Origin: Escherichia coli
GTDB lineage: Bacteria; Pseudomonadota; Gammaproteobacteria; Enterobacterales; Enterobacteriaceae
Reading direction: 5' to 3' (one strand)
Length of the DNA stretch: 64,000 nucleotides
Assembly (NCBI RefSeq): GCF_003334355.1
Contig: NZ_QOWP01000001.1
Shown here: positions 1 through 64,000 of the stretch, piece by piece
Layout: every line of letters begins with the position of its first letter
Position numbering within the stretch: position 1 is the first letter of the stretch
Notes under the pieces: generated by a model
The model's database searches: none
Seen by the model: only the letters and a program-made list of their open reading frames with translations
What the model was told of the DNA's origin: nothing
Position numbers and translations under genes: made by a program

Positions 1-475
1 AACGTAAGAATGAGGATTGCTGCTCGAGCTGAATTTGTGTCTCTTCGCGCTCTTTGATTTCAATTTTCAGTTGGCCGAAGGTTTCCTGCAGTTCTGCTTC
101 CGCTTTTTCACGAACGGCAATTTCCTGATTTAGCTGGGCAATATTATCTTTTAACTGAACGTTGAGGCTCAAATCGCGCTCGCGCATCTCCTCCAGTTTT
201 TGCACCAGCCGTGACAGACGTTGTCGTGACTCCTCCAGTTGCTCGACGACCACCGATAGAAAGTAGACCGCCCACGGCGTAATCAGCAAACCAAAGAAGA
301 TAGAACGAATAACATCAATGCTTTCGACCTGACCATGCAGCACCATGGTTACCGCCATTTGTACCACAATGGCAAGAACGACGAGGGCCAGCGCCAGCAA
401 CATTGAGAAGCGCACCAGACCTAACTTCATCATCAGGTCAACATAATACTGCGCCAGCAGACGAATTTGCTTCAT
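1..475 (-). CDS. arcB: Aerobic respiration control sensor kinase ArcB, N-terminal part (gene continues beyond the window start)
   Basis: Reverse-complement translation from the ATG at 475-473 gives MKQIRLLAQYYVDLMMKLGLVRFSMLLALALVVL..., which I recognise as the ArcB N-terminus with its transmembrane segments and leucine-zipper region. No stop is reached before position 1. Confidence 0.93.
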   Translation of the reverse strand, partial: MKQIRLLAQYYVDLMMKLGLVRFSMLLALALVVLAIVVQMAVTMVLHGQVESIDVIRSIFFGLLITPWAVYFLSVVVEQLEESRQRLSRLVQKLEEMRERDLSLNVQLKDNIAQLNQEIAVREKAEAELQETFGQLKIEIKEREETQIQLEQQSSFLR

Positions 476-570
476 TAGGGAATTCCTTCGCGACAACCTC
501 CCCCAATAATACCCAATTCTGACAGTTACGTTATAAATTGTGTGAGAAATGCGGAATTCCCCTCAACGAC

Positions 571-1500
571 CTACTCCGTTGGAGGTAGCCACGGACGTCC
601 CAGCGCCGATCCCTGTACGCCATGTTCATTCAGATAGCGATCCAGCTCGACCATTCCCGTCCATCGATTTTCGCACCACAGCGGAGCAAGCAGCGTCGGG
701 CGACGGGCGCTGGCGGAAATGCGGTGGTAGATCACTTCCGGTGGCGTATGGCGAATCATTTCTCCGGCAGTGAGCGTGTAATCCTCCAGTTCAATACCGT
801 TCAAACGCCCCGCTTCCCAGGCTTTCGCCATAATGCTGCCTTTCACAATATGCAGCGGATGCAGCTTTATGCCGTCCACGCCGGTTTCAACCACTCGCTC
901 CAGCGTTTGCAAACATTCAGCCTGCCCTTCGCCAGGCAGGCCGACAATTAAGTGGGAACACACCTTCAGCCCGCGCTGACGTGCCAGCTGGGTTGTACGC
1001 TGATAACAGGCAAAATCATGGCCGCGGTTGATGCGATGCAGTGTTTTGTCGTGGGCGGTTTGTAGCCCCAGCTCCAGCCACACTTCGTAACCCTGGTCCT
1101 TATATTCGCAAAGCAGATCCAGCACCGCATCCGGCACGCAGTCCGGGCGGGTACCAACACACAAACCGACAATATTGGCCTGGCTCACCGCCTGCTGATA
1201 CATAGAACGCAGCACCTGAACTTCCGCAAAGGTGCTGGTATACGCCTGAAAGTAGGCCAGATAGCGTTTAGCACGGTTAACTAAATTCGCCTGGTGCGCC
1301 AGTTGCTCGGCAATGGAACGATGCTGCTGCGCTTCATCGGCAAACGAGGCCACATTACAGAATGTGCAGCCACCACGCCCGATGGTACCGTCACGGTTAG
1401 GGCAGCTAAAACCGCCGTGCAGCGTCAGCTTATGCACCTTTTGCCCATAACGACGGGTGAGATCACCACCAAACATATTGACTAATTTCTGTAACTGCAT
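571..1500 (-). CDS. yhcC: Radical SAM family protein YhcC
   Basis: The ORF 571..1533 contains a CxxxCxxC-type motif (GGFSCPNRDGTIGRGGCTFCN). I place the start at the internal ATG at 1500-1498 (MQLQKLVNMFGG...), which matches the YhcC N-terminus as I recall it. Confidence 0.85.
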   Translation of the reverse strand: MQLQKLVNMFGGDLTRRYGQKVHKLTLHGGFSCPNRDGTIGRGGCTFCNVASFADEAQQHRSIAEQLAHQANLVNRAKRYLAYFQAYTSTFAEVQVLRSMYQQAVSQANIVGLCVGTRPDCVPDAVLDLLCEYKDQGYEVWLELGLQTAHDKTLHRINRGHDFACYQRTTQLARQRGLKVCSHLIVGLPGEGQAECLQTLERVVETGVDGIKLHPLHIVKGSIMAKAWEAGRLNGIELEDYTLTAGEMIRHTPPEVIYHRISASARRPTLLAPLWCENRWTGMVELDRYLNEHGVQGSALGRPWLPPTE

Positions 1501-2174
1501 AATCTGATAGACCGCGCCTTGAAAAGAGGCCAAAGCCTGCCATTTTTAGCTCAATTCGGCGATGACCTGGATCAATCGTCCCGGCCTGCTTTTATCAACT
1601 GCATAATCAATCAAAATTACCGAAATTTCATGCATAATCACATAAATCACTTTTGCTTATCTTGTGTCAGATTTTTTTATCTCCTTATGGATTTTAGGCA
1701 AAAACAGTAGCATGAAACGTCATTACCAATTAAGGCAGTATAAAATGCTGGTTTTGTCGTCAGTTCAAGGCAGGATAAGGGTTAACACGCCTTTATGACA
1801 GTCAGGAATTGACTGTTTCTCTAACGACTTCCCTTTTAGCCTTAAAGATAAAATCTATTTTAATTTCAGTCAGTTAATAAAGAATTTTGCGCTAAAGCAC
1901 ATTTCTGTACCAATAAGCTTGCTATTTGACCTGTATCAGCTTTCCCGATAAGTTGGAAATCCGCTGGAAGCTTTCTGGATGAGCAGCCTGCTCATCATAT
2001 TTATGCAGTAATTGAGATCCCCTCTTCACCGTATTAACCGATGCGAAAAGGACAACAAGGGGGCGAATGCGAGGCGCGCGTATGACACGCAAACCCCGTC
2101 GCCACGCTCTTTCTGTGCCCGTGCGCAGCGGTTCGGAAGTGGGGTTCCCGCAGAGCCTGGGGGAGGTTCACGAT

Positions 2175-5100
2175 ATGTTGTACGATAAATCCCTTGAGAG
2201 GGATAACTGTGGTTTCGGCCTGATCGCCCACATAGAAGGCGAACCTAGCCACAAGGTAGTGCGTACTGCAATACACGCACTGGCCCGCATGCAGCACCGT
2301 GGCGCGATTCTCGCCGATGGTAAAACCGGTGACGGTTGCGGCTTGCTGTTACAAAAACCGGATCGCTTTTTTCGCATCGTTGCGCAGGAGCGCGGCTGGC
2401 GTTTAGCGAAAAACTACGCCGTCGGGATGCTATTCCTGAATAAAGATCCTGAACTCGCCGCTGCCGCACGCCGCATCGTTGAAGAAGAGCTGCAACGCGA
2501 AACCTTGTCGATTGTGGGCTGGCGTGATGTCCCCACTAACGAAGGCGTGCTGGGTGAAATCGCCCTCTCCTCTCTGCCACGCATTGAGCAAATTTTTGTG
2601 AACGCCCCGGCAGGCTGGCGTCCACGCGATATGGAGCGCCGTCTGTTTATCGCCCGCCGCCGCATTGAAAAGCGTCTCGAAGCCGACAAAGACTTCTACG
2701 TCTGTAGCCTGTCGAATCTGGTGAACATCTATAAAGGTCTGTGTATGCCGGCGGATCTGCCGCGCTTTTATCTGGATCTTGCGGACCTGCGTCTGGAATC
2801 GGCCATTTGCCTGTTCCACCAGCGCTTCTCCACTAACACCGTACCGCGCTGGCCGCTGGCGCAACCGTTCCGCTATCTGGCGCATAACGGTGAAATCAAC
2901 ACCATCACCGGTAACCGCCAATGGGCGCGTGCGCGTACCTATAAATTCCAGACGCCGCTTATCCCTGATCTGCACGACGCCGCACCGTTCGTCAACGAAA
3001 CCGGCTCTGACTCCAGTTCCATGGATAACATGCTGGAACTGCTGCTGGCAGGCGGGATGGATATCATCCGCGCCATGCGTCTATTAGTACCACCCGCCTG
3101 GCAGAACAACCCGGATATGGACCCGGAACTGCGTGCCTTCTTTGACTTTAACTCCATGCATATGGAGCCGTGGGATGGCCCGGCGGGCATCGTGATGTCC
3201 GACGGTCGTTTTGCCGCCTGTAACCTCGACCGTAACGGTCTGCGTCCGGCGCGCTACGTCATCACCAAAGATAAGCTCATCACCTGCGCCTCTGAAGTCG
3301 GTATCTGGGATTACCAGCCTGACGAAGTGGTCGAAAAAGGCCGCGTCGGGCCAGGCGAACTGATGGTTATCGACACCCGCAGTGGGCGTATTCTGCACTC
3401 GGCAGAAACCGATGACGATCTGAAAAGCCGCCATCCATATAAAGAGTGGATGGAGAAAAACGTCCGCCGACTGGTACCGTTTGAAGATCTGCCCGATGAA
3501 GAAGTGGGTAGCCGCGAACTGGACGACGACACGCTTGCCAGCTACCAGAAACAGTTTAACTACAGCGCGGAAGAGCTGGACTCCGTAATTCGCGTACTGG
3601 GCGAAAACGGTCAGGAAGCGGTCGGTTCGATGGGCGATGATACCCCATTCGCCGTGCTCTCCAGTCAGCCGCGCATTATTTACGACTACTTCCGCCAGCA
3701 GTTTGCCCAGGTGACTAACCCGCCAATCGACCCGCTGCGTGAAGCGCATGTTATGTCGCTCGCCACCAGTATCGGTCGTGAAATGAACGTCTTTTGCGAA
3801 GCAGAGGGCCAGGCGCACCGTTTAAGCTTTAAATCGCCGATTCTGCTCTACTCCGATTTCAAACAGCTCACGACGATGAAAGAGGAGCACTACCGCGCAG
3901 ATACGCTGGATATCACCTTTGACGTCACTAAAACCACGCTCGAAGCGACAGTCAAAGAGCTGTGCGACAAAGCCGAAAAAATGGTACGTAGCGGCACCGT
4001 GCTGCTGGTGCTCTCCGACCGGAATATCGCTAAAGATCGCCTGCCGGTTCCAGCCCCGATGGCGGTTGGCGCGATCCAGACCCGTCTGGTCGATCAAAGC
4101 CTGCGTTGCGATGCCAACATCATCGTCGAAACCGCCAGCGCCCGCGATCCGCACCACTTCGCCGTGTTGCTGGGCTTCGGCGCGACGGCTATTTATCCAT
4201 ACCTTGCCTATGAAACGCTGGGCCGCCTGGTAGACACCCATGCGATTGCCAAAGATTATCGTACCGTGATGCTCAACTACCGTAACGGCATCAACAAAGG
4301 CTTGTACAAAATCATGTCCAAAATGGGCATCTCCACCATCGCCTCTTACCGCTGCTCGAAACTGTTTGAAGCGGTCGGTCTACACGATGATGTAGTGGGC
4401 CTGTGCTTCCAGGGGGCGGTCAGCCGCATTGGTGGGGCAAGCTTTGAAGACTTCCAGCAGGATCTGCTGAATCTGTCGAAACGTGCCTGGCTGGCGCGTA
4501 AGCCCATCAGCCAGGGCGGCCTGCTGAAATACGTCCACGGCGGCGAATACCACGCCTACAACCCGGACGTGGTGCGCACGCTGCAACAAGCGGTACAAAG
4601 CGGCGAGTACAGCGACTATCAGGAATACGCGAAGCTGGTTAATGAGCGTCCGGCAACCACGCTGCGCGATCTGCTGGCAATTACGCCGGGTGAAAACGCG
4701 GTCAACATTGCTGATGTTGAACCGGCAAGCGAACTGTTTAAACGCTTTGATACCGCCGCGATGTCTATCGGCGCGTTAAGCCCGGAAGCCCACGAGGCGC
4801 TGGCGGAAGCGATGAACAGCATCGGCGGTAATTCGAACTCCGGTGAAGGCGGCGAAGACCCGGCGCGCTACGGCACCAACAAAGTGTCGCGCATCAAGCA
4901 GGTGGCTTCCGGTCGCTTTGGGGTTACTCCGGCGTATCTGGTCAATGCCGACGTCATTCAGATTAAAGTCGCCCAGGGCGCGAAGCCAGGCGAAGGCGGT
5001 CAGTTGCCGGGTGATAAAGTCACGCCTTACATCGCCAAACTGCGCTATTCGGTGCCCGGAGTGACGCTGATCTCCCCGCCGCCGCACCACGATATCTACT

Positions 5101-6635
5101 CTATCGAGGACTTAGCGCAGCTCATTTTCGACCTCAAGCAGGTTAACCCGAAAGCGATGATCTCCGTGAAGCTGGTTTCCGAACCGGGAGTAGGCACCAT
5201 CGCGACTGGCGTGGCAAAAGCTTATGCGGACTTGATCACCATCGCAGGCTATGACGGCGGCACCGGCGCAAGTCCGCTTTCATCGGTGAAATACGCAGGC
5301 TGTCCGTGGGAGCTGGGGCTTGTTGAAACCCAGCAGGCGCTGGTTGCTAACGGCTTGCGTCACAAGATCCGTTTGCAGGTCGATGGCGGCCTGAAAACGG
5401 GTGTCGATATCATCAAGGCGGCGATTCTCGGCGCAGAAAGCTTCGGCTTCGGCACTGGCCCGATGGTGGCGCTCGGCTGTAAATATCTACGTATTTGCCA
5501 TCTGAACAACTGCGCAACGGGTGTAGCAACTCAGGATGACAAACTGCGTAAGAACCACTATCACGGCCTGCCATTCAAGGTGACGAATTACTTTGAGTTT
5601 ATCGCCCGTGAAACCCGCGAGCTGATGGCACAGCTTGGCGTAACACGTCTGGTGGATCTGATTGGTCGCACCGACCTGCTGAAAGAGCTGGACGGTTTCA
5701 CCGCCAAACAGCAGAAGCTGGCGCTGTCGAAGCTGCTGGAGACTGCCGAACCGCATCCAGGTAAGGCACTCTACTGCACCGAAAACAACCCGCCGTTTGA
5801 TAACGGCCTGCTGAACGCGCAGTTGCTGCAACAGGCGAAACCGTTTGTCGATGAGCGCCAGAGCAAAACCTTCTGGTTCGATATTCGCAACACCGACCGT
5901 TCTGTCGGCGCGTCGCTTTCAGGCTATATCGCCCAGACGCACGGCGATCAGGGGCTGGCAGCCGATCCTATCAAAGCGTACTTCAACGGCACCGCAGGCC
6001 AGAGCTTCGGCGTGTGGAACGCGGGCGGCGTGGAACTGTACCTGACCGGTGATGCCAACGACTATGTCGGTAAAGGCATGGCGGGCGGCTTAATCGCCAT
6101 TCGTCCTCCGGTTGGTTCCGCCTTCCGCAGCCATGAAGCAAGCATTATCGGCAACACCTGCCTGTATGGCGCGACCGGTGGTCGTCTGTATGCCGCAGGC
6201 CGCGCGGGTGAACGTTTCGGCGTGCGTAACTCCGGTGCTATCACCGTGGTAGAAGGCATTGGCGACAACGGTTGTGAATATATGACGGGTGGTATCGTCT
6301 GCATTCTGGGTAAAACCGGCGTTAACTTCGGTGCGGGCATGACCGGCGGTTTCGCTTACGTTCTCGATGAAAGCGGCGATTTCCGCAAACGCGTTAACCC
6401 GGAACTGGTCGAGGTCTTAAGCGTTGACGCTCTGGCGATCCATGAAGAGCATCTGCGTGGTCTTATCACCGAGCATGTGCAGCATACCGGCTCTCAGCGC
6501 GGTGAAGAGATTCTGGCGAACTGGTCAACCTTCGCCACTAAATTTGCGCTGGTTAAACCGAAGTCCAGTGATGTAAAAGCACTGCTGGGTCACCGTAGTC
6601 GTAGCGCAGCTGAGTTGCGCGTGCAGGCGCAGTAA
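2175..6635 (+). CDS. gltB: Glutamate synthase (NADPH) large subunit
   Basis: ORF 2067..6635 (1522 aa). A GGGAGG RBS sits 8 nt upstream of the ATG at 2175, giving [19 protein letters not shown]... with the amidotransferase N-terminal Cys. The FMN-binding and GXGXG regions are visible. An alternative upstream start lies near 2082. Confidence 0.95.
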
Positions 6636-8066
<1,431 letters not shown>

Positions 8067-8249
8067 GCTCTGTCCCAGCGCCGCCTCCTCAGAAAAGAGT
8101 CGGCGCTGAAATTCTCCTTTCTTTCTGGAAAGCGCCTCGCATAATCTGAAGAAAACCAATGTAATACGCTCATCTGGATTGTTACCGGTAGATGCCCGGC
8201 GTATAGCTGATTCCATTATTCAACGCAGCGCCATATAAAGGGACAGATA

Positions 8250-8729
8250 ATGGAATCGCTCTCAGAGAGAACCTCAACAGGCTACCAGCAAATCCATGAC
8301 GGTATTATTCACCTGGTCGATAGCGCCCGGACGGAAACGGTACGTAGCGTTAACGCGCTGATGACCGCGACATACTGGGAAATTGGCCGACGAATTGTCG
8401 AATTTGAACAAGGTGGCGAGGCCAGGGCTGCGTATGGTGCGCAGCTAATCAAGCGACAATCAAAGGATTTAAGTCTAAGGTATAAGCGTGGGTTCTCTGC
8501 AAAAAACTTACGCCAAATGAGGCTTTTTTACCTCTTTTTTCAACATGTTGAAATTCGCCAGACAGTGTCTGGCGAATTAACACCATTGGGAATTCCGCAG
8601 ACACCATCTGCAGAATTCCCATCGGCAAAGATTTGGCAGACGCTGTCTGCCAAATTGAGAGGCTGTTTGATATTTCCACAGCTTTTGTATTGCATCTCCT
8701 ATTTTCGGTTTGTATATTCATGCAAATAA
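8250..8729 (+). pseudogene. yhcG: Truncated YhcG-like (DUF1016 family) gene; N-terminal domain only
   Basis: The first ~100 aa (…YWEIGRRIVEFEQGG…NLRQMRLFYLFF…IRQTVSGEL) resemble the DUF1016/YhcG N-terminal region as I recall it. After that the reading frame runs through a palindrome array and AT-rich sequence with no nuclease-like C-terminal domain. The intact 159-aa ORF could still be translated. Confidence 0.55.
8552..8653. repeat. Three imperfect palindromes with a CAGAC..GTCTG core, centres about 39 bp apart
   Basis: aattcgccagacagtgtctggcgaatt (8552-8578), gggaattccgcagacaccatctgcagaattccc (8588-8620) and ttggcagacgctgtctgccaa (8633-8653), read directly from the sequence. Confidence 0.7.
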
Positions 8730-8745
8730 ACGAAGGAAAGTTGCC

Positions 8746-9051
8746 ATGATTTACATTGAACAGCTTGAATTAATCCATAAAAGTGGTGATGTGTTGTATC
8801 CAGTAAAAATAACCAGAAAATCATCAGGAAAAACTGCCTTCCACCTTGTTCCATTCGGCTTAAATAAGACTCACGACCTTCTAGAGGTGGAAGATGCTTC
8901 AGAAGCAATTCGGCTGGTGATTGATGAACGTCATTCCATTCGCTGCAGTACACTTACAGCAACTATTACGAATAAAAAGGGCAAGCGAATTAAGCGGACA
9001 GGTATATACAGTATCAAGGGTGTTAACATAAAAGAATACAACGTCAGGTAA
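8746..9051 (+). CDS. Hypothetical small protein (~101 aa), orphan, AT-rich
   Basis: ATG at 8746 is preceded by a GAAGGAAAG Shine-Dalgarno-like sequence about 7 nt upstream. The ORF (in frame with the list entry 8710..9051) ends with a basic tail (KKGKRIKRTG). I recognise no motif. A hairpin follows at 9053-9092. Confidence 0.4.
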   Translation: MIYIEQLELIHKSGDVLYPVKITRKSSGKTAFHLVPFGLNKTHDLLEVEDASEAIRLVIDERHSIRCSTLTATITNKKGKRIKRTGIYSIKGVNIKEYNVR

Positions 9052-9126
9052 TGGCACAGAGCGGTCCGTCAGTTCAGGTTTGGCTCTGTGCCAAAGATGG
9101 GTCAGGTCACACCTGATCTAATAAAT

Positions 9127-10459
<1,333 letters not shown>

Positions 10460-10463
<4 letters not shown>

Positions 10464-11149
10464 AGCACCGCCTTTTTCATCGCTGTGTTGTACCACTGAC
10501 AAATGTGTTCAAGACGCGTAATGGCAGAACCGACCGTCACCGCCCACGCGCCGTGGCGCATCGCATCTGCCGCCTGAGCAGGCGTGTTGTAACGCCCTTC
10601 GGCAATCACCCGACATCCGGCTTCGCTCAACGTTTTCACCAGCGCCAGATCCGGCTCTTCTGGCGTTTCAGGCGTGGTATAGCCAGAAAGCGTAGTGCCA
10701 ATAATTTCGGCTCCCAGCTTTTGGCATGCCAGGCCGTCTTCCGGCGTTGAGCAGTCGGTCATCGCCAGTAAACCGTGATGGTGAATACGTGCCAGCAGCG
10801 TTTCAACAGGCACCGGACGCGGGCGGTCGGTGCCGTCAATGGCGATAATGTCCGCGCCCGCCTGCGCCAGCGCATCAACATCTTCAATATAGGCCGTGAT
10901 GCGTACCGGAGAATCCTCCAGATCGCGTTTCACAATCCCGATAATTGGCACGCTCACCACCGCACGCGTGGCTTGCAGATTTGCCACACCTTCAATGCGA
11001 ATGGCAACCGCGCCCGCCTGTTCTGCCGCTAATGCCATGGCGGCGACGATTTCGGGTTTATCGAGCGGGCTGTCCGGAACCGGCTGGCAGGAGACAATCA
11101 GGCCACCGTTAGCAGCGATTTTTTGATCCAGTTGTGCAAGTAACGACAT
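10460..11149 (-). CDS. nanE: N-acetylmannosamine-6-phosphate 2-epimerase
   Basis: Start taken at the ATG 11149-11147 ([23 protein letters not shown]...). The stop overlaps the nanK start by 4 nt. Confidence 0.92.
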
Positions 11150-11196
11150 ACATCTTCCCTTAGCGAAAGGCCCGGTACATAGACCGGGCAACAGGA

Positions 11197-12687
11197 TTAA
11201 CTTTTGGTTTTGACTAAATCGTTTTTGGCGCTGCCAAACGGCACGGCACCGCTGAATGGTTTACCGTCGATAGCGTCATGAGTACGCAACGCTTCCGGGC
11301 GCAACCAACGCTGAACGCGAGAAGGCATATCCAGCCCAATCAGCAGGATCACCACGAACGTCAGACTGAACGAGAGCGATGCCAGCGCAGTACCCAGATC
11401 CAGACGTTGAGCGATCAACGCGCCGATGATTGGGGCCAGTGCACCGCCCAATGCGCCAACGTTGTAGGTAAAGCCCAGGCCCGCTGCACGCTGGTCGGTA
11501 TCGAAATAACCGCCAATCAGTTTTGGTAAGATCCCGGCGATCCCTTGTCCAAGCATTTGCTGGAAGAACAGTAACAGACCGAGCACCCAGACGTTTGCGC
11601 CGCCAATCGCAAATACCGGAATAATCAGCAGCTGCGAGGCCAGCAGGCTACAAACGTACGCTTTGCGGGTTCCCAGCCAGTCACCGAGGAAGCCACCTAC
11701 GCAGCATCCCACCGCCGCGCCAAAGCCACTAAAGAACAGCACATTGGCTACAGTATGCGGGTTATAAGCCAGATCGGTTTTCAGATACGTTGGCAGCAGC
11801 GCCTGAATCGGCCATGAGTAGAGGAAAGCAAACAACACGACCACCATCAGCATTACGCCCGTTGGCCAGCGTTTGCCTGTACTCTGCACCATAAAGCTGA
11901 TAAAGATTGCGGCGCATAACAGCCCAAGAACAGCGACGATCGCGGCATTTTGCAGGTTACCGGCGAAGCAGAACCACAGCGCAGTAGCCGCCGCCAGTGT
12001 CATTACGATATTGGCAATGCGATGTTCACCACGGTAGAGAATATCCACCATTGTGCGTACTGGTGCTTTACCTGCGTGTTTCTCTTTCCAGTCTTCCGCT
12101 TCCGGGATGTTTTTACGCAGCCAGAGAGCAAAGATGATTGGCAAAATGCCGATAAAGAACAGCGCACGCCAGCCCCAGACCGGAACCACCAGGCTATAGA
12201 CCTGAGCGGCAACGACGGCCCCCACAGAGAAGCCTGAAATCAAAAAACCACTGGCTTTGTTACGCAGATTTTTTGGCCAGCTTTCAATGACATAGGTGGC
12301 GCTGGAACCGTATTCACCCGCCATCCCCATGCCGATGACCAGACGAGCGATAAACATGGTGATGTAGCCTGGCGCAAAGCCGCAGGCCAGCGTCCCGGCC
12401 GAGAAGAGAACGATGCTGGTGACCATTGCCAGACGACGCCCGTAGCGGTCACCCATAGCGCCGAGCATCAGGCCGCCGAACCAGCGAGAGATAAAGGCTG
12501 CAGAGATCAGACTTGCCGCCTGCACCGTCGTCAGCCCGAATTCACCTTGTACTTCGGTGAGTACCAGGGCGATTAAAACGAAATCAAAACCGTCAAGCAG
12601 ATATCCCAACCAGGCAGCGGAAAATGCGCGCCATTGTGCACGGTTGAGATGGCGATACCACGGGATATTCTGGGTTGTAGTACTCAT
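11197..12687 (-). CDS. nanT: Sialic acid transporter (MFS)
   Basis: Start taken at the ATG 12687-12685 ([19 protein letters not shown]...). Multi-pass membrane protein of the MFS type. Confidence 0.92.
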
Positions 12688-12795
12688 TGTGAGTCTCCCG
12701 CGGTGGGCGATGCCCACACGCTTTGGTATGAAAATTGTAGGGTACAGATGCGTTTATTTCCCCTCACCCGGTAGGGGCGAGCGAGGGGAAACAAC

Positions 12796-13689
12796 TCACC
12801 CGCGCTCTTGCATCAACTGCTGGGCCAGCGCCTTCAGTTCTGGCAGATATTTTTCATCTACCGGTCCAAACGGTTTGCGGCACAGCGGCACAGAAACGAC
12901 ATCCATATAATGGAGGACAGTTTTCAGGCCGCGGAATACGCCCGTTTTGATCAGTAAATCAATGACTTTATTGCATTCAGTTTGCAGTTTCTGCGCGGTC
13001 TGGATATCGCCTTCTTTCAGCGCCTTAACGATCCCCTGATAGCGCCAGCCCATGATGTTGTAGGTACTGCCGATACCACCATCAGCGCCCGCCAGCAGAC
13101 CAGAGGCGAAGATTTCGTCGTAACCGTTATAGAGCACAAGATCAGGATGTTCACGACGGATCTGCTCCATCTGATAGAGATCGCCAGAGGTCTGTTTCAG
13201 CGCACCTACGCCAGGCAATGTAACAAGTGTGTTGATCTGATCCAGGGTCAGTTTTACCCCACTCAGGGCTGGAATGTTGTACACCACCATCGGCAAACCA
13301 TCCGCCGAATCAATAATTGCCCGATAGTGATCGCAGTGTTCTTCAAAGCTGAAAGGATAGTAGAACGGCGTGACGGCGGAGACGGCATCGAAGCCATAAC
13401 GTTTAGCCGATGCCGCAAGTTGTTGGCTTTCGGCGGTGCTGACGCAACCGACGTGGGCGATGAGTTTAATCTTACCTTTCGCCTCTTCGGCGACGATTTC
13501 CAGTACCTGTTCACGCTCGGAAAGGCTTTGTACAAAGGCCTCGCCGGTCGAACCACCCACGTATAAACCGTCGATGCCCTGCTGAATATTGAACTGAACC
13601 AGGCGACGCAGACTCGCTTTATCCAGTGCTTGTTGTTGGTCAAAAGGAGTCAGGAGTGCAGCCATTACGCCACGTAAATTCGTTGCCAT
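12796..13689 (-). CDS. nanA: N-acetylneuraminate lyase
   Basis: 297-aa ORF beginning [20 protein letters not shown]..., DapA-family aldolase fold, first gene of the nan operon. Confidence 0.95.
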
Positions 13690-13724
13690 AAATACCTCTG
13701 AAGTGATGCTTGTCTGATAAACGA

Positions 13725-26332: not shown

Positions 26333-28300
26333 TTAACTATCGGTCAACGCATGTTGATACTTATGGAGCATCCCCGCCAGCCGATGAACCGGTTCCGTCA
26401 CCTGCGGTGGAGCTTGCCAGATGCGTAGCTTTTCCTGGTAGATTTCCAGTTCTTCCAGCAACTGACCAAAGTACCGACGACGTTTATCATCGCTACGGGC
26501 AGATATCACATGGTCTGCTGTGCGGCGCATTTGTCGGTGAAACGCCGATAAATCCTCGTTAACCGGGATCGGCGCATCACGCAGGCGCTGGTGGGCGATA
26601 ATCATCGTCAGCGCCAGGCGAAATTTCGGCAAATCCCCTGGGAACTTATTCATCAGCAAAAACAGCTGCTGATAAAGTGCCGGGAGGTGGTTCTCTTTAC
26701 GACGTGCCACATTGGTAGTCATCGCGGAAACAGCGGCAGAAACAAACTGATTAAGCAGTACACGTCCAGTCCTGTCGCGCGATTTATCCCGCACCAGCAA
26801 AATAACGGTGAACGCGAGCACACAGCCGACGATTTGCCCTAATGCGCTGTCGAGAAACTGACTGAAATGGAAAGTCATCGGGTTATCCAGCACGATAATA
26901 TTTATGGTGCTGGCCAGTGCCCCCATCGAGCCCAGTCGCCGTTTCTGTACTTCTATACCGAGGAAGAATCCCAGCACTGCCAGGCTAATACACAGCAGCA
27001 ACATGCTCTGTTGGGTATTAGGGATAATCACCAAAAAGTAGAGCAGCCCTAACGGCAGCGCGGCCAGCGTCCCGTAGATAAAGTCGATCGCCACCATGCG
27101 TGGATTCGGCAAACGCATTGCCAGTGACGTCACGACCGCAATCATCACCATTGCACCACTACCGGAAGTCCAGCCCGTCCACAGCCAGAAAAGCGTTCCC
27201 AGAATGCAGGAAAGTGTGGTTCGCCAGAAGTTAACCATTGCATGATGACGTTCGGCTGACTCTACTTTTACTTCCGGTTCGCCTTGCAGGATCTCTTCTT
27301 CGGTGGCGTTGATTTTTGTGTTACTGATAACGCCGCGCTTGAGAAGCTGATAACGCGTTGCCGCCGCGACCCAGCTATAAATGGTGACAGGCGTTTCCCG
27401 TTCCCCGGTCCAGGCGATAACTCTTCGCAGGCGTTTGAGCTGCTTGTGGACGTCCTGCGCGGTTTCTACCGGTGTGTCAAAAAATTCGCGGAAAGTATCA
27501 GTGATCAATTCCGGGCGCGTATTCTGAATAAGATAAGTTTCGCAGGATTGGGTAATCAGCGTCAGCGATAGCGTATTGATCGCTTTTAAACGTCGATTGG
27601 CCCGCGCCCAGCGGGAAGATTCCATATTCAGGTTGCTGCGCATACCTTGTAGCGCCGTGGTGCGTCGAACCAGGTCGCCCCAGGCTTTATCGACAACTTC
27701 ACCATCGCCATGCTTGATACAGAGTTGCATTAATTGATATTGCGCGACCAGCAAACTTTCCAGCTCTCGATCCACTTCTTGTTTGATCGATCGCGGAGAA
27801 AAGAGCAAATCCGCCATAATGGCACACACAATACCGATAACGATCTCGCTACAACGTTCAACGGCAAACTGCGGCGTAAGCAATGGTTCCGGCTGAATGG
27901 TGATCACAATGATCAGCGCGGTATAACCGGCCAGCCCCCACGCATACGAGTTTTCTATTCGTACCAGCGAGGATATCCAGGTACAAAAACCGGCCCAGAT
28001 ACAGCACACCAGAATCATCAATAATGGTGCGCGGATCATCGCAATGATGATCACCAGTCCGGCAATACAGCCAATAAATGTGCCGATGATGCGCAAAAAG
28101 CCACGATAGCGTATCGCGCCAGAGTACGGTTCACCTCCCGCAGCAAAGGCCGGACCGGCAGCAACAATCGCCGCTGTCAGTACCGCCCAGCGTGGCGTTT
28201 CCAGCTGGAAGTGAAAGCCAACAAACAGCGCCAGTACAATGGCGGTCGCCAGTTTTACCGCAAAGCGAATATGTTGATTAGCAATGGAGAAAATACCCAT
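26333..28300 (-). CDS. aaeB: p-Hydroxybenzoic acid efflux pump subunit AaeB
   Basis: 655-aa polytopic membrane protein, co-oriented with aaeA and aaeX. Confidence 0.92.
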
Positions 28301-28305
28301 CGTGA

Positions 28306-29238
28306 TTAACCAAACTCACGCAGGCGATGGGCCATTTTACGGAAGAACGAATCCTGGCTTTCGTCGCGATCTTGTTTGCCAGTGACCACCACTGTAGCAG
28401 TGGTGCCCGCAGGCCAGATGTTCTCTTGCTGGTTGTCGAGACGAATACGAACCGGAACACGTTGCGCCAAACGCACCCATTCAAGGTTAGAGTCGATGGT
28501 CGCCATCCCTTTGTCGTCACGCGTGCTGCTGGCGTTGGTGACCCCTGCGGCAACACTATCAACAGTCCCTTTCAGCACTTTGTTACTGCCAAGCGGCGTG
28601 ATCTCCGCACGATACCCAGGGCGCACCCCTTCCAGCTTAGTTTCTTCCATATAGGCCAGTACATAGAAAGAGTTCTGTTTCACCAGCGCAACCGCCGTTG
28701 ATCCACGAGTAATAAACTCACCGGTATAGACGTTGAGGTTGGTCACCCAGCCATCCGCTGGCGCGCGGATCACCGTGCGTTCAAGATCCAGTTTTGCCAG
28801 ATCGCGGGTCGCCTGCGCTTTCGCTAACTGATGCAGAACCGTTTGTAGTACGTTGTTGGCCTGGTCGATCTCTTCGCGAGACATCGCCTGCACACCGAGA
28901 CGGTTACGACGTCCGGCCTCCTGGCGTTTCTCCTGTGCCAGTACCTGATAATAAGCAACATCGGCTTGCGCTTCCTCAAGCGCCTTTTGATAGCGCGGCT
29001 GGTCGATGGTGAACAGTACCTGTCCTTTTTTCACCAGCTGGTTATCATGAACATTCACCTGGGTAATGAGTCCAGAAACGTCCGGCGCGATCGCAACGAC
29101 GTCAGCGCTAAAGCGCGCGTCACGCGTCCACGGGGATTCGGTGTAATAGACCCAGGCATTAAAAATTGCGATGAAGGCCAGAATGACTAATACGACCGTG
29201 ATGGCCGTACGGGAGAATTTTCTTATTAGTGTTTTCAC
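28306..29238 (-). CDS. aaeA: Efflux pump membrane fusion subunit AaeA
   Basis: 310 aa with an N-terminal transmembrane anchor; HlyD-like membrane fusion protein. Confidence 0.92.
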
Positions 29239-29245
29239 TTCAACC

Positions 29246-29449
29246 TCAAACGAACAGTCGCGATATCAAATAAAACAAGCAGCAATAGAGTGCGGTGTTG
29301 AACAACGCCGGATGCCAGACAAAGTCGTAGATACCTGTTGGCACAAGTACCCGGCGCACCAGCCAGAAAATCGCCAGTGATAAAAGCAATTCGAAAAATA
29401 TCGGTGGGAAGGACAGCCCAAACACCACGATAACGGGAAACAGACTCAT
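29246..29449 (-). CDS. aaeX: Small membrane protein AaeX
   Basis: Start taken at the ATG 29449-29447 ([23 protein letters not shown]...), 67 aa. Confidence 0.85.
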
Positions 29450-29631
29450 GTTGACCTTGGTTGTATAGAGAGAGCAGGCGTTATTATTTTCAGCATCTGT
29501 CGCCGCAGAGAAGGGCATGGAAAGCCGGGCGAGAGCAACATTGCTGTAGATTGATATTTAATATATTAGCGTAACTGTTATGCTGTTATCTATATTATGT
29601 GATCTAAATCACTTTTAAGTCAGAGTGAATA

Positions 29632-30561
29632 ATGGAACGACTAAAACGCATGTCGGTGTTTGCCAAAGTAGTTGAATTTGGCTCTTTTACCGCCGCCGCC
29701 AGACAGCTACAGATGAGCGTTTCGTCCATCAGTCAGACGGTGTCAAAACTGGAAGATGAGTTACAGGTAAAGCTATTAAACCGTAGTACACGCAGCATTG
29801 GTCTGACTGAAGCCGGCAGAATTTACTACCAGGGCTGCCGTCGGATGCTCCATGAAGTGCAGGATGTTCATGAGCAACTGTATGCCTTCAATAACACCCC
29901 CATCGGGACGCTGCGCATTGGCTGTTCTTCAACTATGGCACAAAATGTTCTCGCCGGGCTGACAGCAAAAATGCTGAAAGAATACCCAGGTTTGAGCGTC
30001 AATCTGGTTACCGGAATTCCTGCCCCCGACCTGATTGCCGATGGTCTGGATGTGGTAATCCGCGTCGGCGCGTTGCAGGATTCCAGCCTGTTTTCCCGCC
30101 GTCTGGGCGCGATGCCGATGGTGGTGTGCGCCGCGAAAAGCTATCTCACACAATACGGCATACCGGAAAAACCCGCCGATTTGAGTAGTCATTCATGGCT
30201 TGAATACAGCGTGCGGCCCGACAATGAATTTGAACTGATTGCACCGGAAGGGATCTCGACTCGCCTGATCCCGCAAGGGAGATTTGTGACTAATGATCCG
30301 ATGACGCTGGTGCGCTGGCTAACGGCGGGTGCCGGGATCGCCTATGTGCCGCTGATGTGGGTGATCAACGAGATCAATCGTGGGGAGCTGGAGATCCTGC
30401 TGCCGCGTTATCAGTCAGATCCACGCCCGGTTTATGCGTTATATACCGAAAAAGATAAGCTGCCGCTGAAGGTACAGGTCGTGATCAACTCGCTGACGGA
30501 TTATTTTGTTGAGGTCGGTAAATTGTTTCAGGAGATGCACGGGCGCGGGAAAGAGAAGTAA
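29632..30561 (+). CDS. aaeR: LysR-family transcriptional activator AaeR
   Basis: 309 aa with an N-terminal LysR HTH (MSVFAKVVEFGSFTAAARQLQMSVSSISQTVSKLE), divergent from aaeXAB. Confidence 0.92.
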   Translation: MERLKRMSVFAKVVEFGSFTAAARQLQMSVSSISQTVSKLEDELQVKLLNRSTRSIGLTEAGRIYYQGCRRMLHEVQDVHEQLYAFNNTPIGTLRIGCSSTMAQNVLAGLTAKMLKEYPGLSVNLVTGIPAPDLIADGLDVVIRVGALQDSSLFSRRLGAMPMVVCAAKSYLTQYGIPEKPADLSSHSWLEYSVRPDNEFELIAPEGISTRLIPQGRFVTNDPMTLVRWLTAGAGIAYVPLMWVINEINRGELEILLPRYQSDPRPVYALYTEKDKLPLKVQVVINSLTDYFVEVGKLFQEMHGRGKEK

Positions 30562-30688
30562 TTCATATTGTACTGTTACGTTGTACAAACCTGTGCCAAC
30601 GGGTTCCCCTCACCCTAACCCCAGAGGAGCGAGGGGACCGTTCGTGCACGTAGAAAGATTAATTATCCTTCTGAAAATACTGAAATTA

Positions 30689-32149
<1,461 letters not shown>

Positions 32150-32181
32150 TTAGTTACTGCAGTAGAGGATTTTTTACGGCT

Positions 32182-32400
32182 GCCGGATGCGGCGTGAACG
32201 CCCTATCCAGCCTACGGTTATGTTCCGGTTTGTAGGCCTGATAAGACGCACAGCGTCGCATCAGGCAACGGCTGTCGGATGCGGCGTAAACGCCTTATCC
32301 GACCTACGGTTATGTTCCGTTTGTAGGCCTGATAAGACGCACAGCGTCGCATCAGGCAACGGCTGCCGGATGCGGCGTGAACGCCCTATCCGACCTACGG
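32182..32400. repeat. REP/BIME array (repetitive extragenic palindromes) between tldD and yhdP
   Basis: Repeated units gccggatgcggcgtgaacgccctatcc...cctac and gtaggcctgataagacgcacagcgtcgcatcaggca, arranged in about three tandem ~98-bp units. Confidence 0.9.
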
Positions 32401-32472
32401 TTATGTTCTGGCTCGTTGGCCTTTGGCAACGATTATCCTATGAGATTGGGGCAATTACGCGCCCTCGTCAAA

Positions 32473-35400
32473 TCATTGCGCTTTTTCTTTACGCGGTTGG
32501 CGCAACACTTCGTTGATTTGCGGATCGTCCAGCGGACCCGAAATGTGATAGCGCAAAATGGAGACTTTGCTCCACAGCGGCCCCAGCACTTTACTGGCGG
32601 CAAACACTGCCGCGCCAACAATGGGGTTAACCGCAAAAGCCGCAGCCACGCCCACCGTCGCAGAAATCTCTGGTGCGACAACCGCTTCCATATTCAGGTC
32701 GCGACGTACCAGATTTACCGACCCTTTCATGGCGATATCCGCCTCCAGGCCATCCACCAGCGTGTCGTCGGTGTGCATAACGCCGTCTTTAATCCACGCG
32801 GTGCTGCGAATGGAGTCAAAATAGAACCCTTCGCCAAAAGTGTCTCTGAAATCAAAACGCAGCTTACGCATCAGGGCATCTACGCTCAATAAGCGCAGCA
32901 ATTGCCCGGCATGTCCGGTATTGATTTCGGTAATTTCGCCTTTACCCAGTTGAGTATGAATGATGCCATTCAACGTCGCCTCATCTGGCTGCCACGGTGC
33001 TTTACGCCAGTGTAAATCGTAATCCACATTAAATGACGACTGCCGTATGGGCGTCGTGACACCAAAAAATTCTGCGGCGGCATCAATTTTCTGCCCGCGC
33101 AGTTTTCCTTTCAGCGAGGTACGTTCATTCCCCGGATTATTAACCCATTCACCATCGGCAGTAAGCCGCGAGAAACCAGTATCAATCAGTCCATTGGTCA
33201 GCGTTAATGTATCGCCAGAAATGGTGAGATCACTGTCAATACGACCGAATTTTTGCCCCCAGAACCAGCACTCTGCGCATCGTATTTGTGCGTTCGGCCA
33301 GCCACGGAAGTTAATGCGCTCCGTTGTCGGGAAAGGTGATGACGGCGTTGAATCACCACGAGTTTTCGCCACGCTCGGGTTGTAATAAAGATATTTGATA
33401 TTCGCCAGCCACGGCGCGTTATTACGCATCGCCAGCGTGGCGTTGATTTCACGCCCTTGCGCCTCAACCTGGGTGCCATTTGCCGTCGGTTGCGAAACAA
33501 TACTCAGGTTATTCCATTGCTGATTTCCCAGCGACAACATAGGCGTACGTAACGTTATGTGTTGTGGGAAACTCGCTGCACCACCGACACTCTCCGCCGC
33601 ACCTTTCTGAAACAGGGCCAGCCACTCGGCACCATTCATCGGCGGCATATTGAGTTCAACACCACTTTGTTCCGGCAACGGCGGGAGCGTTTTACTGTCT
33701 GCCGCCCAAATAGCACGGTCGAGCGTCAGCTTTTGACCGAGCAACCAGCGGCTATTGAAATGGTTATCCGCACCAGCCTGTCCGGTTAAATCAAAGCTGT
33801 TGAGATTGCCATCAACCTTAACGTTTACCGGCAGTGGTTCACCCGCAGGTTTGGCTAACGGTGAAGGTAAGTGACTGCTCACATTCTTCAAATCGCCGTT
33901 TAGCTCTACGTTATACGTCGCGCCAGCATGATAAGGCAGAACAATGCCCACTTTACCATCCCACGCCACGCTGCCACTCAATGCTTCGTTCACCGCTGCA
34001 GGCAGAACGCCGGTTTTCGCCGGTTGCCAGTTACCGTTGAGGTTTACCGCTACCTGGTAGGCTTTTGCCCCTTCTTTGGTGGAAAAATCCACGTTCAACG
34101 GCTGATTAAACCAGCTTGCTGTCAGTGGTTCACTTTGCAGATCGCCATTGATAAAGCTGAATTTACCGCTCAAATTTTTCAGGGTGCTGGCGAGTGGTTT
34201 GATAAACAGACTGTTATTACGCAGCGTCACTTCACCTTTCGCGGTTACCAGCTCGCCGTTCAGCGGGATATCAAGATGTAAGCGAGCATTCACATCGCCG
34301 TCGAGCTGGAGTTCTTGCAGGGTCGCACCCAGAGAATCTTTCAGCGGTGTCTCATCAAAGTAAGGGCCAACGGCTTTACCCGGACCTTTAATGTCAGCGT
34401 CAATCAGCAGTTTTTCTTTTGAGTAGTCAGGGATCACTGCGGTAAGATTACTCGCGCGCACGCCGCCCAGATTAACGCCATCGGTTTTCATCCATAAACC
34501 GTCGTTAATAAAGTCCAGTTCAATATCAAGGTTAGTTAATGCAGGCCAGTCCGGCTGGAAGGCAAACTTCGCGTTGCGCAGCGGCACCAGCACTTCAAAC
34601 TGACCTTCGTTGTGTTTATAGGGGAAGAGTTGCGGATTGCCACCATAAACCAGCGTCGCGTTATCCGCTTCACCGCCCTGAATCGCGCCACTTAAGTAAT
34701 CAACCAGGTCTTTACCCATCAAGTTTTCCGGGAAATAGCGCCAGGCTTGTGAACCATCATCGGTACTGATGCCAGCCAGAATACCCAGCCAGGGTTCATC
34801 GTTAGCAGGTTGCAGGTAACGAAAACCGCCGCGCGCATGGACGGCTTTGGCTTTAACGTCAATATTACGCCCATCCAGCTGGAAACCTTTGTTATTGTTC
34901 AGCCAGCTTATAGTTGCCTGGCCGTCGGCGATTTCTAGTGGCGCACGGAATACCGTTTCGTAAGGCATCTTTGCCTGCTTCATCGACGCGGTAAGCAAAC
35001 CATTTTCAACGCTGCCGGAAAGCGTCCCGGAGAAGTGTTCCGCACCCGGTAATAATTTCCATTGCTTCCAGGCCAGATCGCTCCACGATGCCTGAAAACG
35101 GGTCTTGTCTGCCGCCTGAAGCGGGATATCCAGCGCCAGAGTGTTAATCTTGCCGCTCGGTTGTGTGGAGCGCCAAACATCACCCAGTGCAGGTGAAAGT
35201 TTCGCGGCCAGCGGGCGTATGCCCTCCAGGCCTGCCAGCTCCAGATTACTGGCGCGAATCCGGAGTTCGTCACTGCGTTTATTGTCTTTGCCGCCAACGT
35301 CCTGTTCCGGTATCCAGGCCAGCGTCAATGCTCCGCTCGGCCAGGGTTTGCCGTCCATCGTGATCCGTGTATCGGGAATAGAGAACTGCCAGCCCGGATT

Positions 35401-36273
35401 TTCACGCGTAATATGCGCGGTCAGATTATCCACCGACAGCGTATGCGTTTGCTTCTCGCCCAACCAGCTGGCACCGCCCTGTTTCAGCCAGACGTCACCG
35501 CCGGTTACATCGCCTTTGTCGATCGTCATCCAGCCTTCAAGGGAGAACTGTGCCGTTTCCAGCGCAATATTGTCCTGCATCCATTTACCGAGCCACGGCT
35601 TCAGGTCGATGTCATCCGCCTGGAGCCAGACGCGACCATTGCTTAACAACCCCTCATCATCGCGCAAATCCATGCGCACCTGCATCACGCCGTGCTGTCC
35701 GGTAAGGCTGGAGAGGCTTACCAGACCTTCCGCACGGTGTCGACGTGGATCGTTCAGCCAGGTGAGTTGTGGGATCGCCAGCTCGGCGCGCTGACCGGAT
35801 GGCGTCAGGAAACTGACTTCACTGTCGCGGAGATCGAAATGGTCAAATTGACGAAGAAACAGATCGCTGATGTGGCTGGCTTCCAGACTGTCATCGCTAC
35901 CACCGCTGGTGATAGGAGTGTTGGTGCGAAAGCGCAGCTGCCAGAAAGTGAGATCGCGAAACTGCCAGCGCATATGTAACAGGCTCTGCCAGACATCCAG
36001 CGCCAGAGTAACGCGTTTAACCGAAAATTCGCCGCCATCTTTTAGTTCTGCACGGATGTCGTGTGCTTCAAGCGTCGGGCCAAAATTCTGCCAGCTGGCT
36101 GAGAGCTGACTGGCTTCAACCGGCATGCCAGTCGCGGATTCTATTTTGTTGAGGATTTCCGGACGCCAGGCGTCAAGATGCGGTAAAGCAATACGCAGGC
36201 CGCTAACCAGCAGGGCAGCGATCACAACGAGCGCGGCTCCAGTAAGCAGTAAAATCCCCGGCAATCGCCTCAC
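32473..36273 (-). CDS. yhdP: AsmA-like large envelope protein YhdP
   Basis: 1266-aa ORF with an N-terminal transmembrane anchor. Confidence 0.9.
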   Translation of the reverse strand: MRRLPGILLLTGAALVVIAALLVSGLRIALPHLDAWRPEILNKIESATGMPVEASQLSASWQNFGPTLEAHDIRAELKDGGEFSVKRVTLALDVWQSLLHMRWQFRDLTFWQLRFRTNTPITSGGSDDSLEASHISDLFLRQFDHFDLRDSEVSFLTPSGQRAELAIPQLTWLNDPRRHRAEGLVSLSSLTGQHGVMQVRMDLRDDEGLLSNGRVWLQADDIDLKPWLGKWMQDNIALETAQFSLEGWMTIDKGDVTGGDVWLKQGGASWLGEKQTHTLSVDNLTAHITRENPGWQFSIPDTRITMDGKPWPSGALTLAWIPEQDVGGKDNKRSDELRIRASNLELAGLEGIRPLAAKLSPALGDVWRSTQPSGKINTLALDIPLQAADKTRFQASWSDLAWKQWKLLPGAEHFSGTLSGSVENGLLTASMKQAKMPYETVFRAPLEIADGQATISWLNNNKGFQLDGRNIDVKAKAVHARGGFRYLQPANDEPWLGILAGISTDDGSQAWRYFPENLMGKDLVDYLSGAIQGGEADNATLVYGGNPQLFPYKHNEGQFEVLVPLRNAKFAFQPDWPALTNLDIELDFINDGLWMKTDGVNLGGVRASNLTAVIPDYSKEKLLIDADIKGPGKAVGPYFDETPLKDSLGATLQELQLDGDVNARLHLDIPLNGELVTAKGEVTLRNNSLFIKPLASTLKNLSGKFSFINGDLQSEPLTASWFNQPLNVDFSTKEGAKAYQVAVNLNGNWQPAKTGVLPAAVNEALSGSVAWDGKVGIVLPYHAGATYNVELNGDLKNVSSHLPSPLAKPAGEPLPVNVKVDGNLNSFDLTGQAGADNHFNSRWLLGQKLTLDRAIWAADSKTLPPLPEQSGVELNMPPMNGAEWLALFQKGAAESVGGAASFPQHITLRTPMLSLGNQQWNNLSIVSQPTANGTQVEAQGREINATLAMRNNAPWLANIKYLYYNPSVAKTRGDSTPSSPFPTTERINFRGWPNAQIRCAECWFWGQKFGRIDSDLTISGDTLTLTNGLIDTGFSRLTADGEWVNNPGNERTSLKGKLRGQKIDAAAEFFGVTTPIRQSSFNVDYDLHWRKAPWQPDEATLNGIIHTQLGKGEITEINTGHAGQLLRLLSVDALMRKLRFDFRDTFGEGFYFDSIRSTAWIKDGVMHTDDTLVDGLEADIAMKGSVNLVRRDLNMEAVVAPEISATVGVAAAFAVNPIVGAAVFAASKVLGPLWSKVSILRYHISGPLDDPQINEVLRQPRKEKAQ

Positions 36274-36340
36274 CCGTCACTCCTTGTCTGCTAAAAATGT
36301 GACTCAAAAACCCTTTGCCGGATGGCGGCCCAGCATCTGT

Positions 36341-37810
36341 TTACATCATTACGACGTCAAACTGCTCCTGGTTATAGAGCGGTTCAATTTGTACTTTAAC
36401 CTGTTTGCCAACGAAAATTTCCACTTCCGCCAGCGAGTGTGACTCTTCGCCTTTCAAGGCTTCGGCTACTGCCGGAGAAGCATAGACCAGGAAACGGTCG
36501 GAATCGTAAGCATGGTGGACACGAACAATCTCGCGCATGATTTCATAGCATACCGTTTCCACGGTTTTCACCGTTCCGCGACCGTGGCAGGTTGGGCATT
36601 CGTTACACAGTACGTGCTCAATGCTTTCGCGGGTGCGTTTACGCGTCATCTCCACCAGCCCCAGCGCCGAAAAACCATTAACGCTGGTTTTCACCCGGTC
36701 TTTGCTCAACGCCTGCTCCAGCGAGTGCAGCACGCGGCGGCGGTGATCTTCATTATTCATATCGATGAAATCAATAATGATAATCCCGCCCAGATTACGC
36801 AACCGTAACTGGCGAGCGATAGCCTGCGTCGCTTCAATATTGGTATTGAAAATGGTGTCGTCCAGATTGCGATGACCGACAAACGCTCCGGTATTGATGT
36901 CCACGGTGGTCATCGCTTCGGTCTGGTCGATAATCAGATAACCACCGGATTTCAGTTCTACTTTGCGTTCCAGCGCTCGCTGGATTTCGTTTTCGACATC
37001 AAAGAGATCGAAAATCGGCTGGCGTCCGGTGTAATGCTCCAGCTTGCTGGTCATCTCGGGAATGTACTCCGAGGTAAACTCCAGCAATGCTTCGTAAGTC
37101 AGGCGTGAGTCAACGCGAATGCGGTCCAGTTCGGCGTCGGCGAAATCACGCAGAACACGCTGCGCCAGCGCCAGTTCGCCGTACAGCTGATAACGGGTCT
37201 GCGGGCGTTTTTTACGCTCCATAACTTTGGTCCAGACGCGTTTCAGATAAGCGGCATCGGAGGCCAGTTCAGCCTCGCCAACCCCTTCCGCTGCGGTACG
37301 GATGATAAACCCGCCCTGCTCGTCGCAATACTCTGCGACCACTTTTTTCAGGCGTTCACGTTCTGATTCGCTTTCAATACGTTGGGAAACCCCAACGTGA
37401 GAAGCCCCTGGCATAAACACCAGATAGCGAGAAGGCAGCGTGATATCGGTGGTCAGGCGCGCACCTTTAGTGCCAAGCGGATCTTTCACCACCTGCACCA
37501 TCAGATCTTGCCCCTGACGAACCAGTTCCGAGATGTCGCGCACCGTGAATTGCTTTTGTTCTTCACCCGCCACACATTCGGTGTGCGGCATGATGTCAGA
37601 TGCATGAAGAAACGCGGCTTTATCCAGCCCAATATCTACAAAAGCCGCCTGCATACCCGGAAGTACACGACTTACACGACCCTTGTAGATATTGCCTACT
37701 ATTCCGCGTCGCGCCTCACGTTCAATATGAATTTCCTGCAGAATACCGCCATCAATATACGCCACTCGCGTTTCCGAAGGCGTTACGTTTACTAACAATT
37801 CAGCCGTCAT
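36341..37810 (-). CDS. rng: Ribonuclease G
   Basis: Start taken at the ATG 37810-37808 ([22 protein letters not shown]...), S1 domain plus RNase E/G catalytic domain. Confidence 0.93.
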
Positions 37811-38393
37811 GTTTATCCCTTTTCTCACGCAGTGCGTTAAAATTACTTAATAATTCATACGTTTCAACCAGCGGTAAGCCGACTACGGCGTGATAGCTGC
37901 CATTTATCTTCCTGACAAAACAGCCACCCAGCCCCTGAATACCGTATGCACCTGCTTTATCTAACGGTTCACCGCTGGCGACATAGCCCGCGATGTCTTC
38001 GTCTGTTAACGTTCTGAAAGTCACATCGGTGACCACCAGGCAATCGAGAATGTGCTGGCTGTCAGCCAACGCCACTGCCGTCATCACCTGATGGGTCTGA
38101 CCCGATAATTTGCGCAACATCTGCGCCGCATGCTCTGCGTCGCGCGGTTTCTCCAGCACTTCTCCGTTCAGGATAACGATAGTATCCGCACCCAGCACCG
38201 GGAGATCCTGCGCCGTTTGCGCGACACCCGCTTGTGCTTTCTCGCGTGCCAGACGCACAACATACTGCTGCGCGCTCTCCTGCGGCTGACGCTGCTCCTC
38301 AATGCCCGTAACAATACGTTCAAAGGTCACGCCAAGTTGCGCAAGTAACTCCTGACGACGCGGAGAACCGGAAGCTAAATACAGAGAAGTCAT
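37800..38393 (-). CDS. yhdE: Maf-like nucleotide pyrophosphatase (YhdE)
   Basis: 197-aa ORF ([21 protein letters not shown]...). The stop overlaps the rng start. Confidence 0.9.
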
Positions 38394-38401
38394 AGAAACC
38401 T

Positions 38402-39993
<1,592 letters not shown>

Positions 39994-40058
39994 AAGTTAT
40001 GCGTATTCTCGTATCAGACCAGGCAGGGTAAACAGACGCTTCCCCTGCCTGCATCCGA

Positions 40059-41228
<1,170 letters not shown>

Positions 41229-41406
41229 TTACAAATCTCTGCCTGAGTCCAGAAAGGCTTAATGCATCAGCAGCATTCCTCGCCTGTTTGCAACCGCGTA
41301 AGGTCATTCATCTGCATATGTGCTGCAACAATCTGGCGAGCAGACAAGCACACTCCCATGAGACGCAGCGCGCGTTATTCTACGTGAAAACGGATTAAAC
41401 GGCAGG

Positions 41407-43347
41407 TTAAACCGAGTATCTTTGTGAATATTTTTTCACGTTAGTATCAAGTGGCTGTGAGGACGCGAAAAAATCCCCTTGCCCGCCTGTAACACCGCGC
41501 TGAATCAGGGTCTGCCACTCGCTTCGCGAACGCACGCCGGTGGCGTAAACCTGGGTGCTGGTCCCGGAGCAGGCTTCCACCAGACTTTGAACCAGCAGCT
41601 GGTTCTCCGTTCGCTTCTCAATGTTTCTGACCAGCCCCGGATGGAGCTTGAGTAACTCAACATTAAGTTCTTTGATCCAACTGGTACTTACCAGCGTCAA
41701 ACCAGCCTGGTTGACGGCTACCCGTACCCCTAAAGCATTCACTAAACGAATAACAGGTTGTAAACGACTGATATGTTGACCTACATCGGCCTCTGCAAGT
41801 TCAATAATTATGCGTTTTCGTTGTGATTTTTCACATTGCATTAACGTATCGCGCAGCCAACGCTGAAAACGCGGGCGAATCAGCGACTCAACGGTAACCT
41901 GAATCGCCAGATTTTCCTCTGGCCAGTAACGCAATAGTGGAATAAGACGGCTGATTTGCAGACGGTCATACTCTTCCGATAAGCCAAACTGCAAGACCAT
42001 CGGCATATACTCCGCCGAGCTAACCTCTTCATTACCATCGAAGATGCGGCACATGAGTTCGCGATGATGAACCTGACCTTCGCGAGTAACCGCCGGTTTT
42101 TGATAAAGGCGCGGGCCGCCGCGACTGAGCATTTGCTCGATAAGCGTACGCCAGCGAACATTACCGCGTCCTTTTTCAGGCAACGAGTCATCGTAAATAG
42201 CCCAGCTATTGCCGCCCTGCAATCCCGCATTACGCGTGGCAGACTCTGCATGTTCCATTACCTGCTCGGTATCCTGACCACTACGCCAGGCGCAGATACC
42301 AATGTGGATCATATCGTCGCGATCGAGCATTTTATTGTTCGGCAAGGTATCAACGGCTTTGATTAACTGACCGGCGATGCTCTCTGCCTCTTTTAACGTC
42401 CGGTGCGGTAACAGCGCAGCAAAATCACTGCGGTGGTAACGCGCCAGCAGTGCGCCAGGGTAGCGCATCATAAATGTCGACAGCAGATTCGTCAGAGTGA
42501 AGAACTGTTCTTCAACCTGGCTGTGCCCCCAGGTATCGCTCAACATATTGAAATCCGGCAGACGAATCATCATCACGATCCCGTGGGTACCTACTTTCTC
42601 CTGATCTTCCAGTAACGTTGCTAACTGATTATCGAAAAAGAGTCGGTTATTGAGGCCGGTTTTCACGTCCTGGGCGGCATAAGAGCGGATCAGCGTATCA
42701 AGACGGCTGTGTTGTTCGCGTGCGTTCTGAATTTCACGAAGCAGCGTATCCAGCGCACTGCTGGTTCTGGGCGGCCATTCATAGATGGTTCCCAACACAT
42801 TAGAGCCACGCTCACCGTTTAAGATACGAGTAGCCCGGGTTTCCAGCAATTCTTGCCCGGCAAGTTGCCGTTGTAACCAGCGTACCGCCAGGAAGAGCAT
42901 AACAATGATAAAGCCAATCGCCCCCGTGAGCGGCGCGGTGGTCATCAACGAATGGAAATAGTTGCCCATCGGATCCTGATAAACCAGACGCAACGACATC
43001 CCCGGATGCTTTATCAACGGAACGCTCAGTTCGCGAAACAGATCGCTGGAGCCAACTGGACGATAACTACCATTTCTGGCCAGGGTATAAACCTGTTTAT
43101 CACCATGGAGCAGGTCTACACGAACGATATCTGCCGACATCATTAATTCGGTAATTTGTGGCCTTAATACGCTGAAGTCATTCGACACAAGGTGGGTATC
43201 AATCGCCGTCGCCACCGCCTGAACGCGATGACTAAACTTATACTGAATGGCGTTGTAGAAACTTAGCGAACAGCCCAGCAAAGTCACAAAAATTGTTAAC
43301 CCGGTGAGCAGCGTAACAAAGGCCGAAAATTTCGTCGTTAATCTCAT
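41407..43347 (-). CDS. csrD: CsrD, degenerate GGDEF-EAL regulator of CsrB/CsrC decay
   Basis: 646-aa ORF with N-terminal transmembrane segments and GGDEF/EAL-like domains. Confidence 0.9.
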   Translation of the reverse strand: MRLTTKFSAFVTLLTGLTIFVTLLGCSLSFYNAIQYKFSHRVQAVATAIDTHLVSNDFSVLRPQITELMMSADIVRVDLLHGDKQVYTLARNGSYRPVGSSDLFRELSVPLIKHPGMSLRLVYQDPMGNYFHSLMTTAPLTGAIGFIIVMLFLAVRWLQRQLAGQELLETRATRILNGERGSNVLGTIYEWPPRTSSALDTLLREIQNAREQHSRLDTLIRSYAAQDVKTGLNNRLFFDNQLATLLEDQEKVGTHGIVMMIRLPDFNMLSDTWGHSQVEEQFFTLTNLLSTFMMRYPGALLARYHRSDFAALLPHRTLKEAESIAGQLIKAVDTLPNNKMLDRDDMIHIGICAWRSGQDTEQVMEHAESATRNAGLQGGNSWAIYDDSLPEKGRGNVRWRTLIEQMLSRGGPRLYQKPAVTREGQVHHRELMCRIFDGNEEVSSAEYMPMVLQFGLSEEYDRLQISRLIPLLRYWPEENLAIQVTVESLIRPRFQRWLRDTLMQCEKSQRKRIIIELAEADVGQHISRLQPVIRLVNALGVRVAVNQAGLTLVSTSWIKELNVELLKLHPGLVRNIEKRTENQLLVQSLVEACSGTSTQVYATGVRSRSEWQTLIQRGVTGGQGDFFASSQPLDTNVKKYSQRYSV

Positions 43348-43498
43348 CCTTGTGTTAACTCCGATAGTGAGGAAGCGGGCATACTAGCAAATCAGATTTA
43401 TCTCGCAATTTATTGCGCTTCATCGGCTTTGCTTTTCCATTAGCGAGTATAGTCTTCAGAAATTATTTTCCAATCCATCATGCACATGAGGACCACTT

Positions 43499-44473
43499 AT
43501 GCAGGCGTTACTTTTAGAACAGCAGGACGGCAAAACTCTCGCATCAGTACAGACTCTGGACGAAAGTCGCCTGCCGGAGGGCGATGTCACGGTCGATGTT
43601 CACTGGTCGAGCCTGAACTATAAAGATACGCTGGCGATTACCGGTAAGGGAAAAATCATCCGTAATTTTCCGATGATTCCTGGGATCGATTTTGCCGGAA
43701 CTGTACGCACCAGCGAAGATCCGCGTTTTCATGCCGGTCAGGAGGTGTTACTCACTGGCTGGGGCGTTGGTGAAAACCACTGGGGTGGGCTGGCGGAGCA
43801 GGCGCGAGTGAAAGGTGACTGGCTGGTTGCCATGCCGCAAGGGCTGGACGCGCGTAAAGCAATGATTATCGGTACTGCCGGTTTTACCGCCATGCTGTGT
43901 GTGATGGCGCTGGAAGATGCCGGTGTTCGCCCGCAGGACGGGGAGATTGTCGTGACGGGTGCCAGTGGTGGCGTCGGCAGTACCGCCGTGGCGCTGCTGC
44001 ATAAGTTGGGTTATCAGGTCGTTGCCGTTTCCGGTCGCGAAAGTACCCATGAATATCTGAAAAGTTTAGGTGCTAGCCGTGTTCTCCCTCGTGATGAGTT
44101 TGCCGAATCCCGTCCTCTGGAAAAACAAGTCTGGGCTGGGGCAATTGACACCGTTGGCGACAAAGTGCTGGCAAAAGTGCTGGCGCAAATGAATTACGGC
44201 GGCTGCGTGGCGGCCTGTGGTCTGGCGGGTGGTTTTACTCTGCCAACCACGGTCATGCCATTTATTCTGCGTAATGTCCGTTTGCAAGGGGTGGATTCAG
44301 TAATGACGCCACCAGAACGCCGCGCACAAGCCTGGCAGCGACTGGTCGCCGATTTACCGGAATCATTCTATACCCAGGCGGCAAAAGAGATATCTCTGGC
44401 AGAGGCACCGAAGTTTGCCGAGGCCATCATTAATAACCAGATCCAGGGTCGCACGCTGGTGAAGGTTAACTAA
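43499..44473 (+). CDS. acuI: Acrylyl-CoA reductase AcuI (YhdH), MDR-family oxidoreductase
   Basis: 324-aa ORF of the quinone-oxidoreductase-like family. Confidence 0.9.
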   Translation: MQALLLEQQDGKTLASVQTLDESRLPEGDVTVDVHWSSLNYKDTLAITGKGKIIRNFPMIPGIDFAGTVRTSEDPRFHAGQEVLLTGWGVGENHWGGLAEQARVKGDWLVAMPQGLDARKAMIIGTAGFTAMLCVMALEDAGVRPQDGEIVVTGASGGVGSTAVALLHKLGYQVVAVSGRESTHEYLKSLGASRVLPRDEFAESRPLEKQVWAGAIDTVGDKVLAKVLAQMNYGGCVAACGLAGGFTLPTTVMPFILRNVRLQGVDSVMTPPERRAQAWQRLVADLPESFYTQAAKEISLAEAPKFAEAIINNQIQGRTLVKVN

Positions 44474-45151
44474 CCATTTAGCAAGGAATAATAAGAGAGG
44501 GAACTCATTTTGAAATCATTATTCAATCGGTTAACGGGAAAAGCGGTTAGCCGGACAGCTTTCGTCGAACACCTTGGTCAGGAAGTTATACAACATCATC
44601 CAAACTGGAAAGTCATGATTTCGACTGACCACAAATTGATGCGCATTGATACTCCACTAAACAGCTATTATTGATACGCCTCCGTCGCCTGTTAGGTTTA
44701 TGGTGCTTTGCCTGGGCGACGCTACGCTTAGCCCCTTACTTATTTCTGGTACCATGGGGTGAATAATCTGATTTTGTTTGACTACAAATTAATCACTCGA
44801 ACCTATTTAATGCTGAGCATTGTCAATCGGTTAATTTTGCGTGCTTTAGCATTCACATCTATCCAGACGATGCAGTGAAAATTGGGTAATCCCCAGCAAC
44901 CGCTGCGTAATGTCGTCTATCTTGTCGCGATCCTGGCATCCCTACATTATTTGTGGTCTGTGAAGATTATCTCATTGCAGCCCCTCATCTTCGCAGGGCT
45001 GGCTTTTCAGCTTTTCACCTTACGTTATAAGAAGTTCCGTCGATGATGGCGCTAATTTCGTGAATTGTGCGGCTTGTTGCAAATTACACGGTGTTGAAGG
45101 TTATTTACATGTTAGCTGTTGATTATCTTCCCTGATAAGACCAGTATTTAG

Positions 45152-45179
45152 CTGCCAATTGCTACGAAATCGTTATAAT
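45152..45179 (+). promoter_or_regulatory. Putative sigma-70 promoter of accBC
   Basis: -35-like ctgcca (45152-45157), a 16-bp spacer and a consensus -10 TATAAT at 45174-45179. This would give a leader of roughly 265 nt before the accB ATG, in line with the known long accBC 5' UTR. Confidence 0.55.
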
Positions 45180-45450
45180 GTGCGACCTCGTCCTCCCTGA
45201 CGCAGTTTTTGCGCTGCGGAAAAGGTGACATTGGCGCAACGAAGGTATATTTTGTTTTTTGCCGGAGGATAGCAGCAGATCGCTGCACAATGTCCGTCAA
45301 GTCTAACATTGACACTCTGGGGCAAAATAGACCGGCGTCCCGGCCTGCTGGAATTTATCGCTATGCATACAGCTGTCGGGGCATACGCTTTACAGACGGC
45401 GGTGAAACGCCTGTCACAATCACACTAAACAAAGAGTACGGAACCCACTC

Positions 45451-45921
45451 ATGGATATTCGTAAGATTAAAAAACTGATCGAGCTGGTTGAAGAATCAGG
45501 CATCTCCGAACTGGAAATTTCTGAAGGCGAAGAGTCAGTACGCATTAGCCGTGCAGCTCCTGCCGCAAGTTTCCCTGTGATGCAACAAGCTTACGCTGCA
45601 CCAATGATGCAGCAGCCAGCTCAATCTAACGCAGCCGCTCCGGCGACCGTTCCTTCCATGGAAGCGCCAGCAGCAGCGGAAATCAGTGGTCACATCGTAC
45701 GTTCCCCGATGGTTGGTACTTTCTACCGCACCCCAAGCCCGGACGCAAAAGCGTTCATCGAAGTGGGTCAGAAAGTCAACGTGGGCGATACCCTGTGCAT
45801 CGTTGAAGCCATGAAAATGATGAACCAGATCGAAGCGGACAAATCCGGTACCGTGAAAGCAATTCTGGTCGAAAGTGGACAACCGGTAGAATTTGACGAG
45901 CCGCTGGTCGTCATCGAGTAA
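45451..45921 (+). CDS. accB: Biotin carboxyl carrier protein of acetyl-CoA carboxylase
   Basis: 156-aa ORF with the biotinylation motif [10 protein letters not shown] and an Ala/Pro-rich linker. Confidence 0.97.
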
Positions 45922-45931
45922 CGAGGCGAAC

Positions 45932-47281
45932 ATGCTGGATAAAATTGTTATTGCCAACCGCGGCGAGATTGCATTGCGTATTCTTCGTGCCTGTAAAGAA
46001 CTGGGCATCAAGACTGTCGCTGTGCACTCCAGCGCGGATCGCGATCTAAAACACGTATTACTGGCAGATGAAACGGTCTGTATTGGCCCTGCTCCGTCAG
46101 TAAAAAGTTATCTGAACATCCCGGCAATCATCAGCGCCGCTGAAATCACCGGCGCAGTAGCAATCCATCCGGGTTACGGCTTCCTCTCCGAGAACGCCAA
46201 CTTTGCCGAGCAGGTTGAACGCTCCGGCTTTATCTTCATTGGCCCGAAAGCAGAAACCATTCGCCTGATGGGCGACAAAGTATCCGCAATCGCGGCGATG
46301 AAAAAAGCGGGCGTCCCTTGCGTACCGGGTTCTGACGGCCCGCTGGGCGACGATATGGATAAAAACCGTGCCATTGCTAAACGCATTGGTTATCCGGTGA
46401 TTATCAAAGCCTCCGGCGGCGGCGGCGGTCGCGGTATGCGCGTAGTGCGCGGCGACGCTGAACTGGCACAATCCATCTCCATGACCCGTGCGGAAGCGAA
46501 AGCTGCTTTCAGCAACGATATGGTTTACATGGAGAAATACCTGGAAAATCCTCGCCACGTCGAGATTCAGGTACTGGCTGACGGTCAGGGCAACGCTATC
46601 TATCTGGCGGAACGTGACTGCTCCATGCAACGCCGCCACCAGAAAGTGGTCGAAGAAGCGCCAGCACCGGGCATTACCCCGGAACTGCGTCGCTACATCG
46701 GCGAACGTTGCGCTAAAGCGTGTGTTGATATCGGCTATCGCGGTGCAGGTACTTTCGAGTTCCTGTTCGAAAACGGCGAGTTCTATTTCATCGAAATGAA
46801 CACCCGTATTCAGGTAGAACACCCGGTTACCGAAATGATCACCGGCGTTGACCTGATCAAAGAACAGCTGCGTATCGCTGCCGGTCAACCGCTGTCGATC
46901 AAGCAAGAAGAAGTTCACGTTCGCGGCCATGCGGTGGAATGTCGTATCAACGCCGAAGATCCGAACACCTTCCTGCCAAGCCCAGGCAAAATCACCCGTT
47001 TCCACGCACCTGGCGGTTTTGGCGTACGTTGGGAGTCTCATATCTACGCGGGCTACACCGTACCGCCGTACTATGACTCAATGATCGGTAAGCTGATTTG
47101 CTACGGTGAAAACCGTGACGTGGCGATTGCCCGCATGAAGAATGCGCTGCAGGAGCTGATCATCGACGGTATCAAAACCAACGTTGATCTGCAGATCCGC
47201 ATCATGAATGACGAGAACTTCCAGCATGGTGGCACTAACATCCACTATCTGGAGAAAAAACTCGGTCTTCAGGAAAAATAA
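45932..47281 (+). CDS. accC: Biotin carboxylase
   Basis: ATG at 45932 ([33 protein letters not shown]...), 449 aa, ATP-grasp fold. Confidence 0.97.
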
Positions 47282-47296
47282 GACTGCTAAAGCGTC

Positions 47297-47323
47297 AAAA
47301 GGCCGGATTTTCCGGCCTTTTTT
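47297..47323 (+). terminator. Rho-independent terminator downstream of accC
   Basis: aaaaggccggattttccggcctttttt. Confidence 0.8.
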
Positions 47324-47389
47324 ATTACTGGGGATCGACAACCCCCATAAGGTACAATCCCCGCTTTCTTCACCCATCAGGGACAAAAA

Positions 47390-47632
47390 ATGGACACTCG
47401 TTTTGTTCAGGCCCATAAAGAGGCGCGCTGGGCGCTGGGGCTGACCCTTTTGTATCTGGCAGTTTGGTTAGTAGCCGCTTACTTATCTGGCGTTGCCCCC
47501 GGTTTTACCGGCTTTCCGCGCTGGTTTGAGATGGCCTGCATCCTGACGCCGCTGCTGTTTATTGGACTGTGCTGGGCGATGGTGAAATTTATCTATCGCG
47601 ATATCCCACTGGAGGATGACGATGCAGCTTGA
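47390..47632 (+). CDS. yhdT: Small membrane protein YhdT (DUF997)
   Basis: 80-aa ORF with two transmembrane helices. The stop overlaps the panF start. Confidence 0.85.
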   Translation: MDTRFVQAHKEARWALGLTLLYLAVWLVAAYLSGVAPGFTGFPRWFEMACILTPLLFIGLCWAMVKFIYRDIPLEDDDAA

Positions 47633-49073
47633 AGTAATTCTACCGCTGGTCGCCTATCTGGTGGTGGTGTTCGGTATCTCGGTTTATGCGATGCGTAAAC
47701 GGAGCACCGGCACCTTCCTTAATGAGTATTTCCTCGGCAGCCGCTCTATGGGCGGTATTGTGCTGGCGATGACGCTCACCGCGACCTATATCAGTGCCAG
47801 TTCGTTTATCGGCGGGCCAGGAGCTGCTTATAAATACGGGCTGGGCTGGGTATTGCTGGCGATGATTCAGCTTCCTGCAGTCTGGCTTTCACTCGGTATT
47901 CTCGGCAAGAAGTTTGCGATTCTTGCGCGCCGCTACAATGCAGTGACGCTAAACGATATGCTGTTTGCCCGCTACCAGAGTCGTCTTCTAGTGTGGCTGG
48001 CGAGTTTGAGTTTGCTGGTTGCGTTCGTTGGTGCGATGACCGTGCAGTTTATCGGCGGTGCGCGCCTGCTGGAAACCGCGGCGGGTATTCCTTATGAAAC
48101 CGGGCTGCTGATTTTTGGTATCAGCATTGCGTTATATACCGCCTTTGGTGGCTTTCGCGCCAGCGTGCTGAACGACACCATGCAAGGGCTTGTGATGCTG
48201 ATTGGCACCGTTGTGCTGCTTATTGGCGTGGTACATGCCGCTGGCGGCTTAAGCAACGCAGTACAGACCTTGCAAACCATCGATCCTCAACTGGTTACGC
48301 CACAAGGCGCTGACGATATTCTGTCGCCTGCCTTTATGACGTCGTTCTGGGTACTGGTGTGCTTTGGCGTTATAGGCCTGCCGCATACTGCGGTGCGCTG
48401 TATCTCTTATAAAGACAGCAAAGCAGTACACCGGGGGATCATCATCGGTACGATTGTAGTCGCAATCCTGATGTTCGGTATGCACCTGGCCGGAGCGTTA
48501 GGTCGGGCGGTGATCCCCGATCTCACCGTACCGGATCTGGTGATCCCGACGTTAATGGTAAAAGTGCTGCCACCGTTTGCCGCCGGGATCTTCCTGGCTG
48601 CACCGATGGCTGCGATCATGTCGACAATTAACGCCCAACTGCTGCAAAGTTCCGCTACGATCATTAAAGATCTCTATCTGAATATCCGTCCGGATCAAAT
48701 GCAAAACGAGACGCGTCTGAAGCGGATGTCGGCGGTAATTACGTTAGTTCTCGGCGCGTTGCTGCTGCTTGCCGCCTGGAAGCCGCCAGAAATGATCATC
48801 TGGCTGAATTTGCTGGCCTTCGGTGGGCTGGAAGCCGTTTTCCTGTGGCCGCTGGTGCTGGGTCTTTACTGGGAACGCGCCAACGCCAAAGGCGCGCTAA
48901 GTGCGATGATCGTTGGCGGCGTGCTGTATGCCGTACTCGCGACGCTGAATATTCAGTACCTGGGCTTCCACCCTATCGTGCCCTCGTTACTACTAAGTTT
49001 GCTGGCTTTCCTGGTCGGAAACCGTTTCGGTACATCCGTCCCGCAAGCTACCGTTTTGACTACTGATAAATAA
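47622..49073 (+). CDS. panF: Sodium/pantothenate symporter
   Basis: GGAGG RBS before the ATG at 47622 ([22 protein letters not shown]...), SSS-family transporter. Confidence 0.93.
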
Positions 49074-49084
49074 AGAGTTTTGCC

Positions 49085-49966
49085 ATGCCTTGGATCCAAC
49101 TGAAACTGAACACCACCGGCGCGAACGCGGAAGATCTTAGCGATGCGCTGATGGAAGCGGGTGCCGTTTCTATCACTTTTCAGGATACCCACGATACGCC
49201 AGTATTTGAGCCGCTGCCGGGCGAAACGCGCCTGTGGGGCGACACCGATGTGATTGGTCTGTTCGACGCTGAAACCGATATGAACGACGTGGTGGCGATT
49301 CTGGAAAACCATCCGCTGCTCGGCGCAGGCTTCGCGCATAAAATCGAACAACTAGAAGATAAAGACTGGGAGCGCGAATGGATGGATAATTTCCACCCGA
49401 TGCGCTTTGGTGAACGACTGTGGATCTGCCCTAGCTGGCGTGATGTGCCGGACGAAAACGCCGTCAACGTGATGTTAGATCCAGGGCTGGCGTTTGGTAC
49501 GGGTACCCATCCAACCACCTCTCTGTGCCTGCAATGGCTCGACAGCCTCGATTTAACCGGTAAAACAGTCATCGACTTTGGCTGTGGTTCCGGCATTCTG
49601 GCGATCGCGGCGCTGAAACTGGGTGCAGCAAAAGCCATTGGTATTGATATCGATCCGCAGGCGATTCAGGCCAGCCGCGATAACGCCGAACGTAATGGCG
49701 TTTCTGACCGTCTGGAACTCTACTTACCGAAAGATCAGCCAGAAGAAATGAAAGCCGACGTGGTGGTCGCTAACATCCTTGCAGGCCCATTACGTGAACT
49801 GGCACCGTTAATCAGCGTCCTGCCGGTTTCAGGCGGTTTGCTGGGCCTTTCCGGTATTCTGGCAAGCCAGGCAGAGAGCGTTTGTGAAGCTTATGCCGAT
49901 AGCTTCGCACTGGACCCGGTCGTGGAAAAAGAAGAGTGGTGCCGTATTACCGGTCGTAAGAATTAA
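49085..49966 (+). CDS. prmA: Ribosomal protein L11 methyltransferase
   Basis: 293-aa ORF with a SAM-binding [13 protein letters not shown] motif. Confidence 0.95.
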
Positions 49967-50227
49967 CCTTCGCATCGCCGTAGGGTGACGCGGGGCGAAG
50001 TGCGAGCAAGCGCACAAAAGGCACGTAAATTTGCCGATTATTTACGCAAATTTGCGTGCCAAAATTTTCATTCATAAAGAAAAATTGAGAACTTACTCAA
50101 ATTTCTTTGAGTGTAAATTTTAGTCACTATTTTCTAATATGATGATTTTTATGAGTAATTATCGCACCACGCTCATTTTAAATGCAATTCTTTGATCCAT
50201 CTCAGAGGATTGGTCAAAGTTTGGCCT

Positions 50228-50255
50228 TTCATCTCGTGCAAAAAATGCGTAATAT
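50228..50255 (+). promoter_or_regulatory. Putative dusB-fis operon promoter with GC-rich discriminator
   Basis: TTCATC (50228-50233), 16-bp spacer, TAATAT (50250-50255), followed by the GC-rich ACGCCGCC typical of stringently controlled promoters. It lies about 40 nt upstream of dusB. Confidence 0.6.
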
Positions 50256-50294
50256 ACGCCGCCTTGCAGTCACAGTATGGTCATTTCTTAACTC

Positions 50295-51260
50295 ATGCGC
50301 ATCGGACAATATCAGCTCAGAAATCGCCTGATCGCAGCGCCCATGGCTGGCATTACAGACAGACCTTTTCGGACGTTGTGCTACGAGATGGGAGCCGGAT
50401 TGACAGTATCCGAGATGATGTCTTCTAACCCACAGGTTTGGGAAAGCGACAAATCTCGTTTACGGATGGTGCACATTGATGAACCCGGTATTCGCACCGT
50501 GCAAATTGCTGGTAGCGATCCGAAAGAAATGGCAGATGCAGCACGTATTAACGTGGAAAGCGGTGCCCAGATTATTGATATCAATATGGGGTGCCCGGCT
50601 AAAAAAGTGAATCGCAAGCTCGCAGGTTCAGCCCTCTTGCAGTACCCGGATGTCGTTAAATCGATCCTTACCGAGGTCGTCAATGCAGTGGACGTTCCTG
50701 TTACCCTGAAGATTCGCACCGGCTGGGCACCGGAACACCGTAACTGCGAAGAGATTGCCCAACTGGCTGAAGACTGTGGCATTCAGGCTCTGACCATTCA
50801 TGGCCGTACACGCGCCTGTTTGTTCAATGGAGAAGCTGAGTACGACAGTATTCGGGCAGTTAAGCAGAAAGTTTCCATTCCGGTTATCGCGAATGGCGAC
50901 ATTACTGACCCGCTTAAAGCCAGAGCTGTGCTCGATTATACAGGGGCGGATGCCCTGATGATAGGCCGCGCAGCTCAGGGAAGACCCTGGATCTTTCGGG
51001 AAATCCAGCATTATCTGGACACTGGGGAGTTGCTGCCCCCGCTGCCTTTGGCAGAGGTTAAGCGCTTGCTTTGCGCGCACGTTCGGGAACTGCATGACTT
51101 TTATGGTCCGGCAAAAGGGTACCGAATTGCACGTAAACACGTTTCCTGGTATCTCCAGGAACACGCTCCAAATGACCAGTTTCGGCGCACATTCAACGCC
51201 ATTGAGGATGCCAGCGAACAGCTGGAGGCGTTGGAGGCATACTTCGAAAATTTTGCGTAA
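50295..51260 (+). CDS. dusB: tRNA-dihydrouridine synthase B
   Basis: 321-aa ORF ([26 protein letters not shown]...), first gene of the dusB-fis operon. Confidence 0.95.
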
Positions 51261-51285
51261 ACAGAAATAAAGAGCTGACAGAACT

Positions 51286-51582
51286 ATGTTCGAACAACGC
51301 GTAAATTCTGACGTACTGACCGTTTCTACCGTTAACTCTCAGGATCAGGTAACCCAAAAACCCCTGCGTGACTCGGTTAAACAGGCACTGAAGAACTATT
51401 TTGCTCAACTGAATGGTCAGGATGTGAATGACCTCTATGAGCTGGTACTGGCTGAAGTAGAACAGCCCCTGTTGGACATGGTGATGCAATACACCCGTGG
51501 TAACCAGACCCGTGCTGCGCTGATGATGGGCATCAACCGTGGTACGCTGCGTAAAAAATTGAAAAAATACGGCATGAACTAA
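51286..51582 (+). CDS. fis: Nucleoid-associated protein Fis
   Basis: 98-aa [101 protein letters not shown]. Confidence 0.98.
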
Positions 51583-51608
51583 TTCAGGTTAGCTAAATGC
51601 TTGATTAA

Positions 51609-51646
51609 AAAGGCGCTACTCGGCATGGGGAAGCGCCTTTTTTATA
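51609..51646 (+). terminator. Terminator downstream of fis
   Basis: aaaaaggcgct...agcgcctttttt hairpin followed by a T-run. Confidence 0.65.
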
Positions 51647-51661
51647 GGTGTCACAAAGGGA

Positions 51662-52552
51662 GTGACCATGAGAACAGGATGTGAACCGACCCGGTTTGGT
51701 AATGAAGCTAAGACCATTATTCACGGTGATGCCCTTGCCGAACTTAAAAAGCTACCTACTGAAAGCGTCGATCTGATCTTTGCCGACCCACCGTATAACA
51801 TCGGTAAAAATTTTGATGGTCTGATCGAAGCCTGGAAAGAAGATCTGTTTATCGACTGGCTGTTTGAAGTGATTGCAGAGTGCCACCGCGTTCTGAAAAA
51901 GCAGGGCAGCATGTACATTATGAACAGTACGGAAAACATGCCCTTTATCGATCTCCAGTGCCGCAAGCTTTTTACCATCAAAAGTCGCATCGTCTGGTCA
52001 TATGACAGTTCTGGAGTACAGGCGAAAAAACACTACGGCTCCATGTACGAACCCATCCTGATGATGGTGAAAGACGCAAAGAACTACACATTCAACGGTG
52101 ATGCTATTCTGGTAGAAGCCAAAACCGGATCGCAGCGCGCGTTGATCGATTATCGCAAAAATCCTCCACAGCCATACAATCATCAAAAAGTACCGGGTAA
52201 CGTCTGGGATTTTCCGCGCGTGCGTTATTTAATGGATGAATATGAGAACCACCCGACGCAAAAACCGGAAGCCTTACTGAAACGCATTATTCTCGCCTCT
52301 TCCAACCCAGGCGATATCGTTCTCGACCCGTTTGCCGGTAGCTTTACTACCGGTGCCGTAGCCATCGCCAGCGGACGAAAATTCATTGGTATTGAGATCA
52401 ACAGCGAGTACATCAAAATGGGGCTTCGACGGCTGGATGTCGCGTCGCATTACTCCGCGGAAGAACTGGCGAAAGTGAAAAAAAGAAAGACGGGCAACCG
52501 GTCAAAACGATGCCGGGTTAGCGAAGTTGATCCCGATCTCATTGCAAAGTAA
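51662..52552 (+). CDS. yhdJ: DNA adenine methyltransferase YhdJ (N6-methyltransferase family)
   Basis: N6-adenine methyltransferase DPPY motif (IFADPPYNIG) is present. The start is either 51662 or 51668. Confidence 0.9.
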   Translation: MTMRTGCEPTRFGNEAKTIIHGDALAELKKLPTESVDLIFADPPYNIGKNFDGLIEAWKEDLFIDWLFEVIAECHRVLKKQGSMYIMNSTENMPFIDLQCRKLFTIKSRIVWSYDSSGVQAKKHYGSMYEPILMMVKDAKNYTFNGDAILVEAKTGSQRALIDYRKNPPQPYNHQKVPGNVWDFPRVRYLMDEYENHPTQKPEALLKRIILASSNPGDIVLDPFAGSFTTGAVAIASGRKFIGIEINSEYIKMGLRRLDVASHYSAEELAKVKKRKTGNRSKRCRVSEVDPDLIAK

Positions 52553-52635
52553 AGGAAGTGTAAGCCTGGTTTTCAGATTATTCATTTCGTGCATATTTCC
52601 TGCCAGACTTGGTTAAACATGCACAGGCTCAGGTA

Positions 52636-52815
52636 ATGATTCGCAAGTATTGGTGGCTCGTCGTTTTCGCTGTCTTCGTTTTTCTGTTTGATACTTTACT
52701 GATGCAGTGGATTGAACTGCTGGCAACAGAAACAGACAAATGCCGTAATATGAACTCAGTTAATCCACTAAAACTGGTTAACTGTGACGAACTGAATTTT
52801 CAGGACAGAATGTGA
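52636..52815 (+). CDS. yhdU: Small membrane protein YhdU
   Basis: MIRKYWWLVVFAVFVFLFDTLLMQWIELLATETDKC... (about 59 aa). The listed ORF begins 9 codons further upstream. Confidence 0.7.
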   Translation: MIRKYWWLVVFAVFVFLFDTLLMQWIELLATETDKCRNMNSVNPLKLVNCDELNFQDRM

Positions 52816-52817
52816 AT

Positions 52818-53480
52818 TTACATGACACTTAATTCATTCGTTTGATGAATTAATTTCGTTATGTTTTCATCTGGCATGAACATTCTTAATACGTTATCGA
52901 CCAGCGCGGGTGCTTGTTTATAAAGATCATAACCCGCCATATTCATTAACCAGTTTTGAACAATTCCGCTGAAGGCACCATCAATAATAATCATCACAAC
53001 ATCTAAATCGAGGTTATTTGCTACACAACCTTGTTGCTGACACGCCTGCAATACTTCGCGGAGAGTCTGCGGATTAAAGCCCATCTTTTCGCGTATCACT
53101 CCCTCGGCCAGCATCTCATCATTAAATTCACATTTGTGATATAAGATTTTCAGCAACGCCTGCTGGCGGGGAATTTTGGCAATATATTGCAAGCCGACAA
53201 TCAATTTTTCACGCAATTGTTGAAACGGGTCATGCTCTAATCCAGCCGTCAAGTGTTCCTGGATTAACTCCCGCAATGAAGGCTGTTGCAACCACATCTC
53301 ATTAAACAGTTGGGTCTTGTTCTCGAAGTGCCAGTAGATAGCGCCACGCGTAACGTTAGCGGCATCGGCAATGTCGTTGAGCGTCGTCTTGCTTACGCCA
53401 TGTTGCGCAAACTGGGCGATGGCAGTTTCAATCAGTTCTTGCCGGGTCTTCAGAGCTTCGGCTTTGGTTCTTTTTGCCAT
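52818..53480 (-). CDS. acrS: TetR-family repressor AcrS (EnvR)
   Basis: 220-aa ORF with a TetR HTH (TKTTLNDIADAANVTRGAIYWHFENK), divergent from acrEF. Confidence 0.93.
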   Translation of the reverse strand: MAKRTKAEALKTRQELIETAIAQFAQHGVSKTTLNDIADAANVTRGAIYWHFENKTQLFNEMWLQQPSLRELIQEHLTAGLEHDPFQQLREKLIVGLQYIAKIPRQQALLKILYHKCEFNDEMLAEGVIREKMGFNPQTLREVLQACQQQGCVANNLDLDVVMIIIDGAFSGIVQNWLMNMAGYDLYKQAPALVDNVLRMFMPDENITKLIHQTNELSVM

Positions 53481-53878
53481 GATTAATTATTCAGGAAATA
53501 AATATATTCGACACAGGGTGAGAAAATAGCGAAGGTTAATCTATCATCTAATGTGTATTTATACGAGAGGGTAACATTGAGTTTCTATAAATCGTCAAAT
53601 AAATAATATATATTATTTACCTAAAATACATTCGCCACATGAATATATATTTCAATTTACGAGGTTTTAATTCTGCCTCTTTCAACCCGCGTCAAAATAA
53701 AACAGTAGAATATTAATCTTTTTTTGTGTTTATGTGCCTTGAGACGCCAGTATTCATAACTATTCCTTACATCGACGAATGATAATTTGTAGGATAGCAA
53801 ACTGTATTTTTCTTTCTGCGAGTTAACGCGTTGCCTTTCTGGGTAAATAACGCGCTTTTGGTTTTTTGAGGAATAGTA

Positions 53879-55036
53879 ATGACGAAACATGCCAGGTTTT
53901 TCCTCCTGCCCTCCTTTATTCTGATCTCCGCGGCTTTAATCGCCGGTTGTAACGATAAGGGAGAAGAGAAAGCTCACGTCGGTGAACCGCAGGTTACCGT
54001 TCATATTGTGAAAACGGCCCCGTTAGAAGTTAAGACTGAATTACCAGGTCGCACCAATGCTTACCGTATAGCCGAAGTTCGCCCACAGGTTAGCGGGATC
54101 GTACTGAATCGTAATTTCACTGAAGGCAGCGATGTACAAGCAGGCCAGTCCCTGTACCAGATCGATCCCGCGACCTATCAGGCAAATTATGACAGCGCGA
54201 AAGGCGAACTGGCGAAAAGTGAAGCCGCCGCCGCCATCGCGCATTTGACGGTAAAACGTTACGTTCCGCTCGTGGGTACGAAATACATCAGCCAGCAGGA
54301 GTACGACCAGGCCATTGCTGATGCTCGCCAGGCCGATGCCGCCGTGATTGCCGCAAAAGCCACAGTCGAAAGCGCTCGCATCAATCTCGCTTATACCAAA
54401 GTGACTGCGCCAATTAGCGGACGTATCGGCAAATCGACCGTGACCGAAGGCGCTCTTGTCACTAATGGGCAAACGACTGAACTGGCGACTGTCCAGCAGC
54501 TCGATCCTATCTACGTTGATGTGACCCAATCCAGCAACGATTTTATGAGGCTGAAGCAATCCGTAGAGCAAGGAAATTTGCATAAGGAAAACGCCACCAG
54601 CAACGTAGAGTTGGTCATGGAAAACGGTCAAACCTATCCCCTGAAAGGTACGCTGCAATTCTCTGATGTGACCGTTGATGAAAGCACCGGCTCCATAACC
54701 CTACGTGCTGTCTTCCCTAACCCGCAACATACGCTTTTGCCGGGTATGTTTGTGCGTGCACGGATTGATGAAGGCGTCCAACCTGACGCCATTCTTATCC
54801 CGCAACAAGGCGTTAGCCGCACACCGCGTGGTGATGCAACCGTGCTGATTGTTAACGATAAAAGTCAGGTGGAAGCGCGCCCTGTCGTTGCCAGTCAGGC
54901 GATTGGCGATAAATGGTTGATTAGCGAAGGTCTGAAATCTGGCGATCAAGTCATTGTCAGCGGCCTGCAAAAAGCGCGTCCGGGAGAGCAGGTTAAAGCC
55001 ACTACCGATACCCCCGCAGATACTGCATCGAAGTAA
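53879..55036 (+). CDS. acrE: Multidrug efflux membrane fusion lipoprotein AcrE
   Basis: 385-aa ORF with a lipobox (LIAGCND); RND periplasmic adaptor. Confidence 0.95.
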   Translation: MTKHARFFLLPSFILISAALIAGCNDKGEEKAHVGEPQVTVHIVKTAPLEVKTELPGRTNAYRIAEVRPQVSGIVLNRNFTEGSDVQAGQSLYQIDPATYQANYDSAKGELAKSEAAAAIAHLTVKRYVPLVGTKYISQQEYDQAIADARQADAAVIAAKATVESARINLAYTKVTAPISGRIGKSTVTEGALVTNGQTTELATVQQLDPIYVDVTQSSNDFMRLKQSVEQGNLHKENATSNVELVMENGQTYPLKGTLQFSDVTVDESTGSITLRAVFPNPQHTLLPGMFVRARIDEGVQPDAILIPQQGVSRTPRGDATVLIVNDKSQVEARPVVASQAIGDKWLISEGLKSGDQVIVSGLQKARPGEQVKATTDTPADTASK

Positions 55037-55047
55037 GGTAATCTGAC

Positions 55048-58000
55048 ATGGCAAACTTTTTTATTCGACGACCGATATTTGCATGGGTGCTGGCCATTAT
55101 TCTGATGATGGCGGGCGCACTGGCGATCCTACAATTGCCCGTCGCTCAGTATCCAACCATTGCACCGCCTGCGGTTTCTGTTTCGGCAAACTATCCAGGT
55201 GCTGATGCGCAGACCGTGCAGGATACGGTGACGCAGGTTATCGAACAGAATATGAATGGTATCGATAACCTGATGTATATGTCCTCCACCAGCGATTCCG
55301 CCGGTAGCGTGACAATTACCCTTACCTTCCAGTCCGGGACCGATCCTGATATCGCGCAAGTGCAGGTGCAGAACAAACTCCAGCTCGCCACGCCGTTGCT
55401 GCCGCAGGAGGTTCAGCAGCAGGGGATCAGTGTTGAAAAGTCCAGTAGCAGCTATTTGATGGTGGCGGGCTTTGTCTCTGATAACCCAGACACCACACAG
55501 GACGATATCTCGGACTATGTGGCCTCTAACGTTAAAGATACGCTTAGCCGTCTGAATGGCGTCGGTGACGTACAGCTTTTCGGCGCACAGTATGCGATGC
55601 GTATCTGGCTGGACGCCGATCTGCTAAACAAATATAAACTGACACCGGTTGATGTGATTAACCAGTTGAAGGTACAGAACGATCAGATCGCTGCCGGACA
55701 GTTGGGCGGAACGCCAGCGTTACCAGGGCAACAGTTGAATGCCTCGATTATTGCTCAAACGCGGTTAAAAAATCCGGAAGAATTCGGCAAAGTGACCCTG
55801 CGCGTAAACAGTGACGGCTCGGTGGTACGCCTGAAAGATGTCGCACGGGTTGAACTTGGCGGTGAAAACTATAACGTTATCGCTCGTATCAACGGAAAAC
55901 CGGCGGCGGGCCTGGGGATTAAGCTGGCAACCGGCGCGAATGCTCTCGATACCGCGAAAGCCATTAAGGCAAAACTGGCGGAATTACAGCCATTCTTCCC
56001 GCAGGGAATGAAGGTTCTCTACCCTTATGACACCACGCCATTCGTCCAGCTTTCTATTCACGAAGTGGTAAAAACGCTGTTCGAAGCCATTATGCTGGTG
56101 TTCCTGGTGATGTATCTGTTCTTGCAGAATATGCGAGCAACGCTGATCCCCACCATTGCGGTACCCGTGGTGTTGTTAGGGACGTTTGCCATCCTCGCCG
56201 CTTTTGGTTACTCCATCAACACACTAACGATGTTCGGGATGGTGCTTGCCATCGGGCTGCTCGTCGATGATGCGATAGTGGTGGTGGAGAACGTCGAGCG
56301 CGTGATGATGGAGGATAAGCTCCCGCCAAAAGAAGCGACGGAAAAATCAATGTCGCAAATCCAGGGCGCACTGGTGGGTATCGCGATGGTGCTGTCAGCG
56401 GTATTTATTCCGATGGCATTCTTCGGCGGTTCTACTGGGGCAATTTATCGCCAGTTCTCTATCACCATCGTTTCGGCAATGGCGCTTTCTGTTCTGGTGG
56501 CATTGATTCTTACCCCTGCGTTATGTGCAACGCTGCTTAAACCCGTCTCTGCTGAGCATCACGAAAATAAGGGCGGTTTCTTCGGCTGGTTTAATACTAC
56601 CTTCGATCATAGCGTTAACCACTACACCAACAGCGTCGGCAAAATCCTCGGTTCCACAGGACGATATTTACTGATCTATGCGCTGATTGTTGCAGGAATG
56701 GTGGTGTTGTTTTTACGTCTTCCGTCTTCCTTCTTACCTGAAGAGGATCAGGGTGTCTTTCTGACCATGATTCAGTTACCCGCTGGCGCGACGCAAGAGC
56801 GGACGCAAAAAGTGTTGGATCAAGTGACGGATTACTATCTGAAGAACGAGAAAGCGAACGTTGAAAGTGTCTTTACGGTTAACGGCTTTAGCTTCAGCGG
56901 CCAGGCACAAAACGCCGGTATGGCCTTCGTCAGTCTGAAACCGTGGGAAGAGCGTAGTGGTGACGAAAACAGTGCGGAAGCGGTAATCCATCGTGCCAAA
57001 ATGGAATTGGGCAAGATCCGCGACGGTTTTGTCATTCCATTCAACATGCCAGCCATTGTTGAACTGGGCACGGCAACGGGTTTCGACTTTGAGTTAATTG
57101 ATCAGGCTGGGCTGGGTCACGATGCCCTAACCCAGGCCCGTAACCAGTTGCTTGGTATGGCGGCGCAACATCCTGCCAGCTTAGTCAGCGTGCGCCCTAA
57201 TGGCCTGGAAGACACCGCGCAGTTTAAACTGGAAGTTGACCAGGAAAAGGCGCAGGCATTAGGTGTTTCACTTTCTGACATCAATCAGACCATTTCAACG
57301 GCGCTGGGTGGGACTTACGTTAACGACTTCATCGACCGTGGTCGCGTGAAAAAGGTGTATGTTCAGGCGGATGCCAAATTCCGTATGCTGCCAGAAGATG
57401 TCGATAAACTTTATGTCCGCAGCGCCAACGGCGAAATGGTGCCATTCTCGGCCTTTACCACTTCACATTGGGTGTATGGCTCTCCGCGACTGGAACGCTA
57501 CAACGGTCTGCCGTCAATGGAGATTCAGGGGGAAGCCGCGCCAGGAACCAGTTCCGGCGATGCCATGGCGTTGATGGAAAACCTTGCGTCAAAATTACCT
57601 GCGGGCATTGGTTATGACTGGACGGGTATGTCGTATCAGGAACGCTTATCGGGAAACCAGGCTCCCGCTCTGGTAGCAATTTCCTTTGTGGTTGTTTTCC
57701 TGTGCCTTGCTGCACTCTATGAAAGCTGGTCAATTCCTGTCTCGGTTATGTTGGTAGTGCCGTTAGGGATTGTCGGCGTGCTACTGGCGGCAACACTCTT
57801 TAATCAAAAAAATGACGTCTACTTTATGGTGGGCTTGCTAACGACAATTGGCTTGTCGGCCAAAAACGCTATTTTGATTGTTGAGTTCGCTAAAGATCTC
57901 ATGGAGAAAGAGGGTAAAGGTGTTGTTGAAGCGACACTAATGGCAGTACGTATGCGTCTGCGTCCTATCCTGATGACCTCTCTCGCCTTTATTCTCGGCG

Positions 58001-58152
58001 TATTACCGCTAGCTATCAGTAACGGTGCCGGCAGTGGCGCGCAGAACGCAGTGGGTATCGGGGTAATGGGCGGAATGGTCTCTGCAACGTTGCTGGCAAT
58101 CTTCTTCGTACCGGTGTTCTTTGTGGTGATCCGCCGTTGCTTTAAAGGATAA
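55048..58152 (+). CDS. acrF: RND multidrug efflux permease AcrF
   Basis: 1034-aa ORF beginning [36 protein letters not shown]... Confidence 0.96.
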
Positions 58153-58404
58153 ATCTGAAACATAAAGGCGCTTTCGGGTGCCTTTATTATTTTCAGTGAA
58201 ACCCATAAAAATTAATAAGATATTCTTTTGCTCACTCTTTAAAAGCTTTCTATAGTTCCCGCTCCCTTCACTATTTTTACAATTCACATAATTTGTCATT
58301 ATTCATTCCGCAAGATTTATAACCTCCGGTGATAAAATGGCATTCAGCTCGTTAATAAGAGAGTTAACTTATTAAGCGTTAGCGTTTATTACTGAGGTAA
58401 CACC

Positions 58405-58626
58405 ATGAAAAGATTAATTCCTGTGGCATTGCTCACCGCATTGCTGGCGGGCTGTGCTCACGATTCGCCCTGCGTTCCGGTTTATGACGATCAGGGGCGT
58501 CTGGTTCACACCAATACCTGTATGAAAGGCACAACTCAGGATAACTGGGAAACGGCTGGGGCTATTGCTGGCGGAGCAGCAGCTGTTGCTGGCCTGACGA
58601 TGGGGATCATCGCTCTGTCGAAATAA
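58405..58626 (+). CDS. yhdV: Small lipoprotein YhdV
   Basis: 73-aa ORF with a lipobox (LLAGCAHD) and a Gly/Ala-rich C-terminus. Confidence 0.85.
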   Translation: MKRLIPVALLTALLAGCAHDSPCVPVYDDQGRLVHTNTCMKGTTQDNWETAGAIAGGAAAVAGLTMGIIALSK

Positions 58627-59056
58627 CTGAACAGGGCGCGGAGTTTCGCGCTCTGTTTAACGATACAGTATCTTTACATAAGATAAAATATTGCTATATT
58701 CTGCTGGCTAATTCTCTGCTGACTTAGCATGTTATATCGCGTTATTTCGCTGCTTTCGAAATAACGCATCAATTTAACTTTCGCACTTCCCACCAGAAAT
58801 ATACTCACGCTAACAATCATTATTCTGCTTAGTAAAACACGCGTAAATATTTTGCGCCAAAATGTGGCGCATGTTTCATTTTCGCACCATTGCGGGGCGC
58901 TGTTTTTATTATTTCCTGTCTACACTCAGCTTATTGCGACGCGAAATCGTGCGCAAAAGCTGGCACTACTTTTGCTTATAAGAGGATGGCCACAGACAGG
59001 TAAAAGACGTTTCCCAAACGTCCTATAACGATAATTTTCGCCTCACAGGAAGCATT

Positions 59057-60082
59057 ATGAAAAAGATGATGATAGCCACACTGGCTGCCGCCAGCGTGCT
59101 GCTTGCCGTTGCAAATCAGGCGCATGCTGGCGCGACGCTTGATGCCGTACAGAAAAAAGGTTTTGTGCAATGCGGGATCAGTGATGGATTACCTGGGTTC
59201 TCTTATGCCGATGCTGACGGTAAATTTTCAGGTATTGATGTTGATATTTGTCGTGGTGTTGCCGCTGCTGTATTTGGTGACGACACGAAAGTGAAATATA
59301 CCCCGCTCACTGCAAAAGAACGCTTCACCGCTTTACAGTCAGGGGAGGTGGATTTGCTCTCCCGTAATACGACCTGGACTTCATCTCGCGATGCCGGGAT
59401 GGGAATGGCATTTACTGGCGTCACTTATTACGACGGCATTGGCTTCCTGACGCACGATAAAGCGGGGCTAAAAAGCGCGAAAGAACTGGATGGCGCTACC
59501 GTCTGTATTCAGGCGGGTACTGATACCGAACTCAACGTCGCCGACTATTTCAAGGCAAACAATATGAAGTACACACCAGTGACTTTCGATCGCTCTGACG
59601 AATCAGCGAAGGCACTGGAATCTGGTCGCTGCGATACGCTGGCTTCGGATCAATCCCAACTGTATGCCCTGCGCATCAAATTAAGCAACCCGGCTGAATG
59701 GATTGTCTTACCGGAGGTTATCTCTAAAGAACCGCTTGGGCCGGTAGTTCGTCGTGGCGATGATGAATGGTTCTCGATTGTACGCTGGACGCTTTTCGCC
59801 ATGCTAAATGCTGAAGAGATGGGCATCAATTCCCAGAACGTCGATGAAAAAGCGGCTAATCCAGCAACGCCTGATATGGCACATCTGCTGGGTAAAGAAG
59901 GCGATTACGGCAAGGATCTGAAGTTGGATAATAAATGGGCCTATAACATCATCAAACAGGTGGGTAACTACTCGGAAATTTTTGAGCGTAACGTAGGTTC
60001 AGAAAGCCCGCTGAAAATTAAACGTGGGCAAAATAATCTCTGGAATAACGGCGGTATTCAGTACGCACCGCCCGTGCGTTAA
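59057..60082 (+). CDS. yhdW: Amino acid ABC transporter periplasmic binding protein YhdW
   Basis: 341-aa ORF with a signal peptide (MKKMMIATLAAASVLLAVANQAHA); family 3 solute-binding protein. Confidence 0.92.
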   Translation: MKKMMIATLAAASVLLAVANQAHAGATLDAVQKKGFVQCGISDGLPGFSYADADGKFSGIDVDICRGVAAAVFGDDTKVKYTPLTAKERFTALQSGEVDLLSRNTTWTSSRDAGMGMAFTGVTYYDGIGFLTHDKAGLKSAKELDGATVCIQAGTDTELNVADYFKANNMKYTPVTFDRSDESAKALESGRCDTLASDQSQLYALRIKLSNPAEWIVLPEVISKEPLGPVVRRGDDEWFSIVRWTLFAMLNAEEMGINSQNVDEKAANPATPDMAHLLGKEGDYGKDLKLDNKWAYNIIKQVGNYSEIFERNVGSESPLKIKRGQNNLWNNGGIQYAPPVR

Positions 60083-60149
60083 GTCGGTGTGAGGTAACGA
60101 GCGTCGCTACGGCGGCGCTCTCTTCAGCGTTATGCTTTCCGAGGTTTCT

Positions 60150-61331
60150 ATGTCTCATCGCCGCTCAACCGTTAAAGGCTCACTCTCTTTTGCCAACCCT
60201 ACGGTTCGCGCCTGGTTATTCCAGATCCTTGCCGTTGTTGCTGTTGTCGGCATTGTTGGTTGGTTATTTCACAACACTGTAACGAATCTCAATAATCGTG
60301 GCATTACTTCAGGTTTTGCCTTTCTGGATCGCGGCGCTGGCTTCGGTATTGTCCAGCATTTGATCGATTACCAGCAGGGCGACACCTACGGACGCGTTTT
60401 TATTGTCGGCTTACTCAATACGCTACTGGTTTCTGCATTGTGTATTGTGTTCGCTTCTGTTTTGGGCTTCTTTATCGGTCTGGCGAGACTTTCGGATAAC
60501 TGGCTGCTACGAAAGCTTTCCACAATTTATATTGAGATCTTCCGTAATATTCCCCCGCTGCTGCAAATCTTCTTCTGGTACTTTGCCGTGTTGCGCAATT
60601 TGCCCGGACCACGCCAGGCTGTGAGCGCGTTTGATCTGGCCTTTTTGAGCAATCGTGGGCTTTATATTCCGTCACCGCAGCTGGGAGACGGATTTATTGC
60701 GTTTATCCTGGCTGTTGTTATGGCTATAGTCCTTTCTGTTGGGCTATTCCGCTTTAATAAAACATACCAGATAAAGACCGGACAACTGCGCCGCACCTGG
60801 CCGATCGCCGCAGTGTTGATCATTGGTTTGCCTTTACTGGCGCAATGGCTTTTTGGCGCAGCACTACACTGGGATGTCCCAGCCCTACGAGGCTTTAACT
60901 TCCGCGGCGGGATGGTTTTAATTCCTGAACTGGCAGCCTTAACGCTGGCACTTTCGGTTTATACATCTGCATTTATCGCCGAGATTATCCGCGCTGGGAT
61001 CCAGGCAGTGCCTTATGGTCAACATGAAGCGGCTCGGTCACTGGGATTACCCAACCCGGTTACGCTACGCCAGGTCATTATTCCCCAGGCATTGCGGGTG
61101 ATTATTCCACCGTTAACCAGCCAGTATCTCAACATCGTCAAAAACTCCTCTCTTGCCGCCGCTATTGGCTATCCCGATATGGTTTCGCTGTTTGCCGGCA
61201 CCGTGCTGAATCAGACGGGGCAAGCCATCGAGACGATAGCCATGACCATGTCGGTCTATCTGATTATCAGCCTGACTATCTCGCTGCTGATGAATATCTA
61301 TAACCGCCGCATCGCGATCGTTGAACGCTAA
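60150..61331 (+). CDS. yhdX: Amino acid ABC transporter permease YhdX
   Basis: GAGG RBS before the ATG at 60150 (MSHRRSTVKGSLSFANP...). Confidence 0.9.
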   Translation: MSHRRSTVKGSLSFANPTVRAWLFQILAVVAVVGIVGWLFHNTVTNLNNRGITSGFAFLDRGAGFGIVQHLIDYQQGDTYGRVFIVGLLNTLLVSALCIVFASVLGFFIGLARLSDNWLLRKLSTIYIEIFRNIPPLLQIFFWYFAVLRNLPGPRQAVSAFDLAFLSNRGLYIPSPQLGDGFIAFILAVVMAIVLSVGLFRFNKTYQIKTGQLRRTWPIAAVLIIGLPLLAQWLFGAALHWDVPALRGFNFRGGMVLIPELAALTLALSVYTSAFIAEIIRAGIQAVPYGQHEAARSLGLPNPVTLRQVIIPQALRVIIPPLTSQYLNIVKNSSLAAAIGYPDMVSLFAGTVLNQTGQAIETIAMTMSVYLIISLTISLLMNIYNRRIAIVER

Positions 61332-61340
61332 GGAGTCATG

Positions 61341-62444
61341 ATGACAAAAGTATTGCTGTCTCATCCCCCGCGCCCGGCGAGCCATAACTCAAGCCGCGCG
61401 ATGGTGTGGGTGCGAAAAAATCTGTTCTCCAGCTGGAGCAATAGCCTGCTGACTATTGGCTGCATATGGTTGATGTGGGAACTGATCCCACCGTTGCTGA
61501 ACTGGGCATTTTTGCAGGCTAACTGGGTTGGCTCAACGCGTGCCGACTGCACAAAAGCCGGTGCCTGTTGGGTCTTCATCCACGAACGATTTGGTCAGTT
61601 TATGTATGGGCTTTACCCACACGACCAACGCTGGCGAATTAACCTCGCATTACTGATTGGGCTTGTGTCGATCGCACCAATGTTCTGGAAAATACTCCCG
61701 CATCGCGGTCGCTATATTGCGGCCTGGGCGGTGATTTACCCACTGATTGTCTGGTGGCTGATGTATGGCGGTTTTTTTGCTCTTGAGCGGGTTGAAACCC
61801 GGCAATGGGGCGGGCTGACGCTAACTTTAATTATTGCATCAGTTGGGATTGCGGGGGCGCTACCGTGGGGGATCTTACTGGCGTTAGGTCGCCGCTCCCA
61901 TATGCCGATTGTGCGTATCTTATCGGTCATTTTTATCGAATTCTGGCGCGGCGTGCCGCTGATTACCGTTCTGTTTATGTCTTCGGTCATGCTGCCGTTG
62001 TTTATGGCAGAAGGCACCAGTATCGACAAATTGATCCGCGCGCTGGTTGGCGTGATCCTGTTTCAGTCAGCATATGTTGCGGAAGTCGTGCGAGGTGGAT
62101 TACAGGCGCTGCCTAAAGGGCAATATGAAGCGGCAGAGTCGCTGGCGTTGGGTTACTGGAAAACTCAGGGGCTGGTTATTCTGCCACAGGCGTTGAAGCT
62201 GGTAATTCCTGGGCTGGTAAATACCATCATCGCACTCTTCAAAGATACCAGCCTGGTGATCATTATCGGGTTGTTCGATCTTTTCAGTAGCGTTCAGCAG
62301 GCAACCGTTGATCCCGCCTGGTTGGGTATGTCGACGGAAGGGTATGTTTTCGCCGCGCTGATCTACTGGATCTTCTGTTTCAGCATGTCGCGCTATAGCC
62401 AGTATCTGGAAAAACGTTTTAACACCGGGCGTACACCGCATTGA
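61341..62444 (+). CDS. yhdY: Amino acid ABC transporter permease YhdY
   Basis: AGGAG RBS about 5 nt before the ATG at 61341 ([18 protein letters not shown]...). Confidence 0.9.
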
Positions 62445-62451
62445 GGACACT

Positions 62452-63210
62452 ATGAGCCAAATTTTACTGCAACCTGCTAACGCGATGATTACGCTGGAAA
62501 ACGTCAATAAATGGTATGGACAATTCCATGTTTTGAAAAATATAAATTTAACCGTGCAACCGGGAGAACGGATCGTTCTGTGTGGCCCTTCAGGTTCCGG
62601 TAAATCGACAACCATTCGTTGTATTAATCATCTGGAAGAACATCAACAGGGACGGATCGTGGTAGATGGCATCGAACTTAATGAAGATATCCGCAATATT
62701 GAGCGCGTCAGGCAGGAAGTGGGAATGGTCTTTCAGCATTTCAATCTCTTCCCTCATCTGACCGTTTTACAGAACTGTACCCTGGCACCGATTTGGGTAC
62801 GCAAGATGCCTAAGAAAGAGGCTGAAGATCTGGCGGTGCATTACCTAGAGCGGGTGAGAATTGCCGAACATGCGCATAAGTTTCCCGGACAGATTTCAGG
62901 TGGTCAGCAGCAACGCGTTGCCATTGCGCGTTCGCTGTGTATGAAGCCGAAAATTATGTTGTTTGATGAGCCAACGTCGGCGCTCGATCCTGAGATGGTG
63001 AAAGAGGTGCTGGATACGATGATTGGGCTGGCGCAGTCGGGTATGACAATGTTGTGTGTAACACATGAGATGGGGTTTGCACGAACCGTCGCTGACCGGG
63101 TAATTTTTATGGATCGTGGGGAAATAGTGGAGCAAGCTGCACCTGATGAATTTTTTGCGCATCCTAAATCAGAGCGTACGAGGGCATTTTTATCGCAGGT
63201 AATCCATTAA
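62452..63210 (+). CDS. yhdZ: Amino acid ABC transporter ATP-binding protein YhdZ
   Basis: 252-aa ORF with Walker A (GPSGSGKST), ABC signature (SGGQQQR) and Walker B ([10 protein letters not shown]). Confidence 0.95.
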
Positions 63211-63231
63211 TTGAATGTTAGTTCGAAAAGC

Positions 63232-63259
63232 AAAAAGGCCATCCTTTCGGATGGCCTTT
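63232..63259 (-). terminator. rRNA operon terminator T2 (minus strand); may also terminate yhdZ
   Basis: aaaaaggccatcctttcggatggccttt is the reverse complement of an rrn T2-type hairpin. Confidence 0.8.
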
Positions 63260-63398
63260 CGCTTGATTTGATGTCTGGCAGTTTATGGCGGGCGTCCTGC
63301 CCGCCACCCTCCGGGCCGTTGCTTCGCAACGTTCAAATCCGCTCCCGGCGGATTTGTCCTACTCAGGAGAGCGTTCACCGACAAACAACAGATAAAAC

Positions 63399-63432
63399 AA
63401 AAGGCCCAGTCTTTCGACTGAGCCTTTTGTTT
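63399..63432 (-). terminator. rRNA operon terminator T1 (minus strand)
   Basis: aaaaggcccagtctttcgactgagcctttt is the reverse complement of the classic rrn T1 hairpin (aaaggctcagtcgaaagactgggccttt). Confidence 0.85.
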
Positions 63433-63438
63433 TATTTG

Positions 63439-63558
63439 ATGCCTGGCAGTTCCCTACTCTCGCATGGGGAGACCCCACACTACCATCGGCGCTACGGCGT
63501 TTCACTTCTGAGTTCGGCATGGGGTCAGGTGGGACCACCGCGCTACTGCCGCCAGACA
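63439..63558 (-). rRNA. rrfF: 5S ribosomal RNA, distal copy (rrfF-like)
   Basis: The reverse complement matches E. coli 5S rRNA (UGCCUGGCGGCAGUAGCGCGGUGGUCCCACCUGACCCCAUGCCGAACUCAG...GGAACUGCCAGGCAU). Confidence 0.95.
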
Positions 63559-63595
63559 AATTCTTTTCTAATCTGCCGAACTTTAACCTAAAAAG

Positions 63596-63671
63596 TGGTG
63601 CTGATACCCAGAGTCGAACTGGGGACCTCACCCTTACCAAGGGTGCGCTCTACCAACTGAGCCATATCAGC
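63596..63671 (-). tRNA. thrV: tRNA-Thr (anticodon GGU)
   Basis: The reverse complement reads GCTGATATGGCTCAGTTGGTAGAGCGCACCCTTGGTAAGGGTGAGGTCCCCAGTTCGACTCTGGGTATCAGCACCA, a cloverleaf with a GGT anticodon and encoded CCA. Confidence 0.95.
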
Positions 63672-63683
63672 ACGCTAAATTTG

Positions 63684-63803
63684 ATGCCTGGCAGTTCCCT
63701 ACTCTCGCATGGGGAGACCCCACACTACCATCGGCGCTACGGCGTTTCACTTCTGAGTTCGGCATGGGGTCAGGTGGGACCACCGCGCTACTGCCGCCAG
63801 ACA
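63684..63803 (-). rRNA. rrfD: 5S ribosomal RNA, second copy
   Basis: Identical in sequence to the copy at 63439-63558. Confidence 0.95.
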
Positions 63804-63840
63804 AATTCTTTTCTAATCTGCCGAACTTTAACCTAAAAAG

Positions 63841-63916
63841 TGGTGCTGATACCCAGAGTCGAACTGGGGACCTCACCCTTACCAAGGGTGCGCTCTACCA
63901 ACTGAGCCATATCAGC
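63841..63916 (-). tRNA. thrV: tRNA-Thr (anticodon GGU), second copy
   Basis: Identical to the tRNA at 63596-63671; part of an exact 245-bp tandem unit. Confidence 0.9.
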
Positions 63917-63928
63917 ACGCTAAATTTG

Positions 63929-64000
63929 ATGCCTGGCAGTTCCCTACTCTCGCATGGGGAGACCCCACACTACCATCGGCGCTACGGCGTTTCACTTCTG
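63929..64000 (-). rRNA. 5S ribosomal RNA, third copy (3' portion; truncated by the window end)
   Basis: Same sequence as the 3' part of the other 5S copies; the gene continues beyond position 64000. Confidence 0.9.

Follow-up and report, generated by a model that had tools for sequence, protein, structure and literature searches.

The acrS-acrE control region of an Escherichia coli strain is uninterrupted and free of the documented acrEF-activating lesions

The bgl operon is a cryptic operon of Escherichia coli that is silenced by H-NS and activated by insertion of IS elements. For the acrEF operon of E. coli K-12, low expression, derepression on deletion of hns and activation by IS elements have been reported (PMC4462101; PMC6599122; PMC9780535; PMC9330008; PMC9783932), and the activating elements named in the literature are IS1, IS2, IS5 or IS10. 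A preliminary description of the DNA studied here called acrEF normally silent and classically activated by IS insertion, which agrees with these five papers. In Salmonella enterica, envR-acrEF is silenced by H-NS and activated by IS1 or IS10 according to Olliver (2005) and Nishino (2009), as cited in PMC9780535 and PMC9330008. The fucAO/IS5 case is grouped here with bgl as an H-NS-silenced cryptic operon activated by IS insertion (PMC11894529).

The window, i.e., the whole stretch of 64,000 nucleotides that was analysed, contains the acrS-acrEF locus with the following features. Negative positions in the text are counted upstream from the acrE start codon.

52818-53480, minus strand: acrS (envR), TetR-family repressor gene, 220 aa, intact ORF
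53481-53878: acrS-acrE divergent intergenic control region (the spacer), 398 bp, 31.4% G+C, uninterrupted
53879-55036, plus strand: acrE, periplasmic adaptor gene, 385 aa, intact ORF
55048-58152, plus strand: acrF, RND permease gene, 1034 aa, intact ORF without internal stop

AcrS matched NCBIfam NF007430, the equivalog for the regulator of the acrEF/envCD operon, at 434 bits against a cutoff of 274 and over its full length (residues 1-220 of 220). The AcrS and AcrE proteins are 100% identical to those of K-12 (0 amino-acid differences), and AcrF differs at 4 of its 1034 residues (G148D, F240L, N637S and L770V). AcrE and AcrF scored 613.6 and 1972.6, below the equivalog cutoffs for AcrA (765) and AcrB (2150), as expected for paralogues. 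Furthermore, RefSeq labels the matching DNA acrS and acrE in thousands of genomes, and the gene order fis-yhdJ-yhdU-acrS / acrE-acrF-yhdV-yhdW in the window is that of the MG1655 and PSS-12 annotations. At the end of this series, yhdW (59057-60082), which encodes the substrate-binding protein of an amino-acid ABC transporter, is an intact ORF of 341 aa here and in PSS-12 and is annotated as a pseudogene in MG1655.

Two observations elsewhere in the window concern RNA genes. Positions 63434-64000 hold the distal end of an rRNA operon (rrnD by synteny) with a perfect 245-bp tandem repeat of 5S rRNA and tRNA-Thr(GGU) in at least 2.3 copies; 5S and tRNA-Thr genes are each present twice, the 5S genes complete, and a third unit begins but is cut at the window end. 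In K-12 and in the otherwise near-identical PSS-12 the rrnD end comprises only 5S-tRNA-Thr-5S, and judged from this repeat the strain seems to have one extra 5S-thrV unit. On the minus strand, 32235-32395 contains two adjacent matches to Rfam naRNA4 (CssrE; REP-derived nucleoid-associated RNA) at 77 and 71 bits, with a gathering threshold of 59.5.

The spacer is bounded by the start codon of acrS (complement), which ends at 53480, and by the ATG of acrE, which starts at 53879, and these two codons fix the coordinates and the length of 398 bp given in the preliminary description exactly, to the base. It is also A+T-rich as described, with a G+C content of 31.4% against 51.5% for the whole window and a minimum of 29.5% in 200-bp windows. 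Alignment with the reference intergenic region, which had been proposed as the check for an insertion, was gapless: the spacer differs from MG1655 (NC_000913.3, 3413466-3413863) by 14 substitutions and 0 indels, and that of PSS-12 is 100% identical. Exactly 398 bp separate the two genes in seven other E. coli lineages (MG1655, SE15, O157:H7 F6667, BH100, C1, GN06156 and 100181). The claim that the region contains no IS element is borne out by this alignment and by the lack of target-site duplications and mobile DNA. The absence of a transposase ORF was likewise confirmed, since the only two ORFs that overlap the spacer (77 and 52 aa, chance ORFs) matched no NCBIfam family at E<=1. The further statement that terminal inverted repeats are missing holds for repeats of the IS type; its wording was too loose, in that short inverted repeats (10-18 nt) do exist, none of which brackets an insert.

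These short repeats are what could be cited for a small non-autonomous mobile element (a MITE or IS remnant) that lies hidden in the spacer and was missed for want of an ORF: one pair has 18-nt arms that are 78% complementary with 100 nt between them, and another has 14-nt arms at 93%. However, the spacer runs collinear, base by base, with the reference and with the spacers of seven other E. coli lineages, it is orthologous from end to end in Salmonella and Citrobacter as well as in E. albertii, E. whittamii and the cryptic clades, and no Rfam family reached threshold, which makes such an element extremely improbable. A search of the spacer against Rfam gave nothing at gathering thresholds; the sole match at E<=1, a Lactococcus leader, scored 20 bits against a threshold of 70 and was taken as chance. 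Very probably, the window carries the divergent acrS(envR)-acrEF control region of E. coli in its ancestral form, as an allele without insertion.

In evolved acrB-deletion lines of K-12, IS1 was found at -138, IS2 at -86 or -90 with duplication of GTAGG, and IS5 at -163 and -94 (PMC9783932). The same study reports two acrEF-activating SNPs selected in evolution experiments, T>G at -92 and G>A at -86, and an IS2 insertion 10 bp upstream of acrF. As cited there, Kobayashi (2001) described insertions at -90 and -187, and Jellen-Ritter and Kern (2001) are cited for IS-activated acrEF alleles in acrB mutants. In the window, positions -187, -163, -138, -94, -92, -90 and -86 are all wild type in base and context when compared with K-12. 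Neither activating SNP is present (53787, i.e., -92, is T and 53793, i.e., -86, is G), and the IS2 target pentamer GTAGG occurs in a single copy at 53789-53793 and is therefore not duplicated. The acrE-acrF spacer has its normal, unaltered 11 bp (GGTAATCTGAC). No IS element was found in the acrS-acrE spacer, in acrS or between acrE and acrF; the intact state of acrS matters because evolved lines deleted for acrB yielded IS insertions inside this gene (PMC7771234). None of the documented activating lesions is present in the window.

Given that the claim is one of absence, the prevalence of the intact state is the statistic that counts. The spacer was used as a megablast query against 5426 complete E. 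coli genomes, and a match was counted as one piece when at least 80% of the query was covered. The spacer matched in 5231 of the 5426 genomes and was uninterrupted in 5215 of these 5231 (99.7%), and 20 records had a match split between two places. When the query was extended by 100-bp coding flanks, 5242 genomes matched, 5218 of them in one piece and 12 in two places. From the ranking of the 5231 genomes, 59 full-length rows were sampled at even intervals, and each of them spans exactly 398 bp. The hot spot is thus occupied or disrupted in about 0.3-0.4% of sequenced isolates, which is a first estimate of its rarity in nature. The intact spacer is the default state, an ordinary finding and the already known configuration of a well-studied locus.

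Other features of the genome set were noted in the course of the search. About 184-200 of the 5426 genomes (about 3.5%) gave no megablast match to the spacer, even with the 100-bp coding flanks, and the acrS-acrE junction is apparently absent from them. One match was located on a plasmid, and the identity of matching spacers to that of the window ranged down to 92.5%.

Three examples of disrupted alleles were examined. In the bovine strain XJ55, which served as a positive control for an occupied allele, the spacer measures 1175 bp and contains a 768-bp IS1 (IS1B) with terminal inverted repeats and a 9-bp target duplication, CTGCGAGTT, at -63 to -55 (53816-53824 of the window); in the annotation of this strain, acrF is a pseudogene that has an internal stop. 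In GN25, IS1A stands in place of the end of yhdU, the whole of acrS, the spacer and the first acrE codons (an IS1-mediated deletion). In the blood isolate 035152, likewise an IS1-mediated deletion, IS1 follows base 61 of the spacer, and the remaining spacer, acrEF, yhdV and part of yhdW are deleted. At least in these three isolates, IS1 at this locus goes with deletion or gene decay as often as with possible activation. Genotype callers could use the three alleles as references.

Orthologous loci from other species were collected by scanning genome contigs with a degenerate DNA pattern for the AcrS helix-turn-helix peptide TRGAIYWHFENK, which gave at least about 120 loci; of those listed, 12 were enterobacterial, and 10 of the 12 were usable. 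The usable loci represent E. albertii and E. whittamii, three Escherichia lineages that are divergent or cryptic (two carry the deposit name Escherichia sp. and one E. coli), Pseudocitrobacter, two species of Citrobacter and two subspecies of Salmonella enterica. The peptide was rejected as a pattern specific for AcrS (as against AcrR), as it is encoded in many TetR-family genes outside Enterobacteriaceae, with matches in TetR regulators of Burkholderiales, Paraburkholderia, Pseudomonas, Rhodoferax, Succinivibrionaceae and others. Across the five genera the spacer keeps a length of 376-412 bp and a G+C content of 30-34%. Its sequence is variable: among eight E. coli strains 51 of the 398 columns (12.8%) vary; the corresponding values are 4.7% in acrS and 4.1% in the initial 700 bp of acrE, so that polymorphism within E. 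coli is about three times that of the flanks. The variation peaks at 53581-53680 (-298 to -199; 27 of 100 columns), and the segment from -170 to -1 has only 7 variable sites in the eight strains. Only two blocks inside the spacer are invariant in 13 sequences, CTTACAT and ATTTGTAGGATA. They contain, or lie close to, the following elements.

53721-53740, minus strand: putative mar/sox/rob box AAGGCACATAAACACAAAAA, in backward orientation, predicted in PMC2453137 and here located exactly
53766-53771, plus strand: candidate -35 hexamer CTTACA, within the invariant CTTACAT at 53766-53772 (-113 to -107)
53785-53796 (-94 to -83), plus strand: block ATTTGTAGGATA, invariant in 13 sequences from five genera
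53790-53795, plus strand: candidate -10 hexamer TAGGAT, inside ATTTGTAGGATA

The distance between CTTACA and TAGGAT is always 18 nt, gap-free, in the 13 sequences from five genera, and by this conservation CTTACA-N18-TAGGAT is probably the native, weak core promoter of acrE. A generic sigma-70 scan of the spacer did not call this pair and returned 2 promoter-like sites, compared with 2.0 in shuffled sequences; a terminator scan found one terminator-like site only, inside acrS. No published transcription start site for acrE was found in the literature. The candidate promoter coincides with the mutational hot spot, in that the IS2 target GTAGG lies inside the candidate -10 element and with the G>A change at -86 TAGGAT would become TAGAAT. 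Together, these two features would explain activation at this spot. With a weak native promoter of this kind, IS elements that carry outward-facing promoters, or that form hybrid promoters, would activate acrEF.

A marbox-like sequence has been proposed for the acrEF control region (PMC2453137). The cores of the putative box located here, GTGCC and TTTT, are conserved across the 13 sequences from five genera, and its centre lies about 71.5 bp upstream of the start site inferred for the candidate promoter. This arrangement tentatively suggests a reading that we hold to be rather doubtful, namely that acrEF is not just a relic dependent on insertions for its expression but belongs to a mar/sox/rob-type regulon and is activated under certain conditions. 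Under that reading, an invariant weak promoter would be served by a conserved backward putative marbox about 25 bp upstream, and the -10 element would double as the IS2 target GTAGG and as the site of the activating G>A change. The base-resolution conservation map of the control region across Escherichia, Salmonella and Citrobacter is a by-product of modest value.

Downstream of the candidate promoter, the leader contains two further elements.

53827-53854, plus strand: hairpin or palindrome, with inner stem 53832-53836/53841-53845 and outer stem 53827-53831/53850-53854
53868-53873, plus strand: acrE Shine-Dalgarno sequence GAGGAA, read from the sequence, with AGGAA invariant in 13 sequences

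The hairpin is followed by a T-rich run at 53856-53867 (CTTTTGGTTTTTT) and then by the Shine-Dalgarno sequence. Within the leader, compensatory changes occur only here (pair 90-102: GC in 5, GU in 4 and AU in 3; pair 93-99: UG in 4, GC in 3 and UA in 1), and RNAalifold retains the inner stem of the hairpin. The arms of the inverted repeat are TTGCC/GGGTA in E. coli, TTGCC/GGCAA in E. albertii and TTACCG/CGGTAA in Salmonella. The repeat at 53827-53867 could be a leader hairpin or attenuator, or else a palindromic site for a protein on DNA.

A different role for the leader was considered, in which acrE is held off by translation: in a long 5' leader, the segment from -125 to -112 would pair with the Shine-Dalgarno sequence and AUG of acrE, and insertions near -90 would remove this block. 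In single sequences the folding agrees with such a helix. The 156 nt from -134 to +22 fold at -40.9 kcal/mol compared with -30.4 +/- 3.5 for shuffles (z = -3.0; 0 of 200 as good), the unpaired probability from Shine-Dalgarno to AUG is 0.13 for 5' ends at or upstream of -134 and 0.4-0.5 for 5' ends at -110 or nearer to acrE, and the helix is predicted in all eight of eight E. coli strains. However, the 13 sequences from five genera hold 0 compensatory pairs for it, and outside Escherichia 7 of its 15 pairs are lost; the RNAalifold consensus, which has an energy of -8.5 kcal/mol and a covariation term that is unfavourable (+0.46), lacks it, and a 14-nt arm with one mismatch was seen in 7 of 200 shuffles. 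Moreover, the published activating insertions at -138, -163 and -187 would keep the anti-Shine-Dalgarno arm. The 5' arm overlaps the invariant CTTACA block, and thus its conservation is explained without RNA. The helix was rejected for want of covariation and because it breaks in Salmonella and Citrobacter, and we regard a translational block of this kind as very unlikely.

The insertion-free spacer carries 14 substitutions relative to K-12 (3.5%), whereas the genes on either side diverge about one third as much (0.9-1.1%), and 10 of the 14 fall in its acrS-proximal half. Two, G>A at -80 and T>C at -40, lie in the conserved acrE-proximal part. Only the substitution A>G at -245 hits a position that is conserved among the other 12 sequences in the comparison; it lies within an operator-like near-palindrome. 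It could be argued from these differences that acrEF is not silent even though the spacer is free of IS elements, through point changes or through changes in trans (hns, stpA, mar/sox/rob or loss of acrB); the selection of the single SNPs at -92 and -86 as activating (PMC9783932) indicates that point changes can matter, and -245 A>G alters a conserved position. Nevertheless, -92 and -86 are wild type here, -80 is free to vary among genera (G, C or A), and -40 falls in the loop of the hairpin. The exact 81-bp haplotype from -100 to -20 occurs in 1846 of 5226 genomes (35%), and 664 genomes have the entire spacer at 99% identity or more. The frequency of the haplotype marks a common natural allele and not a selected mutant, and acrEF that is active behind this IS-free spacer is considered unlikely. 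In the sample of eight strains -80A and -40C had appeared to be private alleles; this was rejected when they were found in 35% of genomes, and the two changes are common polymorphisms.

The preliminary description expected acrEF to be in a repressed state controlled by H-NS and AcrS, and the two regulators fare differently. With regard to H-NS, the high-affinity motif TCGATAAATT had 0 matches in the spacer at <=1 mismatch, all 10 matches in the window lying elsewhere. Thus, the argument for H-NS rests on base composition and published genetics: a spacer of 69% A+T would be the type of DNA that H-NS coats, and deletion of hns is reported to derepress acrEF. The genes hns, acrAB, marA, soxS and rob lie outside the window. 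Judged from the control region, expression of acrEF probably stays at the low basal level reported for K-12, and the operon probably does not contribute to efflux in this strain.

The case for control by AcrS is weak. According to PMC9780535, EnvR predominantly represses acrAB and not acrEF, and is itself silenced by H-NS, whereas other papers name acrEF as a target of AcrS/EnvR. The 24-bp AcrR/EnvR operator, TACATACATT-N4-AATGTATGTA, which was verified in the acrR-acrA spacer of K-12, had a best match of 14/24 in the acrS-acrE spacer compared with a mean of 14.3 in shuffles (P = 0.80), and 0 matches at <=3 mismatches in the whole window. A canonical operator in the spacer was rejected on this basis, the match being no better than shuffles. 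A scan for half-sites produced one candidate operator.

53626-53648: near-palindrome ATACATTC-N7-GAATATAT, candidate operator only

This near-palindrome has the ACATT/AATGT half-site cores of the AcrR/EnvR operator at a spacing that is about 5 bp longer. It is partly conserved within the hypervariable centre of the spacer and forms a perfect 10-bp inverted repeat in E. albertii; 3 of the 14 differences from K-12 fall inside it. Direct control of acrEF by AcrS is doubtful because the papers disagree and an operator of the AcrR/EnvR type was not found in the spacer. A role of AcrS as a co-silenced repressor of acrAB is more likely than one as a local brake on acrEF. It was also observed that AcrS diverges much faster than AcrE, with identities of 82.7% vs 95.8% in E. 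albertii and 63-65% vs 83-86% in Citrobacter/Pseudocitrobacter, which fits the remark that envR is unusually variable (PMC6790063).

An unoccupied hot spot matters little in itself and is useful bookkeeping for the annotation of resistance genotypes. Compared with described systems, the locus is closest to the envR-acrE region of K-12 MG1655, which has the same 398 bp and the same synteny (yhdU-acrS / acrE-acrF-yhdV) and is 14 substitutions apart. The IS-activated alleles, both those from the laboratory (IS1, IS2 or IS5 at -86 to -187) and that of XJ55, share the locus and the targets, namely GTAGG at -90 to -86 and CTGCGAGTT at -63 to -55. However, they carry an element and its target duplication (1175 bp in XJ55), and the window has neither in its 398 bp. 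The Salmonella enterica locus has the divergent layout, a spacer of about 410 bp with 31-34% G+C, the same CTTACAT and ATTTGTAGGATA blocks, the marbox-like core and the Shine-Dalgarno region; it differs in a spacer centre that is barely alignable and in an AcrS that is 67-69% identical, against 87% for AcrE. By analogy, acrEF may be likened to operons of the bgl type: the DNA upstream is rich in A+T, native expression is poor, and IS elements or promoter-proximal point mutations bring about activation. Unlike bgl, acrEF has a fully functional paralogue, acrAB, which masks the need for acrEF.

Follow-up and report, generated by a model that had tools for sequence, protein, structure and literature searches.

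The yhdV-yhdW intergenic region

The 430 bp between yhdV and the yhdWXYZ transporter operon of Escherichia coli carry two inverted repeats, a long perfect palindrome (dyad 1) and, nearer to yhdW, a shorter one (dyad 2), which raises the question of whether either of them takes part in control of the operon. The region occupies positions 58,627 to 59,056 of the stretch of 64,000 nucleotides analysed here, referred to below as the window. A sequence-only reading of the window had taken both dyads as operators for a dimeric regulator. The reading favored here, to which a probability of roughly 0.6 is attached, is that the region is the nitrogen-regulated (NtrC/sigma-54) control region of yhdWXYZ, and that dyad 1 has no demonstrable role in it.

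Open reading frames and annotation give the gene order acrF–yhdV–yhdWXYZ, with yhdX and yhdY as further flanking genes; yhdW is intact in the window and is a frameshifted pseudogene in K-12. The intergenic DNA is A+T-rich, as had been described, with a GC content of 0.34-0.46 compared to about 0.5-0.59 in the flanking genes. Used as a query, the 430 bp found matches of 95-100% identity in 5377 of 5426 complete E. coli genomes, where the segment is chromosomal, occurs once and overlaps no annotated feature. An IS1-mediated deletion was the sole rearrangement found in the sampled genomes. From 58790 onward as far as the start codon the window does not differ from K-12, all 10 differences lying upstream of 58790. 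In K-12 coordinates (U00096.3), dyad 1 corresponds to 3,418,724-3,418,752, blocks A and B (described below) to 3,418,838-3,418,884 and block C to 3,418,897-3,418,914. The features discussed below are collected in Table 1.

Table 1. Features of the yhdV-yhdW region, in window coordinates, and forms of dyad 1 in Escherichia lineages
Feature	Position	Strand	Description
yhdV	58405-58626		73-aa lipoprotein gene
yhdV terminator-type hairpin	58628-58659	+	ACAGGGCGCG..CGCGCTCTGT, directly 3' of the yhdV stop codon
Sigma-70-like promoter match (candidate)	58673-58700	+	TTTACA-16-TGcTATATT; 10/12 with TG in consensus scan
Tandem 10-bp direct repeat	58731-58750	+	GTTATATCGC followed by GTTATTTCGC; second copy is the left arm of dyad 1
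Dyad 1	58739-58767	.	11-bp perfect arms, 7-nt spacer; Escherichia-specific; center about -234
Block A (dyad 2)	58853-58871	.	Putative NtrC-type site, promoter-distal; 17-mer at 58853-58869; center about -126
Block B	58883-58899	.	Putative NtrC-type site CGCACCATTGCGGGGCG, 10/14; center about -96
Block C	58912-58929	.	TTTCCTGTCTACACTCAG, near-invariant; center about -66
Variable-length spacer	58934-58956	.	Bounded by conserved TTGCG ... CGCAA(A); length sets two helical-turn classes
Sigma-54 promoter of yhdW	58960-58976	+	CTGGCACTACTTTTGCT; GG at 58962-63, GC at 58974-75
5'UTR stem-loop	59006-59022	+	GACGTTT-CCC-AAACGTC
yhdW	59057-60082	+	Intact, 341 aa; periplasmic binding protein of the YhdWXYZ ABC transporter
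Dyad 1 form, E. coli			GCGTTATTTCG-ctgcttt-CGAAATAACGC
Dyad 1 form, L004			TTATTTCGAA-cc-TTCGAAATAA
Dyad 1 form, E. whittamii (L003)			7-bp stem only
Dyad 1 form, L005			Arm mismatched, spacer shorter

Both dyads are present as claimed. The arms of dyad 1, GCGTTATTTCG (58739-58749) and CGAAATAACGC (58757-58767), are 100% complementary across a 7-nt spacer, while dyad 2, seen at 58854-58870 as gcgccaaaatgtggcgc, extends to 7-bp arms (TGCGCCA/TGGCGCA, 58853-58859 and 58865-58871) around a 5-nt spacer. From Markov shuffles, the expected number of perfect stems of at least 11 bp, with loops no longer than 12 nt, is 0.21 per 64 kb. The window contains eight, of which five are A-run/T-run terminators, two belong to a palindrome cluster at 8552-8655, and the last is dyad 1, a stem of whose class arose in 0.3% of shuffles of the 430-bp region. 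At least one 7-bp dyad was present in 33% of these region shuffles, making dyad 2 unremarkable when taken alone; the region as a whole holds four perfect dyads of at least 7 bp compared to 0.41 expected, a number reached in only 0.15% of shuffles. Dyad 1 is rare by chance, and dyad 2 is not.

The sigma-54 promoter and nitrogen control of yhdWXYZ

The segment CTGGCACTACTTTTGCT is a perfect sigma-54 -24/-12 promoter on the same strand as yhdW. It is letter-for-letter the sigma-54 ChIP-seq site OS34, which was assigned to yhdW and lies 70 nt before the start codon (Bonocora 2015), and this match would place the yhdW transcription start near 58987. In vitro, a gSELEX peak between yhdV and yhdX has been reported for the reconstituted RpoN holoenzyme (Shimada 2021). 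The promoter is also conserved. Among 80 yhdW loci collected from Escherichia, Citrobacter, Enterobacter, Kosakonia, Lelliottia, Leclercia, Cedecea, Buttiauxella, Atlantibacter and other genera, it is present about 100 bp before the ATG in every one whose DNA reaches that far. This element, key to the region, is absent from the sequence-only reading.

NtrC ChIP-seq of nitrogen-starved cells lists a peak at yhdWXYZ (3416981-3417061), yhdWXZ belong to an NtrC iModulon (NtrC-3), nitrogen limitation induces them, and the literature describes the operon as NtrC-regulated. Both the sigma-54 promoter at 58960-58976 and the occupancy of the locus by NtrC in nitrogen-starved cells are established, and the place of yhdWXYZ in the NtrC/sigma-54 nitrogen-scavenging regulon was already known. 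An Lrp ChIP signal has been reported at yhdW as well.

A rigidly spaced conserved module upstream of the promoter

Across the 80 enterobacterial loci, the conserved islands upstream of yhdW are the promoter and three blocks designated A, B and C. Block A, with the consensus TTTTGCkCy...TGTGGCGCAGGTT, contains dyad 2; block B has the consensus TTyGCACCA....GGGCGCT; and block C, TTTCCTGTCTACACTC, is nearly invariant. The spacing from A to B is 20 bp in 79 of 79 loci and that from B to C is 37 bp in 73 of 74, while the distance from block C to the -24 element takes only the values 41-43 or 52-54 bp, two classes that are 11 bp, or one helical turn, apart. Since only distances a helical turn apart separate it from the sigma-54 promoter, the module is tied to that promoter, and its rigid geometry reads as the signature of a face-of-helix assembly at the DNA level rather than of an RNA structure. 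The perfect palindromy of dyad 2 is largely specific to E. coli. In most genera its left arm is GCTCY, so that the potential to form a hairpin is lost while the sequence block is kept. A possible long-range RNA pairing of CCTGTCT (58915-58921, block C) with AGACAGG (58994-59000, 5'UTR) was dismissed, since changes in the one or the other element are never compensated. Block C probably binds an architectural or co-regulatory protein.

The 5'UTR itself contains a stem-loop that shows covariation, with compensatory changes in five of its seven pairs and 83% of the cells in the helix paired. In an explicit-structure test, the structure tested was 84.7% paired as a whole, compared to 28-53% when the partners were slid. 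RNAalifold, given a MAFFT alignment of the 5'UTR, predicted almost no structure.

Blocks A and B as a putative NtrC enhancer

A known counterpart for comparison is the glnAp2 enhancer, whose two high-affinity NtrC sites are situated at -140 and -108, upstream of a sigma-54 promoter. The NtrC ChIP-seq peak at yhdWXYZ extends from +6 to +86 relative to the sigma-54 motif, and the glnA peak of the same study from +8 to +88 relative to the glnAp2 motif; this like offset, taken with the upstream position of the glnAp2 sites, suggests that the NtrC sites of yhdW also lie upstream of the promoter. The resolution of ChIP-seq is too coarse to assign dyad 2, and places NtrC at the level of the yhdWXYZ locus.

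The NtrC box used here is the 17-bp TGCACCAnnnTGGTGCA, taken from the NtrC gSELEX paper. The 17-mers at 58853 and 58883 each match it at 10 of 14 positions, with G2, C3, G15 and C16 kept; these are weak matches, and the window holds 36 of at least 10/14 where 29 are expected. The two sites are 30 bp apart, with centers at about -126 and -96, and so have the pairing and three-helical-turn spacing by which an enhancer can be recognised. Because the match to the box is weak, the assignment draws on position, pairing, conservation and the published locus-level binding of NtrC. Taken together, dyad 2 is most likely the distal NtrC enhancer site.

The arrangement resembles glnAp2 in its sigma-54 -24/-12 promoter, in two dyad sites about three helical turns apart (30 bp at yhdW, 32 bp at glnAp2) and roughly 100-140 bp upstream, in the offset of the NtrC ChIP-seq signal from the promoter motif, and in induction by nitrogen limitation. 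By contrast, the glnAp2 sites match the NtrC box at 13/14 and 12/14 positions rather than 10/14, and yhdW has in addition the invariant block C and a helical-turn-quantised spacer. When block A is read as a dyad, its half-sites (TGCGC/GCGCA) lie 2 bp further apart than those of the canonical box (TGCAC/GTGCA). In the proposed mechanism, phosphorylated NtrC dimers would bind the two weak-consensus sites, block A (dyad 2) and block B, on the same face of the DNA, and would oligomerise there; looping of the DNA would then bring NtrC into contact with the closed sigma-54 holoenzyme complex, leading to the open complex. The fixed A-B-C spacing and the quantised distance to the promoter would reflect this face-of-helix requirement.

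The earlier proposal of an operator for a dimeric regulator thus survives in part. It is upheld for dyad 2, which is conserved, lies at enhancer distance and belongs to a locus bound by NtrC, one of the candidates that had been named, although the site would be that of an activator (an enhancer) and the term operator does not apply; it is not upheld for dyad 1. No site-level footprint at yhdW was found in the literature consulted.

Possible other readers of blocks A and B

Several of the invariant bases in blocks A and B (TGTGGCGCAGG and GGGCGCT) are non-consensus for NtrC and hint at another or an additional reader. If blocks A and B were read mainly by such a regulator, NtrC would be secondary. 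The regulator might activate or repress an overlapping sigma-70/sigma-S promoter with TCTACACT in block C as its -10 element, or else be a CRP-like protein on AAATGTGGCGCATGTTTCA. Besides the non-consensus bases and the 10/14 matches, this reading would account for the equal spacing of A, B and C (about 30 bp), and a hypothetical transcription start about 7 nt past TACACT would, judging from the coordinates, put B near -42 and A near -72, which are classic activator positions. The main text of the paper that reports gSELEX with NtrC alone is in keeping with it: there, yhdV is listed only in the RpoN tables and yhdW is absent, from which it follows that purified NtrC may bind the yhdW locus poorly. 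Against it stand the NtrC ChIP-seq signal and NtrC-dependent expression documented for yhdWXYZ, and the helical-turn quantisation of the distance between the module and the sigma-54 promoter. Block C is not accompanied by a -35 element, the promoter scan is blank there, and no report of a corresponding transcription start or alternative factor was found in the literature consulted. A main reader other than NtrC is regarded as a long shot. CRP itself, compared with block A by consensus sequence alone, does not fit in both sequence and spacing.

Variation and origin of dyad 1

Dyad 1 stands apart from the conserved A-B-C module, on its upstream side. It is absent outside Escherichia among the 80 loci, where the operon and the promoter persist. 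In an even-step sample of 5244 E. coli genomes, about 72% carry the perfect form, about 20% the variant G58739A and about 5% C58740T; in 133 further genomes the region is present and the 28-nt exact match is absent. Among seven E. coli genomes chosen for their spread over the identity range, 3 of the 29 bp are polymorphic. This density of 0.10 per site equals that of the two neutral-looking flanks (0.125 and 0.07), and is fivefold that between block A and the ATG (0.02 per site in the same sample). All three of these SNPs fall in the arms and none is compensated. Most affect the outermost pairs only, and G58758A breaks an inner pair.

The Escherichia lineages share the right arm, TCGAAATAAC, and differ on the left side. 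Between TTATTTC and GAAATAA, E. coli has a spacer of 9 nt, E. whittamii and lineage L004 have one of 8 nt each, and lineage L005 has one of 6 nt together with an arm mismatch. The stem is extended outward in E. coli (GCG/CGC) and inward in L004 (GAA/TTC), and E. whittamii and L004 lack 11 bp at the site of the tandem repeat.

Correction of quasi-palindromes by template switching during replication is an established mutational mechanism. Dyad 1 resembles its products in that the differences between E. coli and L005 cluster in the left arm and loop, with the right arm and flanks conserved, and in that the left arm in E. coli matches the reverse complement of the conserved right arm exactly. Unlike the outcome of pure template switching, dyad 1 also owes something to the tandem 10-bp duplication. 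Dyad 1 is regarded as most likely a lineage-specific quasi-palindrome, and not an operator. The differences that cluster in one arm and the differently perfected sister versions fit a history in which a short A+T-rich arm (TTATTTC/GAAATAA) would have been duplicated and then perfected in a different way in each Escherichia lineage, by local duplication, by template-switch correction or by both. Given the improbability of the palindrome, the palindromic arms of three of four lineages and the mostly outermost position of the SNPs, selection may also act weakly in favor of a hairpin or a binding site, and four lineages are too few to separate selection for a hairpin from mutational bias.

Dyad 1 as a possible protein-binding site

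The strongest alternative for dyad 1, though still an unlikely one, is that it is the site of a dimeric DNA-binding protein that modulates yhdW or yhdV. Candidates would be an Escherichia regulator with NagC/Mlc-like half-sites and a longer spacer, or a nucleoid protein such as H-NS or Lrp nucleating on the A+T-rich arms. Such a site would explain the chance-improbable 11-bp perfect arms and their retention in most E. coli genomes, and would be consistent with the Lrp signal at yhdW. It would be harder to reconcile with the spacers of 6, 8, 8 and 9 nt found among the Escherichia lineages, which a dimer of fixed geometry would not tolerate, with the lack of conservation in other genera that have retained the operon and promoter, and with arm SNPs that are uncompensated and as dense as those of the flanks.

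The resemblance to NagC sites deserves separate mention. NagC and Mlc (ROK family) bind 23-bp quasi-palindromes with invariant TT/AA at +/-5,6. The arms GTTATTTC/GAAATAAC of dyad 1 are close to ideal as half-sites for NagC; by way of comparison, the glmU distal operator has CGAAATAAG at its end and ydeN1 has CTTATTTC at its start. Scored with a matrix built from 10 published operators, the arms reach 22.2 bits when the spacer is allowed 2 additional bp, the best value in the window and within the range of real operators (16.9-24.5 bits), and with a loop 2 bp shorter the score would be 22.7-24.5 bits. Taken in the true register, however, dyad 1 scores 6.6 bits: the TT/AA of dyad 1 stand at +/-6,7, the motif being TTATTT-N11-AAATAA where the operators have N9, and the other Escherichia lineages are off register too. 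Since TT/AA at +/-5,6 is invariant in NagC/Mlc operators, dyad 1 lacks their defining feature, and a NagC/Mlc operator was rejected on the 2-bp difference in spacing despite the fit of the half-sites. Dyad 1 does not appear in the published genome-wide list of NagC predictions, and the resemblance, to one regulator out of hundreds, is of low significance. An FhlA site, prompted by the ATTTCG motif, was likewise rejected, as the hyc-hyp motifs (TTTCGACA/GTCGAC) differ and dyad 1 has no TCGACA core; the hycA-hypA spacer carries repeats of the type TCATTTCGACATCATCGACA. Of ArcA, PhoP, CpxR, PmrA, IHF and Lrp, compared with dyad 1 or block C by consensus sequence alone, none fits in both sequence and spacing.

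Dyad 1 as a possible RNA element

The sequence-only reading had offered, as an alternative, that dyad 1 is a terminator-like structure for yhdV, while remarking on the lack of a T-run beside it. The remark is correct for either strand, and the alternative is not supported. yhdV has a conserved hairpin of its own 80 bp upstream of dyad 1, which folds as RNA at -21.5 kcal/mol (z -5.7); a GC-rich hairpin of different sequence (e.g. AAAAGCGCGG..CCGCGCTTTT) follows yhdV in nearly all of the 80 loci, with compensatory changes across genera. Dyad 1 is like an intrinsic terminator in being a stable hairpin downstream of yhdV, and unlike one in its A+T-rich stem (7 of 11 pairs A-T) and in the sequence that follows, ATCAATTTAAC, which contains no U-tract. 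The terminator scan does not flag it.

A broader version of this idea, considered quite improbable, is that dyad 1 acts as an RNA hairpin, either protecting the 3' end of yhdV read-through transcripts or forming a leader stem-loop of a long yhdW transcript that would start from the sigma-70-like match at 58673-58700. Dyad 1 does fold stably on both strands (-13.9 kcal/mol, z -4.3; other strand -14.7 kcal/mol, z -3.8), and its variable loop between arms that are complementary in three of four Escherichia lineages would fit a structure better than an operator of fixed spacing. Only three T follow the yhdV terminator, a weak U-tract for transcripts to pass, and the promoter match, a good extended -10 type in this strain, lies 40 bp upstream of dyad 1. 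This match is variable among strains, however, its -35 hexamer differing even in K-12, and its region is not conserved outside E. coli. Further evidence against an RNA role is the A+T-rich stem with no U-tract on either side, its absence from other genera, and the uncompensated SNPs, among them the one that breaks an inner pair. In the part of the E. coli Term-seq supplement (Adams 2021) that the analysis covered, yhdV has no listed 3' end. An Rfam scan of 58200-59300 at E<=10 returned only three chance-level hits (E 4.8-9.2, 15 bits compared to gathering thresholds of 45-55).

Two kinds of mobile or recombinogenic element were dismissed: a dispersed palindrome of the REP/BIME or MITE-like type, as the 31-mer of dyad 1 is single-copy (over 5244 E. 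coli genomes, the median number of places is one), and a tyrosine-recombinase core site, suggested by the 11-7-11 geometry, as neither an integrase nor an island lies close by and none of the sampled genomes has an insertion at the dyad.

Implications

The regulatory system of yhdWXYZ was known before, and the present analysis has little importance beyond annotation. The perfect palindrome that stands out in the region lies outside the conserved control module, and should not be annotated as an operator or a terminator without experimental evidence. A small experiment might be worthwhile, if anywhere, on block C and the conserved 5'UTR hairpin. Two further-reaching possibilities, together given only a slim chance, are that A-B-C is no plain NtrC enhancer and instead a rigid, 30-bp-periodic nucleoprotein assembly of three elements with a co-regulator, or that an Escherichia-specific regulator binds at dyad 1. 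If the first were true, a co-regulator of TGTGGCGCAGG, GGGCGCT and TCTACACT would gate the activation by NtrC of a general amino-acid transporter, and if the second were true, NagC-like half-sites would be in use at a spacing 2 bp longer than that of NagC. For the favored NtrC/sigma-54 reading, what is added to the known regulon is the placement of the likely enhancer sites at about -126 and -96, in a module phase-locked to the promoter across the Enterobacteriaceae.

Conservation upstream of the yhdW sigma-54 promoter

Among the elements upstream of the sigma-54 promoter of yhdW, block C is the most conserved across the 80 enterobacterial loci compared, and is separated from block B by a fixed 37 bp. 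A comparison of block C with regulator sites found no assignable match; its TCTACACT may be similar to a -10 of the sigma-S type and to a GTnTAnAC core. The distance from block C to the -24 element (measured from CTACACT to TGGCA in the related yhdW loci L003-L082) is confined to two ranges, 41-43 and 52-54 bp, which differ by one helical turn. The ends of the intervening spacer (58934-58959 in the window) are conserved as TTGCG...CGCAAA, and the spacer of some genera contains AATCAGGCGGTTG, a putative fit to the IHF consensus. The -24 element is itself flanked by a perfect 7-bp inverted repeat, GCAAAAG / CTTTTGC (58953-58975), with the -12 element forming its right arm, and with its left arm (CGCAAA) kept across genera without compensation.

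Just upstream of block A lies a GTAAA-N6-GTAAA direct repeat, GTAAAACACGCGTAAAT (58832-58848). Its N6 spacing differs from the N5 spacing of the CpxR consensus, and E. whittamii does not share the repeat. A study of the CpxR regulon lists yhdW among the genes down-regulated on Cpx activation.

A deletion of this region occurs in E. coli PSS-15 (related locus L086, 1737-2615), where an IS1A adjoins a truncated acrF. With the loss caused by this element, yhdV is gone, as is everything upstream of yhdW up to a point some 25 bp short of the sigma-54 promoter. The promoter is kept in this strain, without blocks A-C and without dyad 1.

Coordinates of sequence features in the window
Feature	Sequence	Position	Remarks
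Palindrome	AATTCGCCAGAC-agt-GTCTGGCGAATT	in 8552-8655	
Palindrome	GGGAATTCCGCAGA-cacca-TCTGCAGAATTCCC	in 8552-8655	
Palindrome	ATTTGGCAGAC-gct-GTCTGCCAAAT	in 8552-8655	
yhdV terminator-type hairpin		58628-58659	-21.5 kcal/mol; 3-T tail only
Sigma-70-like match, extended -10	TTTACA-16-TGcTATATT	58673-58700	strong match in this strain
Block C	TTTCCTGTCTACACTCAG	58912-58929	centre about -66; conservation in 80 enterobacterial loci
yhdW 5'UTR stem-loop	GACGTTT-CCC-AAACGTC	59006-59022	covariation

The yhdW leader and reading frame

Covariation supports the stem-loop in the yhdW 5'UTR, with compensatory changes in five of its seven pairs and 83% of helix cells paired; for the whole tested 5'UTR structure, pairing reaches 84.7%, against 28-53% in slid controls. 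An additional small hairpin, TGGCC-aaa-GCCA, is present in most other genera and has been lost from E. coli. The very start of the 5'UTR carries a near-invariant C/A-rich element, GGCCACAGACAGG (58988-59000), echoed by GCCtCACAGGAA at the ribosome-binding site (59040-59051), and this candidate element could serve as a small-RNA or standby-ribosome site.

The yhdW reading frame (59057-60082; 3431-4455 in the related locus L002) is intact in the window and frameshifted in K-12. When K-12 was evolved with nitrogen cross-feeding, deletions of 1 bp and 5 bp at nt 54-64 of yhdW reached high frequency, consistent with selection restoring the reading frame. A published 3'-end/Rho-related table includes a minus-strand site at 59133 (K-12 U00096.3 3419118), lying opposite the initial 80 nt of yhdW, which points to an antisense RNA that is transcribed in the direction of the promoter region.

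Palindromes downstream of a probable gltD

Three tandem palindromes lie at 8552-8655, downstream of a 472-aa ORF (6648-8066) that is probably gltD. A GCCAGAC/GTCTGGC core is common to two of the three, and in two the arms reach 11 bp or more. The group resembles either a repeated-palindrome element or a set of paired operators.

The yhdV-proximal region

The equivalent of the yhdV hairpin in other genera differs in sequence (AAAAGCGCGG..CCGCGCTTTT), and looks like a bidirectional terminator because A and T runs flank both its sides. Beyond the hairpin, the sigma-70-like match has TTTACA as its -35 in the window strain, whereas K-12 has CTCCAT. If active, this putative promoter would direct transcription through dyad 1 towards yhdW.

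Follow-up and report, generated by a model that had tools for sequence, protein, structure and literature searches.

The distal end of the rrnD operon of Escherichia coli K-12 carries two 5S rRNA genes separated by a single tRNA-Thr gene, thrV. The window, meaning the whole 64,000-nucleotide stretch of E. coli DNA analyzed here, ends in a tandem array in which a 5S/tRNA-Thr unit is repeated at such a locus. The question is whether the source isolate has gained a unit, or whether the second copy was generated by the assembler. The answer towards which the evidence leans is that the window shows an rrnD distal end enlarged by one 245-bp unit, most likely produced by unequal homologous recombination between 5S genes.

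Organization of the array

Positions 63434–64000 were returned by Tandem Repeats Finder as one tandem array with a period of 245, 2.3 copies, 100% matches, and 0 indels. Direct string comparison found 63439–63683 identical to 63684–63928, and the 245-bp periodicity stops at 63433 but otherwise continues through the final base of the window, 64000. The exact tandem repeat, spacers included, that had been described in a first-pass annotation was therefore confirmed, and all of the coordinates given there agreed with the ARAGORN and Rfam calls and with the identity to K-12.

On the minus strand, the order is a 5S gene cut by the window, tRNA-Thr(GGU), 5S, tRNA-Thr(GGU), 5S, and the terminators T1 and T2, followed by the convergent gene yhdZ (Table 1). 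The two tRNA genes, called as tRNA-Thr(GGT) by ARAGORN, are both identical to K-12 thrV (76/76). Two full-length 5S genes were detected on the minus strand with the Rfam model RF00001 at 63441–63556 and 63686–63801, both with 89.1 bits for a gathering score of 38; the K-12-style boundaries of 120 nt are used in Table 1. The window closes with 72 nt identical to the 3′ end of K-12 rrfD. The spacers, of 37 nt from thrV to 5S and 12 nt from 5S to thrV, are identical to those of K-12 in both pairs. No promoter-like site was found within the array, and both terminator-like hairpins lie downstream of it. As the convergent neighbor is yhdZ, the locus is rrnD. Bona fide 5S genes, a thrV between 5S genes, and the convergent yhdZ with T1 and T2 were all present, as at an rrnD-type distal end. 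The label "extra" fits either unit, 63684–63928 or 63439–63683.

Table 1. Features of the rrnD distal end in the window
Feature	Position	Strand	Basis
Proximal 5S (rrfD position), 3′ 72 nt within the window	63929–64000	-	Identity to K-12 rrfD; periodicity continues
tRNA-Thr(GGU), promoter-proximal copy = K-12 thrV	63841–63916	-	ARAGORN; Rfam tRNA 70.7 bits; string identity
Middle 5S, junction copy: rrfF-type 5′ end (U3, A12), G117, then rrfD-type 12-nt spacer	63684–63803	-	Rfam 89.1 bits; markers
tRNA-Thr(GGU), distal copy = K-12 thrV	63596–63671	-	ARAGORN; Rfam; string identity
Distal 5S (rrfF position), U3/A12/G117, allele as in BL21(DE3)	63439–63558	-	Rfam; comparison
One 245-bp unit (12-nt spacer, thrV, 37-nt spacer, 5S)	63684–63928	-	Identical to 63439–63683
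rrnD terminator T1	63392–63435	-	20-pair hairpin and T-run
Inter-terminator segment, corresponding to the rrF small-RNA region of rrnD	63261–63391	-	Position between T1 and T2
rrnD terminator T2, bidirectional hairpin facing yhdZ	63233–63260	-	Hairpin prediction
yhdZ, amino-acid ABC transporter ATPase	62452–63210	+	Ungapped alignment to MG1655 3422400 onward and MG1655 annotation; coordinates derived

The segment between the terminators corresponds to rrF and ends in a remnant resembling the 3′ end of 5S (AACTGCCAGACATCAAAT). The rrF RNA of rrnD is described in PMC8144298 as being transcribed by read-through of T1, and as binding Hfq and CsrA in vitro.

Reference strains and the repeat junction

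The annotation of MG1655 reads yhdZ-rrfF-thrV-rrfD-rrlD. This is the order rrfD-thrV-rrfF, with one tRNA-Thr and two 5S genes, that the first-pass annotation had given for K-12, and the window has one unit more, in line with the proposal made there of at least one extra unit. It had also named a K-12 reference with three 5S genes as the finding that would make the array unremarkable; this was looked at and does not apply. The rrnD operons of strains PSS-12, TOP10, and BL21(DE3) likewise have two 5S genes and one thrV, and a 5S gene between two thrV genes was found in only 3 of 5,426 complete E. coli genomes. The reading that rrnD normally carries three 5S and two thrV genes has practically no chance of being correct, and is refuted by these counts.

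The 25 kb flanking the array are closest to those of PSS-12, a human faecal isolate. The change is probably recent, as this closest relative by flank has the normal arrangement. When one unit was deleted in silico, the remaining sequence was identical to that of BL21(DE3) over 605 nt, a stretch that covers both terminators as well as the array and the first part of yhdZ. Against MG1655 and PSS-12, the same sequence shows four SNPs clustered within 78 nt (about 63365–63442). They lie at 5S position 117, in the T1 loop, and at two places between T1 and T2, and carry the BL21(DE3) bases. The cluster has the look of a short patch introduced by recombination or gene conversion. At some of these sites the base agrees with rrnB, yet an rrnD-specific base sits between them, so that the cluster is not one simple rrnB tract.

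Two RefSeq assemblies of laboratory strains showed unusual junctions upstream of the 5S-thrV-5S end. In TOP10 (NZ_CP080620; 3721–4351 of the retrieved locus), this end of rrnD abuts gatB instead of a 23S gene. In BL21(DE3) (NZ_CP081489; 495–951 of the retrieved locus), it abuts a fragment of a phage tail-fibre assembly gene, again instead of 23S. Either rearrangement or misassembly at an rRNA repeat may account for these junctions.

The structure of the repeat suggests how a unit could be gained. Only RNA positions 3, 12, and 117 distinguish rrfD from rrfF in K-12. In helix I, position 3 is paired with position 117, as C-G in rrfD and as a compensated U-A in K-12 rrfF, and the two form a U·G wobble in both complete 5S genes of the window. 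With the allele of the window, a normal operon would contain a perfect direct repeat of 113 nt common to its two 5S genes, comprising positions 13–120 and the following CAAAT, with copies starting 245 bp apart. The period of the array, 245 bp, is also the spacing from rrfF to rrfD in MG1655. In the middle 5S, 5′ markers of the rrfF type (T3, A12) are followed by the rrfD-type 12-nt spacer, and there are no foreign bases at the junction. A period matching the gene spacing, head-to-tail units, a junction without novel sequence, a hybrid junction copy, and a reciprocal deletion in other strains were thus all found. The anatomy of the window fits an unequal crossover exactly.

In the proposed mechanism, the two 5S genes already present would undergo unequal homologous recombination between sister chromosomes. 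With rrfF of one sister paired with rrfD of its counterpart, one product would be 245 bp longer and one 245 bp shorter. The former would have the order 23S-5S-thrV-5S-thrV-5S-T1-T2 in place of 23S-rrfD-thrV-rrfF-T1-T2. RecA-independent slipped misalignment during replication could lead to the same product by another route. The event would have occurred in the source isolate itself. The converse event appears in a table of mutations of laboratory-selected E. coli in PMC12323667, where an entry at 3,423,530, "245 bp del.", takes out thrV entirely together with portions of rrfF and rrfD.

Frequency of the unit and the possibility of an assembly artefact

The number of units was compared with that of other strains, as had been suggested in the first-pass annotation. 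A query of 369 nt was used, consisting of spacer-thrV-spacer-5S-spacer-thrV-spacer, with an E-value limit of 1e-160, which requires one HSP of more than about 290 nt. Ordinary BLAST coverage was rejected as a discriminator, as overlapping pieces are joined and genomes with one thrV also reach 100%. The three carriers found with this query are S103EC (NZ_CP076693), Br_54_kylling (NZ_CP182365), and CH4790 (NZ_CM166351), which puts the frequency of the two-thrV allele among complete E. coli genomes at about 0.06%. All three are annotated as 23S-5S-tRNA-Thr-5S-tRNA-Thr-5S-yhdZ.

Single units were counted with a query of 125 nt at E < 1e-45. The thrV unit was present in 5,393 and absent from 33 of the 5,426 complete genomes, and exactly one unit is kept in 99.3% of them. 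Strain C7, with 23S-5S-yhdZ and no thrV, is a confirmed case of rrnD with one 5S gene. The idea that records showing yhdZ with one rrf gene, such as EC958, represent common deletions was discarded, the unit being absent from only 33 genomes; most of these records presumably carry the unit elsewhere. Five genome records had two places matching the thrV unit; three of these are the tandem arrays, and one of the places is on a record labelled as a plasmid.

In the three carriers, the middle 5S ends in GGCAT (rrfD type) and the distal 5S in GACAT (rrfF type), so the crossover is placed inside the 5S gene. In CH4790 the hybrid 5S is marked by G117 as against A117. The architecture is found in at least two different strain backgrounds. 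The 25-kb flank of S103EC is identical to that of dozens of complete genomes among the matches listed (ST131-type, for example EC958). Inheritance of the allele within a clade was not borne out, as S103EC is the sole carrier among these listed genomes with an identical flank; the array is therefore a sporadic singleton and not a lineage marker.

A 168-bp segment comprising T1 and the rrF region, within 63274–63448 of the window, is missing from S103EC and Br_54_kylling. The end points of this deletion lie in an 18-nt repeat, AACTGCCAGNCATCAAAT, common to the 3′ end of 5S and the remnant preceding T2. Besides the 5S genes, this is a second repeat prone to recombination at the locus. Records such as that of UTI89, matched in three pieces that covered 90% of the query, may carry the 168-bp deletion as well.

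The search was extended beyond complete E. coli genomes by exact-pattern scans, whose sensitivity is incomplete. Neither 100,044 species-representative genomes nor JGI metagenome contigs yielded tandem thrV cores at the spacing of the array in these scans. A control scan for two 5S cores 200–230 nt apart retrieved 72 genomes and 46 metagenome contigs, in none of which a third 5S core was found. The E. coli representative and the main Salmonella enterica representative were absent from the list of 72 species, though E. coli normally has an end with two 5S genes. The absence of the E. coli representative indicates that some genomes are missed by exact-pattern scans.

The rarity of the allele bears on the main alternative. 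It is quite possible, if not the reading favored here, that the isolate has a normal rrfD-thrV-rrfF end and that a short-read de Bruijn assembler went twice through the 5S/thrV loop. The path would run from the 5S core through the rrfF 5′ end, spacer, thrV, and spacer into the 5S core again, until the contig broke off in the rRNA repeat. No base differs between the two units of the window, which is what a double traversal would produce. The 113-nt shared tract exceeds common k values, so that the graph should carry no information on the copy number; by the same reasoning, at k below about 113 the states with one and two thrV should share one de Bruijn graph. With a real allele present in only about 0.06% of genomes (3/5,426), even a rare assembler error could compete. 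On the other side, the architecture does exist in three complete genomes. Read threading by assemblers normally resolves repeats shorter than the reads, and the 113-nt tract is shorter than a 150-nt read. Over-traversal was seen in 0 of 118 mostly draft assemblies with a similar loop, a count that bounds its rate only to roughly below 2.5%.

The position of the window end was considered in the same light. Short-read contigs typically break in sequence shared among 5S genes. The array is cut by the window end at a depth of 77 nt in the tract common to the path on the T1 side, and of 78 nt in the tract common to rrfC, rrfE, rrfG, and rrfH, whose flanks begin with CAAATT; both depths are close to k values in common use. 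An exact contig end for k = 77 was rejected, as the flanks of these four K-12 5S genes share 6 nt and not 5 with the spacer, giving 78. About half of the draft contigs from other species also begin or end in or next to the proximal 5S. The position thus hints at a short-read contig ending in an rRNA repeat, although the k-mer signature is inexact (77 or 78) and the distribution of depths in the drafts of other species is noisy. As the two units are identical and the array has no internal crossover marker, unlike that of CH4790, a real array and an assembler loop are not separated by the sequence of the window alone. With this alternative in view, a real gain of one unit by unequal recombination remains the preferred reading.

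Expected consequences and comparison with known operon ends

If real, the additional unit would bring no promoter of its own and, lying upstream of T1 and T2, would be co-transcribed from the rrnD promoters P1 and P2, which lie with the 16S and 23S genes beyond the window end at 64000. As the flanks of the extra genes are native spacers, normal processing should release a functional 5S rRNA and a second tRNA-Thr(GGU). The change in the dosage of these translation components would be modest, with nine 5S genes in place of eight and two thrV in place of one.

Positive selection of a real duplication for the extra dosage of tRNA-Thr(GGU) or 5S is a special case of the preferred reading, and a very improbable one. 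In its favor, the two-thrV state has arisen at least two times independently in different backgrounds, and 5S gene dosage is said to affect fitness, in a 1999 study by Ammons, Rampersad and Fox. Against it, all known two-thrV cases are singletons within their lineages, exactly one unit is held by 99.3% of genomes, and there is no sign of a clade retaining an extra copy. The broader proposal that the 245-bp 5S-thrV unit is a hypermutable copy-number locus with one, two, or three 5S genes, tuning dosage under transient selection in particular niches, and that the window caught such an adaptive expansion in the act, is highly doubtful.

The practical value of the locus lies mainly in genome quality control and in rRNA and tRNA gene counts, as used in resources of the rrnDB type and in models of tRNA copy number. 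The copy number at the distal end of rrnD is not to be trusted from short-read assemblies. The components are all known genes and the mechanism, textbook recombination between direct repeats, holds nothing new. Annotated examples of the three-5S allele already exist in three RefSeq genomes; no paper describing it was found in literature searches.

Operon ends with 5S-tRNA-5S are also known from Citrobacter, Enterobacter, Pantoea, Serratia, Yersinia, and others, with two 5S cores 233–260 bp apart; unlike the window, none of the 72 genomes retrieved in the control scan has a third core. One of the closest references is the rrnD distal end of K-12 (rrlD-rrfD-thrV-rrfF-T1-T2), which shares with the window the locus, the neighbor yhdZ, thrV, the spacers, and the dual terminators. 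The window differs from it by one more 245-bp unit, by G117 instead of A117 in the distal 5S, and by three more SNPs located within T1 or beyond it; BL21(DE3) has the bases of the window at these sites.

The reciprocal 245-bp deletion, represented by C7, the 33 genomes without the unit, and the mutant listed in PMC12323667, involves the same repeat and the same unit with the opposite sign. It is a loss and not a gain, and is about ten times commoner among complete genomes (33 versus 3). The loss is irreversible, as the deletion removes the repeat. S103EC, Br_54_kylling, and CH4790 have the architecture of the window and an identical 369-nt core. They differ from it in their backgrounds, in a distal 5S ending in GACAT, and in units that differ from each other by one base; the flank and terminator SNPs of the window match none of the three. 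If real, the window would be the fourth example of an rrnD distal end gaining, and not only losing, the 245-bp unit through 5S recombination. It is best filed as a further instance, and a rare allele, of the known copy-number polymorphism of this operon end, with one, two, or three 5S genes.
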